Origin: Verrucomicrobiia bacterium | GTDB lineage: Bacteria > Verrucomicrobiota > Verrucomicrobiia > Limisphaerales > UBA1319 | Direction of reading: 5' to 3' | Assembly (NCBI GenBank): GCA_963664225.1 | Contig: OY760937.1 | Coordinates: 1,952,001 to 2,016,000, forward strand | Length of the DNA: 64,000 nucleotides | Shown here: positions 1 through 64,000 of the stretch, piece by piece | How the letters are laid out: each line of letters opens with the position of its first letter | Position numbering within the stretch: position 1 is the stretch's first letter | The notes under the pieces: generated by a model | The model's database searches: none | Seen by the model: only the letters and a program-made list of their open reading frames with translations | What the model was told of the DNA's origin: nothing | Program-made: the position numbers and the translations under genes

Positions 1-1819
1 GGATTTCCCGGATGAACTCAAAAAGGTGCGTGGCAAGGTCCACTCCGAGTGTCGGCTTTTCAGCGTTCTTGATCTTAGAGAGCCGCGTGGTTGTCGCGCA
101 AACAGGCCGGTCAAAAAGGAATTGGTCTGGCGTGGAATATTTGAGCTTTCTCAACTTGTTGGCGTCGAAATCAAACAGCGCATCCGCTTTTTCCTGCCCA
201 AGGGCTTGTGCAACTATTTCGCATGGTGAAATGAGATCCGCAGCCGCCGGTTCGAGGAAGTAAATCAGCGCCTCACCATTGGGAACGAAGGTTTTCTCAA
301 AATGAAATACAGTGCGCGGTCCGTCGAAAAAGAAAGGGTAATGGTTCCAATCCTCGAACCAAACACCCCACATTCTCGTTTTGGCAGAGGCAATCGGAAA
401 TGAGTATTCCATGTAGGGATTGCGGAAGGATGGTTCTCCACCTGGAGTCACGAAGAAATGACCCATCCAATGGGCCGGGAACGGACGCTCCCACTTAATA
501 GGCACGTATTCGCCAAGCCAATCCTCGTTTAGTGTTTCCCGATGCCAGATCCCGGCGTGCTCCACCATTGAAAGCGAGAATCCATTCTTGTCTGTGGCAA
601 TGGACAACGAATCGATCATGCGGTTTTCTCCCGCGCCCGACAGACCGAGCGAGACCGCCTGTGCGTCTGATTTCCAGGCGGCAACGAGCATGCTTTCATT
701 CCCGTCCACCAGGCCCACAAACCATTGCGTTGAAGGGATCCGAAACTCACTGTCGGCTGACATTTTCTGAGGCGCATAACAGATATCCGTTCCAGCAAAT
801 GACGGCAATAGGCCATAGCGGAGATGGCAATCCCGCACCTGAAACTGGGGAATCAGGGTGGCCTCAATGGTGACCAGTCCCTTGGCCGTGAACCAGACCA
901 CGTAGGAGCGGTCCCCTGTTGCGGCACTCACACGAATCCCCGTCCGCTCCTTTTCGCTGACCACGCTGCATTTGGGCGATGCCAAGGCGGGCGACGGAGT
1001 GACAACGCATCGTTGCTTGAGTTTACCATCCTGCACGGCGTAAATGGCCACCCCCCCATCACTCTGGCGCACCACACCGGCAAGGCGGGGTCCCGCAATG
1101 GCCTGCGCCGAACTCTTGACCAACGCCCCCAGGTCTTTGGTGGACCAATCGATGTCCGCGCCGGGTTCCGATTTCCCATCCCAAGCGGTTGTCGCAAGTG
1201 ATGCGGCCTCTGAAGAAGCCTTGGGTTCGTATCGGATCAATTCGAAGTCATCGGCAATGATTGGCGAACCCATCTCCCCTTCTGTGCCATGGTAATTGCG
1301 AAATTCCTTGGATGTTCCGCCCAACGTGAGCGTCAGTGAACCGCTGCGGTCCAGCGCGCAAAAATTTTCGAGTTGAATCCATTGTCCACGGGGCACTTTG
1401 ATTTCCGCGCAATTGTATGCAGCCCAAGGACGGTCGGGATCGCGGAGAAAAAAAGTGATCGGTTGATCGGCTTCGGATTTGACCCAGCAACGAGCCAGAT
1501 AGGGTCCCGCAACCACGGAGTCAAGCTTTTGTTCAATGGCGGTGTGGGCCGGGATCGCAATCGCATTGAGCCCGCCATGCGCCACATTGTTCGTAATCAA
1601 CACTTTACAAGCGCCGTCGGCTGTGGCGGTCCAGTTCGGAGGATTGTCGAGAGAAGAGGCGGGAACTTCAAAACCGGGGTTTTTCAGGAGATTCAGGAGG
1701 TTTTGCTCTGCGGCGGAGCCACTCAATGAGCAAAGCACTGCAGCCCAGATCATTGCGACGATCCACAGCGTGGTTCTTTGAAACCAACTGTCATTCACCG
1801 ACTCTGTGATTTTCATCAT
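1..1819 (-). CDS. Large secreted protein with N-terminal CBM4/9-like domain; 3' end runs off the window
   Basis: Absent from the ORF track (no stop inside the window). Manual minus-strand translation from 1819: MMKITESVNDSWFQRTTLWIVAMIWAAVLCSLSGSAAEQNLLNLLKNPGFE... (signal peptide, NPGFE motif); same frame at 751 (SEFRIPSTQWFVGLVDGNESML). Lies directly downstream of the SGNH gene. Confidence 0.75.
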   Translation of the reverse strand, partial: MMKITESVNDSWFQRTTLWIVAMIWAAVLCSLSGSAAEQNLLNLLKNPGFEVPASSLDNPPNWTATADGACKVLITNNVAHGGLNAIAIPAHTAIEQKLDSVVAGPYLARCWVKSEADQPITFFLRDPDRPWAAYNCAEIKVPRGQWIQLENFCALDRSGSLTLTLGGTSKEFRNYHGTEGEMGSPIIADDFELIRYEPKASSEAASLATTAWDGKSEPGADIDWSTKDLGALVKSSAQAIAGPRLAGVVRQSDGGVAIYAVQDGKLKQRCVVTPSPALASPKCSVVSEKERTGIRVSAATGDRSYVVWFTAKGLVTIEATLIPQFQVRDCHLRYGLLPSFAGTDICYAPQKMSADSEFRIPSTQWFVGLVDGNESMLVAAWKSDAQAVSLGLSGAGENRMIDSLSIATDKNGFSLSMVEHAGIWHRETLNEDWLGEYVPIKWERPFPAHWMGHFFVTPGGEPSFRNPYMEYSFPIASAKTRMWGVWFEDWNHYPFFFDGPRTVFHFEKTFVPNGEALIYFLEPAAADLISPCEIVAQALGQEKADALFDFDANKLRKLKYSTPDQFLFDRPVCATTTRLSKIKNAEKPTLGVDLATHLFEFIREI

Positions 1820-1853
1820 AAGTTGTTCAAGGGGAAGAATATAGTGGGTTGAA

Positions 1854-3050
1854 TTATTTTTGCCAGGATTGGAAGCGTGGGTCGGCATAAATGCGTTTGG
1901 CGAGGAGTTCGTAGCCGGCGGTCAGGGGGTGGCTGGCGTCGGCGTACAACTCGCTGGGCAGGGTCTCTGGAACAATGGTTGGAATCTTGTTCTCGTTCAG
2001 CCACAACAGGATGCCATCACGGATTTTGTGGAATTCCTGCCGGTTATCCTCGGTCATGAGGTGCTCGTTGAACGGCCCCAGAACCACCAGGACGTCGTTT
2101 CCCCGAGCGTTCAACCGGTTGACCGTGCGTTGAACGGCGTGCCACTGGAGGGAGGCATCGAGTCCCACCCATTCGAAGCGGGTCGTGCCTTTTCCGTCGG
2201 TGGACCACGGTTTGTGTCGCGGGCTTTTTGGCCCGCGCTGGGGATCGTCGAGGGGTGCGGACGGGACGACCATCGTGATCTGGGCCAGTGGGTTTTTGTA
2301 GGAGTTCGGGTGGGTGGGCGGACTGCTCGTGCCATCCTCCTCAAGGGTCCAGGCGGCGATGTTCTTTTGATCGAAATAGGCGTTCTGCAGATGGCCCACC
2401 CACTGCAAAAAGCCAACCTCACGCTGAACGACCACGCTCAAGCGCTCGCTGGCGTCCGCCTTGTAGCAGGGAATGCGAGGAGTGAACTGCGGAACGAGGC
2501 TGGAATGATTGAATGCATCCTCCTTCTCGGTGCTCAGGTCCGCTTTGGGGCTGGTCATCCAAAGGACATTGCACTGCAGGATCACTTTCTGGTTTCGAAG
2601 CGCCTTGCCGTAGTAATCCAACAGACCTTCCTGTGCGAGCGGGAACATGCCATTGATCCCCATATTCACAAAACGGTTGGTGGCCCCCGCTTCCTTGTTC
2701 AAGAAATGGGACAGGGTGCCATCGGGCGCCACGTATTCGCCCCAGACGACGGAATCTCCGAGCACGATGGTCTGGTTGTGACCGACCACCTGGCCCATTC
2801 TCCGTCCATAGAGCCAGTAATCCTTGCTCAACGAATAGGGAATACGGTAGTCAGGGCCGGTATCGAACCGCTCGATGCGTTCCCATATCTTTGGGACGAG
2901 CAGCAACGCCAGGCCGACGATGAGCAACGTGGTAATCCATTGCCGACCATTGAGCCGCATCTCATTGACACCAAATGGGACCGGTGCTGGCACTCCTACG
3001 GGCTTGGCGGCGGTTTTGATCGGTTTTGGCGTTGGTGGAATAATCTCCAT
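1854..3050 (-). CDS. SGNH/GDSL-like protein (AlgJ/DltD-like partner of MBOAT)
   Basis: N-terminal TM helix, LGDSVVWG block, C-terminal DASH (DxxH); starts 1 nt after the MBOAT stop. Confidence 0.75.
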   Translation of the reverse strand: MEIIPPTPKPIKTAAKPVGVPAPVPFGVNEMRLNGRQWITTLLIVGLALLLVPKIWERIERFDTGPDYRIPYSLSKDYWLYGRRMGQVVGHNQTIVLGDSVVWGEYVAPDGTLSHFLNKEAGATNRFVNMGINGMFPLAQEGLLDYYGKALRNQKVILQCNVLWMTSPKADLSTEKEDAFNHSSLVPQFTPRIPCYKADASERLSVVVQREVGFLQWVGHLQNAYFDQKNIAAWTLEEDGTSSPPTHPNSYKNPLAQITMVVPSAPLDDPQRGPKSPRHKPWSTDGKGTTRFEWVGLDASLQWHAVQRTVNRLNARGNDVLVVLGPFNEHLMTEDNRQEFHKIRDGILLWLNENKIPTIVPETLPSELYADASHPLTAGYELLAKRIYADPRFQSWQK

Positions 3051-3051
3051 A

Positions 3052-4653
3052 TCAGAACTGGAAGTAAATGAATGCGCCGCCGCCCGAGGAACAGACGCAG
3101 AGATAGAGCAACATACACGCCGCCAGGCTCACACGGACCAGCCCGATCGCCAGAACCTCCCTGACTTTCGATTCATACAAAAACTGGTAGAGCCAGATCA
3201 GGGCAATCAGCAGGAGCATCAGCGCCGGAATCTGCGGATCCTGCCATGCGGCGGTGAAGATGCGCCGGACGATCAGCATGGCGTCGCCCATCGAGTCCGC
3301 GCGGAAGAAAATCCAGGTAAAGGTCACGAAAAGAAACACGCCGAATTGCTTCAGGAGCTTGGGCACCCGTTCGCGATAGAATTCCGCCCGCTCGAGTTCG
3401 CGTGTGATCAGAACCCCCAGGCCATGCAGAATGCCCCAGATCATGAAGGTCCAATTGGCCCCGTGCCAGATGCCGGAAATAAAGAAGGTGATGAAGAGAT
3501 TGCGGTACGTGAGGAGAGTTCCGCCCCGGTTTCCCCCCAGGGGGATATAGACGTAATCGCGGAACCAGCTTGAAAGGCTGATGTGCCAGCGCGACCAGAA
3601 ATCGCCCAGTCCTGTCGCGAGGTAGGGATTGTTGAAATTGAGAATCAGATTAAAGCCCATCAATTTGGCGACGCCCCGGGCCATGTCGGTGTAACCGCTG
3701 AAATCGAAGAAAATCTGCCAGCCGAACGCCACGGTGGCGAGGAACAGCGCCGGTGCGCCAAAAGCACTTGGGTTGTCATAGACCCGCTCGACATAGAAGG
3801 CCAGGTAGTTGGCCAGTGCCAGCTTCTTGAACAGCCCCACGAGAAACAGGGAGGCGCCGTCCGTGAAATTTTGCATTCGCACCGGCGGGAATTGATTGAA
3901 CTGGGGCAACAGATTCCGCGCGCGCTCGATGGGACCCGCCATCAACTGCGGGAAGAAGCAAACAAAGGTGGCGAAGCGGAGGAGATTGCGCTCGCGATGC
4001 ACCTTGCCGAAATAGAAATCGATGGTGTAACTCAGCGATTGGAAGGTGAAGAAGGAGATTCCAACCGGGAGCAGGTATTGAAAACCCAAGGGCATGAGGG
4101 TCGAAGGATCGGCCAGTTTGAGCGGCAGATGCACCCACGAAAAAGCCACATTCAGGTTTTCGACAAAGAACCGGGCGTATTTGAAAAAGATAAGCAGTGC
4201 CAGGTTGTTCACGAGGCTGATCAGCAGCCAGATTTTGCGACTGCTGTAGAGGGCACCCAGCGCCATGAGCAGGACAAGCACACTGAAGCCCGCCATCGTG
4301 GGCCGTAACGTCTTTGGCCCGACCACCGCGAGGGCAAGAATCCCCAGCGCGGCCAATGCGGAACCCAGGAACGCGATCTTCAGGACCCGGTCGTCAAAGC
4401 GCAGGCGCGTGAGCCGCCCCATGACATTCACCGGTTTTCCTTCCACCGGGCAGTGGTCCATCAGCGCCACCAACCCGAAATCCAGCAGGGTGGAATAAAT
4501 GACCAGCAGCAGGTAATAGGGATTCCACCAGCCGTAAAAGAAGTAGGACGCCAGGGTGAGCCACGGCAGCCAGAGCTTTGTCTTTCGCAGGGCGAAAAAC
4601 ATCGGCAGAACGACCAGCAGGAAGATCAGGAACGGCCAGGTATGAAAGAGCAT
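3052..4653 (-). CDS. MBOAT family O-acyltransferase (AlgI/DltB-like)
   Basis: LPVGISFFTFQSLSY, GPIER, DFSGYTDMA, FWSRWHISLSSWFRDYVYIPLGG, GIWHGANW motifs. Confidence 0.93.
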   Translation of the reverse strand: MLFHTWPFLIFLLVVLPMFFALRKTKLWLPWLTLASYFFYGWWNPYYLLLVIYSTLLDFGLVALMDHCPVEGKPVNVMGRLTRLRFDDRVLKIAFLGSALAALGILALAVVGPKTLRPTMAGFSVLVLLMALGALYSSRKIWLLISLVNNLALLIFFKYARFFVENLNVAFSWVHLPLKLADPSTLMPLGFQYLLPVGISFFTFQSLSYTIDFYFGKVHRERNLLRFATFVCFFPQLMAGPIERARNLLPQFNQFPPVRMQNFTDGASLFLVGLFKKLALANYLAFYVERVYDNPSAFGAPALFLATVAFGWQIFFDFSGYTDMARGVAKLMGFNLILNFNNPYLATGLGDFWSRWHISLSSWFRDYVYIPLGGNRGGTLLTYRNLFITFFISGIWHGANWTFMIWGILHGLGVLITRELERAEFYRERVPKLLKQFGVFLFVTFTWIFFRADSMGDAMLIVRRIFTAAWQDPQIPALMLLLIALIWLYQFLYESKVREVLAIGLVRVSLAACMLLYLCVCSSGGGAFIYFQF

Positions 4654-5087
4654 TGAGCCGGAGATGATTGGGTGTGATTGCCGGAACTATTTCGAGGCCC
4701 TCAATTGTTGAAGCTCCTCCGGGGTGACGCGTTTGACATCCTTGCCGCGTTGCTCCCGGTTTGGCGGAGCCGTTACCCGACCTTCGCCGATGTGGGTGAC
4801 GAACGCCAAAAGCGTCGTCCATTTGAATGTCTCCGCTTGCATTGGTTTTGGGCCAATCTACACACGTGGGCGGCCAAATCCAGTTTAATGTCAGGCCATC
4901 GGCGGGACGGGGAAAAACCACAAAGATGGAACGGGGAATGAGAATTTAACCGCAAAGAAATCAAAGATCTCAAAGAGGGAAAAGGGATTTGGAGTTAAGT
5001 ATTTGTCATTGAAACAATTTCCGCCCGAGCCGGGTTGGGGCGTTCCATGAGCGCCAATGCCGTGCTGCCCTGTTTGATGAAAACGAC
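4546..5087. repeat. Duplicated block, copy 1 (MBOAT 5' end, mini-ORF and upstream region)
   Basis: Near-identical to 8489-9030 (offset 3943); weaker similarity continues to ~5140/9090. Confidence 0.95.
4687..4842 (-). pseudogene. 51-aa chimeric mini-ORF, collapsed remnant of the TolB-like and FGE genes
   Basis: MQAETFKWTTLLAFVTHIGEGRVTAPPNREQRGKDVKRVTPEELQQLRASK*; pieces match 14703-14656, ~14320-14332, ~13534-13556, 12727-12749 and 12559-12603 in order. Confidence 0.85.
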
Positions 5088-5134
5088 CGCCGCGATGGGC
5101 GATATCGCCAAGGAAAAGTGGACAATACGGACCC

Positions 5135-5626
5135 CTAACTGCTTGCCCGTGAAACATAATCAACAGCATCTCTCAGCGTCCTCATCTTCTCTGCCGCTGC
5201 GTCTGGAATACTGATACCAAACTCTTTCTCGACATCCAAAATAAAATCGACAGTGGACATGGAATCTAAAGCGTCCATACGAATGTCCTCAACAATTCGA
5301 TCATCAGGGTGGAGGCCCGACAAATCCACTGAAATGTGCCGCGACATGATACTGCGGAGCTTCGATGCAACCGCAGCCTGCTCTGGTGGAAAAAACTCAC
5401 GCCCAAACTCTGCATCGGAGAGCGGCTGTCTGTCGGCCATGTAGCGCAGGGCACGCTGTTTCTCGGACTCGTCGCCCAATCGCACTTGGTATATCCTGAT
5501 GGCGATAGCGCTCAGGACGAGAGCAATCTGCGCATACCACGGAACCGGAAGCAGACGCGGCGCTATCAGCGCAATAATGAATGCTCCCGAAGAAAGCACG
5601 ACGAGTATGAACAGAATCGGACGCAT
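5135..5626 (-). CDS. Cassette gene: two TM helices plus C-terminal acyl-carrier-protein-like domain
   Basis: DIRMDALDSMSTVDFILDVEKEFGISIPDAAAEKMRTLRDAVDYV resembles the ACP phosphopantetheine-site region; ATG 4 nt after the GTTAGGC core. Confidence 0.75.
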   Translation of the reverse strand: MRPILFILVVLSSGAFIIALIAPRLLPVPWYAQIALVLSAIAIRIYQVRLGDESEKQRALRYMADRQPLSDAEFGREFFPPEQAAVASKLRSIMSRHISVDLSGLHPDDRIVEDIRMDALDSMSTVDFILDVEKEFGISIPDAAAEKMRTLRDAVDYVSRASS

Positions 5627-5630
5627 GGTG

Positions 5631-5740
5631 GCCTAACTTTGATTAAGCGACCAGCGGTCCGTATCTTGGACCGGTGAGAAAGCATTCTTAATTCGTCGCA
5701 TGTACGGGATTTAGACCCTTTTCCACTGATGGTCAACATC
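5631..5740 (-). repeat. 110-bp attI-like site, copy 1 (core GTTAGGC)
   Basis: Minus strand ends ...CGCTTAATCAAA-GTTAGGC; three more copies at 7116, 7843, 10078. Confidence 0.75.
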
Positions 5741-5801
5741 AAGGAGTTCGAGTGATGCCTTCATGGTTGTATGGCTGTTTCGTTCTGCATTGCTACATCC
5801 C

Positions 5802-5894
5802 ATCGACCGACGCGGTTCAGTGGTGGCGGAGCAAAAATGCCCAATATAAAACGGACGGCGAACCCCTCCGTCCACTGCAACCATCTTGTTCACC
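5802..5894 (-). mobile_element. Degenerate attC-like site
   Basis: GGTGAAC...GGTTGCAGTGG...CCACTGAACC...GGTCGAT, 93 bp, just after the stop of 5904-6320. Confidence 0.6.
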
Positions 5895-5903
5895 CGACGC
5901 TTT

Positions 5904-6320
5904 CTAGACATTCCTCACGCCAATCATGGCTCGCAACTTGCCCAAGTCGGGCGAGTCTGTTGAGACCTCAAATAAATCCTCGGTGACACCTGTTGTCGTG
6001 TCTGCAATACCCACGACAAAACTCCTGCCGCACTCCCGGTTTAGGGTGCCGAGAAATCCGGCGATCGCCTCAACATCGGCAAACCATCCCTCCGACTCAG
6101 CGCCTAGTTCCGGCAACTCCAGATTGAGGCCGAAGTCCCAAAGCGGCAAATCTCCGGGGCGCGTGCATGTGTCCTGGCCGTGGCGCTGATTAACGACCCA
6201 CGCATGACCGGCGATCCAATGTCGGCTGCGAACGAAGCGCGAGAATCGTGGCGTCAACGATTCGGCGACATCTCCGATGTCCGCTCCGTCCACGTAAGCA
6301 TAAAGTGTGTGTTGTGACAT
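5904..6320 (-). CDS. Cassette gene, hypothetical protein
   Basis: 138-aa ORF bounded by attC-like sites on both sides. Confidence 0.75.
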   Translation of the reverse strand: MSQHTLYAYVDGADIGDVAESLTPRFSRFVRSRHWIAGHAWVVNQRHGQDTCTRPGDLPLWDFGLNLELPELGAESEGWFADVEAIAGFLGTLNRECGRSFVVGIADTTTGVTEDLFEVSTDSPDLGKLRAMIGVRNV

Positions 6321-6334
6321 GACGCGCTTAAACT

Positions 6335-6427
6335 AGCGAACGATTCAGCTCAACGACGCCGGGCCAATTGTTTCCGATTGGCAATCGAAGCGCGATCCCG
6401 GCCTTGCCTGGAGCTGGATGGTTCGAC
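6335..6427 (-). mobile_element. attC site
   Basis: R'' GTCGAAC, L'' CAGCTC, inner stem GCCGGG/CCCGGC, L' GAGCTG, R' GTTCGCT; 93 bp. Confidence 0.8.
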
Positions 6428-6430
6428 CTC

Positions 6431-6745
6431 TTACTTGAGTATCTCATGGATGCTCTCTCGATACGCGTCTCGCCTGTTGGCAAGCCACACTTCATAAATA
6501 TCGTGGCTGTGCTCGTCTGCACCTCGCAGAACGCGAGCGAGGGCGTTCGTATTGCCGCTCTCGGAAAGGGACCGAAGCTCATGCACAAAATCGGCGTATG
6601 GTTGCCCCACGCCGTCGTTGCAGATGCCGTGATAGTTGTGAATCGTGCGAGCTTCCGTCATGAAAGAGACAAAATTCCACTCAGCAATCATCGCCAACAT
6701 AATGACGACACCTAGAATGACAATTGTGCGTGCCTTAATAAACAT
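6431..6745 (-). CDS. Cassette gene, hypothetical membrane-anchored protein
   Basis: 104 aa, N-terminal hydrophobic helix, fills the space between two attC sites. Confidence 0.7.
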   Translation of the reverse strand: MFIKARTIVILGVVIMLAMIAEWNFVSFMTEARTIHNYHGICNDGVGQPYADFVHELRSLSESGNTNALARVLRGADEHSHDIYEVWLANRRDAYRESIHEILK

Positions 6746-6759
6746 GGCGCGTTTGAGTG

Positions 6760-6852
6760 GTGGAACAATCAGGATTAGTGACTCCGCGCCAGTGACGTTC
6801 GAGTTGAAACCGTGATGCTCTCGCGGGATTCACTGCATCCAGCTTGTTCGGT
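6760..6852 (-). mobile_element. attC site
   Basis: R'' ACCGAAC, GGATGCAGTGA ... TCACTAATCC, R' GTTCCAC; 93 bp. Confidence 0.72.
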
Positions 6853-6859
6853 TGGGTTG

Positions 6860-7105
6860 TCATCGCCGAAAAGTAAATCGGTCAGCAGTCTCGTCCACAT
6901 CCATCGCCCGACCACGAAGGCTGGTAACCACCAACCAAACACCTCCGATGCACATGGCGGGCAGCAATGTGAACTTCGCGAATCTGCTGCTGGCGCTGTC
7001 GCTCGCAAGATAGAAAAGAGTGACGGCGACCGCAGCGAAAAAAAGTCCAAGAAGCAGCATCACCGCCCGCTTCCGTGTTGTCGCCTTCTGTGGTTGTGAT
7101 GTCAT
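6860..7105 (-). CDS. Cassette gene, small two-TM protein
   Basis: 81 aa, two hydrophobic segments; between attI-like copy 2 and an attC. Confidence 0.65.
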   Translation of the reverse strand: MTSQPQKATTRKRAVMLLLGLFFAAVAVTLFYLASDSASSRFAKFTLLPAMCIGGVWLVVTSLRGRAMDVDETADRFTFRR

Positions 7106-7115
7106 ACGCGTTTAC

Positions 7116-7225
7116 GCCCACCTTTGATTAGGCGACGAGCGGTTCGTATTTTGGACCGGTAAGAAAGTATTCTTAATTCGTCGCATGTACGGGATTTAAA
7201 CCCTTTTCCACTGATGGTCAACATC
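7116..7225 (-). repeat. 110-bp attI-like site, copy 2 (core GGTGGGC)
   Basis: Aligns with 5631-5740. Confidence 0.75.
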
Positions 7226-7300
7226 AGACTCCCAAGCGGCAAGGTGAATGGGAAAGAAGTATGTCAAGCGGGTTTGGAGGATAAAAAGGCGGAATGGTGC

Positions 7301-7379
7301 GGGAGCGCGCCCCCCGGCGTCCGATTGGAACTGCTGGCCGACCGCGGTCCTCGTCATTGGCTCAATCCTCTGGTTCGGT
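7301..7379 (-). mobile_element. Truncated attC-like site (left arm only)
   Basis: ACCGAAC-CAGAGGATTGAGCCAATGACGAGG... overlaps the 3' end of 7354-7839; matching right arm absent. Confidence 0.45.
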
Positions 7380-7839
7380 TGGTGTAATATGCAGCAATGC
7401 TCTCGGCATTCTGAATGGCCTCAACATCCGCATCCAATTCCAACAACCTCTGTGCAAGCCATTCGGCCCAGACTCCAACGGCTTGGTGCGCTTTTACCCC
7501 AAGAGCTTCCAGGTTCCACCATATTTTGCCATTTTCCCGGGGCCTGAGATACCCACCCAAATAAATCCACGTTACGTCATCGTCACAATGCTCCATCATG
7601 TATACCATAATCACCGGAAGATAATAACCAACCCCTTGAGGCTTCATGTATGAAAATTCTTCAGTGTAAAGATGACCCCACCCACCTCGCGCCGCCACCT
7701 GTTCTCGAGTTAAGCCAAGATAGTTTTTGAGCACCTCTTCACCATCTATTCCGCCAGCGTCCAAGTCTCCTTCGTGCTGTGGCATCTGGAATCCGCGAAA
7801 CGCATCCTCAATCATCGTCTGGATATGCGTCTGATTCAT
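7354..7839 (-). CDS. Cassette gene, hypothetical protein (possibly DUF6714-like)
   Basis: 161 aa; FSYMKPQGVGYYLP segment; ATG 3 nt after the attI-like core. Confidence 0.7.
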   Translation of the reverse strand: MNQTHIQTMIEDAFRGFQMPQHEGDLDAGGIDGEEVLKNYLGLTREQVAARGGWGHLYTEEFSYMKPQGVGYYLPVIMVYMMEHCDDDVTWIYLGGYLRPRENGKIWWNLEALGVKAHQAVGVWAEWLAQRLLELDADVEAIQNAESIAAYYTNRTRGLSQ

Positions 7840-7842
7840 ACT

Positions 7843-7952
7843 GCCGAGCTTTGATTATGCGACGAGCGGTCCGGATTTTGGACCGGATAGAATCCATTTT
7901 TAATTCGTCGCATGTACTGGATTTAGACCCTTTTCCACTGCTGGTCAACATC
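7843..7952 (-). repeat. 110-bp attI-like site, copy 3 (core GCTCGGC)
   Basis: Aligns with the other copies; internal inverted repeat ATGCGACGA...TCGTCGCAT. Confidence 0.75.
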
Positions 7953-8495
7953 GGAGGTTCTGCCCAGCCCGCTGACTGGCCGGTTTGGGAGCGTGGGAAA
8001 TGGCTGGGGGCTGAGGGCTGAGGGCTGAGGGCTGAGGGCTGAGGGCTGAGGGCTGAGGGCTGAGGGTTCGGGCCACCTCTCCAGGAGGAGGAACAGCGTT
8101 TGCGCGGCACTTGAAGGTTTGGACGGCGCGAATGATACCGCCGCGTGGGGTTGGCAGTGGCAGATAAATACATGGCTGGGCCGGATGGGATGGGATTTGA
8201 TTCAACGCCTACAGCGTTGGGATTTCTCTGGGGACGGAGACCCCGGGTAGCCCTCGGCGGGCAACCCGGGTCTGAATGATTTAATCCCTTCGGGATAATG
8301 AGGTGCCACCCGGGGTAGCATTTCCACGGCAACCCGAGTGTGAATGATTGCAGCCCGTTCCGGGTTGGCCGGAGGATGGGCGGCAAGGTGCAGTGCAGGG
8401 GGGATTTTGAGTTTCGAAGGGTTGCGCGAGTTCAAATGCCTCTGCGATACGGTGGCCGAACCGGCTGAAGCCGGGACTCCATACCGAGGGACGCC
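7953..8495. repeat. REP-mosaic leader upstream of the attI-like site
   Basis: Homologous to 10185-10700 and partly to the 817-bp units. Confidence 0.85.
8009..8064 (+). repeat. Heptamer tandem repeat (GGCTGAG)x8
   Basis: 8 perfect copies; the homologous position near 10229 has 2. Confidence 0.95.
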
Positions 8496-9030
8496 AGGGT
8501 GAGCCACGGCAGCCAGAGCTTTGTCTTTCGCAGCGCGAAAAACATCGGCAGAACGACCAGCAGGAAGATCAGGAACGGCCAGGTATTAAAGAGCATTGAG
8601 CCGGAAATGATTGGGGGTGATTGCCGGAGCTATTTCGAGGCCCTCAATTGTTGAAGCTCCTCCGGGGTGACGCGTTTGACATCCTTGCCGCGTTGCTCCC
8701 GGTTTGGCGGAGCCGTTACCCGACCTTCGCCGATGTGGGTGACGAACGCCAAAAGCGTCGTCCATTTGAATGTCTCCGCTTGCATTGGTTTTGGGCCAAT
8801 CTACACACGTGGGCGGCCAAATCCAGTTTAATGTCAGGCCATCGGCGGGACGGGGAAAAACCACAAAGATGGAACGGGGAATGAGAATTTAACCGCAAAG
8901 AAATCAAAGATCTCAAAGAGGGAAAAGGGATTTGGAGTTAAGTATTTGTCATTGAAACAATTTCCGCCCGAGCCGGGTTGGGGCGTTCCATGAGCGCCAA
9001 TACCGCGCTGCCCTGTTTGATGAAAACGAC
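8489..9030. repeat. Duplicated block, copy 2 (with truncated MBOAT 5' fragment)
   Basis: Near-identical to 4546-5087; encodes MLFNTWPFLIFLLVVLPMFFALRKTKLWLPWLTLAS then runs into REP sequence. Confidence 0.95.
8630..8785 (-). pseudogene. Second copy of the 51-aa chimeric mini-ORF
   Basis: Same sequence as 4687-4842. Confidence 0.85.
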
Positions 9031-9100
9031 TGCGGGAATGGGAAAAAGCGTCAGGGAAAAGGGGATAATACTATGGTTTGGACCCTAACTGCCCCTAACT

Positions 9101-9535
9101 CTAACTTTTAAGTCGCTTGGACTCTCTCTTGCCGTGTTGCTTCGGGTCAGCAAGCACCCGAGCCGTCTTCCAGAATCGGAACTCTCGATAGACTGTCTCG
9201 CACTTCATATCTTTATTGGGAAAGCGGAGCTTTATGTACAACAGGTGTGGCTCGATGAGGGCTTCGACCTTATTCGTCGGAGAACTTATCCACTCCCAGC
9301 CACGGTCCGTGTGGACGTAGCTGCCTGCATCGAAAGGAGGCGGGTCCACTTCAAGCCAGTAGAGTATTCGGCCTCCGGCAAACTGTACAAAATTGTGCGA
9401 AACTGCTCCCACGTCGGCGAATTCCTGAGGCACTTGATAAATTCCCGTGACTGGTCCAGCCGCGAACCATGCGCCGACGAACGCAATCCCGAACGCACAC
9501 ATGCTGCCAACTAGTATCTTATAGCGCTGCTTCAT
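9101..9535 (-). CDS. Cassette-like gene, hypothetical exported or membrane protein
   Basis: 144 aa, N-terminal hydrophobic helix; stop lies in a GTTAG motif. Confidence 0.7.
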   Translation of the reverse strand: MKQRYKILVGSMCAFGIAFVGAWFAAGPVTGIYQVPQEFADVGAVSHNFVQFAGGRILYWLEVDPPPFDAGSYVHTDRGWEWISSPTNKVEALIEPHLLYIKLRFPNKDMKCETVYREFRFWKTARVLADPKQHGKRESKRLKS

Positions 9536-9583
9536 AAGAATATGGTGGTCGGCGGCCTTGACGTCCGCGATGAGGGGCGGCGG

Positions 9584-9648
9584 GCCGGTGGCATTCGGAT
9601 TGCAACTGAGACGTCATCGTGGGATTCGCTGCAGCCTGATTGCTAAGT
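9584..9648 (-). mobile_element. Degenerate, truncated attC-like site
   Basis: ACTTAGC-AATCAGGCTGCAGCGAATCCC...CAGTTGCAATCCGAA resembles the left arms of the attCs at 6335 and 6760. Confidence 0.45.
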
Positions 9649-10077
9649 GCCTTCTTCATTGTGGTGAACCGGAATCGTCACTACCTCGAATTCTTGTCCG
9701 TCTTTGCTGAAGGTGAAGATCCAGCCGGTCTGCTTGAAATCCTGCACCTCACAGGTCACGGAGTAAATCAGATCATCCGAGCCTGCCTTGAGGCTCATTC
9801 GTGCTTTTGTCGCGGCCTGTTCGAGTTTCTTCCGCTCTTTGGGTGTGAGGAGGCCAATGCCTTCGTCTTCAAGGCATGCCTCGTCGTGTGCAACACCACT
9901 GCCTAACGACGGATCAAATGGATGTCTGTTCGTGACGAAAATATGAGGACGCTCCAAGCCCCAATTCTCGTATTCCTCTTTCGACTCAGCGACCACCTGC
10001 ACGTAGCCGACGCACTGACCCTCATTCCACCAGACCAGATCGCCAAGTCGAATCGTTGAGCCATCGGGGTATCTCAT
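9643..10077 (-). CDS. Cassette gene, hypothetical protein
   Basis: 144 aa, MRYPDGSTIRLGDLVWW...; directly follows attI-like copy 4. Confidence 0.75.
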   Translation of the reverse strand: MRYPDGSTIRLGDLVWWNEGQCVGYVQVVAESKEEYENWGLERPHIFVTNRHPFDPSLGSGVAHDEACLEDEGIGLLTPKERKKLEQAATKARMSLKAGSDDLIYSVTCEVQDFKQTGWIFTFSKDGQEFEVVTIPVHHNEEGT

Positions 10078-10184
10078 GCCCTCTGATAATGCGACGAGCG
10101 GTCCGGATTTTGGACCGGATAGAATCCATTTTTAATTCGTCGCATGTACTGGATTTAGACCCTTTTCCACTGATGGTCAACATC
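10078..10184 (-). repeat. attI-like site, copy 4 (core shortened by 3 bp)
   Basis: Ends CGCATTATCAGAGGGC instead of ...ATCAAAGTTRGGC. Confidence 0.7.
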
Positions 10185-10389
10185 AGAGGTTCGGCCCGCT
10201 GGCTTACCGGTGCGGCAGCGTGGGAAATGGCTGAGGGCTGAGGGAGAAAGCACGGAGGAGGTTGAGGGTTCAGACCACCTCTCCAGGAGGAGGAACAGCG
10301 TTTGCGCGGCACTTGAAGATTTGGACGGCGCGAATGATATCGCCGCGTGGGGTTGGCATTGGCAGATATATACATGGCTGGGCAGGATG

Positions 10390-12558
10390 GGGATGCGGAA
10401 TTTGATTCAACGCCTACAGAGTTGGGATTTCCTGGGGGACGGGGACCCCGGGTAGCCCTCGGCGGGCAACCTGGGGCTGAATGATTTAATCCCTTCGGGA
10501 TAATGAGGTGACACCCGGGGTAGCATTTCCATGGCAACCCGAGTGTGAATGATTGCAGCCCGTTCCGGGTTGGCCGGAGGATGGGCGGCAAGGGGGAATG
10601 CAGGAGGGATTTTGAGTTTCGAAGGGTTGCGCGAGTTCAAATGCATCTGCGATACGGTGACCGAACCGGCTGAAGCCGGGACTCCATACCGAGGGACGCC
10701 GGGTCGGGGGACACGGCCTACAAGTTGATGCGGCGGATAATATGATGATCTGACTGGCTGAAGCAGGGTGCAGACCTGATCATTTAAGCACGATTGAGGA
10801 GGATCAACGATTGCAGATTGGAAATCTGCGATACAGCAGACAGGATGTCTGCGCTACGGCTGGAAGGCTGCGAATGCTACAAGCCGCTCGATTTCATAGC
10901 GGTCCACGCAGGCTGAAGCCGGGACTCCATACCGAGGGACGCCAGGGTGAGCCGGAAGGGTGGAAACCGCTAATCCTCGGTAATTGACGCTAATAAAATG
11001 GAATTTAAGGTTCGCGCGAAGTAGTGAATAAGACAAAAAGTCAGGACGGGATGGGTTTTAACCGATGAGCAGCGATACCCGCCAACTGGTTTATCGGAGG
11101 CGTTAAGCCGACTAAAAGTCGGCGCTCCGCCGTGGGTGTTTCAACCGTCGTCACGCTATGGGCCTTTGCGTGTGGCGGAAACGAAAGGGGGAATGGACGG
11201 GATTGGGGGATGCGGAATTTGATTCAACGCCTACAGCGTTGGGATTTCTCTGGGGGGGGCGAGCACCCCGGGTAGCCCTCGGCGGGCAACCCGGGGCTGA
11301 ATGATTTAATCCCTTCGAGATAATGAGGTGCCACCCGGGGTAGCATTTCCACGGCAACGTGGGCTGAATGATTGCAGTGCGTTCCGCATAGCCCGGAGGA
11401 TGGGCGGCAAGGTGCAGTGCAGGGGGGATTTTGAGTTTCGAAGGGTTGCGCGAGTTCAAATGCCTCTGCGATACGGTGACCGAACCGGCTGAAGCCGGGA
11501 CTCCATACCGAGGGACGCCGGGTCGGGGGACACGACCTACAAGTTGATGCGGCGGATAATATGATGATCTGACTGGCTGAAGCAGGGTGCAGACCTGATC
11601 ATTTAAGCACGATTGAGGAGGATCAACGATTGCAGATTGGAAATCTGCGATACAGCAGACAGGATGTCTGCGCTACGGCTGGAAGGCTGCGAATGCTACA
11701 AGCCGCTCGATTTCATAGCGGTCCACGCAGGCTGGAGCCGGGACTCAATACCGAGGGACGCCAGGGTGAGCCGGAAGGGTGGAAACCGCTAATCCTCGGT
11801 AATTGACGCTAATAAAATGGAATTTAAGGTTCGCGCGAAGTAGTGAATAAGACAAAAAGTCAGGACGGGATGGGTTTTAACCGATGAGCAGCGATACCCG
11901 CCAACTGGTTTATCGGAGGCGTTAAGCCGACTAAAAGTCGGCGCTCCGCCATGGGTGTTTCAACCGTCGTCACGCTACGGGCCATTGCGTGTGGAGGAAA
12001 CGAAAGGGGGAATGGACGGGATTGGGGGATGGGATTTGATTCAACGCCTACAGCGTTGGGATTTCCTAGGGGACGGGGACCCCGGGTGGCTCGTGCCTCG
12101 CGACCCGGGGCTGAATGATTTAATCCCTTCGGGATAATGAGGTGCCACCCGGGGTAGCATTTCCACGGCAACCCGGGTGTGAATGATTGCAGCCCGTTCC
12201 GGGTTGGCCGGAGGATGGGCGGCAAGGGGGAATGCAGGAGGGATTTTGAGTTTCGAAGGGTTGCGCGAGTTCAAATGCATCTGCGATACGGTGACCGAAC
12301 CGGCTGAAGCCGGGACTCCATACCGAGGGACGCCGGGTCGGGGGACACGGCCTACAAGTTGATGCGGCGGATAATATGATGATCTGACTGGCTGAAGCAG
12401 GGTGCAGACCTGATCATTTAAGCACGATTGAGGAGGATCAACGATTGCAGATTGGAAATCTGCGATACAGCAGACAGGATGTCTGCGCTACGGCTGGAAG
12501 GCTGCGAATGCTACAAGCCGCTCGATTTCATAGCGGTCCACGCAGGCTGAAGCCGGGA
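10390..12558. repeat. Tandem array of a ~817-bp non-coding REP-mosaic unit (~2.7 copies)
   Basis: GATTCAACGCCTACAG at 10404, 11221, 12038; units contain several palindromic REP-like motifs. Confidence 0.92.
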
Positions 12559-13491
<933 letters not shown>

Positions 13492-13545
13492 TTTACGACT
13501 GAATGCTTGGAGGTTGGGAAATGGCACAGGTTTGTTGTCCCCGGT

Positions 13546-14703
13546 TTAGCGGCGCGGCTTGAACCAGTCCGGCTCTTTGTTGCTCAAACCGTTTGTCGTG
13601 AGCATGAAGAAGTCGGCTTCGGTGCCTTGATCCAGAACCAGATTTGCGGCCCGGTCCACCTTGACCACGCAGATGTTCCAACCCTTGGCATACACGCCAT
13701 GGATTTCCGCCGCCGCCTGATGGGTTCCGGGCTTGGAGGGGTCACCGCCGCTGTCGGGTCCGCGGCTCAAGGCCAGGAACTGACCATCGGGCGACCAGTC
13801 CACATGATAGATCTTGTTGTGCTCGTCCTTGATTTTCACGCTCCAATTGCCCACCGCCGGTTCGGCCGCTTCGAGATCGATGGGTGCGGCGGCAATATCC
13901 TGGTCCTCGGCTCCCCACGCCACCATCTTTCCATCCGGGCTGAAGCAGGGACGGCAGCCGGGGATCTTCAGGTTGATGATTTTGTTCCCATGGGCCTCGA
14001 TGAGCACGATGGCATGTTCAAATCCCATTCCCGCGTGGACGGTTGAGACGATCCATTTGCCGTTCGAGGACCAATTGGGGTTGTAAAGATGATGCAGGTT
14101 GGTGCTGTTCACGTGCGGCGTGATTTTGCCGGTGGACAGGTCATAGAAATTCATCCCCTTGGTGGAAAAATCAATGATGTCGAACTTGGAAAATTCCTGC
14201 GGCAAAAAGCCGATGATCTTGCCGTCCGGGCTCCAGAAAGGCTCGCGGGCGTGATCGGCTATTGTCTTCCGGTTCTTGCCATCCACATCCATCAGGCAAA
14301 CGCTGCGCACGGTCTCCCGGCCTTCGCCAACGTCCGATACGAAGCAAATCCTGGAGCCGTCCGGCGAAACCTGCGGGTAGTGCTCCTGCTCGTTTGGCGT
14401 CTGCGTCAGATTCGTTGGATCGGAGCCGTCGCCATTCATGACGAAAATGTCCGAGCTATTCCCGACATAGCTTTCGTAGGCGATCTTGAACCCGAGAGGC
14501 CGCACCAGTTCGCGCACCGGGGTTTGCGCCGCCGCCGACGCGGTCGCCAGGGCCAGCACAACCGGGATCAACTGGAGATAGGCCGAACACGATGGCCGCG
14601 AGGAGTGGTTGCTTTTGGAGATGCTTTTGGGAAAGCATTTCATGACACCGCTGTTGGTGACGAACGCCAAAAGCGTCGTCCATTTGAATGTCTTCGCTTG
14701 CAT
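13546..14703 (-). CDS. TolB-like / PD40 beta-propeller periplasmic protein
   Basis: Repeated SPDG motifs (PQVSPDG, PFWSPDG, PCFSPDG, DWSPDG); C-terminal EPDW. Confidence 0.85.
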   Translation of the reverse strand: MQAKTFKWTTLLAFVTNSGVMKCFPKSISKSNHSSRPSCSAYLQLIPVVLALATASAAAQTPVRELVRPLGFKIAYESYVGNSSDIFVMNGDGSDPTNLTQTPNEQEHYPQVSPDGSRICFVSDVGEGRETVRSVCLMDVDGKNRKTIADHAREPFWSPDGKIIGFLPQEFSKFDIIDFSTKGMNFYDLSTGKITPHVNSTNLHHLYNPNWSSNGKWIVSTVHAGMGFEHAIVLIEAHGNKIINLKIPGCRPCFSPDGKMVAWGAEDQDIAAAPIDLEAAEPAVGNWSVKIKDEHNKIYHVDWSPDGQFLALSRGPDSGGDPSKPGTHQAAAEIHGVYAKGWNICVVKVDRAANLVLDQGTEADFFMLTTNGLSNKEPDWFKPRR

Positions 14704-14996
14704 TGGTTTTGGCCAATCTACACACGTGGGGGAAGAGAAATCAACATGGATGATCAGGATGAGAGAGGAAATGGATAATGGACAATTGAGAATGGACCGA
14801 AAAAGAAGACGAACAACAGATGGGGATAAGCATGGGCGGACATGGAAAGACAGGATTTACGGGATGGGGAGTGGATAAGCAGGGGAATCCGCAGATGGCG
14901 CTGAGAAACGCAGATTTTAAACCGCGAAGGAACGGGAATGAACGCGAAAAATATGAGTTTTTTAAGAAAAGGATATCATCCAACCCCAGCGCAAGA

Positions 14997-16049
14997 CTAT
15001 CGACTGGAGGCATCATAAGCCGCTCCATTGGCATCAAGACGGCGCCAGACCGTGTCCTTGTCGGGATTCGACAAAATACCGTACCGATGGGGTCTTCGAT
15101 AGGCGTTGCCCCAAATGGTTCTGGCGCGCGTGGCGCGGAGTCTCCCAAGATCGAAACGCGCCAGAAATATGCCACTGGCCTGGCCCGCGCGAACAAGGCA
15201 TTTGCCGTCTGGATCGTAAGCCGTGGAATTGCCGTTCTGATACGGCTCGGGATAATTGGCCAAGGCTGTTCCCACGCAATTCTCCCAGGCGCGGATTTTA
15301 AACTGATCGATGTGCAATTCACCCAGGCCGCATGCATTGGGCGTGAGAATGATTTCCGCCCCTTTTAACATGAGAATCCGGGCGCTTTCCGGCTGTTCGC
15401 GGTCAAAGCAAATCATGGCTCCGACCTTCACGATTCCGGCCCTGGCATCCAGGTCTCCCACGAAGAATGCATCGCCCGGCTGGGTGGCCGCCTCCATGGG
15501 AATAAAATCACAGGTGTGGACTTTCGCGTAGGTAAAGACCTCGCGGCCATGGCGGTCAAAAAGCGTGATGGCATTCCGGGGCGCCGGCGCGAACGCTTGC
15601 AGATAAGTGACGCCGATGGCCATGTCGAGTTCTTTGGCCAGGGCACTGAAATGCTGAATCTCCGGTCCATCCTTGCGCAGGGCTTTCGCCGCAAAGGCCT
15701 CGCGCGCTCCAGGCTTTTGCGCCTCAAAGCCAGAGTAGCCGATGCTCCACATCTCCGGCATCAAGGCCGCGTCAGCCCCCTGCGCCGCCGCCTGACGGCA
15801 GTATTGTTCCGCAATGGCGAGGTTTGTGGTCACGTTGTCCTTGTCAGGCTGCATTTGAAGGAGCGCCACGGTGAATGACAGGTTGGTTTCCCCGGCCAGC
15901 GCGGGGGCGTGGAAATCCGCAACAATCGCGCATGCGACAAGCACCATCGCGGCCCATGTTCGACGGCATCGTGTTGAAAAGTGCCTTGCCTGTGAGGTAT
16001 GGAATGCTGTGACGCCAGGGTCACCCGCAGGGACAAGTGAGTTGCTCAT
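14997..16049 (-). CDS. Carbon-nitrogen hydrolase (nitrilase superfamily)
   Basis: E-K-C triad motifs PEMW, YAKVH, ICFDRE; start uncertain (ORF extends to 16124). Confidence 0.9.
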   Translation of the reverse strand: MSNSLVPAGDPGVTAFHTSQARHFSTRCRRTWAAMVLVACAIVADFHAPALAGETNLSFTVALLQMQPDKDNVTTNLAIAEQYCRQAAAQGADAALMPEMWSIGYSGFEAQKPGAREAFAAKALRKDGPEIQHFSALAKELDMAIGVTYLQAFAPAPRNAITLFDRHGREVFTYAKVHTCDFIPMEAATQPGDAFFVGDLDARAGIVKVGAMICFDREQPESARILMLKGAEIILTPNACGLGELHIDQFKIRAWENCVGTALANYPEPYQNGNSTAYDPDGKCLVRAGQASGIFLARFDLGRLRATRARTIWGNAYRRPHRYGILSNPDKDTVWRRLDANGAAYDASSR

Positions 16050-16149
16050 GCTGGTGAAGGATTTTAAGAGGCGCTGGGGCGTTGTCCAGCGAGTTGTGGG
16101 CCGCGGGTGCAGGGCAAAACTCAAAACTGCGGGAAGCTCCGGCCCGGGT

Positions 16150-19100
16150 CTATGGCTTTATGTCCGCCTTGAGATGGAGGGTCCAGTCGTTTGAGTCAGG
16201 CGCCCGGAATTCAGCGGAATTGCTTCGAGCGACCATGAACGGTTCGCCAAGGGTGCCATTGCGCGGGTTAAACCATCGGGCGGTTAACCGTCCATTCGCC
16301 GCGCCCAGGTCCACAGTCAATTTACCGCCGTGCGGCAGGTAAACGACATAGTCCTGACCGGGTTCCGCCAACGCGACGGCGGATTCGCCGGTGACTGCGT
16401 CAAAGGGCTGCATCCGCCAGAAAGGCAGCGTGTTGAAAAAATCATAAAGGGCGGCTAGTTGTGCGGCGGCCCCTTCGTCCCGGACCGCGAATGTGTAGCG
16501 ATTGGGCGCATCGATGCGGTTCCAGGCGTCGCTGTGGCCAATGGTGCCGTTGAAGCCGGCGGCGAAGTAACCGCCCGCGCAGACGATTCGCCAGGAGGAG
16601 CGGCGCACTTTGTCGGTGTGATGGACCTGGTTCCTTTCGGTGGGATGTCCACGAAGGTATTCGTAACCGCTCTCTGTATTGAGCACCGGTTTGTGGAAGC
16701 GGCGGTCGGCACGCAGGCTGGCGACCAGATCAGGGTCATCCCCCACCCAGCACTTTTGCTGATCGTCCCACGTGACTCCTTTGCCCGACTGGCCCGTCTG
16801 CTGCGATAACACATCCATGGCGTCGTCTTCGCCAAAGAACCCGCCGATGCGCCATGGCAGATCCAGGGGATCGCGCGGACTTGTGCCGTGCGTGCTGGAC
16901 GAGATGACCGGGTGGACGGTGACGGGGTGGCGATAGGGGTCCAGTTGCTTGATGAAGCGCGCGGTGGACCTGGCCCATTCGATGTCGCCCGGACGGTCCA
17001 GGCGATAACGACCATCGGGGTGGGTTTCGTATTCGTTGGCGAGAGTCCAGAGAAAGACATTGTTGAAGGCGCTGTAGCGAGACAGGACGTATCGCAGCCA
17101 AAGGCGTTCGCGAGCGGGGGTCCATAGCTTTGTGTCTGTGAAGGGCGGGCGATAGAAATTGAGCAGGAGCAACTCGACGTTCATCCCGCGCGCCTGCAGG
17201 TCCGTGAATAGTGCGTCCAGTCCGCGGAAGAAAGCCGGATTCAAGCGATCCAGGTCAGGTTGCGCCGGCGTGCCACCCCAGGCCCAAAATGCGGGGTCCG
17301 CAGCCGCACGCGCGTCGCTATGGCCCACGCTCATCCGTACGAAGTTGAAGCGCTGGCGACGGCGTGTCTCCAGATACTCGCGACGCAAGGCGGGCGTGAT
17401 GGGGCCATCATCGTATAGCCCGTAGCAGGTGTCTCCCATTGGAAAAAACGGCGTGCCATCCATCCAGGCGAAGGCGTATGGATTCTGCGGATGCACGCGG
17501 ATGAAGCCGTGGCCGCGAGGCGCGGTGCATTTGAACCGGCCTTCATGAAAAATGGCGACGGACCTGCCCGACAACTTGTAACGCCACTCGCCTTCCTCGT
17601 TGGGCGCGAAACGCAGGCGCCAGGTTTCCTGCCCATCGTAAAAGCCTTCCATGCGCGAGGTTTTCCCCGAGGGCGATGTGAATTCGGCTGTCAGAGCGGC
17701 ATCGAGGAAGGGGTTGTCCACCTCAGCCCGCCCGTGCAAAGTGAATTCGCGCATCTCCCACAGGGGTGTCTCCATTAGCGCGGTGTCACCCTGCGTTGTT
17801 GCGGTGGTTGCGGCGCGGCGCGGTTCGGTCAGCCCCGAAGGTTTCGCGGGCGGCCCCAACTGTTTGTCGGAAAAGTCGAGAAAGGTCTTCCAGTCTTCCC
17901 GTGTCAGCGAATGGGCGCCCGGCCGGATAAAGAATCCCAGGGCGCCATCGATCAGCCTGCCATCGGGTGGAAGTTCAGTGGCCGTAAAATCTCCAGCGCC
18001 CAATAGCCGATAGACCGGGGCCGCCTGTCGCAACACCTCAAACTGTCCTTCCGGGTTGATCCAGGTATCCAGGCGCCCGTTACTCAAGAGCACCGGACGC
18101 GGCGCACACAGAGCCACCAGGCAATGCTGATCGAATGGCAGCCGGTCAGGACGGTCATTGAACTCCTTGAAACGCGCGTTGAACCAGTGGGGGAACTGAT
18201 CGTTGATATTCCTGACTGTTTCCACCCGCATGGGAGTCGTCCAGCGGCTGGGGGCCGAACCGCCGCAGCCAGCCTGATGGGGAATCGCCAGCGCGATGCG
18301 TTCATCGAATGCGGCGGCCAGAAGCGCGGCCTTGCCCATGCGCGAATGGCCGGTGACGATAATCCGGTTGCGGTCGAGATCCGTGGTGGTCACAAGGTAA
18401 TCAACCGCCCTGCTCAATCCCCAGGCCCAGGCGGCGATTGTCCCGAAGTCGCAATTCGGATTCTGTTTGCGAAAGTACGTTTGAATGCCCCGCACGTCAG
18501 GCCGGTCGGGATCGATGTCGCCATTATAAAACGTGGCCAGGGCGTAGCCGCGATCAATCAAGTCCTCGATGCGCCAGATATCGACCCAGGTGCCGCGACT
18601 GGCTTCGGTGGCGTGGTTGTTCACGACGCCTTCGCCCCGTTCCGGCATCCAGTTCGTGGAAAGGCACACCGCCGGATCCCGCACCAGGGTATGGTTGCCA
18701 AAGTAGTTCAACGCGAGAATGACCGGCGCCGGCATTTGCCGATTGTTCGGAACAACCAGCATCAAGTGAATGGGGAGCAGTTCGGGCGGCCCAAAGGTGA
18801 TGGTCGCCTCCCTGATGGTGGCCTTGCCTCCCAATGCATTGCGGTCTTCGCGCTCGATTTTGCCGACCACCTCCCTGGGCCGCGGAGGAAGCATCCCATA
18901 CATGTAGTGCTGGAACAGGGCGAGAAGCTCGGGGCGGCGCTCATTGAACCATTGGTCCCGCGTGGTGACGCGCTGGCCGTTCAACATGACCAGGGGGTCG
19001 GGGAAACCAACTTGCGACGGAAGCGCTGAGACTGGGGGAAACACTTCGGCAGCGGCGATGGATGGTGTGAATATCAGGGAGATGGAAATGAAGACAAAAA

Positions 19101-19158
19101 CTGAGACCTTCGCGACAACACTTGCGAATCCATGCATGGCGGCGTTTTGGTTTGGCAT
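16150..19158 (-). CDS. Fusion: CE15 glucuronoyl-esterase-like domain plus DUF5060/DUF4038 glycoside-hydrolase-like module
   Basis: AWAWG, GHSRMGKA, LPFDQH (CE15-like); then GFYDGQETWRLRFAP, DGTPFFPMGDT, LANEYE, ARWFNPRNG...DWTL. Confidence 0.82.
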   Translation of the reverse strand: MPNQNAAMHGFASVVAKVSVFVFISISLIFTPSIAAAEVFPPVSALPSQVGFPDPLVMLNGQRVTTRDQWFNERRPELLALFQHYMYGMLPPRPREVVGKIEREDRNALGGKATIREATITFGPPELLPIHLMLVVPNNRQMPAPVILALNYFGNHTLVRDPAVCLSTNWMPERGEGVVNNHATEASRGTWVDIWRIEDLIDRGYALATFYNGDIDPDRPDVRGIQTYFRKQNPNCDFGTIAAWAWGLSRAVDYLVTTTDLDRNRIIVTGHSRMGKAALLAAAFDERIALAIPHQAGCGGSAPSRWTTPMRVETVRNINDQFPHWFNARFKEFNDRPDRLPFDQHCLVALCAPRPVLLSNGRLDTWINPEGQFEVLRQAAPVYRLLGAGDFTATELPPDGRLIDGALGFFIRPGAHSLTREDWKTFLDFSDKQLGPPAKPSGLTEPRRAATTATTQGDTALMETPLWEMREFTLHGRAEVDNPFLDAALTAEFTSPSGKTSRMEGFYDGQETWRLRFAPNEEGEWRYKLSGRSVAIFHEGRFKCTAPRGHGFIRVHPQNPYAFAWMDGTPFFPMGDTCYGLYDDGPITPALRREYLETRRRQRFNFVRMSVGHSDARAAADPAFWAWGGTPAQPDLDRLNPAFFRGLDALFTDLQARGMNVELLLLNFYRPPFTDTKLWTPARERLWLRYVLSRYSAFNNVFLWTLANEYETHPDGRYRLDRPGDIEWARSTARFIKQLDPYRHPVTVHPVISSSTHGTSPRDPLDLPWRIGGFFGEDDAMDVLSQQTGQSGKGVTWDDQQKCWVGDDPDLVASLRADRRFHKPVLNTESGYEYLRGHPTERNQVHHTDKVRRSSWRIVCAGGYFAAGFNGTIGHSDAWNRIDAPNRYTFAVRDEGAAAQLAALYDFFNTLPFWRMQPFDAVTGESAVALAEPGQDYVVYLPHGGKLTVDLGAANGRLTARWFNPRNGTLGEPFMVARSNSAEFRAPDSNDWTLHLKADIKP

Positions 19159-19524
19159 AGCTTTTTCGGGGTGACGGTTTGTTTGACGCATTCGGGTTGC
19201 CACTGATTCAGTCGGTCTCCTGGAACCCTTCACCAAACGCCGGATTAGATTGTCTTTTGCAATCAATATCTCGCGCGTCTGTCTTCATTTTTGCCTTGGG
19301 ATATGCGGAACGACCGGTGTCATTTCGGGATTCCATTCAGTTCCAATGGATCGGGATGAATGGAGAATAGCCTGACAAATCGCCAGTTATCAATGAAATT
19401 AATGTCCGTAATCGAGCAAGGGGTGCAGGAGGGTCCGCAGGCTGCCTGGTTGAGAACTAACCCGTGCGGGCCGCGGACTTTCCTGATATTGTTTCGTTTC
19501 GTCCACGTTGAGACGAGTACGAGT

Positions 19525-20562
19525 ATGCCGATCCTGTTGAAGAACCAGACCTCTGCGGAATTGCACGCCAGCCTGGCCCATGCCGGGGTGACTCCGCACC
19601 TGGCGCGTCGGCTCCTGGCGGCTGCCGTCAAGCGCGGCGAACTGCCCGCCCTGGGCGGCGAACTGGGCGCCCGGTTGCGGAATGACCTGCTCGCCTTGAC
19701 GGAGATTCCTCATTTGACGCTGGTCCGGAAAGTCGTTTCGCCGCAGGACGGATTTGCCCGGTATGTGTTTCAAGGTCGCGGAACCGGATTGTTCGAGGCC
19801 GTCCGCATTCCCCTCCTCCACCGACCGGACGATCTCAAGTATGTGGTCTGTGTCAGCTCGCAAGTCGGCTGCGCCATGGGTTGCGTGTTCTGCGCCACGG
19901 GCCGGATGGGTTTGGGCCGCAACCTCGCCGCGTGGGAAATCGTGGATCAAGTCGTGAAGATCCAGGCGGACTCGCCGCATCCGGTGCGCGGGGTGGCCTT
20001 CATGGGAATGGGCGAACCGCTTCTGAATTACGACGCCGTGATGACGGCCATCCAAATTCTATCCGAACCTTGCGGGATGGCCATCGCCGCCAAGGCCATC
20101 ACGATCTCCACGGTCGGCATCATCGCCGGCATCCGCCGTTTTACGTCCGAAGGCCACCGCACCCGGCTCGTCGTTTCCCTGACTTCGGCGGACCCGCTCC
20201 AGCGGCGGGCATTATTGCCGGTGGAACAGGGCAATCCAACGCCGGATCTCATTCAGGCGCTCCGGGAGTATCACGCCGCCAGCGGCCAGCGGGTCACGCT
20301 GGCTTGGACCATGATCTCCGGGGTGAATGTCGGCGAGGGCGACGCCCAAAAACTGGCGGACTTGACCCGCGGTCTGCCCATCAAGCTCGATCTGATTGAT
20401 GTCAACGATCCCTCGGGCCGGTTTCGTCCTCCCTCACGTGCCGAACTGGACACCTTTCGTGACGCGCTCCGCGTCAAGCTGGGCATGCCCGTGGCACGGC
20501 GTTACAGCGGCGGTCAGGATATCGATGGCGCGTGCGGCATGCTGGCAGGCGGCAGGACATGA
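19525..20562 (+). CDS. RlmN/Cfr-family radical SAM methyltransferase (divergent)
   Basis: CVSSQVGCAMGCVFCATG, MGMGEP, GQDIDGACGML. Confidence 0.88.
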   Translation: MPILLKNQTSAELHASLAHAGVTPHLARRLLAAAVKRGELPALGGELGARLRNDLLALTEIPHLTLVRKVVSPQDGFARYVFQGRGTGLFEAVRIPLLHRPDDLKYVVCVSSQVGCAMGCVFCATGRMGLGRNLAAWEIVDQVVKIQADSPHPVRGVAFMGMGEPLLNYDAVMTAIQILSEPCGMAIAAKAITISTVGIIAGIRRFTSEGHRTRLVVSLTSADPLQRRALLPVEQGNPTPDLIQALREYHAASGQRVTLAWTMISGVNVGEGDAQKLADLTRGLPIKLDLIDVNDPSGRFRPPSRAELDTFRDALRVKLGMPVARRYSGGQDIDGACGMLAGGRT

Positions 20563-20577
20563 CCCGGCCATGAGCGC

Positions 20578-20948
20578 GCCCTTGGGCCGATTCGGATGGT
20601 GCTGCAATGCCGGATGCGAATTTGATTCAACGCCTACAGCGTTGGAAATTCTCTGGGGGATGCGCGTACCCCGGGTGGCTCGTTCCTCGCGACCCGGGGC
20701 TGAATGATTGCAATCCCTACAGGATTGCGCGGACGGAACGATTGCGGAATGCGGGTGAGGTTGATTGAGGGGCGTCCCGTTCCGGTCTGGCAGATGTGGT
20801 GGCCGCAGGCGGCCGTTGGCGTCCTTGTCCACATCCAACTCCAGCATGTCCTCGGGCCGATTTGGATGGTGCTGTAATGCCGGATGCGAATTTGATTCAA
20901 CGCCTACAGCGTTGGAAATTCTCTGGGGGATGCGCGTACCCCGGGTGG
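20578..20948. repeat. ~98-bp direct repeat of the same REP-like family as the 817-bp units
   Basis: 20581-20678 and 20851-20948 (offset 270), both with GATTCAACGCCTACAGCGTTGG. Confidence 0.85.
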
Positions 20949-21090
20949 AAATTACGGTGGTAATGAATTCAGAAACAGATTAACGCGCGCCCTCCCCATT
21001 AACCCGAAGTGGGATGTCTTTCATTACAAGTCACTTGCATAACCACCTGGTTCAGGGGTTCAATGCGTGAAATTTCGGTTTAGGGGAATT

Positions 21091-21261
21091 CTCATCCTAA
21101 CCTCCCCCAAGAGAAGGAGGAGTATTGCGAGCCCTGGGTTTATTGCACGGTTTGGAGGATGCCGCCGCGCCGGATTACATGGCCCACACCGCCGACTGGT
21201 GTCCTGGCTGGGTTCGTACGGTTTAGGCTTTTACCAGCTTCCTGAATTTTGTCCTGCACCC
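21091..21261. repeat. Dispersed ~170-bp intergenic repeat, copy 1
   Basis: Highly similar to 49699-49873. Confidence 0.9.
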
Positions 21262-21429
21262 TGTGCGCATGCGGCCCATGCACTTCCATGTCGTTTTAAA
21301 GCTTTTTCGGCATGCTGAAGAATTTTGTCGCGCACCTGATCTAAACGGAGACTGGTTGCAACAATTGGCAACATGGACGCGCAGGACTTTGAAGAATGTC
21401 AGGAGAGCGAGTAAGCGTTGGTGACCGCA

Positions 21430-21467
21430 AAAAAAGGGCTGCGGAGGAATTTAACCTCAGCAGCCCT
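21430..21467 (-). terminator. Rho-independent terminator
   Basis: AGGGCTGC...GCAGCCCT hairpin followed by a T run on the minus strand, downstream of the ThuA gene. Confidence 0.7.
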
Positions 21468-21509
21468 CATGAAAATGCGTTGCTTAATGAACGCCGTAAT
21501 TGTGGTCAA

Positions 21510-22391
21510 TCAGGGCTTGACCGGCTCGGGCGCCAGGCCAAGGGCCCACTTGATGCCGCCCAGGATGTGCTGTTGGTAGGCCAGACTGACTTCAACGGGG
21601 TTCAGGCGTTTGAAACCAGGATCGGTCTTGTCGTCCCACACATCTTCGCGATGGCCCAAGGTGGTGTAAAACACGCGACCCTCACCGTAAGACTTGCACC
21701 ACGACACAGGAATGCTCCCCGGGACCTTGGTGTTCGGATGCTTGTCCAGCGTGAGCAGTTCATGAACCTTGGTTTTATCGTAATTCTTGAGCAGATACAT
21801 TTCCTCCTGATTTATGACGAAGGATTTGCCCAATTTCGCATTGGCCGGATTGGCGGGGTCTTCGTTCATGCACTCCACGCAAGCCTGGGCGCCGTGGCTG
21901 GCGAACTCACCGCCCAGCATCTCGATGAACGTGGGCCATCCATGAAAAGTATCACTGGCGGAATGCATGCCAATGAAGGCCTTGCCGGACTTCAGCCAGG
22001 CGATGAAGGCATCACGATCGGGGACCGGCAGATCACCGGTCGTGTTGGCAAAAATGATGCCGTCGTAATTCTTCAAGGACTCGGCGCTCATCTTTTCGGC
22101 CAGCACCTTCGTGATGGCGGCCTTGATCTTTTCGTTGTCGGGTTTCTTGGTCTGCGGATCTTGAAACTCAGCCGCGCTGGGATCCACGCGCGCGTAATCC
22201 ACCGTAAACGCCTTGCTGTCATTGCCCAATCGATTGAGCACCTTTTCCGCAGTGGGGATGGAACTGTGACGGAATCCCAGGGTTGTTGACACGACGAGGA
22301 GCTTTTTGGGCTCGGCGGCGGTGGCAATCAGGCCGCTCATGAGCAGCCCAAACAGGCATTTGGAGAGCAGGTTTTTCATCTGATTTCTCAT
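21510..22391 (-). CDS. ThuA-like domain protein, secreted
   Basis: Signal peptide, GFRHSSI, FIGMHSASD, GRVFYTTLGH, HILGGIKWA. Confidence 0.88.
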   Translation of the reverse strand: MRNQMKNLLSKCLFGLLMSGLIATAAEPKKLLVVSTTLGFRHSSIPTAEKVLNRLGNDSKAFTVDYARVDPSAAEFQDPQTKKPDNEKIKAAITKVLAEKMSAESLKNYDGIIFANTTGDLPVPDRDAFIAWLKSGKAFIGMHSASDTFHGWPTFIEMLGGEFASHGAQACVECMNEDPANPANAKLGKSFVINQEEMYLLKNYDKTKVHELLTLDKHPNTKVPGSIPVSWCKSYGEGRVFYTTLGHREDVWDDKTDPGFKRLNPVEVSLAYQQHILGGIKWALGLAPEPVKP

Positions 22392-22516
22392 AATCTTGTT
22401 AGTTTGACTTGTTGTTAGCGAGTCGAACGTAACATCAAAATCAGTTTTGACACTACAAAAAACGGGGTGAAGCAGGGCCGCGATGACATAAGTGATTGAA
22501 AATAAGGAAGCTGGGA

Positions 22517-22593
22517 TGGCGGGAGTGGCGGGGCTCGAACCCGTAACCTTTGCCGTGACAGGGCAACGCTCTAACCAATTGAGCTACACCCCC
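22517..22593 (-). tRNA. tRNA-Asp (GTC)
   Basis: GGGGGTGTAGCTCAATTGGTTAGAGCGTTGCCCT-GTC-ACGGCAAAGGTTACGGGTTCGAGCCCCGCCACTCCCGCCA; cloverleaf with CCA end. Confidence 0.97.
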
Positions 22594-22860
22594 AGCCGGG
22601 AGCGAACACATTAAGGAAACGCCTCGTGGACGTCAACAGTCATTTTGATCTCCATGTGCCTTTTTTACAAAAAAGGCGATTCGGGCAACGGACGCCAAGG
22701 AGGTGGGGGTGGGGAACCCCGCTGAAGAAACGTACCGCCACCCGAATCATTCATTTCGGTCTTCAACCTCGATATAAGTTAAAAACCGAACACCCCTTTG
22801 TCAACCGCGTAAAAAACATGCGTCGATGTACGCGATTTGAACCTGTTGCCAACAGGGGCT

Positions 22861-24246
22861 TTATGGAACCAGGATCACGCGGTAGAAGGTTTGATTGGCG
22901 GGGGATTCCACCAGGACGCGCCTTTGGGTGGTGGTGGCGGTGACGTTTGTTTCGGTCTGCCAGGGTCCGCCGAACGCGGTGACGCTCTGAATTTCGTAGT
23001 TCCTGCCCGGCACCGTTTGAAAATACAGGGCGTGCCGGCCGGGACCAATGGGGGTTTTATCCGCATCCGCCAAGTCATTGGGACGGGGCGCATTATCAAA
23101 TTTCAGAACCGAATTGGAATCGGTGGGATCGGTAGCCGCCAGCATTTCCTGGAGGTTGTTCAGACCGTCATGGTCGGCGTCATCGGATTCCCCGCTGGCG
23201 ATTGGAAACCGGTCCAGCAACCCCACGACCTGCGCCCATTCCTGGTAAGTGGGCACCCACAGCGCGGTTGGCCGCCCGGCAAAGGTGGTGTCCCAGCCCG
23301 TGGTGCCAGCGCGGTAATAAACCGTGACCTGGCTGGCACTGGAAAAAAGACCGCTGGATACCGACGTGGGCGCGTTGCCCCCAAAATAGACGCTCGCAAG
23401 TTTGCCGCAGTAGGAGAAGGCCCATACTCCCATCCGCGTGACGCTGTTGCCGATGGTCACGCTCCTCAAGCCGGTGCAACGTGAGAAGGCCCAATCGTCG
23501 ATATTGGCGACGCTGTTAGGAATCGTGATGGTCGTCAGGCCAATGCAAGACTCGAAGGCCGAATCCCCGATGTTGGTGACGCTGTTGGGAATCGTGACAT
23601 TTGTCAGGCCGGCGCAATAAGAGAATGTCTCCATTCCAATGCTGCCGATGCTGTTGGGAATCGTAACGCTGGTGAGGCCGCTGCATCCAAAGAACGCATC
23701 CGCCCCGATGGTGGTGATGCTGCCGGGAATGACGAAATTGGTGAGGCTGGAGCAGTTGTAGAAGGCCAGATCCCCAATCCTTGTGACGCCGTTGGTTAGG
23801 TTGAGCTGAGTCAGGCTGGTGCAGTTAAAGAACGCCTCGTCTCCAATAATGGCAACGCTTGATGGGATCGTGATGTTCATCAGCCGACGGCAGCCAAAGA
23901 ACGCCGAATTCCCAATGTTGGTGATGTTCGTGGCGATTGTGACATTGAGCAGGTTCGTGCAATTCTGAAACGCGCCGGTCCCGATGCTAGTGACCGGTTC
24001 GTCCAGAATGGATTCGGGAATGGTGACGTTGGTTTCGGAACCGCTGTATCTGGTGATGGTCACGGATGCGTTCGTGGCGGTGTAGGTGAAATTCCCATAC
24101 GTATCGGCCCGGGCCGGACTGATCGCGCAAAGGATGACAAGGAATATTGCGATGAGGCTTTCCTGCGAAATCGATGCGTGCCGCTTCAAGTGAGTGGATC
24201 CCGCCTTTAAAACAAATCGAAGGATGGCCATGGGTATTCCGTTCAT
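22861..24246 (-). CDS. BspA-type leucine-rich-repeat surface protein with C-terminal FYR domain
   Basis: ~23-aa repeats xTIPNSVTxIGxxAFxxCxxL; DDADHDGLNNLQE; ends FYRVILVP. Confidence 0.92.
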   Translation of the reverse strand: MNGIPMAILRFVLKAGSTHLKRHASISQESLIAIFLVILCAISPARADTYGNFTYTATNASVTITRYSGSETNVTIPESILDEPVTSIGTGAFQNCTNLLNVTIATNITNIGNSAFFGCRRLMNITIPSSVAIIGDEAFFNCTSLTQLNLTNGVTRIGDLAFYNCSSLTNFVIPGSITTIGADAFFGCSGLTSVTIPNSIGSIGMETFSYCAGLTNVTIPNSVTNIGDSAFESCIGLTTITIPNSVANIDDWAFSRCTGLRSVTIGNSVTRMGVWAFSYCGKLASVYFGGNAPTSVSSGLFSSASQVTVYYRAGTTGWDTTFAGRPTALWVPTYQEWAQVVGLLDRFPIASGESDDADHDGLNNLQEMLAATDPTDSNSVLKFDNAPRPNDLADADKTPIGPGRHALYFQTVPGRNYEIQSVTAFGGPWQTETNVTATTTQRRVLVESPANQTFYRVILVP

Positions 24247-24577
24247 TATGAATCAGTAAAATCACAGCGAGGTTCGATTACAAGGCGCAAAAAAAGAGCC
24301 TCACCCCGGGAGATGGAGCAGCAAGGTGGGTCGCGGGAAAGTCGGGGCGAGTCGTAAAATGCGGCTGCGTGGGGCGGACGGGCGGCGCGCAGAGGACTGC
24401 ACGCCCTCCATCAGGGTGCGCGCGGTAATGGATGTATTGGTCGGCAACGGAAGGGAGACAGCGGCGGAAAAGACAGGGATGGGAGTTTTATTGCAGGCTC
24501 ATCCCGCGCCCATCCATCTGGCGACAGAGATGGAGGGGACCCGGCCTACAAGCTGATGCGCCGGATAATGCGATCGC

Positions 24578-24712
24578 CGAACCGGCTGAAGCCAGGACTC
24601 CATACCCCGGAACGTCGGGTCGGGGGACGCGGCCTGCAAGGTGGTATGCCGGATATTGCGATGGCCGAACCGGCTGAAGCCGGGACTCCATACCCCGGAA
24701 CGTCGGGGCGGG
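24578..24712. repeat. REP-like pair (CCGGCTGAAGCCGGGACTCCATACC)
   Basis: Two copies; same motif at ~8460, 10665, 11485, 12300. Confidence 0.8.
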
Positions 24713-24825
24713 GCATCCGGCCACCAATCGGAAAATGCAGCCAAACCAAGGTTGGTTGCACCCCACAATCCGAGTGCTCCATCCCCTGCCCTGCGACGCG
24801 GACGGGCCCGGCAAAAATAATTTAA

Positions 24826-24875
24826 GAAAAACGTTTTTCGAGGCTTGACGGCACTTAAGTAAGTTAATTAAGTAA
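24826..24875 (+). promoter_or_regulatory. Putative promoter and operator of the GH51 gene
   Basis: Perfect palindrome GAAAAACGTTTTTC (24826-24839), TTGACG (24845-24850), TTAAGTAA direct repeats (24855, 24868). Confidence 0.55.
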
Positions 24876-24880
24876 ACGCC

Positions 24881-26443
24881 ATGACAGCTTGGAAATCCAC
24901 TTTTACCGTCTGCGCGACTGCATGGATGGCCGTTGCGTTGCTCACTCCCTCCACCCAGGCCCAGGATAATGCGTCCGCCAGAAAATTGGTGATCCACGCC
25001 GACCAGCCCGGGGACACGATCAACAAGAATATTTACGGCCAATTCTCGGAGCATTTGGGTCGATGCATTTACGAGGGGCTGTGGGTCGGTGAGGACAGCA
25101 CGATTCCCAATACGCGGGGAATTCGTAACGATGTGGTGAGCGCGCTCAAACGCATCAAGGTGCCGGTGCTGCGCTGGCCGGGCGGCTGTTTCGCGGACGA
25201 GTATCATTGGAAGGACGGCATCGGGCCGCGCCAGGAGCGCCCCACGATGATCAACACCCACTGGGGCGGCGTGACGGAGAACAATGCCTTTGGCACGCAC
25301 GAGTTCATGGACCTGTGCGCCCAGCTCGATTGCCAGCCCTATATCTGCGGGAACATGGGCAGCGGCACGGTGCGCGAGATGCAGGAATGGGTCGAATACA
25401 TGACCTTCGACGGCGTGAGCCCAATGGCCGATCTGCGCAAAAAGAACGGCCAGGAAAAGCCCTGGAAGCTGACTTATTTTGGCGTGGGCAACGAAAACTG
25501 GGGCTGTGGCGGCAATATGCGTCCGGAGTATTATTCCGATCAATTCCGCCGTTACGGAACCTATGTCCGCAATTTCGGCGGGAATAACATTTTTAAGATC
25601 GCCTGCGGACCCAACGGTTCCGATTACCACTGGACCGAGGTGATGATGCGCGATGCCGGATCGCAATTGAACGGACTGGCGCTGCATTACTATTGTGGTT
25701 CAGGCAAGAACAGCCGGTCAGCCACGCAATTCAATGAACTGGACTGGTTCTTCCAGCTCAAGAACGCGCTGCACATGGAGGAGCTGGTGGTGAAGCATTC
25801 CGAGATCATGAACCGCTACGATGCAAAGAAACGCGTTGCGCTTGTGGTGGATGAATGGGGCGCCTGGCACGCGGTGGAGCCGAACACCAATCCCGGATTT
25901 CTCTACCAACAGAATTCGTTGCGCGACGCGCTGGTGGCCGGCGTGACCCTGAATATTTTCAACCGTCATTGCGACCGCGTGAAGATGGCGAACATCGCCC
26001 AGACCATCAACGTCCTCCAATCCATGGTGCTCACGCAGAAGGAAAAAATGGTGCTCACCCCGACCTATCATGTGTTCGAGATGTACACGGTCCATCAGGA
26101 CGCCACGATGCTCCCGACGGAATTGGAGACCGGCGATTATACTTACGAGCAGGATAAGATTCCCGGCCTGAACGTGTCCGCCTCCAAGGACAAGGCGGGC
26201 AAGGTGCATGTGACCCTCTGCAACCTGGATCCCAACACCCCGGCGCGCATTACGTGCCAGTTGCGCGGCGCCAAGGCGAATGGTTTGACCGGACGCGTAC
26301 TCACGGCGGACACCATGCAGGCCCACAATACATTCGATGCGCCGGAGAATGTGAAACCTGCGGATTTCAAGGCGTTCGAAGCAACGGACGATGGGTTCAC
26401 GACCACCGTGCCCGCCAAATCGGTTGTGGTGCTGGAAATGTAA
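24881..26443 (+). CDS. abfA: Alpha-L-arabinofuranosidase, GH51
   Basis: [43 protein letters not shown]. Confidence 0.93.
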
Positions 26444-26483
26444 GCGTCGGCCGATCAGCAATGTTCCATCCGTTAACCACCGA

Positions 26484-26522
26484 AGCCCGGGGAACCTGAC
26501 CCGTATCTCCGGGCTTTTTTTG
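26484..26522 (+). terminator. Rho-independent terminator
   Basis: AGCCCGGG...CCGGGCT followed by a T run. Confidence 0.6.
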
Positions 26523-26637
26523 AAATATTGAAAACTGGAATAACGATGCGCTGATTTTTGATTGGCTTTGGGGTAACGACAAAACCCGCGTGCGGGGGTC
26601 TCGGGGCATTTGTAACCGTTCGATTCAATCACACCTT

Positions 26638-27271
26638 AAGCCGGTCTGGAGACCGGCGCTCCGAAGACTCAGCGCGCGAGGGCATTTGAAACCGTATGAC
26701 AAGGGGACACACAAAGCCGGTCTGGAGACCGGCGCTCCGAAGACTCAGCGCGCGAGGGCATTTGAAACCGTATGACAAAGGGACACACAAAGCCGGTCTG
26801 GAGACCGGCGCTCCGAAGACTCGGTGCGCGAAGGCATTTGAAACCGTATGACAAGGGGACACACAAAGCCGGTCTGGAGACCGGCGCTCCGAAGACTCAG
26901 CGCGCGAGGGCATTTGAAACCGTATGACAAAGGGACACACAAAGCCGGTCTGGAGACCGGCGCTCCGAAGACTCGGCGCGCGAGGGCATTTGAAACCGTC
27001 TGACAAGGGGACACACATAGCCGGTCTGGAGACCGGCGCTCCGAAGACTCGGTGCGCGAAGGCATTTGAAACCGTCTGACAAGGGGACACACAAAGCCGG
27101 TCTGGAGACCGGCGCTCCGAAGACTCGGCGCGCGAGGGCATTTGAAACCGTATGACAAGGGGACACACAAAGCCGGTCTGGAGACCGGCGCTCCGAAGAC
27201 TCAGCGCGCGAGGGCATTTGAAACCGTATGACAAGGGGACACACAAAGCCGGTCTGGAGACCGGCGCTCCG
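26638..27271. repeat. Tandem array, 76-bp unit, 8 full copies plus a 9th hairpin
   Basis: AAGCCGGTCTGGAGACCGGCGCTCC every 76 bp from 26638 to 27246. Confidence 0.97.
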
Positions 27272-27423
27272 ACTGCCGGAGAGGGCAGTAATACGGTCCC
27301 AGGATTTGCATTGAGCCGCCACGGTTCTTAACCTATTATTTTAAAACATTGCCCGACCTCCACGAGGTGGCTGCAAACGCAGCCGCTGGAGCGCGGGTTT
27401 TATCATCACAATTGGGAGAAATT

Positions 27424-28548
27424 ATGAGAAATACAGTTCTGGCCGCCACCCTGGCCATCGGGCTGGGCGCATTTGTGGCCGCGGAGGCTTCCGCTGCCGG
27501 CACGATCGAGAAATCGGTCTTTGGAAAACTGGCCGATGGCACATCCGTCGAGCTTTACACGCTGACCAATGCCAAGGGACTTGTCATGAAGGTCATGACC
27601 TACGGCGCGGTGATGACCGAGCTGCAGGTGCCGGACCGCAACGGCAAAATCAGCGACATCACGCTCGGCTTCGATAACCTCGAGCAATACACCGGCGAGC
27701 ATCCTTATTTCGGTTCCACCATCGGGCGCGTGGCCAACCGCATCGCCAAGGGCAAATTCACGCTGGATGGCAAGGATTACACCCTGGCGGTCAACAACGG
27801 CGTCAACGCGCTGCACGGCGGCATCAAGGGCTTTAACCGCGTGATCTGGCAGGCCGAGCCGATCCAGGGCAAGAAAGAAGTCTCCGTCAAATTCAGCTAT
27901 GTCAGCAAGGACGGCGAGGAAGGTTACCCGGGCAGCGTCAATGTCACCGTCACCTACACCCTGACTGACAAGAACGAACTCAAGCTCGAATACACCGCCA
28001 CAACGGACAAGGCCACCCCGATCAATCTCACCAACCATACCTATTACAACCTGGCGGGCGAAGGCGACATCCTCGGCCATGAAATGTGGCTGAACGCGAA
28101 ATATTATACCCCGGTGGATGACACGCTCATCCCCACGGGTGAACTGGCCCCCGTCAAAGGCACCCCGATGGACTTCACCAAGCCCCATCCGATCGGCGAT
28201 CGCCTTGGCGAACTTACGAACAAACCCCAAGGCTACGACCACAACTACGTGCTCAACCGCAGGAAAAACAGCGACAACCTCATTTACGCCCTGTGCGTGC
28301 GCGAGCCCAAGAGCGGTCGCGTCATGAAAGTTTACACCACCGAGCCGGGCATCCAGTTCTACACAGGCAACTTCCTGGACGGCACGCTCAAGGGCAAAGG
28401 CGGCACGGTGTATAAGCAACATACCGCATTCTGCGTCGAAGCCGACCACTTCCCCGATGGCATCCACCAGCCGAATTTCCCGAACACGATTCTGCGTCCG
28501 GGTCAGACCTATCATCAGTTGACGGTCGAGAAATTCTCGACCTACTGA
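27424..28548 (+). CDS. galM: Aldose 1-epimerase (galactose mutarotase) with signal peptide
   Basis: GRVANRI, LHGG, EEGYPG, NLTNHTY, GYDHNY, IQFYTGNFL. Confidence 0.93.
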   Translation: MRNTVLAATLAIGLGAFVAAEASAAGTIEKSVFGKLADGTSVELYTLTNAKGLVMKVMTYGAVMTELQVPDRNGKISDITLGFDNLEQYTGEHPYFGSTIGRVANRIAKGKFTLDGKDYTLAVNNGVNALHGGIKGFNRVIWQAEPIQGKKEVSVKFSYVSKDGEEGYPGSVNVTVTYTLTDKNELKLEYTATTDKATPINLTNHTYYNLAGEGDILGHEMWLNAKYYTPVDDTLIPTGELAPVKGTPMDFTKPHPIGDRLGELTNKPQGYDHNYVLNRRKNSDNLIYALCVREPKSGRVMKVYTTEPGIQFYTGNFLDGTLKGKGGTVYKQHTAFCVEADHFPDGIHQPNFPNTILRPGQTYHQLTVEKFSTY

Positions 28549-28588
28549 GAGCGTCCGCAGAGATCGTCATTCGCGGATAAGATTCGAA

Positions 28589-28616
28589 GGGCCGGGGATT
28601 TTCCCCGGCCTTTTTT
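28589..28616 (+). terminator. Rho-independent terminator
   Basis: GGCCGGGGA-TTTT-CCCCGGCC-TTTTTT. Confidence 0.85.
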
Positions 28617-28667
28617 GTTTTTGAGGGGTCAAGGGCTGAAGGCCCGCGCCATCCGCCAAACGCCGGC

Positions 28668-30803
28668 TTAGACCACTTCCATGGGGCAATGAGGGAGGGC
28701 GTTTAGGAAGGCCTGGCCGTAGGCCTTGGCCAGGACGCGATTATCCAGAACGGCGACGATGCCCTTGTCGTCCTTGCGCCGGATGAGCCGCCCCACGCCC
28801 TGTCGGAATTTCAATATCGCCTCCGGGAGCGAATAGTCCCCAAAGGCGTTGCCTCCCCTGGCCTCGATCTGTTCGATGCGCGCCTCGATCAATGGATGAT
28901 CCGGCACCGCAAAAGGCAGGCGCGTGATGATGACGTTGGAGAGCGATTCACCGGGAACGTCCACGCCCTGCCAGAAACTGTCCGTGCCGAACAGGACGGA
29001 ATCCACGTCATCCTTGAATTTCTCGAGCATCAACGAGCGCGGCGTGCCTGTGGCCTGCACAAAACATTCAATGCCCAGTTCGTCGAATAGCGGGGCCATG
29101 CGCTCGGCCGTCCGATGCATCAGCCGCAGGCTGGTGAACAGCACGAAGGCCTTGCCGTGGGTCATTTTGACAAAGTGCCCGATCCAATAAACCAACGCGT
29201 CCTCGTATTCGGGAGCGCGGGGATCCGGCATTTTACCCGCGACAAAGAGCTTCATCTGCGTGGAATAATCGAAGGGCGATCCCACCTGCAGCATCCGCGC
29301 CTCGTCCCCACCCACGCGACGGGCCACATAGTCCAGACCGCGCGGAACGACGCGGCCCCTGCGCGCACGCGATGCGGTGGCGGGCTTGGTTTCCCCGTCC
29401 GCGGTGTTTTCAGGGCAGGTGGTGGCCAGTGTGGCGCTGGTCATGATGACCGAGGTATCCGCGCCAAATAAACGCGCCTTTAAAAACGGCGCCACGTCGA
29501 TGGGCGCGGCGTTGAGCGAAAGGTTCTGCCGGTTCTTCCCGGACCGCTCCACCCAATACACGTTCTCCGGGTCGGACTGGCTCAAAAACACCGCCACTTC
29601 CTCGCGCAACTCGGCCAGGCGGCGGTTGCACTCGGCCAGTTCCTCGCCTGTGTCCTTATCCTCGGACCCCTTGATCATCGCGCTGATTTCCTCGCGCAAT
29701 CGCTGGATCGGCAGCGTCACCGTGTCCTGTGTGAGGTCCGGCTGGCGAATCCGCAACTCGGTCCAGTCCCGTCCGGTGGTCGAGGCGCCCGTGCCCGGTT
29801 TTGCGGATCGCGCGGAAGAACGCGCGAGCGGTTCGCAGGCCTCCTCGATGCGGGAGAAAAAGTCATCGGCCTGATGCAGCAAATCCACGACCAGGGGAAC
29901 CGTCTTGCCCTTGCCCAGGCTTGAGAGCAGGCCCTTGCCCGTGTGCTCGTTCCAGAGCCGCTGGAGGGCAAAGCGCATCTGTCCGCTGGAGACGTTCACG
30001 CCGATATGACGCGAAGCGACGTTCTCGAGCGTGTGCGCCTCGTCGAAGATGACAAAGTCGTTTTTGAAGAGAATGCCTTCGCGCGCGTTTTCCTCCAAAC
30101 CGCCCAAATGCGTAAAAAACAGGGTGTGGTTGAGCACCAGCACGTCCACGGTCAGAATCCGGCTGCGCACTTTTTGGAAAAAGCAGGAGCCGTGGTCTTT
30201 GGCAAAATCCGAGGGCGCGCCGCACAGCTTGGGGGAACACAGACCGCGCTCGGAACAGACCTGCGCCCAGACCTTGGGATCCGGTTCGGCGTCGAAATCC
30301 GAGAGGCTGCCGTCCTTCGTTGTCCTGGACCACTCGTAAATCCGGTGCAGCTCCTGGACTTCCGGGGAGGTGAACAATCCATCCGCATGCTGCATCGCGC
30401 GATGGAGCCGCCGCGTGCAAAGGTAATTCTGCCGCCCCTTGAGCATGGCATATTCGAAGCGCACCGGCAGCGCATGCGCGAGAACGGGCAGATCCTTGCA
30501 AATCAGTTGCTCCTGCAAATTGATCGTGTGCGTGGAGATGATCGCCTTTTTCTTCTGCGCCACCGCATACAGAATGGCGGGAACCAGATAGGCGAAACTC
30601 TTGCCCACGCCCGTGCCCGCCTCCACGATCAAATGCTCCTTGCCCTCCAGCGCGCGCGCCACCGCCACGGCCATTTGCTGCTGCTGGGGGCGATATTCAA
30701 AATTGGGGGACTTGGATAAAACCCCTGTCGGGGAGAAAATTTCCTCCACTTGGGCAATCAAATCCGTGCCCTGCCCCGCTGTCTGGTCGAGAAAGCCGAT
30801 CAT
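28668..30803 (-). CDS. dinG: ATP-dependent DNA helicase, DinG/YoaA family
   Basis: EAGTGVGKS, LKGRQNYLC, DEAH, TSATL, FWQGVDVPG, QGVGRLIR. Confidence 0.92.
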   Translation of the reverse strand: MIGFLDQTAGQGTDLIAQVEEIFSPTGVLSKSPNFEYRPQQQQMAVAVARALEGKEHLIVEAGTGVGKSFAYLVPAILYAVAQKKKAIISTHTINLQEQLICKDLPVLAHALPVRFEYAMLKGRQNYLCTRRLHRAMQHADGLFTSPEVQELHRIYEWSRTTKDGSLSDFDAEPDPKVWAQVCSERGLCSPKLCGAPSDFAKDHGSCFFQKVRSRILTVDVLVLNHTLFFTHLGGLEENAREGILFKNDFVIFDEAHTLENVASRHIGVNVSSGQMRFALQRLWNEHTGKGLLSSLGKGKTVPLVVDLLHQADDFFSRIEEACEPLARSSARSAKPGTGASTTGRDWTELRIRQPDLTQDTVTLPIQRLREEISAMIKGSEDKDTGEELAECNRRLAELREEVAVFLSQSDPENVYWVERSGKNRQNLSLNAAPIDVAPFLKARLFGADTSVIMTSATLATTCPENTADGETKPATASRARRGRVVPRGLDYVARRVGGDEARMLQVGSPFDYSTQMKLFVAGKMPDPRAPEYEDALVYWIGHFVKMTHGKAFVLFTSLRLMHRTAERMAPLFDELGIECFVQATGTPRSLMLEKFKDDVDSVLFGTDSFWQGVDVPGESLSNVIITRLPFAVPDHPLIEARIEQIEARGGNAFGDYSLPEAILKFRQGVGRLIRRKDDKGIVAVLDNRVLAKAYGQAFLNALPHCPMEVV

Positions 30804-31112
30804 GCCTCCACAAACCGGCGCATGCCGCTCCCCAAAGGCTCATTGAAAACAAAACGGAATTCTCCGCAGGTTTCTGTTCTCAAGCGGGCTCTTAATTCAA
30901 ATATGTTTTTTGCACGGACCATCGAGCCCGGACACTATCCCAACCCGCCCCCCGCGTCCAGTGTCGCGCAAAAGGGTGTCGCAAAAGGGATAGAGGAAGA
31001 CGACGCACAATTTTCAATTCAATCAGACAGGACAATTTTCAGATCAGCCCACACGAAAATTATCCGATCAACTCACACGACAATTCCAACGAGGCGAAGT
31101 GCGCAGTGTAAG

Positions 31113-31196
31113 CAGGCTGGAAGCCTGCGATACGGCAGGTTGGAAACCTGCGCTACGAGGAAGGGGGACGATGCGGGGTTGGCAACCTGCGCTACT
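31113..31196. repeat. REP-like cluster (GCAGGTTGGAAACCTGCG)
   Basis: Three short palindromes; related to 10813-10857. Confidence 0.7.
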
Positions 31197-31221
31197 CGCC
31201 TGGCTTGACCCTGGAAATCTG

Positions 31222-32091
31222 TCACAGTTTCATGAAACCGGTGTTATCGAAATACCATCTAAAGTCGGTGTTACGGCCCACGGCGTCGAATGGCTTGCTG
31301 GCCGGATAACCCTTTGTGGTGACGGGATAAATGCTCGTCGGGCTTCGCCACTTGTGGATTTCCGCGTGGCCATCTACAAAAGCGAAACCGGTGCCGCCGT
31401 TGTGATAAGTGGCGGGAATATCCGACCATCCGGTGGCTGTGGCACTATTGACAAAAAAGCCGTCGTTAATCGTATCGGCGTGTTCGTCGATGGTGACCCA
31501 AGTCTTGGAGGGGATGCGCGGCTGGGTGGCTTTTAGAAATTGGACGTAACCTTCATTGCCCCAGCTTTTACCCTGGGCGGTGACATCGTTGCCGTTGCTG
31601 AAGCGGCCAAACAAGGAATTCATCGAAATGCTCCGGCGACGTTCCCTGAAACCGGCGGCTTTCTGTTCCGCGGAAAGGTATTTGTCGGCAAGACACTTAT
31701 AGACCCCGAGGGAGCGTCCAACATAGGGGGCCAGGACACCATTTTTGACCAGGGCCTCATTGGTCACGCTCTGACCATCGACACCAGTGGTGATCCAGTT
31801 CATGACGTTGTTGACCCAGTTACCATAACGCCGGGTATTGATCTCGTCGAGAGTCTCGGCGACACCATAGTTATTCGCGACGCGCTCGTTGAAATCGAGG
31901 GTGTAGAGATGCCAGCCGGTCATGAGCTGGCGCAAATTATTGATGCAACCTATGGACAGGGTCTTGCTCTTGGCTTTACTGAGCGCGGGCAAAAGCATTC
32001 CCGCCAGAATGGCGATGATGGCAATGACGACGAGGAGTTCAATGAGGGTGAATCCACTGGAACACAGTTTTTTTGAATTTCGAGTATGCAT
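31222..32091 (-). CDS. Prepilin-type N-methylation domain protein with H-X9-DG motif (DUF1559-like)
   Basis: [46 protein letters not shown]. Confidence 0.93.
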
Positions 32092-32347
32092 GGCTACGTA
32101 TTTCATCCAGTCCGGGCGGCGATCCATCCAGGCCAGAGCGCCACACAAGTGTAAAAATGGCTTATGGTGCGTATCTACGGCCTTTTTCAGGCTGGGTGCA
32201 AGCCGCATTTTGTAATTTCTCCCAGGCAATCCGGCGCCGGGGAAACCCCCGCCTTTGCGGTTGCATGCGATTGATGAGCAGGATGGCGGGCAAAAAACGT
32301 TCTCGCAAAAACCAAGGGTTAATCTCAATACTATTTGTTCTGAAATT

Positions 32348-32932
32348 ATGGAAAAGACACTGAAAGCGATAGCCATCAATGGAAGTCCGCGCAAGGGCGG
32401 CAATACGGAGATCCTTTTACGGAAGGTGCTCGAGCCATTGGCCGAGGCCAAATGGGAGACGGAACTTTTGCAGGTGGGCGGGAAGCCGCTCCGGGGATGC
32501 CTGGCCTGCTACCAGTGTTTCAAGACCAAGGATTCACACTGCAGCCAAAAGGACGAGGTGTTCGACGAGGTCATGGAAAAAATGATCGCGGCGGACGCCA
32601 TCATCCTCGGTTCGCCCACCTATTTCGCCGATGTATCCGCGGAGATGAAGGCGTTGATCGACCGGGCCGGATTCGTGGCGGGGGCCAACGGCCGGTTGTT
32701 TCGCAGGAAAATCGGGGCCTCCGTGGTGGCGGCCCGGCGCGGCGGCTGCACGCACGCCTTCGATACGATGAATCACCTGTGGCTCATCGCCGGGGCCATT
32801 ATTCCGGGCTCCACCTATTGGAACTTCGGATTTGGTCGTGAGAAAGGCGAGGTCAATAACGACGAGGAAGCCTTGCGGAACATGACCGACCTGGGCGAAA
32901 CCATTGCCTGGCTGGGCAAATCCATCCGGTAG
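32348..32932 (+). CDS. Flavodoxin-family / iron-sulfur flavoprotein (NADPH-dependent FMN reductase fold)
   Basis: [18 protein letters not shown]...C, GSPTYF. Confidence 0.9.
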
Positions 32933-33027
32933 ATTGGTGGAGGCGATGTGGCACGGCATGCGCATCGCCGCATTCGAACGCGCGTGGCGGAGCCAGACTC
33001 CGCCAGCGGCCTCAACACGTTAGCGCC

Positions 33028-34662
33028 TCAAAGCAATCCGCCGCTTCGGAACAGGTAAGCGGGTGTGCAACTCCAGGCGTGGCAATAGCTGTTGATCAGG
33101 GGATCGCCATAGGGCGAGAGCATCGGATTCGCCGGATCGTAAACTTCCCAGAAGGTGTCCGCCCCCGCCTGAACCATGCTGCCCCAGTAGCCTTGCACCA
33201 GTTCGAGCGCCTCGGCCTTCAATCCGCACTTGATGGCTGCCTCCACAAAGTAGTGATACAAATACGGTCCGCCGGGGCGCACGGCATCGGGAAGGTTGCG
33301 CACCGCGCGCACGGCAGCCGCGCCTTCGGACGGAGTGGCGATTTCCGAGAGAATCATCCAGGCCTGCGTGGCCCAGGAAACCTGCTTTTGCGGACCGCTC
33401 ACAAATACCTTTTGTACGGGATCCAAAAAGGCTGAACGGGCGGTGGTTGTCAGTGCCTCAATCCGTTTGGAGTATTCGGCCGCCACCGCATCGGCCCCCA
33501 CTTCGCGGGCCAGCTCAACCGCTTTTCGCAGTGAAAACACAAAAATGGCGTGCATGGCCGCTGTGCGGTCGAGGCCGTCCTTCCAATCGACAAACACCCA
33601 GGATCCTTTCGGCGCCTCGAATACTCCATCCTTCCCGACATATTGAGTGAGGATTTCGATCTGCCTGCGCGCCACCGGCCACAGCTCCCGCGCGGTCCGC
33701 CAATCCTTCGTGGCGCGCGCATAATCGAGCAACAGCACCACATAGAGCGCCGCGTAATCGATGATGTATATATGCCCGCTCTGGGCACTGGGGCGCTCAT
33801 AAATGCAGGATGGCATAAAGCCGTCCTCACGGGGCAGACCGGCGAAAAGATAGAGACAGCGCTTCACCAGATCGTCGTTCTGGAACGTGTCGTAGTTGGC
33901 CAGGGCCTGCAGACGCACATCCCCGATCCAAAGGCGACGGTCGCGCTTCGGACCGTCCTCAAACACCGTCTGCATGCAGTTGCGCAGCGTGTTGAGACTC
34001 ACCTCATCGATCCGACGCAGGGATTCGGGAGTCCCCTGTGGGAGGGGTCGCTGGTTTTTAGCCGCAGAAGATATTGCGGTCGCACGGATGTCATTAATAC
34101 GCACGGTATAACTCGAAGAAATTGCCGCGATTTCGATTTTTACATAGCGGAACGAATATCGGCGCGGCAATTGGATGGTAGCCGGCACTACGTCGATGTT
34201 GATCACCTCGTCCTGCAACCAGGATCGGCTCAGGCCGCCTTTGTAATGATCGAAGGATTCCGCAACTTCGGCGGGCACTTCGCCAAATGTGAACTTGATT
34301 CGCACAGGAGAGTCCACGGTGCCCGCCGCTCCGAGGACGCTGAAAACGAGATGTCCTGTCAGATACTCGCCAAAATCCAGGATGACCGTATCGCCATTGC
34401 GCATAACGCGTTCGCGGAGCGCCGATGCGGGCGAAACCGTGTCCATGCGCCAGCGCAGGAACCGGGCGCTGTCCGCGATGGGGTTGACGATGCTTCGCGG
34501 CATAACCGGCGTCTCGTGGAGTTTGGGTTTGAGTTTGTCGGCAAGCTTGAGCCACCGATTTAGCTGCGCTTCCTTCGTATCCTCGGGTCTCCCCGCACCC
34601 CATGTGAAAGTGGGGGCCAGGGCTGCGATTGAGGCCGTCTGCAAAAAGTGTCGCCGGTTCAT
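33028..34662 (-). CDS. Alpha-L-rhamnosidase-like protein (GH78), Tat signal
   Basis: MNRRHFL; LDFG; EDGPKRDRRLWIGD; TFWE; SYCHAWS. Confidence 0.88.
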   Translation of the reverse strand: MNRRHFLQTASIAALAPTFTWGAGRPEDTKEAQLNRWLKLADKLKPKLHETPVMPRSIVNPIADSARFLRWRMDTVSPASALRERVMRNGDTVILDFGEYLTGHLVFSVLGAAGTVDSPVRIKFTFGEVPAEVAESFDHYKGGLSRSWLQDEVINIDVVPATIQLPRRYSFRYVKIEIAAISSSYTVRINDIRATAISSAAKNQRPLPQGTPESLRRIDEVSLNTLRNCMQTVFEDGPKRDRRLWIGDVRLQALANYDTFQNDDLVKRCLYLFAGLPREDGFMPSCIYERPSAQSGHIYIIDYAALYVVLLLDYARATKDWRTARELWPVARRQIEILTQYVGKDGVFEAPKGSWVFVDWKDGLDRTAAMHAIFVFSLRKAVELAREVGADAVAAEYSKRIEALTTTARSAFLDPVQKVFVSGPQKQVSWATQAWMILSEIATPSEGAAAVRAVRNLPDAVRPGGPYLYHYFVEAAIKCGLKAEALELVQGYWGSMVQAGADTFWEVYDPANPMLSPYGDPLINSYCHAWSCTPAYLFRSGGLL

Positions 34663-34733
34663 GTCGCCAAGACTAAAAGACAGCGTGAATCAAGGCAATG
34701 GAGTTCTTGCGAATCCATTTGAAAAGGGTTGCG

Positions 34734-34798
34734 TGCTGTTCCGGTTGCAAATCCGTGGCGGGCGATTACGATGCCGACATGAACTCCCTGATTGCAGC
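34734..34798 (+). promoter_or_regulatory. 65-bp promoter plus start-codon repeat, copy 1
   Basis: TTGCAA-N16-TACGAT-N6-ATGAACTCCCTGATTGCAGC; matches 36498-36562. Confidence 0.75.
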
Positions 34799-34832
34799 CC
34801 CGCGAATAACCCTGGCTGCGCTCTCACCATGA
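34779..34832 (+). CDS. Putative 17-aa leader peptide
   Basis: MNSLIAAPRITLAALSP*; its TGA overlaps the ATG at 34829 (ATGA). Confidence 0.5.
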   Translation: MNSLIAAPRITLAALSP

Positions 34833-36460
34833 AAAACCTAATTGCAACCATGCTCCTGCTTGGCGGTCTGCAACTCACCGCGGCTGAAGCCTCGAAGCCG
34901 AGCCTCGTCTCGGAGGGATTGTCGGGCTACATCAGCATGGATGTGCCGGCGCCCCCGGAGGAATACGGTTACGGGGTGAGCCTCTACGCGACCGCCTGGC
35001 CCCTATTGGAACGTCCACTAGGAGATTTTCAGATTGGCCTGGCCTCGATCTGGATCGTGCCCGAGAATCGGAAGATCAACTATTCCCTGCTGCCCACAGG
35101 AACGGTGGCTCGCGACAATTGGCCAGAGCGCGGGCCCAGTTATCGGGATGTTTTTCAAACGATCGAGGGGGGACTTGGCTTCTGGGGTAGCACTCATTTT
35201 GGATCGGTTACAGCCAAGTTTCGGATGAATGGCACCGCCAACGGCTACAATCATGAAATCGCCTCACCGGGCTGGGGCTTTGGCAACACCACTGCGCTCA
35301 AACCTGACGAAATGGGCATCGCGCAACTAAGCTCACGGCTTCTGGTCGCGCCTGACGGACTCACCTTCGCGGACGGAACCTGCGGTGAACTGTTTGGCTA
35401 TGCCTGGATGGTGCTTCCGTTGACTCAAGCCAAAACGACCACAGCGGGACTGCCTGTTACCACAGGCAACCAATCCTGGACGCTTTTCATTAATGCGAAG
35501 AATTTCAGGGGACCGGTCGCCTTTTTTACACCGGCCACCTGGAGTCGCATTTCCCGGAGGCATCCGCCGGCCTTGGGACGGGGACTGGACGCCCGGCCCG
35601 GCCTGGTCACCGGCGGCGCCATCGAAGTCAATACGGTGCCCCGCTTCATCGCCACCGATGCCAGAGGCACCCATTACAGCCGCATCCCGCGTCTGCAATT
35701 CCCCGCCGATGAACAAGGTCGCACCATCCTGATACATAACCTGACGCATTATTCCAAAGACGCACTCTATCGTCAGGTGGAGATCTGGATGGCTGGGGGT
35801 GATGCAGCCTCCGGAAAGTTCGAGGGAAAGGCGTCTATCACTCCAGCCTGCAAAGCTGGGAGGCTATCCTTGCGACAGGGAAAACTGCCAATCCTCGGAC
35901 TTGAGAATTGGGTGGAAACACAGGCCTTTGATCAGGCCACTTTCGGACTGCAATGGAAGCGGTCCGTGCTGGAGCCATGGACCGGTTCAATGCGGCGCGG
36001 CGGTTTTCCAGATTTTGCCCGCCAGGAAGGCAATGAATTGCGGGCCATCACCTCCGCTGGAGTCCCCGAGGAAACCGGCTTGAAGGAGGCGCGTTTCCAG
36101 CCGGCCGTCACAAACCAGTCTTACACCTCGCCTGACAAGGGCGACAACGTGTGGTACAGACCCGGTCCCAAAGCGGGACCTTTTCAGGTGAAACTGGGGG
36201 ATGGCAGTGTGGTCACCTACTGGTGGTATCGGTTCATCGATCAGCCCGCGCTGCAGGACGCGGACCTAAGCCAGGCGGAGAAGGAGCGGCTGCAAACCCT
36301 GGTTGAAAAGATTCACGCCCAATGGACGCCGGACAAGGAATACCTGCCGCCGCCCGCGATGGGAACGCTGGCGACACTCGATGCCTCACTCATAGTCATG
36401 CCACCAAAGGGGCTCGAAGCGGGTTACGTTCCGATTGTGACACGCCAATCACCGCAATAG
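34829..36460 (+). CDS. Hypothetical secreted protein
   Basis: 543 aa from MKNLIATMLLLGGLQLTAAEA (signal peptide); no recognised family. Confidence 0.82.
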   Translation: MKNLIATMLLLGGLQLTAAEASKPSLVSEGLSGYISMDVPAPPEEYGYGVSLYATAWPLLERPLGDFQIGLASIWIVPENRKINYSLLPTGTVARDNWPERGPSYRDVFQTIEGGLGFWGSTHFGSVTAKFRMNGTANGYNHEIASPGWGFGNTTALKPDEMGIAQLSSRLLVAPDGLTFADGTCGELFGYAWMVLPLTQAKTTTAGLPVTTGNQSWTLFINAKNFRGPVAFFTPATWSRISRRHPPALGRGLDARPGLVTGGAIEVNTVPRFIATDARGTHYSRIPRLQFPADEQGRTILIHNLTHYSKDALYRQVEIWMAGGDAASGKFEGKASITPACKAGRLSLRQGKLPILGLENWVETQAFDQATFGLQWKRSVLEPWTGSMRRGGFPDFARQEGNELRAITSAGVPEETGLKEARFQPAVTNQSYTSPDKGDNVWYRPGPKAGPFQVKLGDGSVVTYWWYRFIDQPALQDADLSQAEKERLQTLVEKIHAQWTPDKEYLPPPAMGTLATLDASLIVMPPKGLEAGYVPIVTRQSPQ

Positions 36461-36497
36461 CGCACCGGCAGTAGTCCCTTGCGAACGATGATTCCCC

Positions 36498-36562
36498 TGC
36501 TGTTCCGGTTGCAAATCCATTGCGGGCGATTACGATGCGGGCATGAACTCCCTGATTGCAGC
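36498..36562 (+). promoter_or_regulatory. 65-bp promoter plus start-codon repeat, copy 2 (native start of 36543)
   Basis: TTGCAA 36509-36514, TACGAT 36531-36536, ATG 36543. Confidence 0.75.
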
Positions 36563-37358
36563 GATCCGAAATTCCTCAGCCTCACGCCGACTCTGGCTGG
36601 TTCGCGCGTCGGCCATTGTCCTGGCCCTGGGACTGGTGCAAAGGGTCTGCGTATCCGCAGCAGATACTCCTGCGGACCCAAAATCCCCTGCCTTGCCGCG
36701 TGTTGTGGTTCCGAAACTGCATGGCGCCATTAAAGTGGATGGCACTTTGCGCGAGGCCGTGTGGTCCAAGGCCGCGGTGATTCAACCTCTTTATCGCAAT
36801 GACGGCTCCGGACGCGAACGGGAACACACCGAAGTGCGGGTTTGGTATGATGACGCGGCGATTTACCTGGGATGGACCTGCCAGGATTCGGACATCCACG
36901 GTACCTTCACCAAGCGCGACAGTAAATTGTGGGAGGAAGAGGAAGTGGTGGAATTCTTTGTCGCCCCGAAAACCCTGACCCGCTATTTCGAGCTACAGTG
37001 GAATCCAGTCGGCGGCATTTTCGACGCCATCATCGAAAACGAACTGGACGAGCGCGGAATGTCGAAAGCCTTTGAGGGCGACTGGACTTTTACCGCCAAG
37101 GGGATGACGAGCGCGGTAAAGGTGAAGGGAACCGTGCAAAAACCGGGCGACCGCGACAGCCTGTGGACGGTTGAAATACGGCTGCCTTTTGCCGATCTGG
37201 GTCTGACCACCCCAAAGGCCGGAGAGGTGTGGCGCGCCAATTTTCACCGATACAACCGCAGCGAAGGCAAGCCCACGGAACTACTGAGCTGGTCGCCAAC
37301 GCTCAATCCGAGTTTTCATCAGCCCAGCCGTTTCGGCACACTGGAATTTGGGAAATGA
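36543..37358 (+). CDS. Carbohydrate-binding family 9-like domain protein
   Basis: IKVDGTLREAVW, YFELQWNP, WTVEIRLPF, WRANFHR, SFHQPSRFG. Confidence 0.85.
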   Translation: MNSLIAAIRNSSASRRLWLVRASAIVLALGLVQRVCVSAADTPADPKSPALPRVVVPKLHGAIKVDGTLREAVWSKAAVIQPLYRNDGSGREREHTEVRVWYDDAAIYLGWTCQDSDIHGTFTKRDSKLWEEEEVVEFFVAPKTLTRYFELQWNPVGGIFDAIIENELDERGMSKAFEGDWTFTAKGMTSAVKVKGTVQKPGDRDSLWTVEIRLPFADLGLTTPKAGEVWRANFHRYNRSEGKPTELLSWSPTLNPSFHQPSRFGTLEFGK

Positions 37359-37447
37359 AGTGGGGCGGGTGCATGACAAAATTCAGGAGTGTGGAAAGCA
37401 GCCATGGCAGTACGCTGATTTTAAATAGGTTTTGCGGCAATGGCAGA

Positions 37448-38469
37448 ACCAGCATGCGGGGATCGCGGTGCATTTGAAAACGTTGGGTTCGAGAACACGC
37501 TAAGCCGGTCAGGAGACCGGCGCTCCGAAGACACCGGCATGCGGGGATCGCGGTGCATTTGAAAACGTTGGATTCAAGAACACGCTAAGCCGGTCAGGAG
37601 ACCGGCGCTCCGAAGACACCGGCGTGCGGGAATCGCGGTGCATTTGAAAACGTTGGGTTCGAGAACACGCTAAGCCGGTCAGGAGACCGGCGCTCCGAAG
37701 ACACCGGCGTGCGGGAATCGCGGGGCATTTGAAAACGTTGGGTTCGAGAACACGCTAAGCCGGTCAGGAGACCGGCGCTCCGAAGACACCGGCATGCGGG
37801 GATCACGGTGTGTTTGAAAACGTTGGATTCGAGAACACGCTAAGCCGGTCAGGAGACCGGCGCTCCGAAGACACCGGCGTGCGGGAATCGCGGGGCATTT
37901 GAAAACGTTGGGTTCGAGAACACGCTAAGCCGGTCAGGAGACCGGCGCTCCGAAGACACGGGCGTGCGGGAATCGCGGGGCATTTGAAAACGTTGGGTTC
38001 GAGAACACGCTAAGCCGGTCAGGAGACCGGCGCTCCGAGGACACGGGCGTGCGGGAATCGCGGGGCATTTGAAAACGTTGGGTTCGAGAACACGCTAAGC
38101 CGGTCAGGAGACCGGCGCTCCGAAGACACCGGCGTGCGGGAATCGCGGTGCATTTGAAAACGTTGGGTTCGAGAACACGCTAAGCCGGTCAGGAGACCGG
38201 CGCTCCGAAGACACCGGCATGCGAGGATCACGGTGTGTTTGAAAACGTTGGGTTCGAGAACACGCTAAGCCGGTCAGGAGACCGGCGCTCCGAAGACATC
38301 GGCGTGCGGGAATCGCGGTGCATTTGAAAACGTTGGGTTCGAGAACACCCTAAGCCGGTCAGGAGACCGGCGCTCCGAAGACACCGGCCTGCGGGGATCA
38401 CGGTGTGTTTGAAAACGTTGGGTTCGAGAACACGCTAAGCCGGTCATGAGACCGGCGCTCCGAAGACAC
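37448..38469. repeat. Tandem array, 85-bp unit x12
   Basis: TAAGCCGGTCAGGAGACCGGCGCTCC every 85 bp from 37501 to 38436. Confidence 0.97.
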
Positions 38470-38577
38470 AAGTCACCCTATATACTCCACTGGCATTTCT
38501 GGCCTTTTTCTGCGTGCAGTAGAATTTTGTCCTGCACCAAAGTGGTGGCCGTCTGTATGGATAGATAGGAATTGGGG

Positions 38578-39393
38578 TTATTTGGATTTGGGATTGGGAG
38601 TGTCGTCGGAAGGCACACGTCCCGCAACGGCCTTGATGCCGCCGAGGATGTGCCGGAGAAAATCCGGTTCGCTGAAGCTGGATTCGGTATGGCCCATGGC
38701 GGTGTACCACATCCGGCCTTTGCCGATGCGGCGGCACCAGGCGATCGGGTGATCGGCGCCCATCCGGCCCCCCTCGTAGGTGGATTCATCGACTGTGGCG
38801 AGCACCCGGGCGCGACCGCGCGGCGTGCCGGTAAAGTTATACCATTCCTCCGTGCGCTTCCAGTGAGTGGGAAGGCCCATCGTCGAGGGATGTTTGGAAT
38901 CCTCGATGAGTATCGTCCCGGGCACGACGGCCGAGTGATTGGTGAACGCGCAGCAAAACACCTCGCCGTACCAATCCCATTTGTCTTCGCAGGCAAGGGG
39001 TCCAAAGACCGCCCCGTGAATCGCGGCGAACCCGCCTCCATTGACAACGTATTGCTTGAACTCCGCCTCCTGGACTTGATTGAGCACGTCGCCGGTCGCG
39101 CTCAGGAAGACAACGGCCCGGTAGCGCGCGAGGTTGGTCGAAGTGAACGCACTGGAATCCTCGGTGGCGTCCACGGCAAAGTCATTCGTGGTTCCAAGGG
39201 ATCGGATGGCCTCGATGCCGTTGGTGATGGAGGCGTGCCGGTAACCGAGCGTTTTGGAGAAGACCAACACACGATATTCTTCCGCGCGCAAACTGGAGGG
39301 CATGAGCAGCAATAGCGCGGTCAGGACGCAGAGAATCGCGAGCGTGGGAAGAACGGCTGCTCCTTGTGAATTCAATCTCGGTGATGTTTGCAT
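38578..39393 (-). CDS. ThuA-like domain protein
   Basis: RVLVFSKTLGYRHASI, EEWYNF, DHPIAW, YTAMGH. Confidence 0.9.
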   Translation of the reverse strand: MQTSPRLNSQGAAVLPTLAILCVLTALLLLMPSSLRAEEYRVLVFSKTLGYRHASITNGIEAIRSLGTTNDFAVDATEDSSAFTSTNLARYRAVVFLSATGDVLNQVQEAEFKQYVVNGGGFAAIHGAVFGPLACEDKWDWYGEVFCCAFTNHSAVVPGTILIEDSKHPSTMGLPTHWKRTEEWYNFTGTPRGRARVLATVDESTYEGGRMGADHPIAWCRRIGKGRMWYTAMGHTESSFSEPDFLRHILGGIKAVAGRVPSDDTPNPKSK

Positions 39394-39517
39394 GGTTGTG
39401 ACAAGGGTTAGGCCATACACAAGGATGGTGTCAATTCAGAACAAGAATAAAGCGGGTAAGTGGGTTTTGGAAACGATAGCAAGCGTGGCGCTCAAGGAAG
39501 CAGGACGTTAACCCTGC

Positions 39518-41080
39518 TCAGAGCCGGCAAATGCGTTTTGCGGCGAATCCCGAAAAAAGCACGGCCAGGATCAGACCAATCACAACGCTGGCCACGCCCC
39601 AGCCAAAGATATGTTTCACCGTCCACAGGGCCAGTATTTCCAAACCGAAGAATAAGGCTCCAGTAACGTATTGCGAAAAGATGACCCGGCGAATGGTCGT
39701 ATGCGTCAAAGTCGAAAGGGCGATGCAGAGCAGGCAGAAGTCGAGGGAAACCCGAAACACATAAGCGAACGCCGCCCCTTGAATTCCCCAATGAGTCACG
39801 GCGTACCAGAGGACAAGAATATGAATCGGTATCTCGACGAGATGGAGTTTTGCCGTGATATCAGGCCGGCCCAGGGCCTGAATGGTGGTGTAGGGAATAA
39901 AAGCAATCGAGTTGATGAACGCGCCAACAATAATGATCGTCAGCACGGGCCCGCTTTGTTCTCCAATGGTTTTACCAAGCCACAGCGTCATGATTTGATC
40001 GCTGAAGAGGTAGATCGCCGCCGTTAAGAAGCTGACTCCGACCAGCAAAATGCTCATCGCCTTCCCCAGAAGGCGGGCAATATCCTCCTGGTCGTTCTTT
40101 TCGCCCGCGGCGGCAATGACGGGGAACAACGCCAGCACCATGCTGTCTGCAATGATGGTCAATCGAACGCCGGCCTCGTAGGGAATCGTGTAGCACGCCA
40201 CAAGGCCCATCGTCAGCAGGGAGCCAATGACAAACCGATCCGCGTAGATCAACAGGGGGGATAATATGGCGGAAAGCGTCACCCAGCGACCATACTTGAT
40301 CAGCGGCGCGATCTCCTTGAAATCGATGTGAAAACGGTCAAAAAGATTTGGAAAGATCCTGCAGGAGGCGATCAGCAATGCCGCGCAGGAGGCCACCCTT
40401 ACAAGGACCAGACTGAGCATGACTGCGGGGAGAGTCGGTGTATAGGAGGCCACGAGGGCCGGAACAATGACCGCCGCAACGGAGGAAGGCGCGGTGACCC
40501 CGTTCGAGACATCGAATCGCCGGGCCGCCTGAAGCAAACCAACGAACGACAACGAAATGAGAACAACCGGCAGCGATATGCCACAAAGTACGATGCACTG
40601 GCCCACTTCGCTTTCGAGTTCCGCCGGAATGTTGAGCAGCCTGCTCGTAAACAAGGGAATGCTGCAGATGATGATTATGGCGCCCAGGATCCCAAGGGAC
40701 GCCTGCACCGCCACTGCCCCCCAGAATACGCCCGGAACCTTATCATGGGAGTCGGCCGCCAGGTGCCTGGAGATCGAATGCGTCACGGCGCGGCCAAGAC
40801 CAAGATCGAGAATTGAGAAATATCCAACAATGGCCCAAATCAGGGTCAGAATGCCAAACCGTTCCGCGCCCAGCGATTTTACGAGGAACGGAACACAGAC
40901 AACGGTCGCGACGAGTTGAACTCCTTGAGCGCCGAAATTCAAAGTGGCGTTCCATGCCGTAGTCCCTTTTTCATACTTGGGCAGGGCAAGATACAGCCAA
41001 CCGATAAATCCTAGTAATAGGGATTTCACTTTTGTTAAGGAATATGCCTTGCCTTCATGATTCCGAAGAATAAGGCGCAT
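39518..41080 (-). CDS. Wzx-type polysaccharide flippase
   Basis: Many TM helices; LGAERFG, DLGLGRA, ADRFVIG, ALGRP. Confidence 0.88.
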   Translation of the reverse strand: MRLILRNHEGKAYSLTKVKSLLLGFIGWLYLALPKYEKGTTAWNATLNFGAQGVQLVATVVCVPFLVKSLGAERFGILTLIWAIVGYFSILDLGLGRAVTHSISRHLAADSHDKVPGVFWGAVAVQASLGILGAIIIICSIPLFTSRLLNIPAELESEVGQCIVLCGISLPVVLISLSFVGLLQAARRFDVSNGVTAPSSVAAVIVPALVASYTPTLPAVMLSLVLVRVASCAALLIASCRIFPNLFDRFHIDFKEIAPLIKYGRWVTLSAILSPLLIYADRFVIGSLLTMGLVACYTIPYEAGVRLTIIADSMVLALFPVIAAAGEKNDQEDIARLLGKAMSILLVGVSFLTAAIYLFSDQIMTLWLGKTIGEQSGPVLTIIIVGAFINSIAFIPYTTIQALGRPDITAKLHLVEIPIHILVLWYAVTHWGIQGAAFAYVFRVSLDFCLLCIALSTLTHTTIRRVIFSQYVTGALFFGLEILALWTVKHIFGWGVASVVIGLILAVLFSGFAAKRICRL

Positions 41081-41298
41081 TCAAGGCCATTGGCTCAATT
41101 TACGATGAATCACTGATTATTAATTATTAATTGCGCGACCATTTTTGACCGAGAATTGAATACCACCGACCACCGTTCATACTCTATCGTTAATGTTAAG
41201 ATTCTTCCAGCCTCATTTTATGCAGAAAAGGCGAATAAAAGCCTTCCCACCAACACAAGCAGAGAAAATTCAGCCACGAGTCCTGCGTTGTCAAATAT

Positions 41299-42057
41299 CT
41301 AACGTTTCAAATACCCGGCACGCGCCTCGGGAGAAAAACGCTCGATCGCATAGCGCAGCATCGTTCGCGGCATGCGCCGACAATGCTTCCCCAGAAATTC
41401 CTCCAGCGCATTCTGATCGCGCTTGCCGATCTCGCGTAACATCCAGCCGCAGGCCTTGTGCATCAGGTCCTGGGTATCGCCCAGCAATTGCCCGGTCAGC
41501 TTGAAAGTGTCCCCATAATCACCGGCGCGAATAAAGGCAAACGAGCCGAGCACGGCAATACGGCGGTCCCAGAGAGACGCGGATTGCGCGAGTTTCCACA
41601 GCGGCGCGCGATCCCCTCGCAGCCAATAGTCACCGGGGATTTGAGGCGCGGAGCAGTCCACCAGGTTCCAGTTATTGATCCGGTGACGGTTATCCATGTA
41701 GTTGCGATACACGGTTTCGCGAGAGGAGGCGTCGCCTTTTTCGTAATGCCTGATCAGCACCAGCAGCCCGAGAAAACGTTCCTCGTTATACGGGGAATCC
41801 AGGAGCTTCGTTCCCTCCTCGAGGGTCAAATCCCCATGGTCTTTGGCAACTTGCCGGACCGCCGGGACCGTGATTCCCAGAAACCGGTCGCCCTCGGCAT
41901 ACTGGCCTTTGCCCGTCTTGAAAAAGCCTGCAAGAAACGCGGCCTTTTCGGGGTTCGCAAGGGCCATCAAAGCCGCATGCGCCCGCGCCAAGCTTGCCGG
42001 CATCGGCCTGCCGGAGGCTTTCATTTTCTGGAGTGGGTTGGTTTTCCTGAGCGCCAT
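41299..42057 (-). CDS. DNA alkylation repair protein (AlkD-like)
   Basis: FFKTGKGQYAEGD, NNWNLVD, HKACGWMLRE, MPRTMLRYAIERF. Confidence 0.9.
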   Translation of the reverse strand: MALRKTNPLQKMKASGRPMPASLARAHAALMALANPEKAAFLAGFFKTGKGQYAEGDRFLGITVPAVRQVAKDHGDLTLEEGTKLLDSPYNEERFLGLLVLIRHYEKGDASSRETVYRNYMDNRHRINNWNLVDCSAPQIPGDYWLRGDRAPLWKLAQSASLWDRRIAVLGSFAFIRAGDYGDTFKLTGQLLGDTQDLMHKACGWMLREIGKRDQNALEEFLGKHCRRMPRTMLRYAIERFSPEARAGYLKR

Positions 42058-42060
42058 AAA

Positions 42061-45000
42061 TTATTGTTGTTCCACTTTGAGGCGATAAAACCGTTGAGCC
42101 GCCCGTTCGATGTCGGTCAGATCGCGCACGGTGATTTCTTCAGTCGTTCCCAGATCCGCACGTCGGGTTTCGACCAGATAGTTGGTTCCCGAATTCCACA
42201 GGGCCAGGTCACCCGAAACCTCCGGCACACAGAGCACATCGGTCGCTGATTTGGAATGCGTGTAGGTCAGAGTGAAATAATTGAAGGTGTCCAACGCGAT
42301 GCGTCCGGCGGTCAATGTATTGCGTGGCGCAATCACCTTGGGCGACAGGCCCAGCGCGTATTTGAGCAGGTTGGAGATTCCATCGCCAGCCGGTGTGGCC
42401 AAAGGTCCGCTCACGGGATCGTTCATGAGTTCGTCCGCCGTGAATTGCATAAAGCGCCAGCGGTCGAACGCCGTATCCCGGGACATGAGGATTTGATACC
42501 AGATCGTGGCGGTGTTGGTTGAAATTTCGATGACCGCAAGACCGTTTGTGCCGCCCACGGTCAACTCGCCCTTGCGCTGTCCGCGTTCGTCGAGCGCAAA
42601 AACCCGCACCCGCTCAGGCGCAACCGGCAGCGTCAGTGTCAGCGGCACCACTTCCGCCAGCACCGGCGCGTGGCCCCAATTCATCCCCACCGAGGTTCGC
42701 GTGGCGTCCTTCCACTGCATGCCCGTGTTGCTGACCTCCCCGCAAACCACCATCAGGGCCGTGCCGCCATGGGAGAAATCCTCGCCGCTGGTCAGGGTCA
42801 GGCCGACCGTGCACCACCCGAGTTGCGAGGTCCCCGGCTGGATTTTCACATCACCCAAGTCGATGGATTGGCCCGCTGGAAATCCGCTGAAAATGCGCGT
42901 CTTCGGCGTGTTGATCCGCAAGGTCCCCTTCCCTGCCGTGGTCGTGTTCCAGGTCAACTCCCCGGTGTCCGACGCCACCACGCTGCCTGCCGGAGCCGCT
43001 GGCGGCGTGGCCAGGCCGGTGGCGTTTGTGCCCACGGACATGCTCAACCGGCTCGCGAACGCCAGTTTCCCGGGCATCCCCAATTGCTCGCTGCTCATCA
43101 CGCTCCACGAGGTGCCGTGGCTTTTAATCGCATCCAGTTCGGTATCCGGAGTCACAGGCAGTGTGTATTCCTTTTGCGCGGCCTGAACATCGCCCCTGCG
43201 AAAAATCGCCGCAGCCAGCATCAGGTTGGCCATCTTGGTGGGATGCTGCCACAGATCGAAGTAACTGTGAAAATAACCCGCCCCGGCGGTGTCATTTCCC
43301 GCGCCATAATCGAACATCCACAACCCATCCCAATCCTGCAACGCCCCATAGGCCGCGAGCATCACGGGCCCCTCGGCCCCGTAATCGTTGGGCGAGGGAT
43401 GTTGATATTCGGTGACCGTGAACGGCTTTCCACGCACCCGCTGACGCGCGAGTCCGGCGATTGTGTTGTCATCGCCCAGCGTGTTCACCATGGAGGTATT
43501 GGGAATGTACCAATTCACCCCATCCCACGGGATGCCGGGAAATGACGGGTGCTGCCAATACGCATGGCCGTCCACCACGTCCATCTCCGACTGAACACTC
43601 GGGGGACTGTTTGCAATAATGGTCCCAAAGATCAGCCCATGGTAACCGCACGCACTGCGCAGATGCGTCACCATCGCCTGATAATAGCGATGCTCCAGAT
43701 CGCGCAGGAAACAAATCCAGTCCTTGCGGGCCTCCTGGGTAAACTGGCCGGCCGCGTTATTGTAAGTCACGTTGGGCACCGTGCCCTGCGCCAGACTTGC
43801 GCCAGCGGGCAACACGCCGATGCGTCCGCCCGGCTGCAGCGTCACGTTCGCGATCCACACCGCCACTTTCTGTGTGGCAAAACCACCGAAATTCGCCCGC
43901 GCGTTTGTGTCGGAGGATGTGGTCTGAAAAGTGGCCGTGAACTGTTGCCAATTGGTGGTGAGCTTCACCGTTTGCCCAAAGCCCAGCCCCTCCCAATTCG
44001 CATGGGCCTGCATCATGGAGGTGTCCATGGTGGTGTCCTGGCTGGCCTTGGCCCAATAGCTGAACACATACGGCTGCGCATTGGTCAGGCGCAGACCCGG
44101 CTGGTTGAGCTGGATGTACCATCCGGCGGTTCCCACGGTGACCATCTGAATCTTTGCCGCTGGCGCTCCATTAAAATCCTTGGTCACTGTGAACTGCGCA
44201 TCCGCCACATCATGTTTTTCAGTCACCCAGTTATTGTAACCGTTGGTGAACGACCCATTGCGCAGCATCGACGCGCCCAGCGGCTGGTCGATGATTTTCC
44301 AGGTCTGCCGCAAAGTGGCGTCATTGGTGTAACGCGCGCGCAGCCAGTCGTTCCAACGCGTTTGCAGCGGAGTCTGGAACACTGCCGGGAATTTATCCAG
44401 CGAACCTTCGAACCACTTCTGAATCATCCCGTTCTCGTTCATGATCTCCACGAACGCCACCGCCGGATCCGCCGCCAGCGTCAAACCCGTATGCGGATTT
44501 ATGGGAGTCAGCACGCGCGTGGCGTATTCCTGATGCAGGGCCAGCGCGGGATCGTAAAAGAACCCCAGCACGTGCCGGTCCTTCCAGTCCATGGTCTCCA
44601 CTTCCGCAGGCAGGCCGTCCGCCGTATGAAACACCCGGCCCACGAGCAGATTCACATCGGAGTAAATCCCGTGCGCCTTCAGACGCGATACCATGTATTG
44701 CACCCGGTCAAGCTGCTGGGGGTTGATGGGACGGCTGGAACCGCTCTTGTAATCGATCAGACCGCCGTTCGCCGCCCAATCAGAGTCCATGTGATGAAGG
44801 CGGACGCAATTGACGCCAAACTTGGCCAGGCGCGCCGCCATTCCATCCGCGCGATTGGTGGGCGCAAACGGACTGTCTGCCGCAAAGTTGACGCCCAGAA
44901 AACGAATGCGCTGACCGCGCGCCTCGAAATGCCCCTCGGCGTTTACCGTAACCACATCCCCGGTTCCGCCAGGTCCAATCGGTGTGTTCCATTTCGAAAA

Positions 45001-45135
45001 ATCCGCCGGACCGCCCGTCGCGTCGTCCCAGGGCAACACAAAAGGAGTCTGGGCGGCTTCGACGGTGCAAATCCAAGCCATCAACGCGCAAAACACTCCA
45101 AAACCAGGCAATGGCGTGCGTTTTTCAAATTTCAT
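42061..45135 (-). CDS. Secreted clan-A glycoside-hydrolase-like protein with inserted CBM4/9 and C-terminal FYR domain
   Basis: GVNCVRLHH, EIMNEN, LRNGSF, DGHAYWQHP, VTEY; ends DGISNLLKYALG...FYRLKVEQQ. Confidence 0.82.
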   Translation of the reverse strand: MKFEKRTPLPGFGVFCALMAWICTVEAAQTPFVLPWDDATGGPADFSKWNTPIGPGGTGDVVTVNAEGHFEARGQRIRFLGVNFAADSPFAPTNRADGMAARLAKFGVNCVRLHHMDSDWAANGGLIDYKSGSSRPINPQQLDRVQYMVSRLKAHGIYSDVNLLVGRVFHTADGLPAEVETMDWKDRHVLGFFYDPALALHQEYATRVLTPINPHTGLTLAADPAVAFVEIMNENGMIQKWFEGSLDKFPAVFQTPLQTRWNDWLRARYTNDATLRQTWKIIDQPLGASMLRNGSFTNGYNNWVTEKHDVADAQFTVTKDFNGAPAAKIQMVTVGTAGWYIQLNQPGLRLTNAQPYVFSYWAKASQDTTMDTSMMQAHANWEGLGFGQTVKLTTNWQQFTATFQTTSSDTNARANFGGFATQKVAVWIANVTLQPGGRIGVLPAGASLAQGTVPNVTYNNAAGQFTQEARKDWICFLRDLEHRYYQAMVTHLRSACGYHGLIFGTIIANSPPSVQSEMDVVDGHAYWQHPSFPGIPWDGVNWYIPNTSMVNTLGDDNTIAGLARQRVRGKPFTVTEYQHPSPNDYGAEGPVMLAAYGALQDWDGLWMFDYGAGNDTAGAGYFHSYFDLWQHPTKMANLMLAAAIFRRGDVQAAQKEYTLPVTPDTELDAIKSHGTSWSVMSSEQLGMPGKLAFASRLSMSVGTNATGLATPPAAPAGSVVASDTGELTWNTTTAGKGTLRINTPKTRIFSGFPAGQSIDLGDVKIQPGTSQLGWCTVGLTLTSGEDFSHGGTALMVVCGEVSNTGMQWKDATRTSVGMNWGHAPVLAEVVPLTLTLPVAPERVRVFALDERGQRKGELTVGGTNGLAVIEISTNTATIWYQILMSRDTAFDRWRFMQFTADELMNDPVSGPLATPAGDGISNLLKYALGLSPKVIAPRNTLTAGRIALDTFNYFTLTYTHSKSATDVLCVPEVSGDLALWNSGTNYLVETRRADLGTTEEITVRDLTDIERAAQRFYRLKVEQQ

Positions 45136-45302
45136 GTCCCCCAGCCTATCAATCCCTGGCTCCGGATACAATCGAACGAATCCAGCAAGAAAGCTCCCGG
45201 GAGCGAGACAAAATTCAGGAGTGCGGGGAGGTTTAACATGGATGGATAGGATGGACAGGATTGGATTTGCGGCAACGGCAGAACCATCGGGCGGGGTTGA
45301 AG

Positions 45303-45730
45303 ACCGGCGGGCGGGGATTAAGGCACATTTGAAAACGTTGGATATAGGAACACCGTAAGCCGGTCAGGAGACCGGCGCACCGGGGACACCGCCGGGCGGG
45401 GATTACGGCACATTTGAAAACGTTGGATATAAGAACACCGTAAGCCGGTCAGGAGACCGGCGCACCGGGGACACCGCCGGGCGGGGATTACGGCACATTT
45501 GAAAACGTTGGATACAAGAACACCGTAAGCCGGTCAGGAGACCGGCGCACCGGGGACACCGCCGGGCGGGGATTACGGCACATTTGAAAACGTTGGATAC
45601 AAGAACACCGTAAGCCGGTCAGGAGACCGGCGCACCGGGGACGGCGATGGGCGGGGATCGCGGCACATTTGAAAACGTTGGATATAAGAACACCGTAAGC
45701 CGGTCAGGAGACCGGCGCACCGGGGACGGC
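45303..45730. repeat. Tandem array, 85-bp unit x5
   Basis: TAAGCCGGTCAGGAGACCGGCGCACC at 45356, 45441, 45526, 45611, 45696. Confidence 0.96.
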
Positions 45731-45872
45731 GGCGGGCGATCGCGGAGGACCATCGAACGCTTCCATGCGACCCAAATTTGGAGATGGCCCAAAAAAAACA
45801 TGCTTTTCTCTGTGTTTTTTTGCCGCGTGACCCTTCTTGCGCAAGTCAGCCATCAACGGTTAAAATGTCCCC

Positions 45873-48800
45873 ATGTCGAACGCGGATTTTGTTCACCTGC
45901 ACTTGCACACCGAGTATTCACTGCTCGATGGGGCCTGTCGCCTCGACCGCTTGATGGAGCGGGCGAAGGCGCTGAACTTTCCCGCGCTGGCCATGACCGA
46001 TCACGGCGTCCTCTTTGGCGCGATTGATTTTTACACCGCGGCCAAAAAGAGCGGCATCAAGCCCATCATCGGTTGCGAGATGTATGTGGCGCCCGGCAGC
46101 CGGTTCGACAAAAAATCGAGCCACGGCGGCAAGGACGTTTATCAGCACCTCATTCTCCTGGTCAAAGACGAGGTCGGCTATAAAAACCTGATCCAGCTCG
46201 TCACCGCAGCCCATCTCGAGGGGTATTATTACAAACCACGCATCGACAAGGAGCTGCTCGCCCAAAAGAAGGACGGCCTCATCGTCCTGTCCGCCTGTCT
46301 CGCCGGGGAAATCCCCGACCTCATCATGCGGGGCGAATTGGACAAGGCCCGGGAATCCATCGACTGGTATAAACAGACGTTCGGTCCCGAGAATTATTAT
46401 CTGGAGCTGCAAAACCATCAGCTTCCCGAGCAGGCCACCGTCAACCGCCAGTTGATCGCATGGTCCAAGGAATTCGGGCTGAAGCTCGTGGCGACCAACG
46501 ACGTGCATTACCTCGAGAAAAAGGATTCGCACGCGCACGACTGCCTCATCTGCATCGGCACGCAGACCACGCTCAACGACACCAAGCGGATGCACTACGC
46601 GCCCGAGCAGTTTTATCTGCGCTCGGCGGACGAGATGAAGGCCCTGTTTATCGAAACGCCCGAGGCCATCTCGAACACGCTGGAAATCGCCGAGAAGTGC
46701 AACCTGAAGATCGAGTTTGGCAAGCTCCACTACCCCGTCTTCCAGCCGCCGATCGAACGGTCGCGCGAAAATTATCTCAAGGATCTGGTCGCCGAAGGCT
46801 TGAAAACACGCTACGGAATGAGCGTTCGCGTGGTGGGGGATCAATTTGTCGTAGACGCCATCCAGGACGCGCGCCGTCTGCCCACGTATGTTCCAGACCC
46901 CGCCGACAAGGACGCCAGCAACGCCGCATCGCTGGACAACCCCGCCGTGGCCACCGCCGTTCAACGGATCATGGACCGCGTGGAAATGGAGCTCAAGGTC
47001 ATCGATAAAAGCGGCTTCGTTAGTTACTTCCTGATCGTGGGCGATTTCGTCCGCTACGGCCGCAGCAAGGGCATTTCCTGCGTGGCGCGCGGTTCCGCCG
47101 CAGGTTCCATCGTCACCTACCTGCTGGCCATTTCGAACGTCGATCCCATCCGTTACGCGCTGCTGTTCGAGCGCTTCCTGAATCCCGAGCGCGTCAACCC
47201 GCCCGATATCGACATTGACTTCGCCGACGACCGCCGCGCCGACGTCATCGAATACGTCCGCGAGAAATACGGCCGTGATTCCGTGGCGCAGATTGTCACC
47301 TTCGGCACCATGGGCGCCAAGTCCGTGGTGCGGGATGTCGGTCGCGTCATGAGCCTTTCCTACAGCGACTGCGATCGCCTGGCCAAGATGATCCCCAACG
47401 AATTGAAGATGGATCTGGCCAAGGCGCTCAAGCAATCCCCGGATTTCAAGAACGCCTACGACACCGAGGAGGTCACGCGCGAATTGGTGGATATCGCCTT
47501 CGTGCTCGAGGACCTCACGCGCAACGCCTCGGTCCACGCCGCCGGTGTGGTCATCGGAGATCAACCGCTCGTCAATGTGCTGCCCCTCAAGCAGGACGAG
47601 GACGGCACCATTGTCACGCAATATCCCATGGGGCCGGTCGGCGATCTCGGTTTGCTGAAGATGGACTTTCTGGGTCTCAAGACGCTCACCGTCATTCGCA
47701 ACGCCGTGGAGATGATCAAGGCCACGCGCGGCATCGACCTGCCCATCGACCAGTTGCCGCTGGACGACCCCAAGGCCTTCGCGCTGCTCAACAAGGGCGA
47801 TACCGTCGGCGTGTTCCAGTTGGAATCCGGTGGCATGCGCGATTTGTGCCGAAAATTCAAGATGAGTTCCGTGGAGCACATCACCGCGTTGATCGCGCTC
47901 TACCGGCCCGGCCCCATGGACCTCATCCCTGATTTCATCAAGCGCCGCCATGGCGAGGTCCCCGTGGAATATGAGCATCCGCTGCTCGAACCGATCTGCC
48001 GCGAAACCTACGGCATCATGATTTACCAGGAGCAGGTCATGCAGGCCACGCAGGTCCTGGCGGGATTCACACTGGGCGGCGCCGACCTGTTGCGCCGGGT
48101 GATGAGCAAGAAAAAGGTCGAGGAAATGCAGAAGCACCGCGCGTTGTTCGTCGCGGGTTCCGCCAAAACCAACAACATCCCCGCCGACCGGGCGAACATG
48201 ATTTTCGATCATCTCGAAAAGTTCGCCGGATACGGATTCAACAAATCCCACGCGGCGGCCTACGCCATCGTCTCCTACCAGACCGCGTATCTTAAGGCCA
48301 ATTACCCGGTGGAGTTCCTTTGCGCCATGCTCACCAACGACATGGGCGACACCGCCAAGGTGGCGATCCTGATCGAGGAGGCGCGCGACCTCCACGTCGA
48401 GGTGCTCCCGCCCGATGTCAATGAGAGCCAGGTGGTCTTTGCCCCGGCGCGGGAAGGCACGGTGGTTCGCTTTGGCCTGGCCGCCATCAAGGGCGTTGGC
48501 GAAATCGCCGTGCGCTCCATTCTTGAGGCCCGACAGAAAGGCGGAAAATTCACCTCCCTGAACGACCTCTGCGAACGCGTGGATACCCGCACGGTCAATC
48601 GCAAGGCCCTGGAAGGTCTCATCAAATCCGGCGCGTGCGATACTTACGGACAAACCCGCGCCACGCTTTTCTCGCAGATCGATCACGCCCTGGCCCGCGC
48701 CTCGAGCCTCGCCCAGGACCGCCAGAGCGGTCAGGGCAGCCTGTTTGGTTTGATCGATGACGGCACCACATCAGCTCCCGAATCCGCGATTCAATTGCCC

Positions 48801-49511
48801 GAATGGCCCGAAAGCCAGCGCCTGGCCGCGGAAAAAGAGCTGCTGGGCATCTATGTCACCGGCCATCCCATCAAGCCGTTTCTGCCGTTGATCGAAAAAT
48901 ACTGCACGGCCAACACGGCCGGTCTGGCGGAACTGGCCAACCGCAGCATGGTGCGCCTGGGCGGACTGGTGGCCGCCACCCAGCAGGGCTTCTCCAAGAA
49001 ATCCGGCAAGCCCTACGCCATGACCACTCTCGAGGACATGTATGGCACCGTGCAGGTCCTTTTGATGAACGAGAATTACGACAAATTCCGCCAGTATCTT
49101 GTGGAAGGAAAACCCCTGCTCGTCACGGGTGAAGTGAATAACAGCGAGGACAAGGCCAAGATTTTCCCGCAGGAAATCATGCCTCTCGAGGACACCCCCC
49201 GGCGCTTTACCAAGCAGGTCCAGGTCCGCCTCGATGCCAGCAAAATGTCCGGCCCCCTCCTGATGGAATTGCGCAACATCGTGACCTCGCACGCCGGCAA
49301 ATGCCCGCTGATCCTCTGCATCAAACATTCCAGTGGCGCCTGGGGCATCATCGAGACCAACGAGAAATACAACGTCTCCCCCACCCTCGAATTGCAGCAG
49401 GCCCTGAACAGCAAATTTGGCAAACACGCCTACTTTGCCAAGGCCGACACCGCCCTGCCCGAACGCGCCAAACGCGCCTGGGAGAAGAAAGAAGCCGCGA
49501 CGGAGGAGTAA
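45873..49511 (+). CDS. dnaE: DNA polymerase III alpha subunit
   Basis: FVHLHLHTEYSLLDG, RGSAAGS, PPDIDIDF, KMDFLGL, YGFNKSH. Confidence 0.98.
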   Translation: MSNADFVHLHLHTEYSLLDGACRLDRLMERAKALNFPALAMTDHGVLFGAIDFYTAAKKSGIKPIIGCEMYVAPGSRFDKKSSHGGKDVYQHLILLVKDEVGYKNLIQLVTAAHLEGYYYKPRIDKELLAQKKDGLIVLSACLAGEIPDLIMRGELDKARESIDWYKQTFGPENYYLELQNHQLPEQATVNRQLIAWSKEFGLKLVATNDVHYLEKKDSHAHDCLICIGTQTTLNDTKRMHYAPEQFYLRSADEMKALFIETPEAISNTLEIAEKCNLKIEFGKLHYPVFQPPIERSRENYLKDLVAEGLKTRYGMSVRVVGDQFVVDAIQDARRLPTYVPDPADKDASNAASLDNPAVATAVQRIMDRVEMELKVIDKSGFVSYFLIVGDFVRYGRSKGISCVARGSAAGSIVTYLLAISNVDPIRYALLFERFLNPERVNPPDIDIDFADDRRADVIEYVREKYGRDSVAQIVTFGTMGAKSVVRDVGRVMSLSYSDCDRLAKMIPNELKMDLAKALKQSPDFKNAYDTEEVTRELVDIAFVLEDLTRNASVHAAGVVIGDQPLVNVLPLKQDEDGTIVTQYPMGPVGDLGLLKMDFLGLKTLTVIRNAVEMIKATRGIDLPIDQLPLDDPKAFALLNKGDTVGVFQLESGGMRDLCRKFKMSSVEHITALIALYRPGPMDLIPDFIKRRHGEVPVEYEHPLLEPICRETYGIMIYQEQVMQATQVLAGFTLGGADLLRRVMSKKKVEEMQKHRALFVAGSAKTNNIPADRANMIFDHLEKFAGYGFNKSHAAAYAIVSYQTAYLKANYPVEFLCAMLTNDMGDTAKVAILIEEARDLHVEVLPPDVNESQVVFAPAREGTVVRFGLAAIKGVGEIAVRSILEARQKGGKFTSLNDLCERVDTRTVNRKALEGLIKSGACDTYGQTRATLFSQIDHALARASSLAQDRQSGQGSLFGLIDDGTTSAPESAIQLPEWPESQRLAAEKELLGIYVTGHPIKPFLPLIEKYCTANTAGLAELANRSMVRLGGLVAATQQGFSKKSGKPYAMTTLEDMYGTVQVLLMNENYDKFRQYLVEGKPLLVTGEVNNSEDKAKIFPQEIMPLEDTPRRFTKQVQVRLDASKMSGPLLMELRNIVTSHAGKCPLILCIKHSSGAWGIIETNEKYNVSPTLELQQALNSKFGKHAYFAKADTALPERAKRAWEKKEAATEE

Positions 49512-49698
49512 GGGACGCGCGACAAAAAACCAGAATGGGTTGGGATCACTCGGTAGGACGTAAGACAAAATGCTTTCGTAAGCGAAAAAGGCCTTAAAAT
49601 GGGCATGTGAGTATATTCGAAACAAATATAGCAAGAGTTTCGGGAATGGCCGGGCGCCGATTAAGGGTCCGGCAAAAGCCAGATCTGAAAGGACATAC

Positions 49699-49873
49699 CT
49701 CATCCGGCCTTCTCCCCCCAGGAGAAGGAGAAGTATTGCGAGCCCTGGGTTTATTGCACGGTTTGGAGAATGCCGCCGCGCCGGATTAATTGCCCCACAC
49801 CGCCGACTGGTGTTCTGGCTGGGTTCGTACGGTTTAGGCTTTTACCAGCTTCCTGAGGCTTGTCCTGCGCCCC
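49699..49873. repeat. Dispersed ~170-bp intergenic repeat, copy 2
   Basis: Highly similar to 21091-21261. Confidence 0.9.
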
Positions 49874-49951
49874 ACATGATTTTCCATGGGCAAGTGAGGG
49901 AGAATATTCGGAAGAGTGAAAGGGATCTTCGCTTGCGCGTAGCGCTGAAAA

Positions 49952-50344
49952 TCAGACGGTCGGGTGCCATGGCCCCGGGACGAACATTGCTTCATCTTCG
50001 CCCGGCCATGGTGGCATGGTGATGGCGACGACGGATAAGGGTTCGGCTGACGAAGCCCTGAACTGAAATTCAGTACCGAGTGGAATGGTGACGCATACGC
50101 CCGGAACGAGGCTGACGACTTCCTCCCTTGCGGCCTGTCTGCGCCATATTTCGCCCGAGCCAGCGAGGACGTACCAAATCTCCTCGACGGTTCGATGAAC
50201 CACCGCGCGCGCGGTTGTGCCCGCAGGTAATTCGAAGTGGGCCATGCCTCCCCCTTTCAGTCCCAGCAGGACGCGCACATTGGAGCCGTCGGGCGCAACA
50301 ACCGTTGGATCCTGCGGAAGGCGGGTGGTGGAGAAGAGGTTCAT
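49952..50344 (-). CDS. Cupin domain protein
   Basis: VHRTVEEIWYVLAGSGEIW, IPLGTEFQFR. Confidence 0.88.
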   Translation of the reverse strand: MNLFSTTRLPQDPTVVAPDGSNVRVLLGLKGGGMAHFELPAGTTARAVVHRTVEEIWYVLAGSGEIWRRQAAREEVVSLVPGVCVTIPLGTEFQFRASSAEPLSVVAITMPPWPGEDEAMFVPGPWHPTV

Positions 50345-50413
50345 GATGACTGCAGTGAAACCATCACTGACTCTGTGGTGATCGTGTTCTTCATGACAAG
50401 AGCATGAAGTCCG

Positions 50414-50707
50414 TCAATTCGAAGCATCGTCAACCTCATAGTCGCAATCACATGAGAGGGCCTGTCCGCCGCATGCAGCACAACGCTCGACGTCACAACT
50501 AAAAACGTGGAACTGCCCCTTAATCACACGGCAATCGTGGCATGGCTGACGGTCAGCACCCCAGTCTTCAGCCTCTTCGCCATAGCGCACACGAATATGC
50601 TTTTTGCCATTAATGATCACTGTCGGCTGCAACTGCGCCGCTTCGATCTGTTCAGGCCAGCCTTTGATCATTCTTTGTCCATTGTAGGTGACGAACTCCT
50701 GGGCCAT
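50414..50707 (-). CDS. Small Cys-rich hypothetical protein
   Basis: PCHDC...H...CDVERCAACGGQALSCDC. Confidence 0.72.
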   Translation of the reverse strand: MAQEFVTYNGQRMIKGWPEQIEAAQLQPTVIINGKKHIRVRYGEEAEDWGADRQPCHDCRVIKGQFHVFSCDVERCAACGGQALSCDCDYEVDDASN

Positions 50708-50924
50708 ATGAAAACACTGTTGGGAATGCACGCAAATTGAACGGAAATTATCGTTGGATTTTGCATGCGCCCATCTGTCTGCTTCGGATTTCAGATTGAT
50801 TGGCGGCGGCAATGGGGTCAAGAGGGAAATATGGTTTTTGACAGGAGCCACCTTGCCCGCCACATTTCCATTCAATGACATCCCGTTCGAAACGCAATCA
50901 ACCAATGCTGTCATGCGCTTTGAT

Positions 50925-52943
50925 ATGAAAACGACTCGAATTCACTTTGGCCTGTGCCTGCTCCTTGGCGTCACGGTTGCCTTCGCCGCGCCGGATCCAG
51001 TCTGGCAGAATCTTTCCAGCAAACGCGGTGAATTGCCCGCGCCTCCGGGCGGGTCCACGGAGCAAACCGGGGCGGTTGTGGCCGATTTCGACGGCGACGG
51101 CGTGAACGATTTTATCCTGAGTTTCCGTCAGAAGGCGCCTGCGCTGGTCTGGTATCGGCACAATGCCACGGGTTGGGAACAGTATGTGATTGAGAAAGAC
51201 TATCTAACCATCGAGGCCGGTGGCGCGGTCATGGACATCGACGGTGACGGCGACATGGACGTGGTTTTCGGCGGTGACTGGCAGAGCAAGGATGTGTGGT
51301 GGTGGGAGAATCCGTCGCCGAACTTCGACAAGAACACGCCCTGGAAACGGCATCTCATCAAGACCGGCGGCATGACCCAACACCACGATCAGGTCTTCGG
51401 AGATTTCCTGGGCACCGGCAAGCCGCAGCTCGCCTTCTGGAATCAGCAGGCCAAGACCCTGTTCCTGGCGGAAACTCCCGCCGACCCGCGTAACGCTGAG
51501 TCCTGGCCTTTGACTGAAGTGGTTTCGGGAACCAGCAGCGGTTCCACGCCTTATACCGAGGGCATGTCGGCATTTGACATCGACGCGGATGGCAAGGTGG
51601 ATTTGCTCGCCTTCAACACCTGGTACAAGCACACCGGCGGCAAGAGCTTCAAGGCGATCAAACTCTCGGACGTGGGCGGACTCATCTTTGCCGGCTATTT
51701 CAAGCCGTCGAAGTATCCGCAGATCGTCATCTCGCCCGGCGACGGTGACGGTCCCTTGCGTTGGTATGAATGTACAGGCAATCCCGAAAATGCTGCGGAC
51801 TGGAAGTCGCACGATCTGCTCGATCGCGACATCGTTCATGGTCACAGCCTGCAACTCGGCGACATCAACCGCGATGGGCATCTGGATATTTTCGTGGGCG
51901 AGATGGCCAAGTGGCATGAGAAGGAAACCATGCGGGACCATCCTGAGGCCACTGGCTGGGTTTTCTACGGTGACGGCCAGGGGAACTTCACGCGCAAGGA
52001 AGTGGTTGTTGGCCACGGCTGGCATGAAGCCCGGCTGGCGGACCTGGACGGCGACGGCGATCTCGACCTTCTAAATAAACCCTACAATTGGGATGCCCCG
52101 CGCGTGGATGTCTGGCTGAACAATGGCACGCGCGCTGGCGCGAAAGGCGCGGGCACAAGCAAGAGTTTTCACGGGCCGATGGGCATGCAGCTTTACAGCT
52201 TGCGCGATATTCTTGCGACGAACGTGCCCTATGCCCTGCAAATGACCCGCAGCTTTGGGTTTCAAGAAGTTGAACTCGCAGGAACTTATGGACGGACACC
52301 GCAACAATTTCGTGCGGAATTGACCAGGGCCGGGCTCAAACCCGTGTCCTCCATCGTGGATTACAATCTACTGGATACTTCCATGGACCAGGTCATTGCG
52401 GATGCCAAGGCGCTGGGAGTCCAGTATGTCGGCACCGCTGGCATCCCGCACGACGGTCCGTTTACCGAGGCCGATGCGCACAAGACCGCCGCTGATTTTA
52501 ATCGGTTCGGCGAGGCGCTCGCGAAACAGGGCCTCAAATTCTTTTACCATAACCATGGATTCGAATTCGTTCCGAATGGCGACAGCACGCTCTTTGATCT
52601 GATCGTGCAGGAGACGAAGCCGGAATTTGTCAGCTTCGAGATGGACATCTTCTGGACTGTGCATCCGGGTCAGGATCCGGTGAAACTGCTTCAAAAATAC
52701 CCGAATCGCTGGGCATTGATGCATGTGAAAGACATGCGCAAGGGGACCAAGACGGGCCTGCTCACCGGCAGCGAAGACGTGCGGAATGACGTGGCCATCG
52801 GCTTAGGTCAGATCGATACCACGGCGGTGCTTAAGGCCGCTCAGGAAGTTGGCGTGAAGCACTATTTCATCGAGGACGAGTCGCCATCCACGATCGTTCA
52901 GATCCCGCAATCGATGCGGTATTTGGAATCTCTGGCGTGGTGA
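50925..52943 (+). CDS. FG-GAP/VCBS repeat protein fused to a sugar-phosphate isomerase/epimerase TIM barrel
   Basis: Repeated DxDGDGxxD motifs; C-terminal GMQLYSLR, YHNHGFEF, EMDIFW, HVKD. Confidence 0.88.
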   Translation: MKTTRIHFGLCLLLGVTVAFAAPDPVWQNLSSKRGELPAPPGGSTEQTGAVVADFDGDGVNDFILSFRQKAPALVWYRHNATGWEQYVIEKDYLTIEAGGAVMDIDGDGDMDVVFGGDWQSKDVWWWENPSPNFDKNTPWKRHLIKTGGMTQHHDQVFGDFLGTGKPQLAFWNQQAKTLFLAETPADPRNAESWPLTEVVSGTSSGSTPYTEGMSAFDIDADGKVDLLAFNTWYKHTGGKSFKAIKLSDVGGLIFAGYFKPSKYPQIVISPGDGDGPLRWYECTGNPENAADWKSHDLLDRDIVHGHSLQLGDINRDGHLDIFVGEMAKWHEKETMRDHPEATGWVFYGDGQGNFTRKEVVVGHGWHEARLADLDGDGDLDLLNKPYNWDAPRVDVWLNNGTRAGAKGAGTSKSFHGPMGMQLYSLRDILATNVPYALQMTRSFGFQEVELAGTYGRTPQQFRAELTRAGLKPVSSIVDYNLLDTSMDQVIADAKALGVQYVGTAGIPHDGPFTEADAHKTAADFNRFGEALAKQGLKFFYHNHGFEFVPNGDSTLFDLIVQETKPEFVSFEMDIFWTVHPGQDPVKLLQKYPNRWALMHVKDMRKGTKTGLLTGSEDVRNDVAIGLGQIDTTAVLKAAQEVGVKHYFIEDESPSTIVQIPQSMRYLESLAW

Positions 52944-53091
52944 TGCTGCCGCATGCGAAAGCGATCTCAACAGGGAGATCAAGCACGATGAAACTCCTGT
53001 AGCCGGGCGTAAAGTAAGATTCTGCTGCAAACGAAAAATGCCCCTGAAAGGTCAGGGGAGTATGCAGGTCTGGATGGATCTGTGCGGAGAT

Positions 53092-53159
53092 GGCTCGGCG
53101 GGAGCCTCGCCCTACCGAGTGCAGGGCCGATGACGGCTCGGCGGGAGCCTCGCCCTACC
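53092..53159. repeat. REP-like pair (GGCTCGGCGGGAGCCTCGCCCTACC)
   Basis: Two copies here, a third near 56560-56585. Confidence 0.8.
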
Positions 53160-53166
53160 GGATTAG

Positions 53167-56019
53167 TTACTGTTTTGGAATCTGGTCCCTGGCCGCTGGC
53201 GCATCGTCGTCCGAAGATACCCGATTTCCTGCCGGATCAATGAGCTTTGGCGTAACAAAGACGACCAGTATCTTCTTCCCGTCTCGTTTTTCGATCTGGC
53301 GGATGTAATCGGCCACACGTGCATCCCGTTGTTTGTCCGGCGCGCCGAGTAATACTTGTTCTGGTTTCGGAAACAGAACCTGGGTCTGGCCGTCATACAA
53401 TTGAGTGTGCGCGGCCTTGGTGCGCAATCGGACGGCAGGCATGGAATTGGTGACAGCCTGAGGGGCCATGTTCGTGCCATCGGCGTAACCCAGAAACTCC
53501 GTCACTGAGGCAATGGCTCGCAGATCAATCGTGTAGCCGTCGGATAGGATTTCGGCAATCACGTCCATACCAGCCCCTGTCTTAATTCTTTCATAATGCA
53601 ACGCAGTTGCGATGGACGGGCTGGAATTATCCTTTGTAGGAACTGAATTGGTCAGGGCGGTGTCAATCTGTGTTGACTGTATTTGCGCCTGCATGCCGGC
53701 AAGGGTCGTCACGTTCGGCATGGCCAGCACGTCAACACCTGGTTGCGCCTTGAGGCGTTTTATGAGCGCGCTGGCTTCCACCTCTGTCAAAATGCCCGTT
53801 CCGTTGGTCATGCCCGCAGGCAGGGGATTTCCAGCGACACTGGTGAAAAAGCTTTCCGGCACTTCCACGAACTGGCCGGTTATGTTTATCTGTGGCGGCG
53901 CATAGTTGAGCGTCTGAACCGCTTGTTCGATGGCACCGAGATCAGATGAAGTTGACTTGACCAATAGCAGGCCATTGCGGTCATTGAAGAAAACGGATTT
54001 GCCTGCGGTTGAATTCAAATCGATGCCGAGAAGATCGACCATAAACTTCCGCACCATGGCACTCGTGGCTGCAGGAGAATTTGTAGTCTTAACGCTCCTG
54101 GCTTCGGCATGGTCCATTCGCTCCAGGCTCGAAAGAAAGGTATTGGGATCCACCTTGAATTGCCTGGAATAAAGATTTGTCGTTTCCGAGTCCGTTGCCG
54201 GAGTGGAAACACTTCCCTCGAGCGCATACCCATGCAGCTTTTGCGCGACGCTGTTGACCAGCGCCAGTTGCTCTCCCGTGCCCCGTGCAAACATGAATCC
54301 ATTGTTCAGATAAAGGAAAGCCGTCGGTGGCGTTCTGACGCCGGAATCAAGCATCAATTGATTCAAGCGTTCCTCTGGCACACCGGCATCCAGTCTGAAC
54401 TTCATCGACGTGGCATTCCTGACCGTCTTATCCATCATGATTTGGACGCCGATCACCACCACGATCATTTTGCCGGGGTCGGAACCGCGCAGGTTTTCGT
54501 TGCGGATGACAATGCCTCCCTGATCTTCCGCCGAGGCCTTCGCGTTGAATTGATTTGTGATCGCGCCCGTGGCCGGGGTGTCAACGACGCTGCCTTGAAT
54601 CGCCAGATCGATATTGCCGCCCTTCACGAACGGGCTGCAGGCAAACTCAATGCCGTTGGTCTCGTTGCCGACAAACATTGTGGCGGGAACACCACTCGAA
54701 GTCTGGATGCGCGGTTTGGTCATGGGTTGGAGGCCAGACCTATCCAACTTTTTCAGCAGTTCACCGAATTTCTCCCGTGATGCGGCCCACCATGCGCTGT
54801 TAGTATCGACTCCTTGATTGAATTTGAGGGTCGAAGTCATTTTTTCAAAATCGGCGGAGCGCATCTCGTAGATTCGCGCGTTGATCAAAACAATATCGGA
54901 CTGCGCTTTGCGCGCTGAGGGCTGCGGTTGTCCGGGCCTGGCGGCGGATGGCGTTTGTTTTGCTGCCGGAGTCGGCGCTTCGCCCATTGGAAGGGCCACG
55001 GCGCTGAAGACAAAGATGCCGAACAGGGACGCGAAGGTCAGACCGGCCTTGCGTGGAGCGTGGAAATCCACGAGCCGCTCAATGCGCTGGCGCAGGGCGC
55101 TCCGCGATTCCATGATCCCGACCAGTCCCAGGCTCATCAGGGGACGTTGGAAGGCGAGCTTCGCCACTTCGAGCAACGTCGGCGCATAGGTCTCCGCGTC
55201 CTCGCGCAAGGCCAGCATCACCGCATCGTCCACCGCCTCTTCGCGCAAGCGGCGCATCCGCGCGTTGGCCAACCACAGCAGCGGATGCCACCAGTAGGCA
55301 ATTTGCAGCAACGCCTGCGCGCAGTTCACCCAGACATCCCTGCGGCGCAGGTGAAATAGTTCATGCAAAAGCACGGCCCGTAATTGCGCGGCGGAAATAT
55401 TGTCCAGCAATGTGCGCGGCAACAGAATCACAGGGCGGATCAAACCGCACACTGCGGGGGACATCCGGCCTTCGACAATTTTCAAGCGTGCGGTTGACCG
55501 AAAACCAGCGAGCTGTCGGGCATTTTCGAGTGCGTCTGAATATTCGTTTGAAGCTCCTGCCCCACGAACCTTTCGTGCGACGTGCCACCAATTCTTTGCC
55601 AGCCACAGCAGCAAAGCCAGACTCACCGCGCACGAAACGAGCAGCGCCCAACCCGCACTGCTCAACGGCGCCGGCACGGCTTCTGGAATGGGAATCGTTT
55701 GTGGAGCCAAATCTGGTTGCGGCGTCGCTTTACCGTAAGTCACGACGTATTGGGGCGTGACCGGGGCGTTGACGGCTGGTTTGGTCGGAGTCAGCCACCA
55801 TGCCGCGCCGGTCGGCAGGGCAAGCGTTGGGGGCAACAGCAATTTCACCAACACCGCCATCCAGAGCGCGTAGCGAATGGAGGCGCGCATTTTTCGCGCC
55901 AGTGAGACATCCAGTGCGAAGACAAAAGCGATCAGCAAGCTGGATTGCCAAAACATCGGCCAGGCGAAGTGGAAAAACTGCCCGCCGAAATGGTTCAGGG
56001 TTTCGATGGAGGAATTCAT
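53167..56019 (-). CDS. BlaR1/MecR1-type M56 metallopeptidase with secretin-like C-terminal region
   Basis: SPAVCG, HELFH, WWHPL, REEAVD; C-terminal QINITGQFVE, VLAMPNVTT, LVVFVTPKLI. Confidence 0.88.
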   Translation of the reverse strand: MNSSIETLNHFGGQFFHFAWPMFWQSSLLIAFVFALDVSLARKMRASIRYALWMAVLVKLLLPPTLALPTGAAWWLTPTKPAVNAPVTPQYVVTYGKATPQPDLAPQTIPIPEAVPAPLSSAGWALLVSCAVSLALLLWLAKNWWHVARKVRGAGASNEYSDALENARQLAGFRSTARLKIVEGRMSPAVCGLIRPVILLPRTLLDNISAAQLRAVLLHELFHLRRRDVWVNCAQALLQIAYWWHPLLWLANARMRRLREEAVDDAVMLALREDAETYAPTLLEVAKLAFQRPLMSLGLVGIMESRSALRQRIERLVDFHAPRKAGLTFASLFGIFVFSAVALPMGEAPTPAAKQTPSAARPGQPQPSARKAQSDIVLINARIYEMRSADFEKMTSTLKFNQGVDTNSAWWAASREKFGELLKKLDRSGLQPMTKPRIQTSSGVPATMFVGNETNGIEFACSPFVKGGNIDLAIQGSVVDTPATGAITNQFNAKASAEDQGGIVIRNENLRGSDPGKMIVVVIGVQIMMDKTVRNATSMKFRLDAGVPEERLNQLMLDSGVRTPPTAFLYLNNGFMFARGTGEQLALVNSVAQKLHGYALEGSVSTPATDSETTNLYSRQFKVDPNTFLSSLERMDHAEARSVKTTNSPAATSAMVRKFMVDLLGIDLNSTAGKSVFFNDRNGLLLVKSTSSDLGAIEQAVQTLNYAPPQINITGQFVEVPESFFTSVAGNPLPAGMTNGTGILTEVEASALIKRLKAQPGVDVLAMPNVTTLAGMQAQIQSTQIDTALTNSVPTKDNSSPSIATALHYERIKTGAGMDVIAEILSDGYTIDLRAIASVTEFLGYADGTNMAPQAVTNSMPAVRLRTKAAHTQLYDGQTQVLFPKPEQVLLGAPDKQRDARVADYIRQIEKRDGKKILVVFVTPKLIDPAGNRVSSDDDAPAARDQIPKQ

Positions 56020-56035
56020 AAGCGCGGTTCGATGA

Positions 56036-56422
56036 TTATTTCGCGGACTTTTTCCTGGCTTCGATCAGCGCCTCCAGTTGGGCCAGTTCCCCGGCGTTGA
56101 TGTCGTTGTTTTCCAGCAGGCACTGCACCATGGGTGTGAGCGCGCCGTTGAAGGCGTTCTTGAGCGCATAGAGCAATTCGCCTTGCTGGGCCTGCGCGCG
56201 CGTGACGATTGAATTGTAAATCGTCATCCTGCCTTCCTTCTTCGCCGCAAGCACGCCCTTGACGACCATGCGATCCATCACCGTGCGCACGGTCGAGTAA
56301 GTCCATTGGGTGGCCTTGAAGAGTTTCTCTTGAATGGTGGGCGCGGTGCAGGGCTCATTCTCCCAAACGGCCTTGATGACGGACCATTCCGCCTGAGTTA
56401 ATTCGACAACGGGCTTGGACAT
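56036..56422 (-). CDS. BlaI/MecI/CopY family repressor
   Basis: LTQAEWSVIKAVW, WTYSTVRTVMDRMVVKG; adjacent to the M56 gene. Confidence 0.92.
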   Translation of the reverse strand: MSKPVVELTQAEWSVIKAVWENEPCTAPTIQEKLFKATQWTYSTVRTVMDRMVVKGVLAAKKEGRMTIYNSIVTRAQAQQGELLYALKNAFNGALTPMVQCLLENNDINAGELAQLEALIEARKKSAK

Positions 56423-56434
56423 GAGGGGAGTATC

Positions 56435-56479
56435 TCTACAAATGTAGATGAGTGCAAGCGCAATCTTTACAAATGTAGA
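56435..56479. promoter_or_regulatory. Two BlaI/CopY-type operators
   Basis: TCTACAAATGTAGA (56435-56448) and TTTACAAATGTAGA (56466-56479) fit TACA-N2-TGTA; the first lies between -35 TTGCAC and -10 GATACT on the minus strand. Confidence 0.88.
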
Positions 56480-56688
56480 TATATGGAAGACACCGGGTGC
56501 GAGCCCCGGACATTTCAAGAGGTGCGGTTGTGACCGAGGGTCACGGCGGTGAGGAGGAAGGCTCGGCTGGAGCCTCGCCCTACCGGGTCAGTTCTTGAGA
56601 TGGAACGTGGTCCCTGGGAATTCGTATTTTCTGAGGAGCTGTCATTGACATAGGGCGGGGAGGTTCCTATAAATTCCCGAAATCTACT

Positions 56689-58632
56689 ATGCAAAGCATA
56701 CAACTGGGCACCATCGATTTTGCCATTTTGGCAATCTATGTCGTTTTTGTGGTCGGGATCGGGTTCGCACTTAAGCGATACATGAAGAGCTCGGCGGACT
56801 TTTTGATGTCCGGCCGGTCGATTCCCGCCTGGGTGACGGGCCTGGCGTTTATTTCCGCCAATCTCGGGGCGCTGGAACTGGTGGGAATGGCCGCCAGCGG
56901 CGCGAAATACGGTATTGCGACCTGCCATTTCTACTGGGTGGGGGCGATTCCGGCGATGATCTTCCTGGCGGTATTCATGATGCCGTTCTATTACGGGTCG
57001 AAGGCGCGATCGGTGCCGGAATACCTGAAGATGCGCTTTGACGAGCGGACGCGATGCTTCAATTCGCTGACGTTTGCGGTGATGACGGTGTTCGCGTCGG
57101 GTATTTCGATGAACGCGCTGTCGAAGCTGCTCAACCAACTCCTGGGCTGGGACTACAATATGAGCCTGTGGATTTGCTCGGCGGTGGTGCTGCTCTATGT
57201 GCTCAAAGGTGGTTTGACTTCAGCCATTTACACGGAAGTGCTTCAGTTCTTCATGATCGTGCTCGGTTTTGCCCCGGTGGTGTTTCTGGGTCTCAAGGAT
57301 GTGGGTGGATGGGATGTGCTGAAGACGAATCTGGCCACGGTGGCGCAAAACCCGGTGGCGCTGGGCCTGGCGGATCATGCGGGCAAGGCGTATGCGAGCG
57401 ATGCCTGGACCAGCGCATGGAAGCCGCTGCTGGGCGGGCCCACGGCGAACCCGATGGGTGTGGATTTGTTCGCGATGATGTTCGGTCTGGGTTTTGTGCT
57501 CTCCTTTGGATATTGGTGCACGAACTTCCTGGTGGTGCAACGGGCCATGGCCGCCAAGAACATGACGGCGGCGCGCCGCACTCCGCTGATTGCCGCGGTG
57601 CCCAAAATGATTTTCCCGGTGCTGGTGATTCTGCCCGGCATGCTCGCGTTGTCGCTGGCCCTGACGGGCAAGGATGGTTATCGCCTGCCTCCCAAACGGA
57701 TGGATACGGCCATGTATCAGAAGGCCATACCGGCCATCAAGGATGCGGCCGCGAAGGAATTGAAGGGTGAGGCGGCGGTGCAGGCGGTTTCGGCCGCGGT
57801 GGGAATGAAAATGCTGCCTGAGAAGGTGGAAGCGCTGATTAAAACCGCGCCGACGATGGCGGATAAGGATTTGAAGGATGGATTGCAGAACGCGGTGGCT
57901 GAAATCGACTACGACGGGGTGATTTTGTCGCTGGTCAAAAAATACTGCCCATCGGGTCTGCTGGGACTGGCGTTGACGGCGCTGCTGGCGTCGTTCATGT
58001 CCGGCATGGCGGGCAACGTGACGGCGTTCAACACGGTATGGACCTACGATCTTTACCAGGCCTACATCGCCAAGAATAAGAGCGATGAGCATTACATGTG
58101 GATGGGCCGGGCGATCACGGTGGTCGGGGTGCTATTGAGTATTGCCTGCGCCTATTTCGCGAGCAATTACTCCAACGCAATGGATATCGTGCAGTTGGTC
58201 TTCGGCTTCGTAAACGCCCCGTTGTTTGCAACGTTCCTGCTGGGAATGTTCTGGGCCCGCACCACAAGCCACGGCGCATTTTTCGGATTGCTGGGCGGCA
58301 CAACGACATCGGCATTGTTCCATGCGCTCACGATCGCCGCAGGCAATGCGCCAGGCGTCAAAGGCGGTTACCTGGGCGTTCAACAGACGTTTCCGAGCGA
58401 GATGGCGCAGAACTTCTGGCTGGCCAGTTGCGCCTTCGGAGTTTGCTTCCTGCTGACGTTTTTCATTTCGCTGGCGACCAAGCGGACCAAGACCAACGAA
58501 GAACTCAAGGGTTTGGTCTATTCGCTGACGCCCAAGATCGTTGTGAGCGAGCAGGCGTGGTATCTGCGTCCGGCGGTGCTGGGCCTGGTGCTGCTTTTCT
58601 GCTGCGTGGTGTTGAACGTTATTTTCTGGTAA
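56689..58632 (+). CDS. Sodium:solute symporter family protein
   Basis: SVPEYLKMRFD, GGLTSAIYT, VVQRAMAAK, many TM helices. Confidence 0.93.
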   Translation: MQSIQLGTIDFAILAIYVVFVVGIGFALKRYMKSSADFLMSGRSIPAWVTGLAFISANLGALELVGMAASGAKYGIATCHFYWVGAIPAMIFLAVFMMPFYYGSKARSVPEYLKMRFDERTRCFNSLTFAVMTVFASGISMNALSKLLNQLLGWDYNMSLWICSAVVLLYVLKGGLTSAIYTEVLQFFMIVLGFAPVVFLGLKDVGGWDVLKTNLATVAQNPVALGLADHAGKAYASDAWTSAWKPLLGGPTANPMGVDLFAMMFGLGFVLSFGYWCTNFLVVQRAMAAKNMTAARRTPLIAAVPKMIFPVLVILPGMLALSLALTGKDGYRLPPKRMDTAMYQKAIPAIKDAAAKELKGEAAVQAVSAAVGMKMLPEKVEALIKTAPTMADKDLKDGLQNAVAEIDYDGVILSLVKKYCPSGLLGLALTALLASFMSGMAGNVTAFNTVWTYDLYQAYIAKNKSDEHYMWMGRAITVVGVLLSIACAYFASNYSNAMDIVQLVFGFVNAPLFATFLLGMFWARTTSHGAFFGLLGGTTTSALFHALTIAAGNAPGVKGGYLGVQQTFPSEMAQNFWLASCAFGVCFLLTFFISLATKRTKTNEELKGLVYSLTPKIVVSEQAWYLRPAVLGLVLLFCCVVLNVIFW

Positions 58633-58671
58633 TCAGACAGCCAGACAACCTTAAAGAATTGGAATTAATTT

Positions 58672-58908
58672 ATGGGACTCGATATTCGCCTGCCGATAGG
58701 GCTGATGTTTACGCTGATTGGCGTGCTGCTGGTGATTCAGGGATTTATCACGCAGAACGATGCCGAGATGTATAAGCGCTCGCTGGGCTCAAACATCAAT
58801 TTGATCTGGGGCGGTTTTCTGCTGTGCTTCGGCGTGTTCATGCTGGTGCTCGCATGGTTTGGGGCCAAGGCCGCCAAAGAGCAGGCTCCGGACACAAACA
58901 GGAAGTAA
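58672..58908 (+). CDS. Small two-TM protein downstream of the symporter
   Basis: MGLDIRLPIGLMF...NINLIWG. Confidence 0.8.
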   Translation: MGLDIRLPIGLMFTLIGVLLVIQGFITQNDAEMYKRSLGSNINLIWGGFLLCFGVFMLVLAWFGAKAAKEQAPDTNRK

Positions 58909-59120
58909 TCAGGCAGCCAGTCGCCGTCGCAGAACTCCGGCTGCCCTGAATGCAGGACAAAAGTCTTCTGAAAGGAAGAGGTCAAAAGGCAGACTCTCGC
59001 TTGATCTGGTTGATGGAGGTATGGGGCTGAGGCCCCGCACCCTCTGCTGGCGCTACGAGGAAGGCAAACAACCTGCCCTATCGAACTTTGTGCGCGCCGT
59101 GGTGACAACGGCGGAATGCT

Positions 59121-60140
59121 TCAATACGTCTTCACCGCTTTTTTCAATGTCGTTTCGAGCTGGCGCAGGTCGTTGGGCAGTTCAGCCGTCCAGGTCATGG
59201 GCTTGCCGGGATGATCCGGGTGTTCGAGGCTGATGGTTTGGGCATGCAAAGCCTGACGCGGAAAATCAACCAGCGCGCGGGCGGAATCCGATCCGCGATA
59301 GACCGGATTGTAGGTGCGGTCCCCGACCAGGGGCAGTCCGGCATGGGCGGCCTGGACGCGGATTTGATGTTTCCGGCCGGTCTCCAGCCGGAGACGCAGT
59401 TTGGTGACAAAACCTTTCCCGCCGGCCAGCGGATATTCCGCAAGCACTTCGTAATGCGTGATGGCCTCGCGGACTTCGGCCTCCGGCACCTTCTTGAGCT
59501 GCTCTTCCAAAATCACATGCTGCCGCAATTCGTCCCGGCTCAATTGCAGCCATTGCCGCCAGGTGCCGCTGGGTGTGGACGGACGTCCCTCCACAAACGC
59601 CACATATTCGCGCCGCATGGAATGGACCTTCAACTGCTCGATGAGTTGGCGCCGCGCGGCGGGATTCATGGCCATGCAAAGAACGCCCGTCGTGTATTGG
59701 TCAAGGCGGTGAACCGGCGAGGGGCGCAGCCGTTGATAGGCGGGCGGCAATGACCTTCCCGCGACGCCGCGGGTTTGGGCTTTCATCTTCCCGGCCAGAA
59801 AATCTGCGAGGATGCCCAGCGCGGAAAGATCGCAATTCGATGCCGGCACGGAAATGAGACCCGCCCCCTTGTTGACGATGGCGAGCGCGGAATCCAGATA
59901 CAGCAGCGAAACGCGCGGATGAATCTGCCAGCCGGAATCAAGCGTCAGTGTCGTGGCATGACGATCACGCAGCTCCAGGGTGTCCCCCGGATCCGCCATG
60001 GTTTGATGCGGTTTGCGAATTATGACGCCGTTGACGCTGACCCGCCCGGCCGCAATCCATTGTTTGGCGCGGCTTTTTGGCGTTTCGGGGAATTTCCGCA
60101 ACAACCAATCCAACAGGGGGCTGACCGGGGGTGTATCCAT
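59121..60140 (-). CDS. RluA-family pseudouridine synthase with S4-like N-terminus
   Basis: VNKGAGL, VHRLDQYTTG, TGRKHQIR, GDRTY, ALHA. Confidence 0.92.
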   Translation of the reverse strand: MDTPPVSPLLDWLLRKFPETPKSRAKQWIAAGRVSVNGVIIRKPHQTMADPGDTLELRDRHATTLTLDSGWQIHPRVSLLYLDSALAIVNKGAGLISVPASNCDLSALGILADFLAGKMKAQTRGVAGRSLPPAYQRLRPSPVHRLDQYTTGVLCMAMNPAARRQLIEQLKVHSMRREYVAFVEGRPSTPSGTWRQWLQLSRDELRQHVILEEQLKKVPEAEVREAITHYEVLAEYPLAGGKGFVTKLRLRLETGRKHQIRVQAAHAGLPLVGDRTYNPVYRGSDSARALVDFPRQALHAQTISLEHPDHPGKPMTWTAELPNDLRQLETTLKKAVKTY

Positions 60141-60156
60141 GAAGCAAGGCCAAAGG

Positions 60157-60399
60157 CTAAGAAGGCTTCTGGTATTGAGCTTTTTCCCCGATGAACCAGT
60201 CTTCGACTTTTTCACGCGCCCAGGGTGTTTTACGTAAAAACGTGAGACTCGACTTCACTGAAGGATTGAACTGAAAACAGCGGATGGGAATGCGCCGCGC
60301 CATCTCACTCCAGCCATGGCGCTGAACGAGCTGGTTTAGGATGCTCTCCAGCGTGATGCCGTGCAGGGGATCACGGGGATTGGAACCGGGCGATGTCAT
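60157..60399 (-). CDS. VF530/DUF2132 family protein
   Basis: [30 protein letters not shown]. Confidence 0.9.
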
Positions 60400-60429
60400 A
60401 ATACTTGAGCTTTATGAGAAATCCGCAGG

Positions 60430-61485
60430 TTATCTGGCAGCCGTTCCCGAGTATTTCTTGAACCGGCTGGAAGGAGTGACCTTGGTTCCGGTTGGGGTGA
60501 TTTCGACGACGAGCGCCGCGGCGCCGGGGTGTTTTTCCACGTAAGCCAGGCCGCGACGGGCGCCATATACGCAGATCGCTTTGGCCAGACCGTCGCTTTC
60601 GGTTCCAGTGCGGGCAATGGTGGTCACGCCGATGCGTTCCGTCAGGCCCAGACCGGTCCTTGGATCGACGATGTGCGAATAACGCTGACCGCCAATCTCC
60701 ACGTATTGCTCGGTGTCGCCGGATGTGGAGATACCCACGTTGGCGAGTACCACTTCCCCGGTAAGGCCTTGCAGCGGATGGTCAATGGAGGCGATGCCAA
60801 TCTCCCAGCCATTTTTGCCCGGAGGCGGATCGCCCAATGAAATGTCCCCGCTGGCGGCGGCCATGGCGCGGGTGATTCCCATGCCGCGCAGGAGCTTCAA
60901 GGCCTCTTCCGCAGCGAATCCTTTGCCAATGCCCCCGAGGTCCAGTTTCATTCCGGGAACGGTCAGGGTGGCGGTATGGTTCTTTTCGTCGATCTTGAGT
61001 TTTTTGTAGCCGACAGCCTGACTGGCCATGCGAACGGCTTCGGGGGTTGGGAGCACATGCGTCCTTCTGGCCTGACGCCACAAGGAAACGAATGGGCCCA
61101 CGGTGATGTCGAACGCTCCATCACTTTCCTTCGAGATCTCGTGGGACTTCTTAAGAACCGCAAACAGATCATCGCTGAGCCTGACTGGAACGCCCACGGG
61201 CTGGCGGCAGAGCTGCATCAGTTCGCTCTTGGGATCGTAATCGGTCATGATGTTTTCCAGCGCGTCGATGCGATGGTAAACGGCCTCTGCGGCGTGATCT
61301 GCGGTTTGCCGGTCAGGCGCATAGAGGACGACCCGGAAGATGCTGGCCATGTGCAGTTCGGCATAGGCGAAGCGCTGGAGAGGCGGCTGCGCTTGAGATT
61401 CCAAGTGGCGGCAGCCAAGGGTTCCAAGCAAAAGCAATGCGGTCAGGACACCGGTCCAGGAAAGCAGGGGAAGGCGCAAATTCAT
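60430..61485 (-). CDS. apbE: FAD:protein FMN transferase (lipoprotein)
   Basis: Lipobox LGC, GAFDITV, LDLGGIGKG, STSG, SHIVDPRTG. Confidence 0.92.
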   Translation of the reverse strand: MNLRLPLLSWTGVLTALLLLGTLGCRHLESQAQPPLQRFAYAELHMASIFRVVLYAPDRQTADHAAEAVYHRIDALENIMTDYDPKSELMQLCRQPVGVPVRLSDDLFAVLKKSHEISKESDGAFDITVGPFVSLWRQARRTHVLPTPEAVRMASQAVGYKKLKIDEKNHTATLTVPGMKLDLGGIGKGFAAEEALKLLRGMGITRAMAAASGDISLGDPPPGKNGWEIGIASIDHPLQGLTGEVVLANVGISTSGDTEQYVEIGGQRYSHIVDPRTGLGLTERIGVTTIARTGTESDGLAKAICVYGARRGLAYVEKHPGAAALVVEITPTGTKVTPSSRFKKYSGTAAR

Positions 61486-61513
61486 GGCACAAATGAGTTA
61501 AGAGGTAGACAAC

Positions 61514-61993
61514 CTAGCACTTGCAGAAGGTGCGATTGATTCTGGCCATCTCGATGGCCGTCAAGGCGGCCTCTGTGCCGCGATTGTGTTCCCTGCCCAG
61601 ACAACGGGCTTTGGCCTGGGCTTCGTTACCGAGTAGAAGCACGCCGTGAATGATCGGCAGGCGATAATCGATTTGGATGCGCGCCAGGGATTGGCTGACG
61701 GCTTCGCTAATCAGTTGGGCATGAGCGGTTTCACCCTGAATGACCACACCCAGGCAGATGATGACTTCGGGGCGGTTTGTTTCACAATGGGCCAGTTGAG
61801 CGGCGATCACCGGGATTTCAAAGGCACCGGGAACTCGCACAATTTGCACGTCTTTGACTCCGGCGGCTGCGAGGGTGGTTTTCGCGGCGCGCAGCATGGA
61901 ATCGACGTAGCGGGCGTTGTATTTGGAGGCGACGATGGCAACGCGTCCGTTGGTCAACCGCGCGCCGGGATTCTTTTTTACAGGTTTAAGCAT
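61514..61993 (-). CDS. ribH: 6,7-dimethyl-8-ribityllumazine synthase
   Basis: VPGAFEIP, LGVVIQGETAH, GTEAALTAIEM. Confidence 0.95.
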   Translation of the reverse strand: MLKPVKKNPGARLTNGRVAIVASKYNARYVDSMLRAAKTTLAAAGVKDVQIVRVPGAFEIPVIAAQLAHCETNRPEVIICLGVVIQGETAHAQLISEAVSQSLARIQIDYRLPIIHGVLLLGNEAQAKARCLGREHNRGTEAALTAIEMARINRTFCKC

Positions 61994-62024
61994 GGTCTGT
62001 TATGAGAGTCAGGTTCCGATCAGC

Positions 62025-63224
62025 CTAAAGCAAGTGGCCGAGTTTCACGCGCTTTGTTTCCAAATACTTCTCGTTGTGTGGATTGGATTTAATGCGAATG
62101 GGGACTTGCTGAACGATTTCCAATCCGTAGCCTTCGAGGCCAACCACTTTCTTGGGATTGTTGGTCAGGAGCCGGATGGTCTTCAGGCCCAGATCGGACA
62201 GGATTTGAGCGCCCAAGCCGTATTCGCGCAAGTCCATGGGGTAACCGAGTTTAAGATTGGCCTCCACAGTGTCATAGCCACGTTCCTGCAACTTGTAGGC
62301 GCGGATTTTCGGACCCAGTCCGATCCCCCTGCCCTCCTGGCGCATATAAACGATGACGCCTTTTCCTTCGGCGGCAATCTGACGCATGGCTTGATGAAGC
62401 TGGTGGCCGCAGTCGCAACGTTGAGAGCCGAAAACATCACCGGTAAGGCATTCGCTATGCACGCGCACGAGAACGTTTTTCGCGCCGGCCACTTTGCCAC
62501 GCACCAGGGCAAGGTGATTCTGGCCGTCGGTTTTCGATTCGTAGAGGTAGAGATCGAAATCGCCGTACTCGGTGGGCATGCGCACCACTTCGACGCGTTC
62601 GACGAGTTTTTCGCGCTGGCGGCGGTATTCGATGAGGGCCTCGATGGAGCAAATCTTAAGTTTGTGGCGTTTGGCGAATTTGATCAATTGCGGCAGACGG
62701 GCCATGGTGCCGTCGTCGTTCATGATCTCGCAAATCACACCGACCGGACGGCATCCGGCCAGAATGGCGAGATCGACGGTGGCTTCCGTGTGGCCTGCGC
62801 GTTGGAGAACGCCTCCGGGCTTCGCGCGCAATGGAAATATGTGGCCCGGCTGCACCAGGTCATTGGGCACGGCCGTGGGATCGGCCATGATTTTAATGGT
62901 GAGCGCGCGGTCTGCGGCGCTGATCCCCGTGGTGATGCCATTGGCGGCATCGACGCTGACCTGAAAATCGGTTTTGAAGGTTTCGCGGTTTTGAACCACC
63001 ATTTGCTCGATGCCCAGTTGCTTGAGGCGGTTCGAGTGTGTGGGCACGCAAATGAGGCCGCGGCCAAAGCGGGCCATGAAATTAATCGCCGCCGGAGTCA
63101 CATGCTCCGCCGCCATCAGCAAATCGCCTTCATTCTCCCGATCGGCGTCATCGACCACAATGACCATCCGGCCGGCGCGAATGTCCGCCACCACATCTTC
63201 AATTTCATCAAACAGTTTCTTCAT
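62025..63224 (-). CDS. ribBA: Bifunctional DHBP synthase / GTP cyclohydrolase II
   Basis: [48 protein letters not shown]. Confidence 0.97.
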
Positions 63225-63430
63225 ACTTCACCGAACAAAGTCCGCTTATTCTATGCCGGATTGGCCCAATGTCACCCCTAATGATGGAGGGGGACTGCGG
63301 GTGCAGGACAAAACTCCCGGCAAGCAAGAAAGATCGGGGAACCCGATGAACCCGCAGACGAGGAAGTCCGCACTAAAGGGAAAGGTCCTGCGATCCCTGC
63401 TTTGTTCGCGCATTGCGACGATTGAGCCCG

Positions 63431-64000
63431 TCAGAGGCGGGGCTTTCCCTGTGGATTGCTCACCAAACGCCAGAGGGTCCTGATGATGAAAAAGTCCAGG
63501 ACGACGATGATGATGCCCGTCGCAACCGCGAGGAGGGTTGAACTGGCACCATGATGAGCCAGGTCATTTGCCAGCCGTGTGATGAAATCCAGATGAACAT
63601 GCTCCGGGTCGTTCAGCGCCTGTAGGTACATCGCTTCGTTCGCATGGAGATCCACCAGCAGGCGCTTGGGCAGGACAAATAAAAAGACGATCGATCCATC
63701 GAACGCCAGCAGCGGGAAGAGCACGCCATCGAAAACCGCCAGTCCCAAGCCGCGGAGCTTTCCGCCCGATCGCCGGATTTGGGAGACGGCAATCCACCCG
63801 AGGATCGTCGTGCCGAATGGGGCGCTGCAACCCAGAGGCAGCAACACCAGAATCTCCGCCGTCTGCCACAAGCCGTAGCCGAAGCTGGACTGTTGAATGA
63901 CCCCAGTGAACCGAACCACCAGTATTCCGATAAAAATCAGGAAAGAGAACGGCACCCAGCACGCGCCCGCGATGGCGTTGCGCGAGAGGCGCGACGGTGC
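63431..64000 (-). CDS. 3' part of a membrane protein (begins outside the window)
   Basis: Frame open to the window edge ([18 protein letters not shown]...); several TM helices, [24 protein letters not shown]. Confidence 0.7.

Follow-up and report, generated by a model that had tools for sequence, protein, structure and literature searches.

Repeated putative attI-plus-promoter heads of integrase-less cassette arrays in a verrucomicrobial genome

An inserted block of small genes

The window analyzed here, a 64-kb stretch of DNA (64,000 nucleotides) from a Verrucomicrobiia bacterium, carries a block of about 7.9 kb inserted between two host genes, one of the FGE-sulfatase type and one of the MBOAT type. 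In the relative G008, the FGE-sulfatase-type gene lies only 43 nt from the MBOAT gene. The features of the block and its borders are listed below; R2 is a covariance model of attC sites, described after the list.

3052..4653, minus strand: MBOAT gene, the host gene downstream of the inserted block
4546..5134, minus strand: D region copy 1
5135..5626, minus strand: gene 1, 163 aa, with a membrane-like N terminus and a PP-binding (carrier protein) domain
5637..5749, minus strand: head copy 1, a putative attI-plus-promoter module of type 1
5801..5895, minus strand: attC after gene 2, a weaker site (R2 17.3 bits, E 0.036)
5904..6320, minus strand: gene 2, cassette ORF, 138 aa, without a Pfam family
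6334..6428, minus strand: attC after gene 3 (R2 27.4 bits, E 8.9e-5)
6431..6745, minus strand: gene 3, cassette ORF, 104 aa, without a Pfam family
6759..6853, minus strand: attC after gene 4 (R2 31.2 bits, E 9.5e-6, the top match of the 64 kb)
6860..7105, minus strand: gene 4, cassette ORF, 81 aa, membrane-like
7122..7234, minus strand: head copy 2, with attC model matches downstream
7354..7839, minus strand: gene 5, 161 aa, with a weak, subthreshold DUF6714 match
7849..7961, minus strand: head copy 3, with a U flank (7966-8498) before it and gene 5 after it
8489-9071: D region copy 2, 97% identical to copy 1
9101..9535, minus strand: gene 6, 144 aa, without a Pfam family, with D region copy 2 after it
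9536..9642, minus strand: decayed attC, recognizable only in its 5' half and without an R2 match
9643..10077, minus strand: gene 7, 144 aa, whose homologue in genome G128 is a cassette
10081..10193, minus strand: head copy 4, with a second U flank (10198-10703) before it and genes 7 and 6 after it
12559..13527, minus strand: FGE-sulfatase-type gene, the host gene upstream of the inserted block

The D region is a mosaic. It combines the first 36 codons of MBOAT with two fragments, one resembling the start of the PD40 gene and the other the end of the FGE-sulfatase gene. Gene 1 has its stop codon inside GTTAGGGG, where the D region begins.

How were the attC sites recognized? R2 is a homemade model trained on 10 sites, all outside the window and mostly the same genome's own. 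RNAalifold yielded no structure for the attC alignment, so two of the sites served as templates for a hand-drawn one. In the training sites, 77.5% of cells pair, versus 22 to 44% with the structure slid, and compensatory change occurs in 11 of 21 pairs. In G128, R2 also recovers six sites next to an intact IntI. Its two best matches in the window are the spacers after genes 4 and 3, and the third, after gene 2, ties with one match elsewhere for third place. All three sites lie on the gene strand, co-oriented and within 1.1 kb, and by R2 they are imperfect R''/L''/L'/R' hairpins within the 57- to 141-nt range of an attC array. The site after gene 4 has an R'' box (..GAAC), L boxes, and an R' box (GTTCC), and it folds into a single long hairpin (z of -2.4). 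Sites related to the one after gene 3 are found at 4119.4 and 1753.0 kb. An ad hoc scan for AAC...GTT hairpins returned noise and missed two clear attC sites.

The first-pass annotation had described the genes of each run as separated by attC-like hairpins. This holds for the run behind head copy 2, with its three sites, but not for spacer 9536-9642, with its recognizable 5' half, or for spacer 7239-7353, where neither R2 nor folding gave an attC. G128 has a complete integron in which the gene-7 homologue is a genuine cassette, flanked by two attC sites and 1.7 kb from an intact IntI; the attC behind this homologue is similar to the 5' half at 9536-9642. Head copy 2 is the only window copy that heads intact cassettes, namely genes 4, 3, and 2 with one attC apiece. 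No attC was found by R2 after gene 1 or gene 5, and intact attC sites are absent behind the genes of three of the four window copies (1, 3, and 4), where they were lost or never present. The arrays of the window look partly decayed. The genome as a whole holds about 30 attC sites, and R2 places same-strand sites no more than about 1.6 kb downstream of 6 of its 11 type-1 heads (described below).

The repeated head and its types

All four copies of the element of about 110 bp that the first-pass annotation had seen in one orientation are present in the window. They lie on the minus strand, as do the genes, and are 82 to 96% alike in pairs, copies 3 and 4 being 96% identical. The element is indeed multicopy: across the 5.78 Mb of the genome there are 11 full copies and a truncated one. 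The 11 full copies align without gaps over 121 columns, with a mean column identity of 86%, and share the invariant blocks TTGACC, TAAA, ATGCGACGA, and CCGGTCCAA. Conservation stops in 11 of 11 at the G of column 113, the end reading ...ATCAAAG, and TT follows directly in 7 of 11, though not at three of the four window junctions. This matches the boundary expected of an attI site, between platform and first cassette, where the crossover would fall at G/TT. Downstream of the G, every copy is followed by an ATG at a distance of 3 to 30 nt, and the ORFs behind the copies are mutually unrelated apart from one duplicated pair.

Two particulars of the earlier description need correction. The ATG had been placed within 0 to 10 nt of the element and in fact lies 3 to 16 nt past the G in the window; the GTTRRRY core said to follow each copy is canonical only at copy 1 (GTTAGGC), the junctions of copies 2, 3, and 4 reading GGTGGGC, GCTCGGC, and GGGC plus ATG, respectively. 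Copy 1 ends in ...GTCGCTTAATCAAAG, followed by TTAGGCC, with the ATG of gene 1 10 nt past the G and promoter-like hexamers at 5731-5736 (TTGACC) and 5708-5713 (TAAATC). Copy 2 and a genome copy at 222 kb have in common an extra upstream flank of about 70 nt.

Counting all variants, the genome has at least 16 intact heads of three sequence types: 11 of type 1, 3 of type 2, and 2 of type 3. Type-2 heads combine the same core as type 1 (the last 35 nt or so) with a different 5' part, so the conserved function appears to sit in the core and not in the promoter half. A relaxed search for the core upstream of the other attC clusters found none; two of these clusters carry the third head type. What multiplied the heads? 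The first-pass annotation proposed a portable module. Some of the copies arose by ordinary duplication, tandem or segmental, and the heads probably multiplied mainly by these routes. The full type-1 element was found in none of 40 relatives by BLAST, in none of 9 family genomes with a covariance model, and in no exact-pattern scan (two of genome contigs and one of metagenome contigs). Many other intergenic repeat families occur in the same genome.

TTGACC and TAAA are not only invariant across the 11 copies but also spaced 17 nt apart, and the -10 hexamer is weak. A consensus promoter scan did not call TTGACC-17-TAAATC, because the second hexamer fails the rule of that scan. TTGACC-17-TAAAT(C) is nevertheless probably a Pc-like promoter, predicted from its motifs to face outward toward the first cassettes. 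Could the whole element, then, be a dispersed promoter or 5'-leader repeat whose 3' end happens to be a good secondary "attG"-like target, with cassettes landing behind a resident promoter? The proximity of an ATG to all 11 copies, the invariant -35-like and TAAA blocks, and the abundance of other intergenic repeats would fit, and the available text of 10.1101/2022.09.11.507474 reports that cassettes insert at genomic GWT sites close to resident promoters. However, the 3' 35 nt or so belong to a core family present in 22 of 400 other genomes, in some beside intI remnants (see below), and type-2 heads join this core to another 5' part. We regard this explanation as unlikely.

A structured RNA leader (a riboswitch or sRNA target) that coregulates the small genes without any recombination is more improbable still. 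Inverted repeats (ATGCGACGA/TCGTCGCAT and CGGTCC/GGACCG) would lie just past the putative transcript start, and two copies folded as single-stranded DNA gave z values of -1.4 and -2.5. But Rfam returned no hits at the gathering level or even at E 5, so that no known family was matched, and RNAalifold found no covariation in the element, with compensatory change in 0 of 17 predicted pairs and one-sided variation. Nor do the downstream genes have a common function. We give such a leader hardly any weight.

An absent integrase and an order-wide core

Which integrase might act on these heads? No tyrosine recombinase had been seen in the window, and none of the genome's 13 matches falls there; the remark that no integrase lies nearby can be widened, as no integron integrase was detected genome-wide either. 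With TIGR02249 (cut-off, 265 bits), the best six-frame match reached 82 bits and the best whole protein 130 bits, and tblastn with seven IntI proteins of relatives reached only Xer-like genes. The genome's tyrosine recombinases are XerC/XerD-like or otherwise Xer-like. Profile and tblastn searches found intI, intact or remnant, beside none of the 11 type-1 copies. Across the order, 68 of 201 genomes do have an IntI. A complete integron has beside its array an IntI above the TIGR02249 cut-off, a tyrosine recombinase with the IntI-specific extra domain, and here none was found; the window holds three clustered attC sites and no IntI, at least two such sites without a nearby integrase being the mark of a CALIN.

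The core can be followed outside this genome. Searched against 400 other genomes of the order, a 25-nt pattern, AACC-N4-GTCGYATAATCAAAGTT, allowing up to 2 mismatches, has 38 matches spread over 22 genomes, versus 2 matches for the reversed control, and the last 35 nt or so of the element belong to this order-wide attI-type core family. At 15 of 28 core loci in relatives, attC matches come after the core, and 21 of 21 such matches are co-oriented and downstream. At 5 of the 28, an ORF that encodes the N-terminal part of IntI begins directly beside the core and runs divergently from it; an intact IntI adjoins none of them. The remnant fragment in G144 matches integron-integrase families only. 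Nine of the 400 related genomes have 2 to 6 heads each, and two heads in G132 have in common a 131-nt block that ends at the G/TT boundary.

The element was also compared with attI regions beside intact IntI. GCATAAT occurs at an equal distance from GTT in the regions of G039 and G017, that is, in 2 of the 15 attI regions with at least 230 nt upstream. The element model, run over 76 kb, gave one weak match, in the G039 attI region (7.4 bits, E 8.3). An nhmmer comparison of the 3' 75 nt with 21 IntI loci reached no significance (best E 0.13), and the element could not be aligned convincingly with three attI regions by MAFFT. Matches to a 17-mer with up to 2 mismatches were not clearly above the reversed control; the one in G155 falls within the intI coding region and is probably due to chance. 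The proposal that the element is an attI is supported for its 3' third by the core family and, in relatives, by the intI remnants and the position at the head of attC arrays; adjacency to a divergent intI is seen for the core family in relatives, as remnants, and for no copy in this genome.

These loci also bear on two further explanations. One is that the element is a cassette-borne promoter that moves with the gene behind it, the true junction lying upstream. Cassettes with their own promoters are known, according to the available text of PMC4889954. Copies 1 and 2 lie within a gene run, and copy 1 begins about 47 nt past the attC at 5801-5895, like the 5' end of a cassette. Copies 2, 3, and 4, however, have no upstream attC, homology between copies ends at the G before each gene while the genes themselves differ, and the core directly adjoins intI remnants in relatives. 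We think this very unlikely. The other is that the heads are Xer-type (dif-like) sites used by the XerC/XerD of the host, in the manner of Xer-dependent integrative elements. Only Xer-like tyrosine recombinases are present in the genome, and in the core a 6-nt spacer separates one arm from a second, variable arm; its CGCATAA arm presumably resembles a XerC-binding arm. Yet the partner sites are canonical folded attC, as they are beside IntI in relatives, the core is flanked by remnants of intI and not of xer, and a simple search of the genome for dif-like sites gave nothing usable. The chance that these are Xer sites seems to us minimal.

CALINs that keep their heads

The repeat of about 115 nt is, then, probably the attI-plus-promoter head of integrase-less cassette arrays. 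Its 3' 35 nt or so (...CCAAGATACGGACCGCTGGTCGCATAATCAAAG, then TT) would be an attI-type integration site, with an integron integrase expected to insert new cassettes between G and TT by way of their folded attC, and the conserved promoter-like block in its 5' 70 nt or so would drive the first cassettes. Genes 4, 3, and 2 may have been captured at copy 2 in the past. As the genome has no intI, recombination at the heads needs an outside integrase or has stopped, and the heads today most likely serve as promoters and leaders. Of the first-pass interpretation, the attI-type 3' third, the multiple copies, the attC sites downstream of 6 of 11, and the missing integrase have held up; portability, promoter activity, and an integrase supplied in trans are conjectural. 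We read these CALINs as having kept and multiplied an attI-plus-promoter head, with promoter activity, recombination, and the mode of multiplication all presumed.

How do these arrays compare with known systems? (i) CALINs are attC clusters without an integron integrase (Cury et al. 2016, PMC4889954; IntegronFinder 2.0, PMC9024848), and half of those published sit in genomes without IntI, according to the available text of PMC4889954. As in CALINs, at least two co-oriented attC sites follow small ORFs that are mostly unknown; intI is missing within 10 kb and, here, from the whole genome. The definition of CALINs rests on attC alone, with no description of their heads, whereas each array here keeps an attI-type head with a promoter-like block. 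This head, besides recurring within a gene run, is multicopy, one genome having 16 intact heads of the three types. (ii) As in complete (sedentary chromosomal) integrons, the core sits at the first-cassette junction, conservation ends in G and then TT, and a promoter-like block faces outward; the module of about 115 nt also compares with a spacer of about 100 to 117 nt from intI start to crossover in G001, of the same genus. The textbook integron has one attI, beside intI (PMC9024848, available text), whereas here there is no intI and the site is repeated, both in tandem and dispersed. (iii) As at attG sites (10.1101/2022.09.11.507474, available text), cassettes lie apart from any integron platform, here with a probable promoter close by to express them; attG, however, is a loosely defined GWT without conserved context, and here a core of about 35 nt recurs across genomes and beside intI remnants. 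Our limited literature search found no published description of multicopy solo attI sites. According to the available text of PMC9024848, detection of attI is confined to class 1.

Integrons are pictured as a single integrase with a single attI and a single array, and the origin of CALINs is an open question in the available texts of PMC4889954 and 10.1101/2022.09.11.507474. Here the heads of integrase-less arrays are recognizable, multicopy, and often accompanied only by an intI stub, and the core of about 35 nt offers a sequence handle for tracing CALIN origins. The sequences suggest that repeated promoter-bearing heads may keep short arrays expressed, and the heads are concrete substrates for asking whether one trans-acting integrase services several docking sites. 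Should the arrays be merely fossils of duplicated integron platforms, this would be a tidy but ordinary case of integron decay. A bolder and more doubtful idea, to which we attach only a modest chance, is that the head, with or without an intI stub, is a self-multiplying unit that spreads within arrays and to new chromosomal places, each copy founding or reactivating a short array serviced in trans by an integrase from a plasmid, phage, or transient element. If so, the origin of many CALINs would be explained, and many heads with no resident integrase would be a regular integron lifestyle in this verrucomicrobial order.

A repeated element at the head of small genes

The element is a repeat of ~115 nt, here called a head, that precedes small ORFs (genes 1 to 7). 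As the first-pass annotation had claimed, the window has four copies, all in one orientation; a repeat search found them 82-96% alike, and reading of the sequence places their functional orientation on the minus strand, the same as that of the genes.

5637-5749, minus strand: head 1
7122-7234, minus strand: head 2
7849-7961, minus strand: head 3
10081-10193, minus strand: head 4

That annotation had also proposed a search of the whole genome, a single contig of 5.78 Mb, which yields 11 full copies of this head (type 1) and 1 truncated copy, with no intI remnant found near any of them. The full copies align without gaps over 121 columns and share as invariant features TTGACC, TAAA 17 nt further on, ATGCGACGA, and CCGGTCCAA; the element also contains GTCGCATAAT and upstream ACGRACC repeats. 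Its 3' end reads ...GTCGCATAATCAAAG, and conservation stops at the final G. TT follows this G directly in 7 of the 11 full heads, the sequences beyond the TT position are unrelated, and an ATG lies 3-30 nt 3' of the G in every case. The ORFs behind the heads are likewise unrelated, apart from two, at 1736 and 1756 kb, that are duplicates of each other. Could the element simply be an RNA leader? A pure leader is unlikely, since there is neither an Rfam match nor covariation.

Other repeats accompany the heads. Runs of the heptamer GGCTGAG lie immediately upstream of heads 3 and 4 (8002-8073 and 10215-10244), and similar runs precede other heads with the same type of upstream flank (U). A hairpin-rich interspersed repeat of ~110 nt, also without an Rfam match, occurs in the window at 8190-8305, 10397-10510, 11215-11330, 12029-12144, and 20609-20725. 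It gives well over 80 BLAST matches genome-wide, often just 5' of heads and often in regular arrays (for example, 6 copies at 614-nt spacing at 619-622 kb).

Cassette arrays and their chromosomal setting

In the relative G008, genes encoding PD40, FGE-sulfatase, MBOAT, and a 398-aa protein are contiguous, with 43 nt separating FGE from MBOAT. In the window, ~7.9 kb (4654-12558) lies between FGE-sulfatase and MBOAT and is made up of heads and small genes along with repeats and pieces of these host genes. The order and the fragments are as follows (D regions are mosaic copies at 4546-5134 and 8489-9071).

Blocks of the insert in transcription order, and host-gene fragments within it
Upstream block: U flank, head 4, gene 7, decayed spacer, gene 6, D region copy 2
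Next block: U flank, head 3, gene 5, spacer
Next block: head 2, gene 4, attC, gene 3, attC, gene 2, attC, then ~47 nt
Last block: head 1, gene 1, D region copy 1, MBOAT gene
8489-8596: fragment of the MBOAT gene, first 36 codons
4680-4731 and 8623-8674: fragments of the end of the FGE gene
4787-4870 and 8730-8813: fragments of the start of the PD40 gene

The attC-like hairpins reported between the genes were tested with a home-made covariance model, R2. It was trained on 10 sites outside the window: 9 belong to this genome's other arrays, and 1 to the array that adjoins a broken intI in G001, a genome of the same genus. Its R/L-box structure, hand-drawn from two of the ten sequences, pairs 77.5% of cells on the training sites, compared with 22-44% when the structure is slid; compensatory change occurs in 11 of its 21 pairs, and none of 500 shuffles reached the observed values. 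R2 also found six co-oriented sites adjoining the intact IntI of the relative G128 and recovered sites in arrays of G001 and G017.

A search of both window strands, run with filters off, ranked the spacer behind gene 4 first (31 bits) and the one behind gene 3 second (27 bits); the gene-2 spacer (17.3 bits) shared third place with one match elsewhere in the window. All three lie on the gene strand. The claim of hairpins thus holds after genes 4, 3, and 2, but R2 found nothing attC-like behind genes 1, 5, or 6, and the spacer between genes 7 and 6 retains only a 5' attC half. The retained half is similar to the attC that follows the homologue of gene 7 in G128, where that homologue is a cassette with an attC on either side, 1.7 kb away from IntI. 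Because attC sites are confirmed only at those three positions, a single window copy, head 2, leads an intact array of three cassettes; the other three head decayed or atypical arrays. Genome-wide, R2 gives 30 matches at E up to 1 in ~16 places, and 6 of the 11 full heads have a co-oriented match within ~1.6 kb downstream. Further attC clusters lie at 4933.3-4937.4 kb (6 matches), 2224.7-2227.0 kb (3), and 5221.2-5221.7 kb (2).

Several other features of this region were recorded. A tandem repeat at 10379-12560 has a non-coding unit of ~815 nt (312 nt of U plus 497 nt termed T) in ~2.7 copies of 95-96% identity, with relatives at 3669.6-3672.0 kb in the genome. Each D region contains a repeat of ~120 nt (5003-5120 and 8946-9060) that begins at GTTAGGG behind genes 1 and 6 and has at least 7 relatives elsewhere in the genome. 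The only Rfam match in the window is a tRNA gene (22520-22593, minus strand). When computed in 10-kb bins, the genome's cumulative GC skew climbs monotonically along the whole contig and has no internal turning point, which is unusual for a bacterial chromosome. Of the sequence words sampled, the sequencing runs X4 and X5 contain just 55-60%.

The core as a probable attI-type site

What is the conserved 3' part of the element? Three type-2 heads (1679.7, 4119.7, and 4881.7 kb) share their last 25-47 nt with type 1 behind a different 5' part, and two type-3 heads (2224.7 and 4933.3 kb) are similar to the attI region of G001 that adjoins its broken intI. Since other arrays keep the last part of the element behind different 5' sequence, this part is the putative functional junction, and the 5' part is exchangeable.

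A 25-nt core pattern (AACC, four free bases, then GTCGYATAATCAAAGTT, with up to 2 mismatches) gives 38 matches, against 2 for a reversed control; the 38 are spread over 22 of 400 other genomes from the order. Nine of these genomes hold 2-6 copies each, and the matches extend to a common consensus of ~35 nt. At 5 of 28 core loci, the N-terminal part of an integron integrase is encoded by a divergent ORF whose start lies 5-55 nt from the core; no intact IntI lies within the 1.5-kb flank of any of the 28. attC matches occur at 15 of the 28, and all 21 of these matches are downstream of and co-oriented with the core. The motif GCATAAT stands at the same distance from GTT in the attI regions adjoining the intact integrases of G039 and G017, two loci picked by eye from 15 IntI loci with enough upstream sequence. 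The element's own model, run against 76 kb of IntI loci, gave one weak match (E 8.3) in the G039 attI region, which is not evidence alone.

Taken together, the core family, the intI remnants, the downstream attC arrays, and the G039/G017 motif argue that the element's 3' third belongs to a family of attI-type sites that is common in this order. The observation of repeated heads is confirmed and its first interpretation, a portable attI-like module, supported in part. A resident promoter repeat struck by chance as a secondary integration site does not explain why the core is common across genomes or lies beside intI stubs.

Integrase supply, multiplication, and relation to known arrays

The attI-type reading would have an integron integrase join incoming cassettes at the core, between G and TT, with the TTGACC/TAAAT block driving the proximal genes. 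Where is that integrase? The first-pass annotation saw none nearby, and indeed the whole genome has no match above the cut-off of the integron integrase profile TIGR02249, a level reached in 68 of 201 genomes from the same order. The best recombinases of this genome resemble XerD and XerC, and it has a few other Xer-like genes elsewhere. Use of the heads by these host Xer proteins is not favored, given that the heads' partners are classical attC sites. IntI above the cut-off is also missing from three relatives that have 6, 4, and 3 heads, and two relatives of the window's own family carry IntI on contigs other than those of the heads. The close relatives G006 and G007 have intact intI genes. 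An integrase of this organism, if there is one, might be encoded on an unassembled replicon. Separately, three consecutive tyrosine recombinase genes (357, 328, and 431 aa) at 2794.4-2797.7 kb show a recombinase-trio layout.

How did the heads multiply? Plain duplication accounts for part of their multiplicity. Heads 3 and 4 are tandem duplicates together with their U flanks (88-92% identical) and D regions (97%), and the end of the duplicated unit consists of the first 36 MBOAT codons; the heads at 1736 and 1756 kb have cassettes in common, and a U-type upstream flank is shared by 7 of the 11 heads. The genes differ between the two duplicated units of the window, so gene content changed at or behind the head after duplication. 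The sequence that follows the last attC of the head-2 array leads directly into head 1, which fits insertion of three cassettes at head 2 while head 1 was already just downstream. A promoter carried in by a cassette would also fit head 1, but its fit is limited to that copy. In the relative G144, an intI stub adjoins each of the three heads (loci L113 and L133, at G144:C9 and C3, and G144:C5:34091-34500). These stubs are N-terminal, of ~113 residues, two of the three being 84% identical, and the stub matches only integron-integrase families in NCBIfam. There, the copying seems to have included a truncated integrase gene along with its attI, so that the copied unit was larger than the site.

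CALINs, clusters of attC sites without an integron integrase, are known, and PMC4889954 describes them as frequent in genomes without IntI. The textbook integron has one attI beside intI, and attI sites outside class 1 are not detected by IntegronFinder, according to PMC9024848. The literature searched yielded no report of multicopy solo attI heads, a weak negative. What is new, as read from the sequence, is a set of CALIN arrays that retain a recognizable multicopy attI head with a putative promoter.
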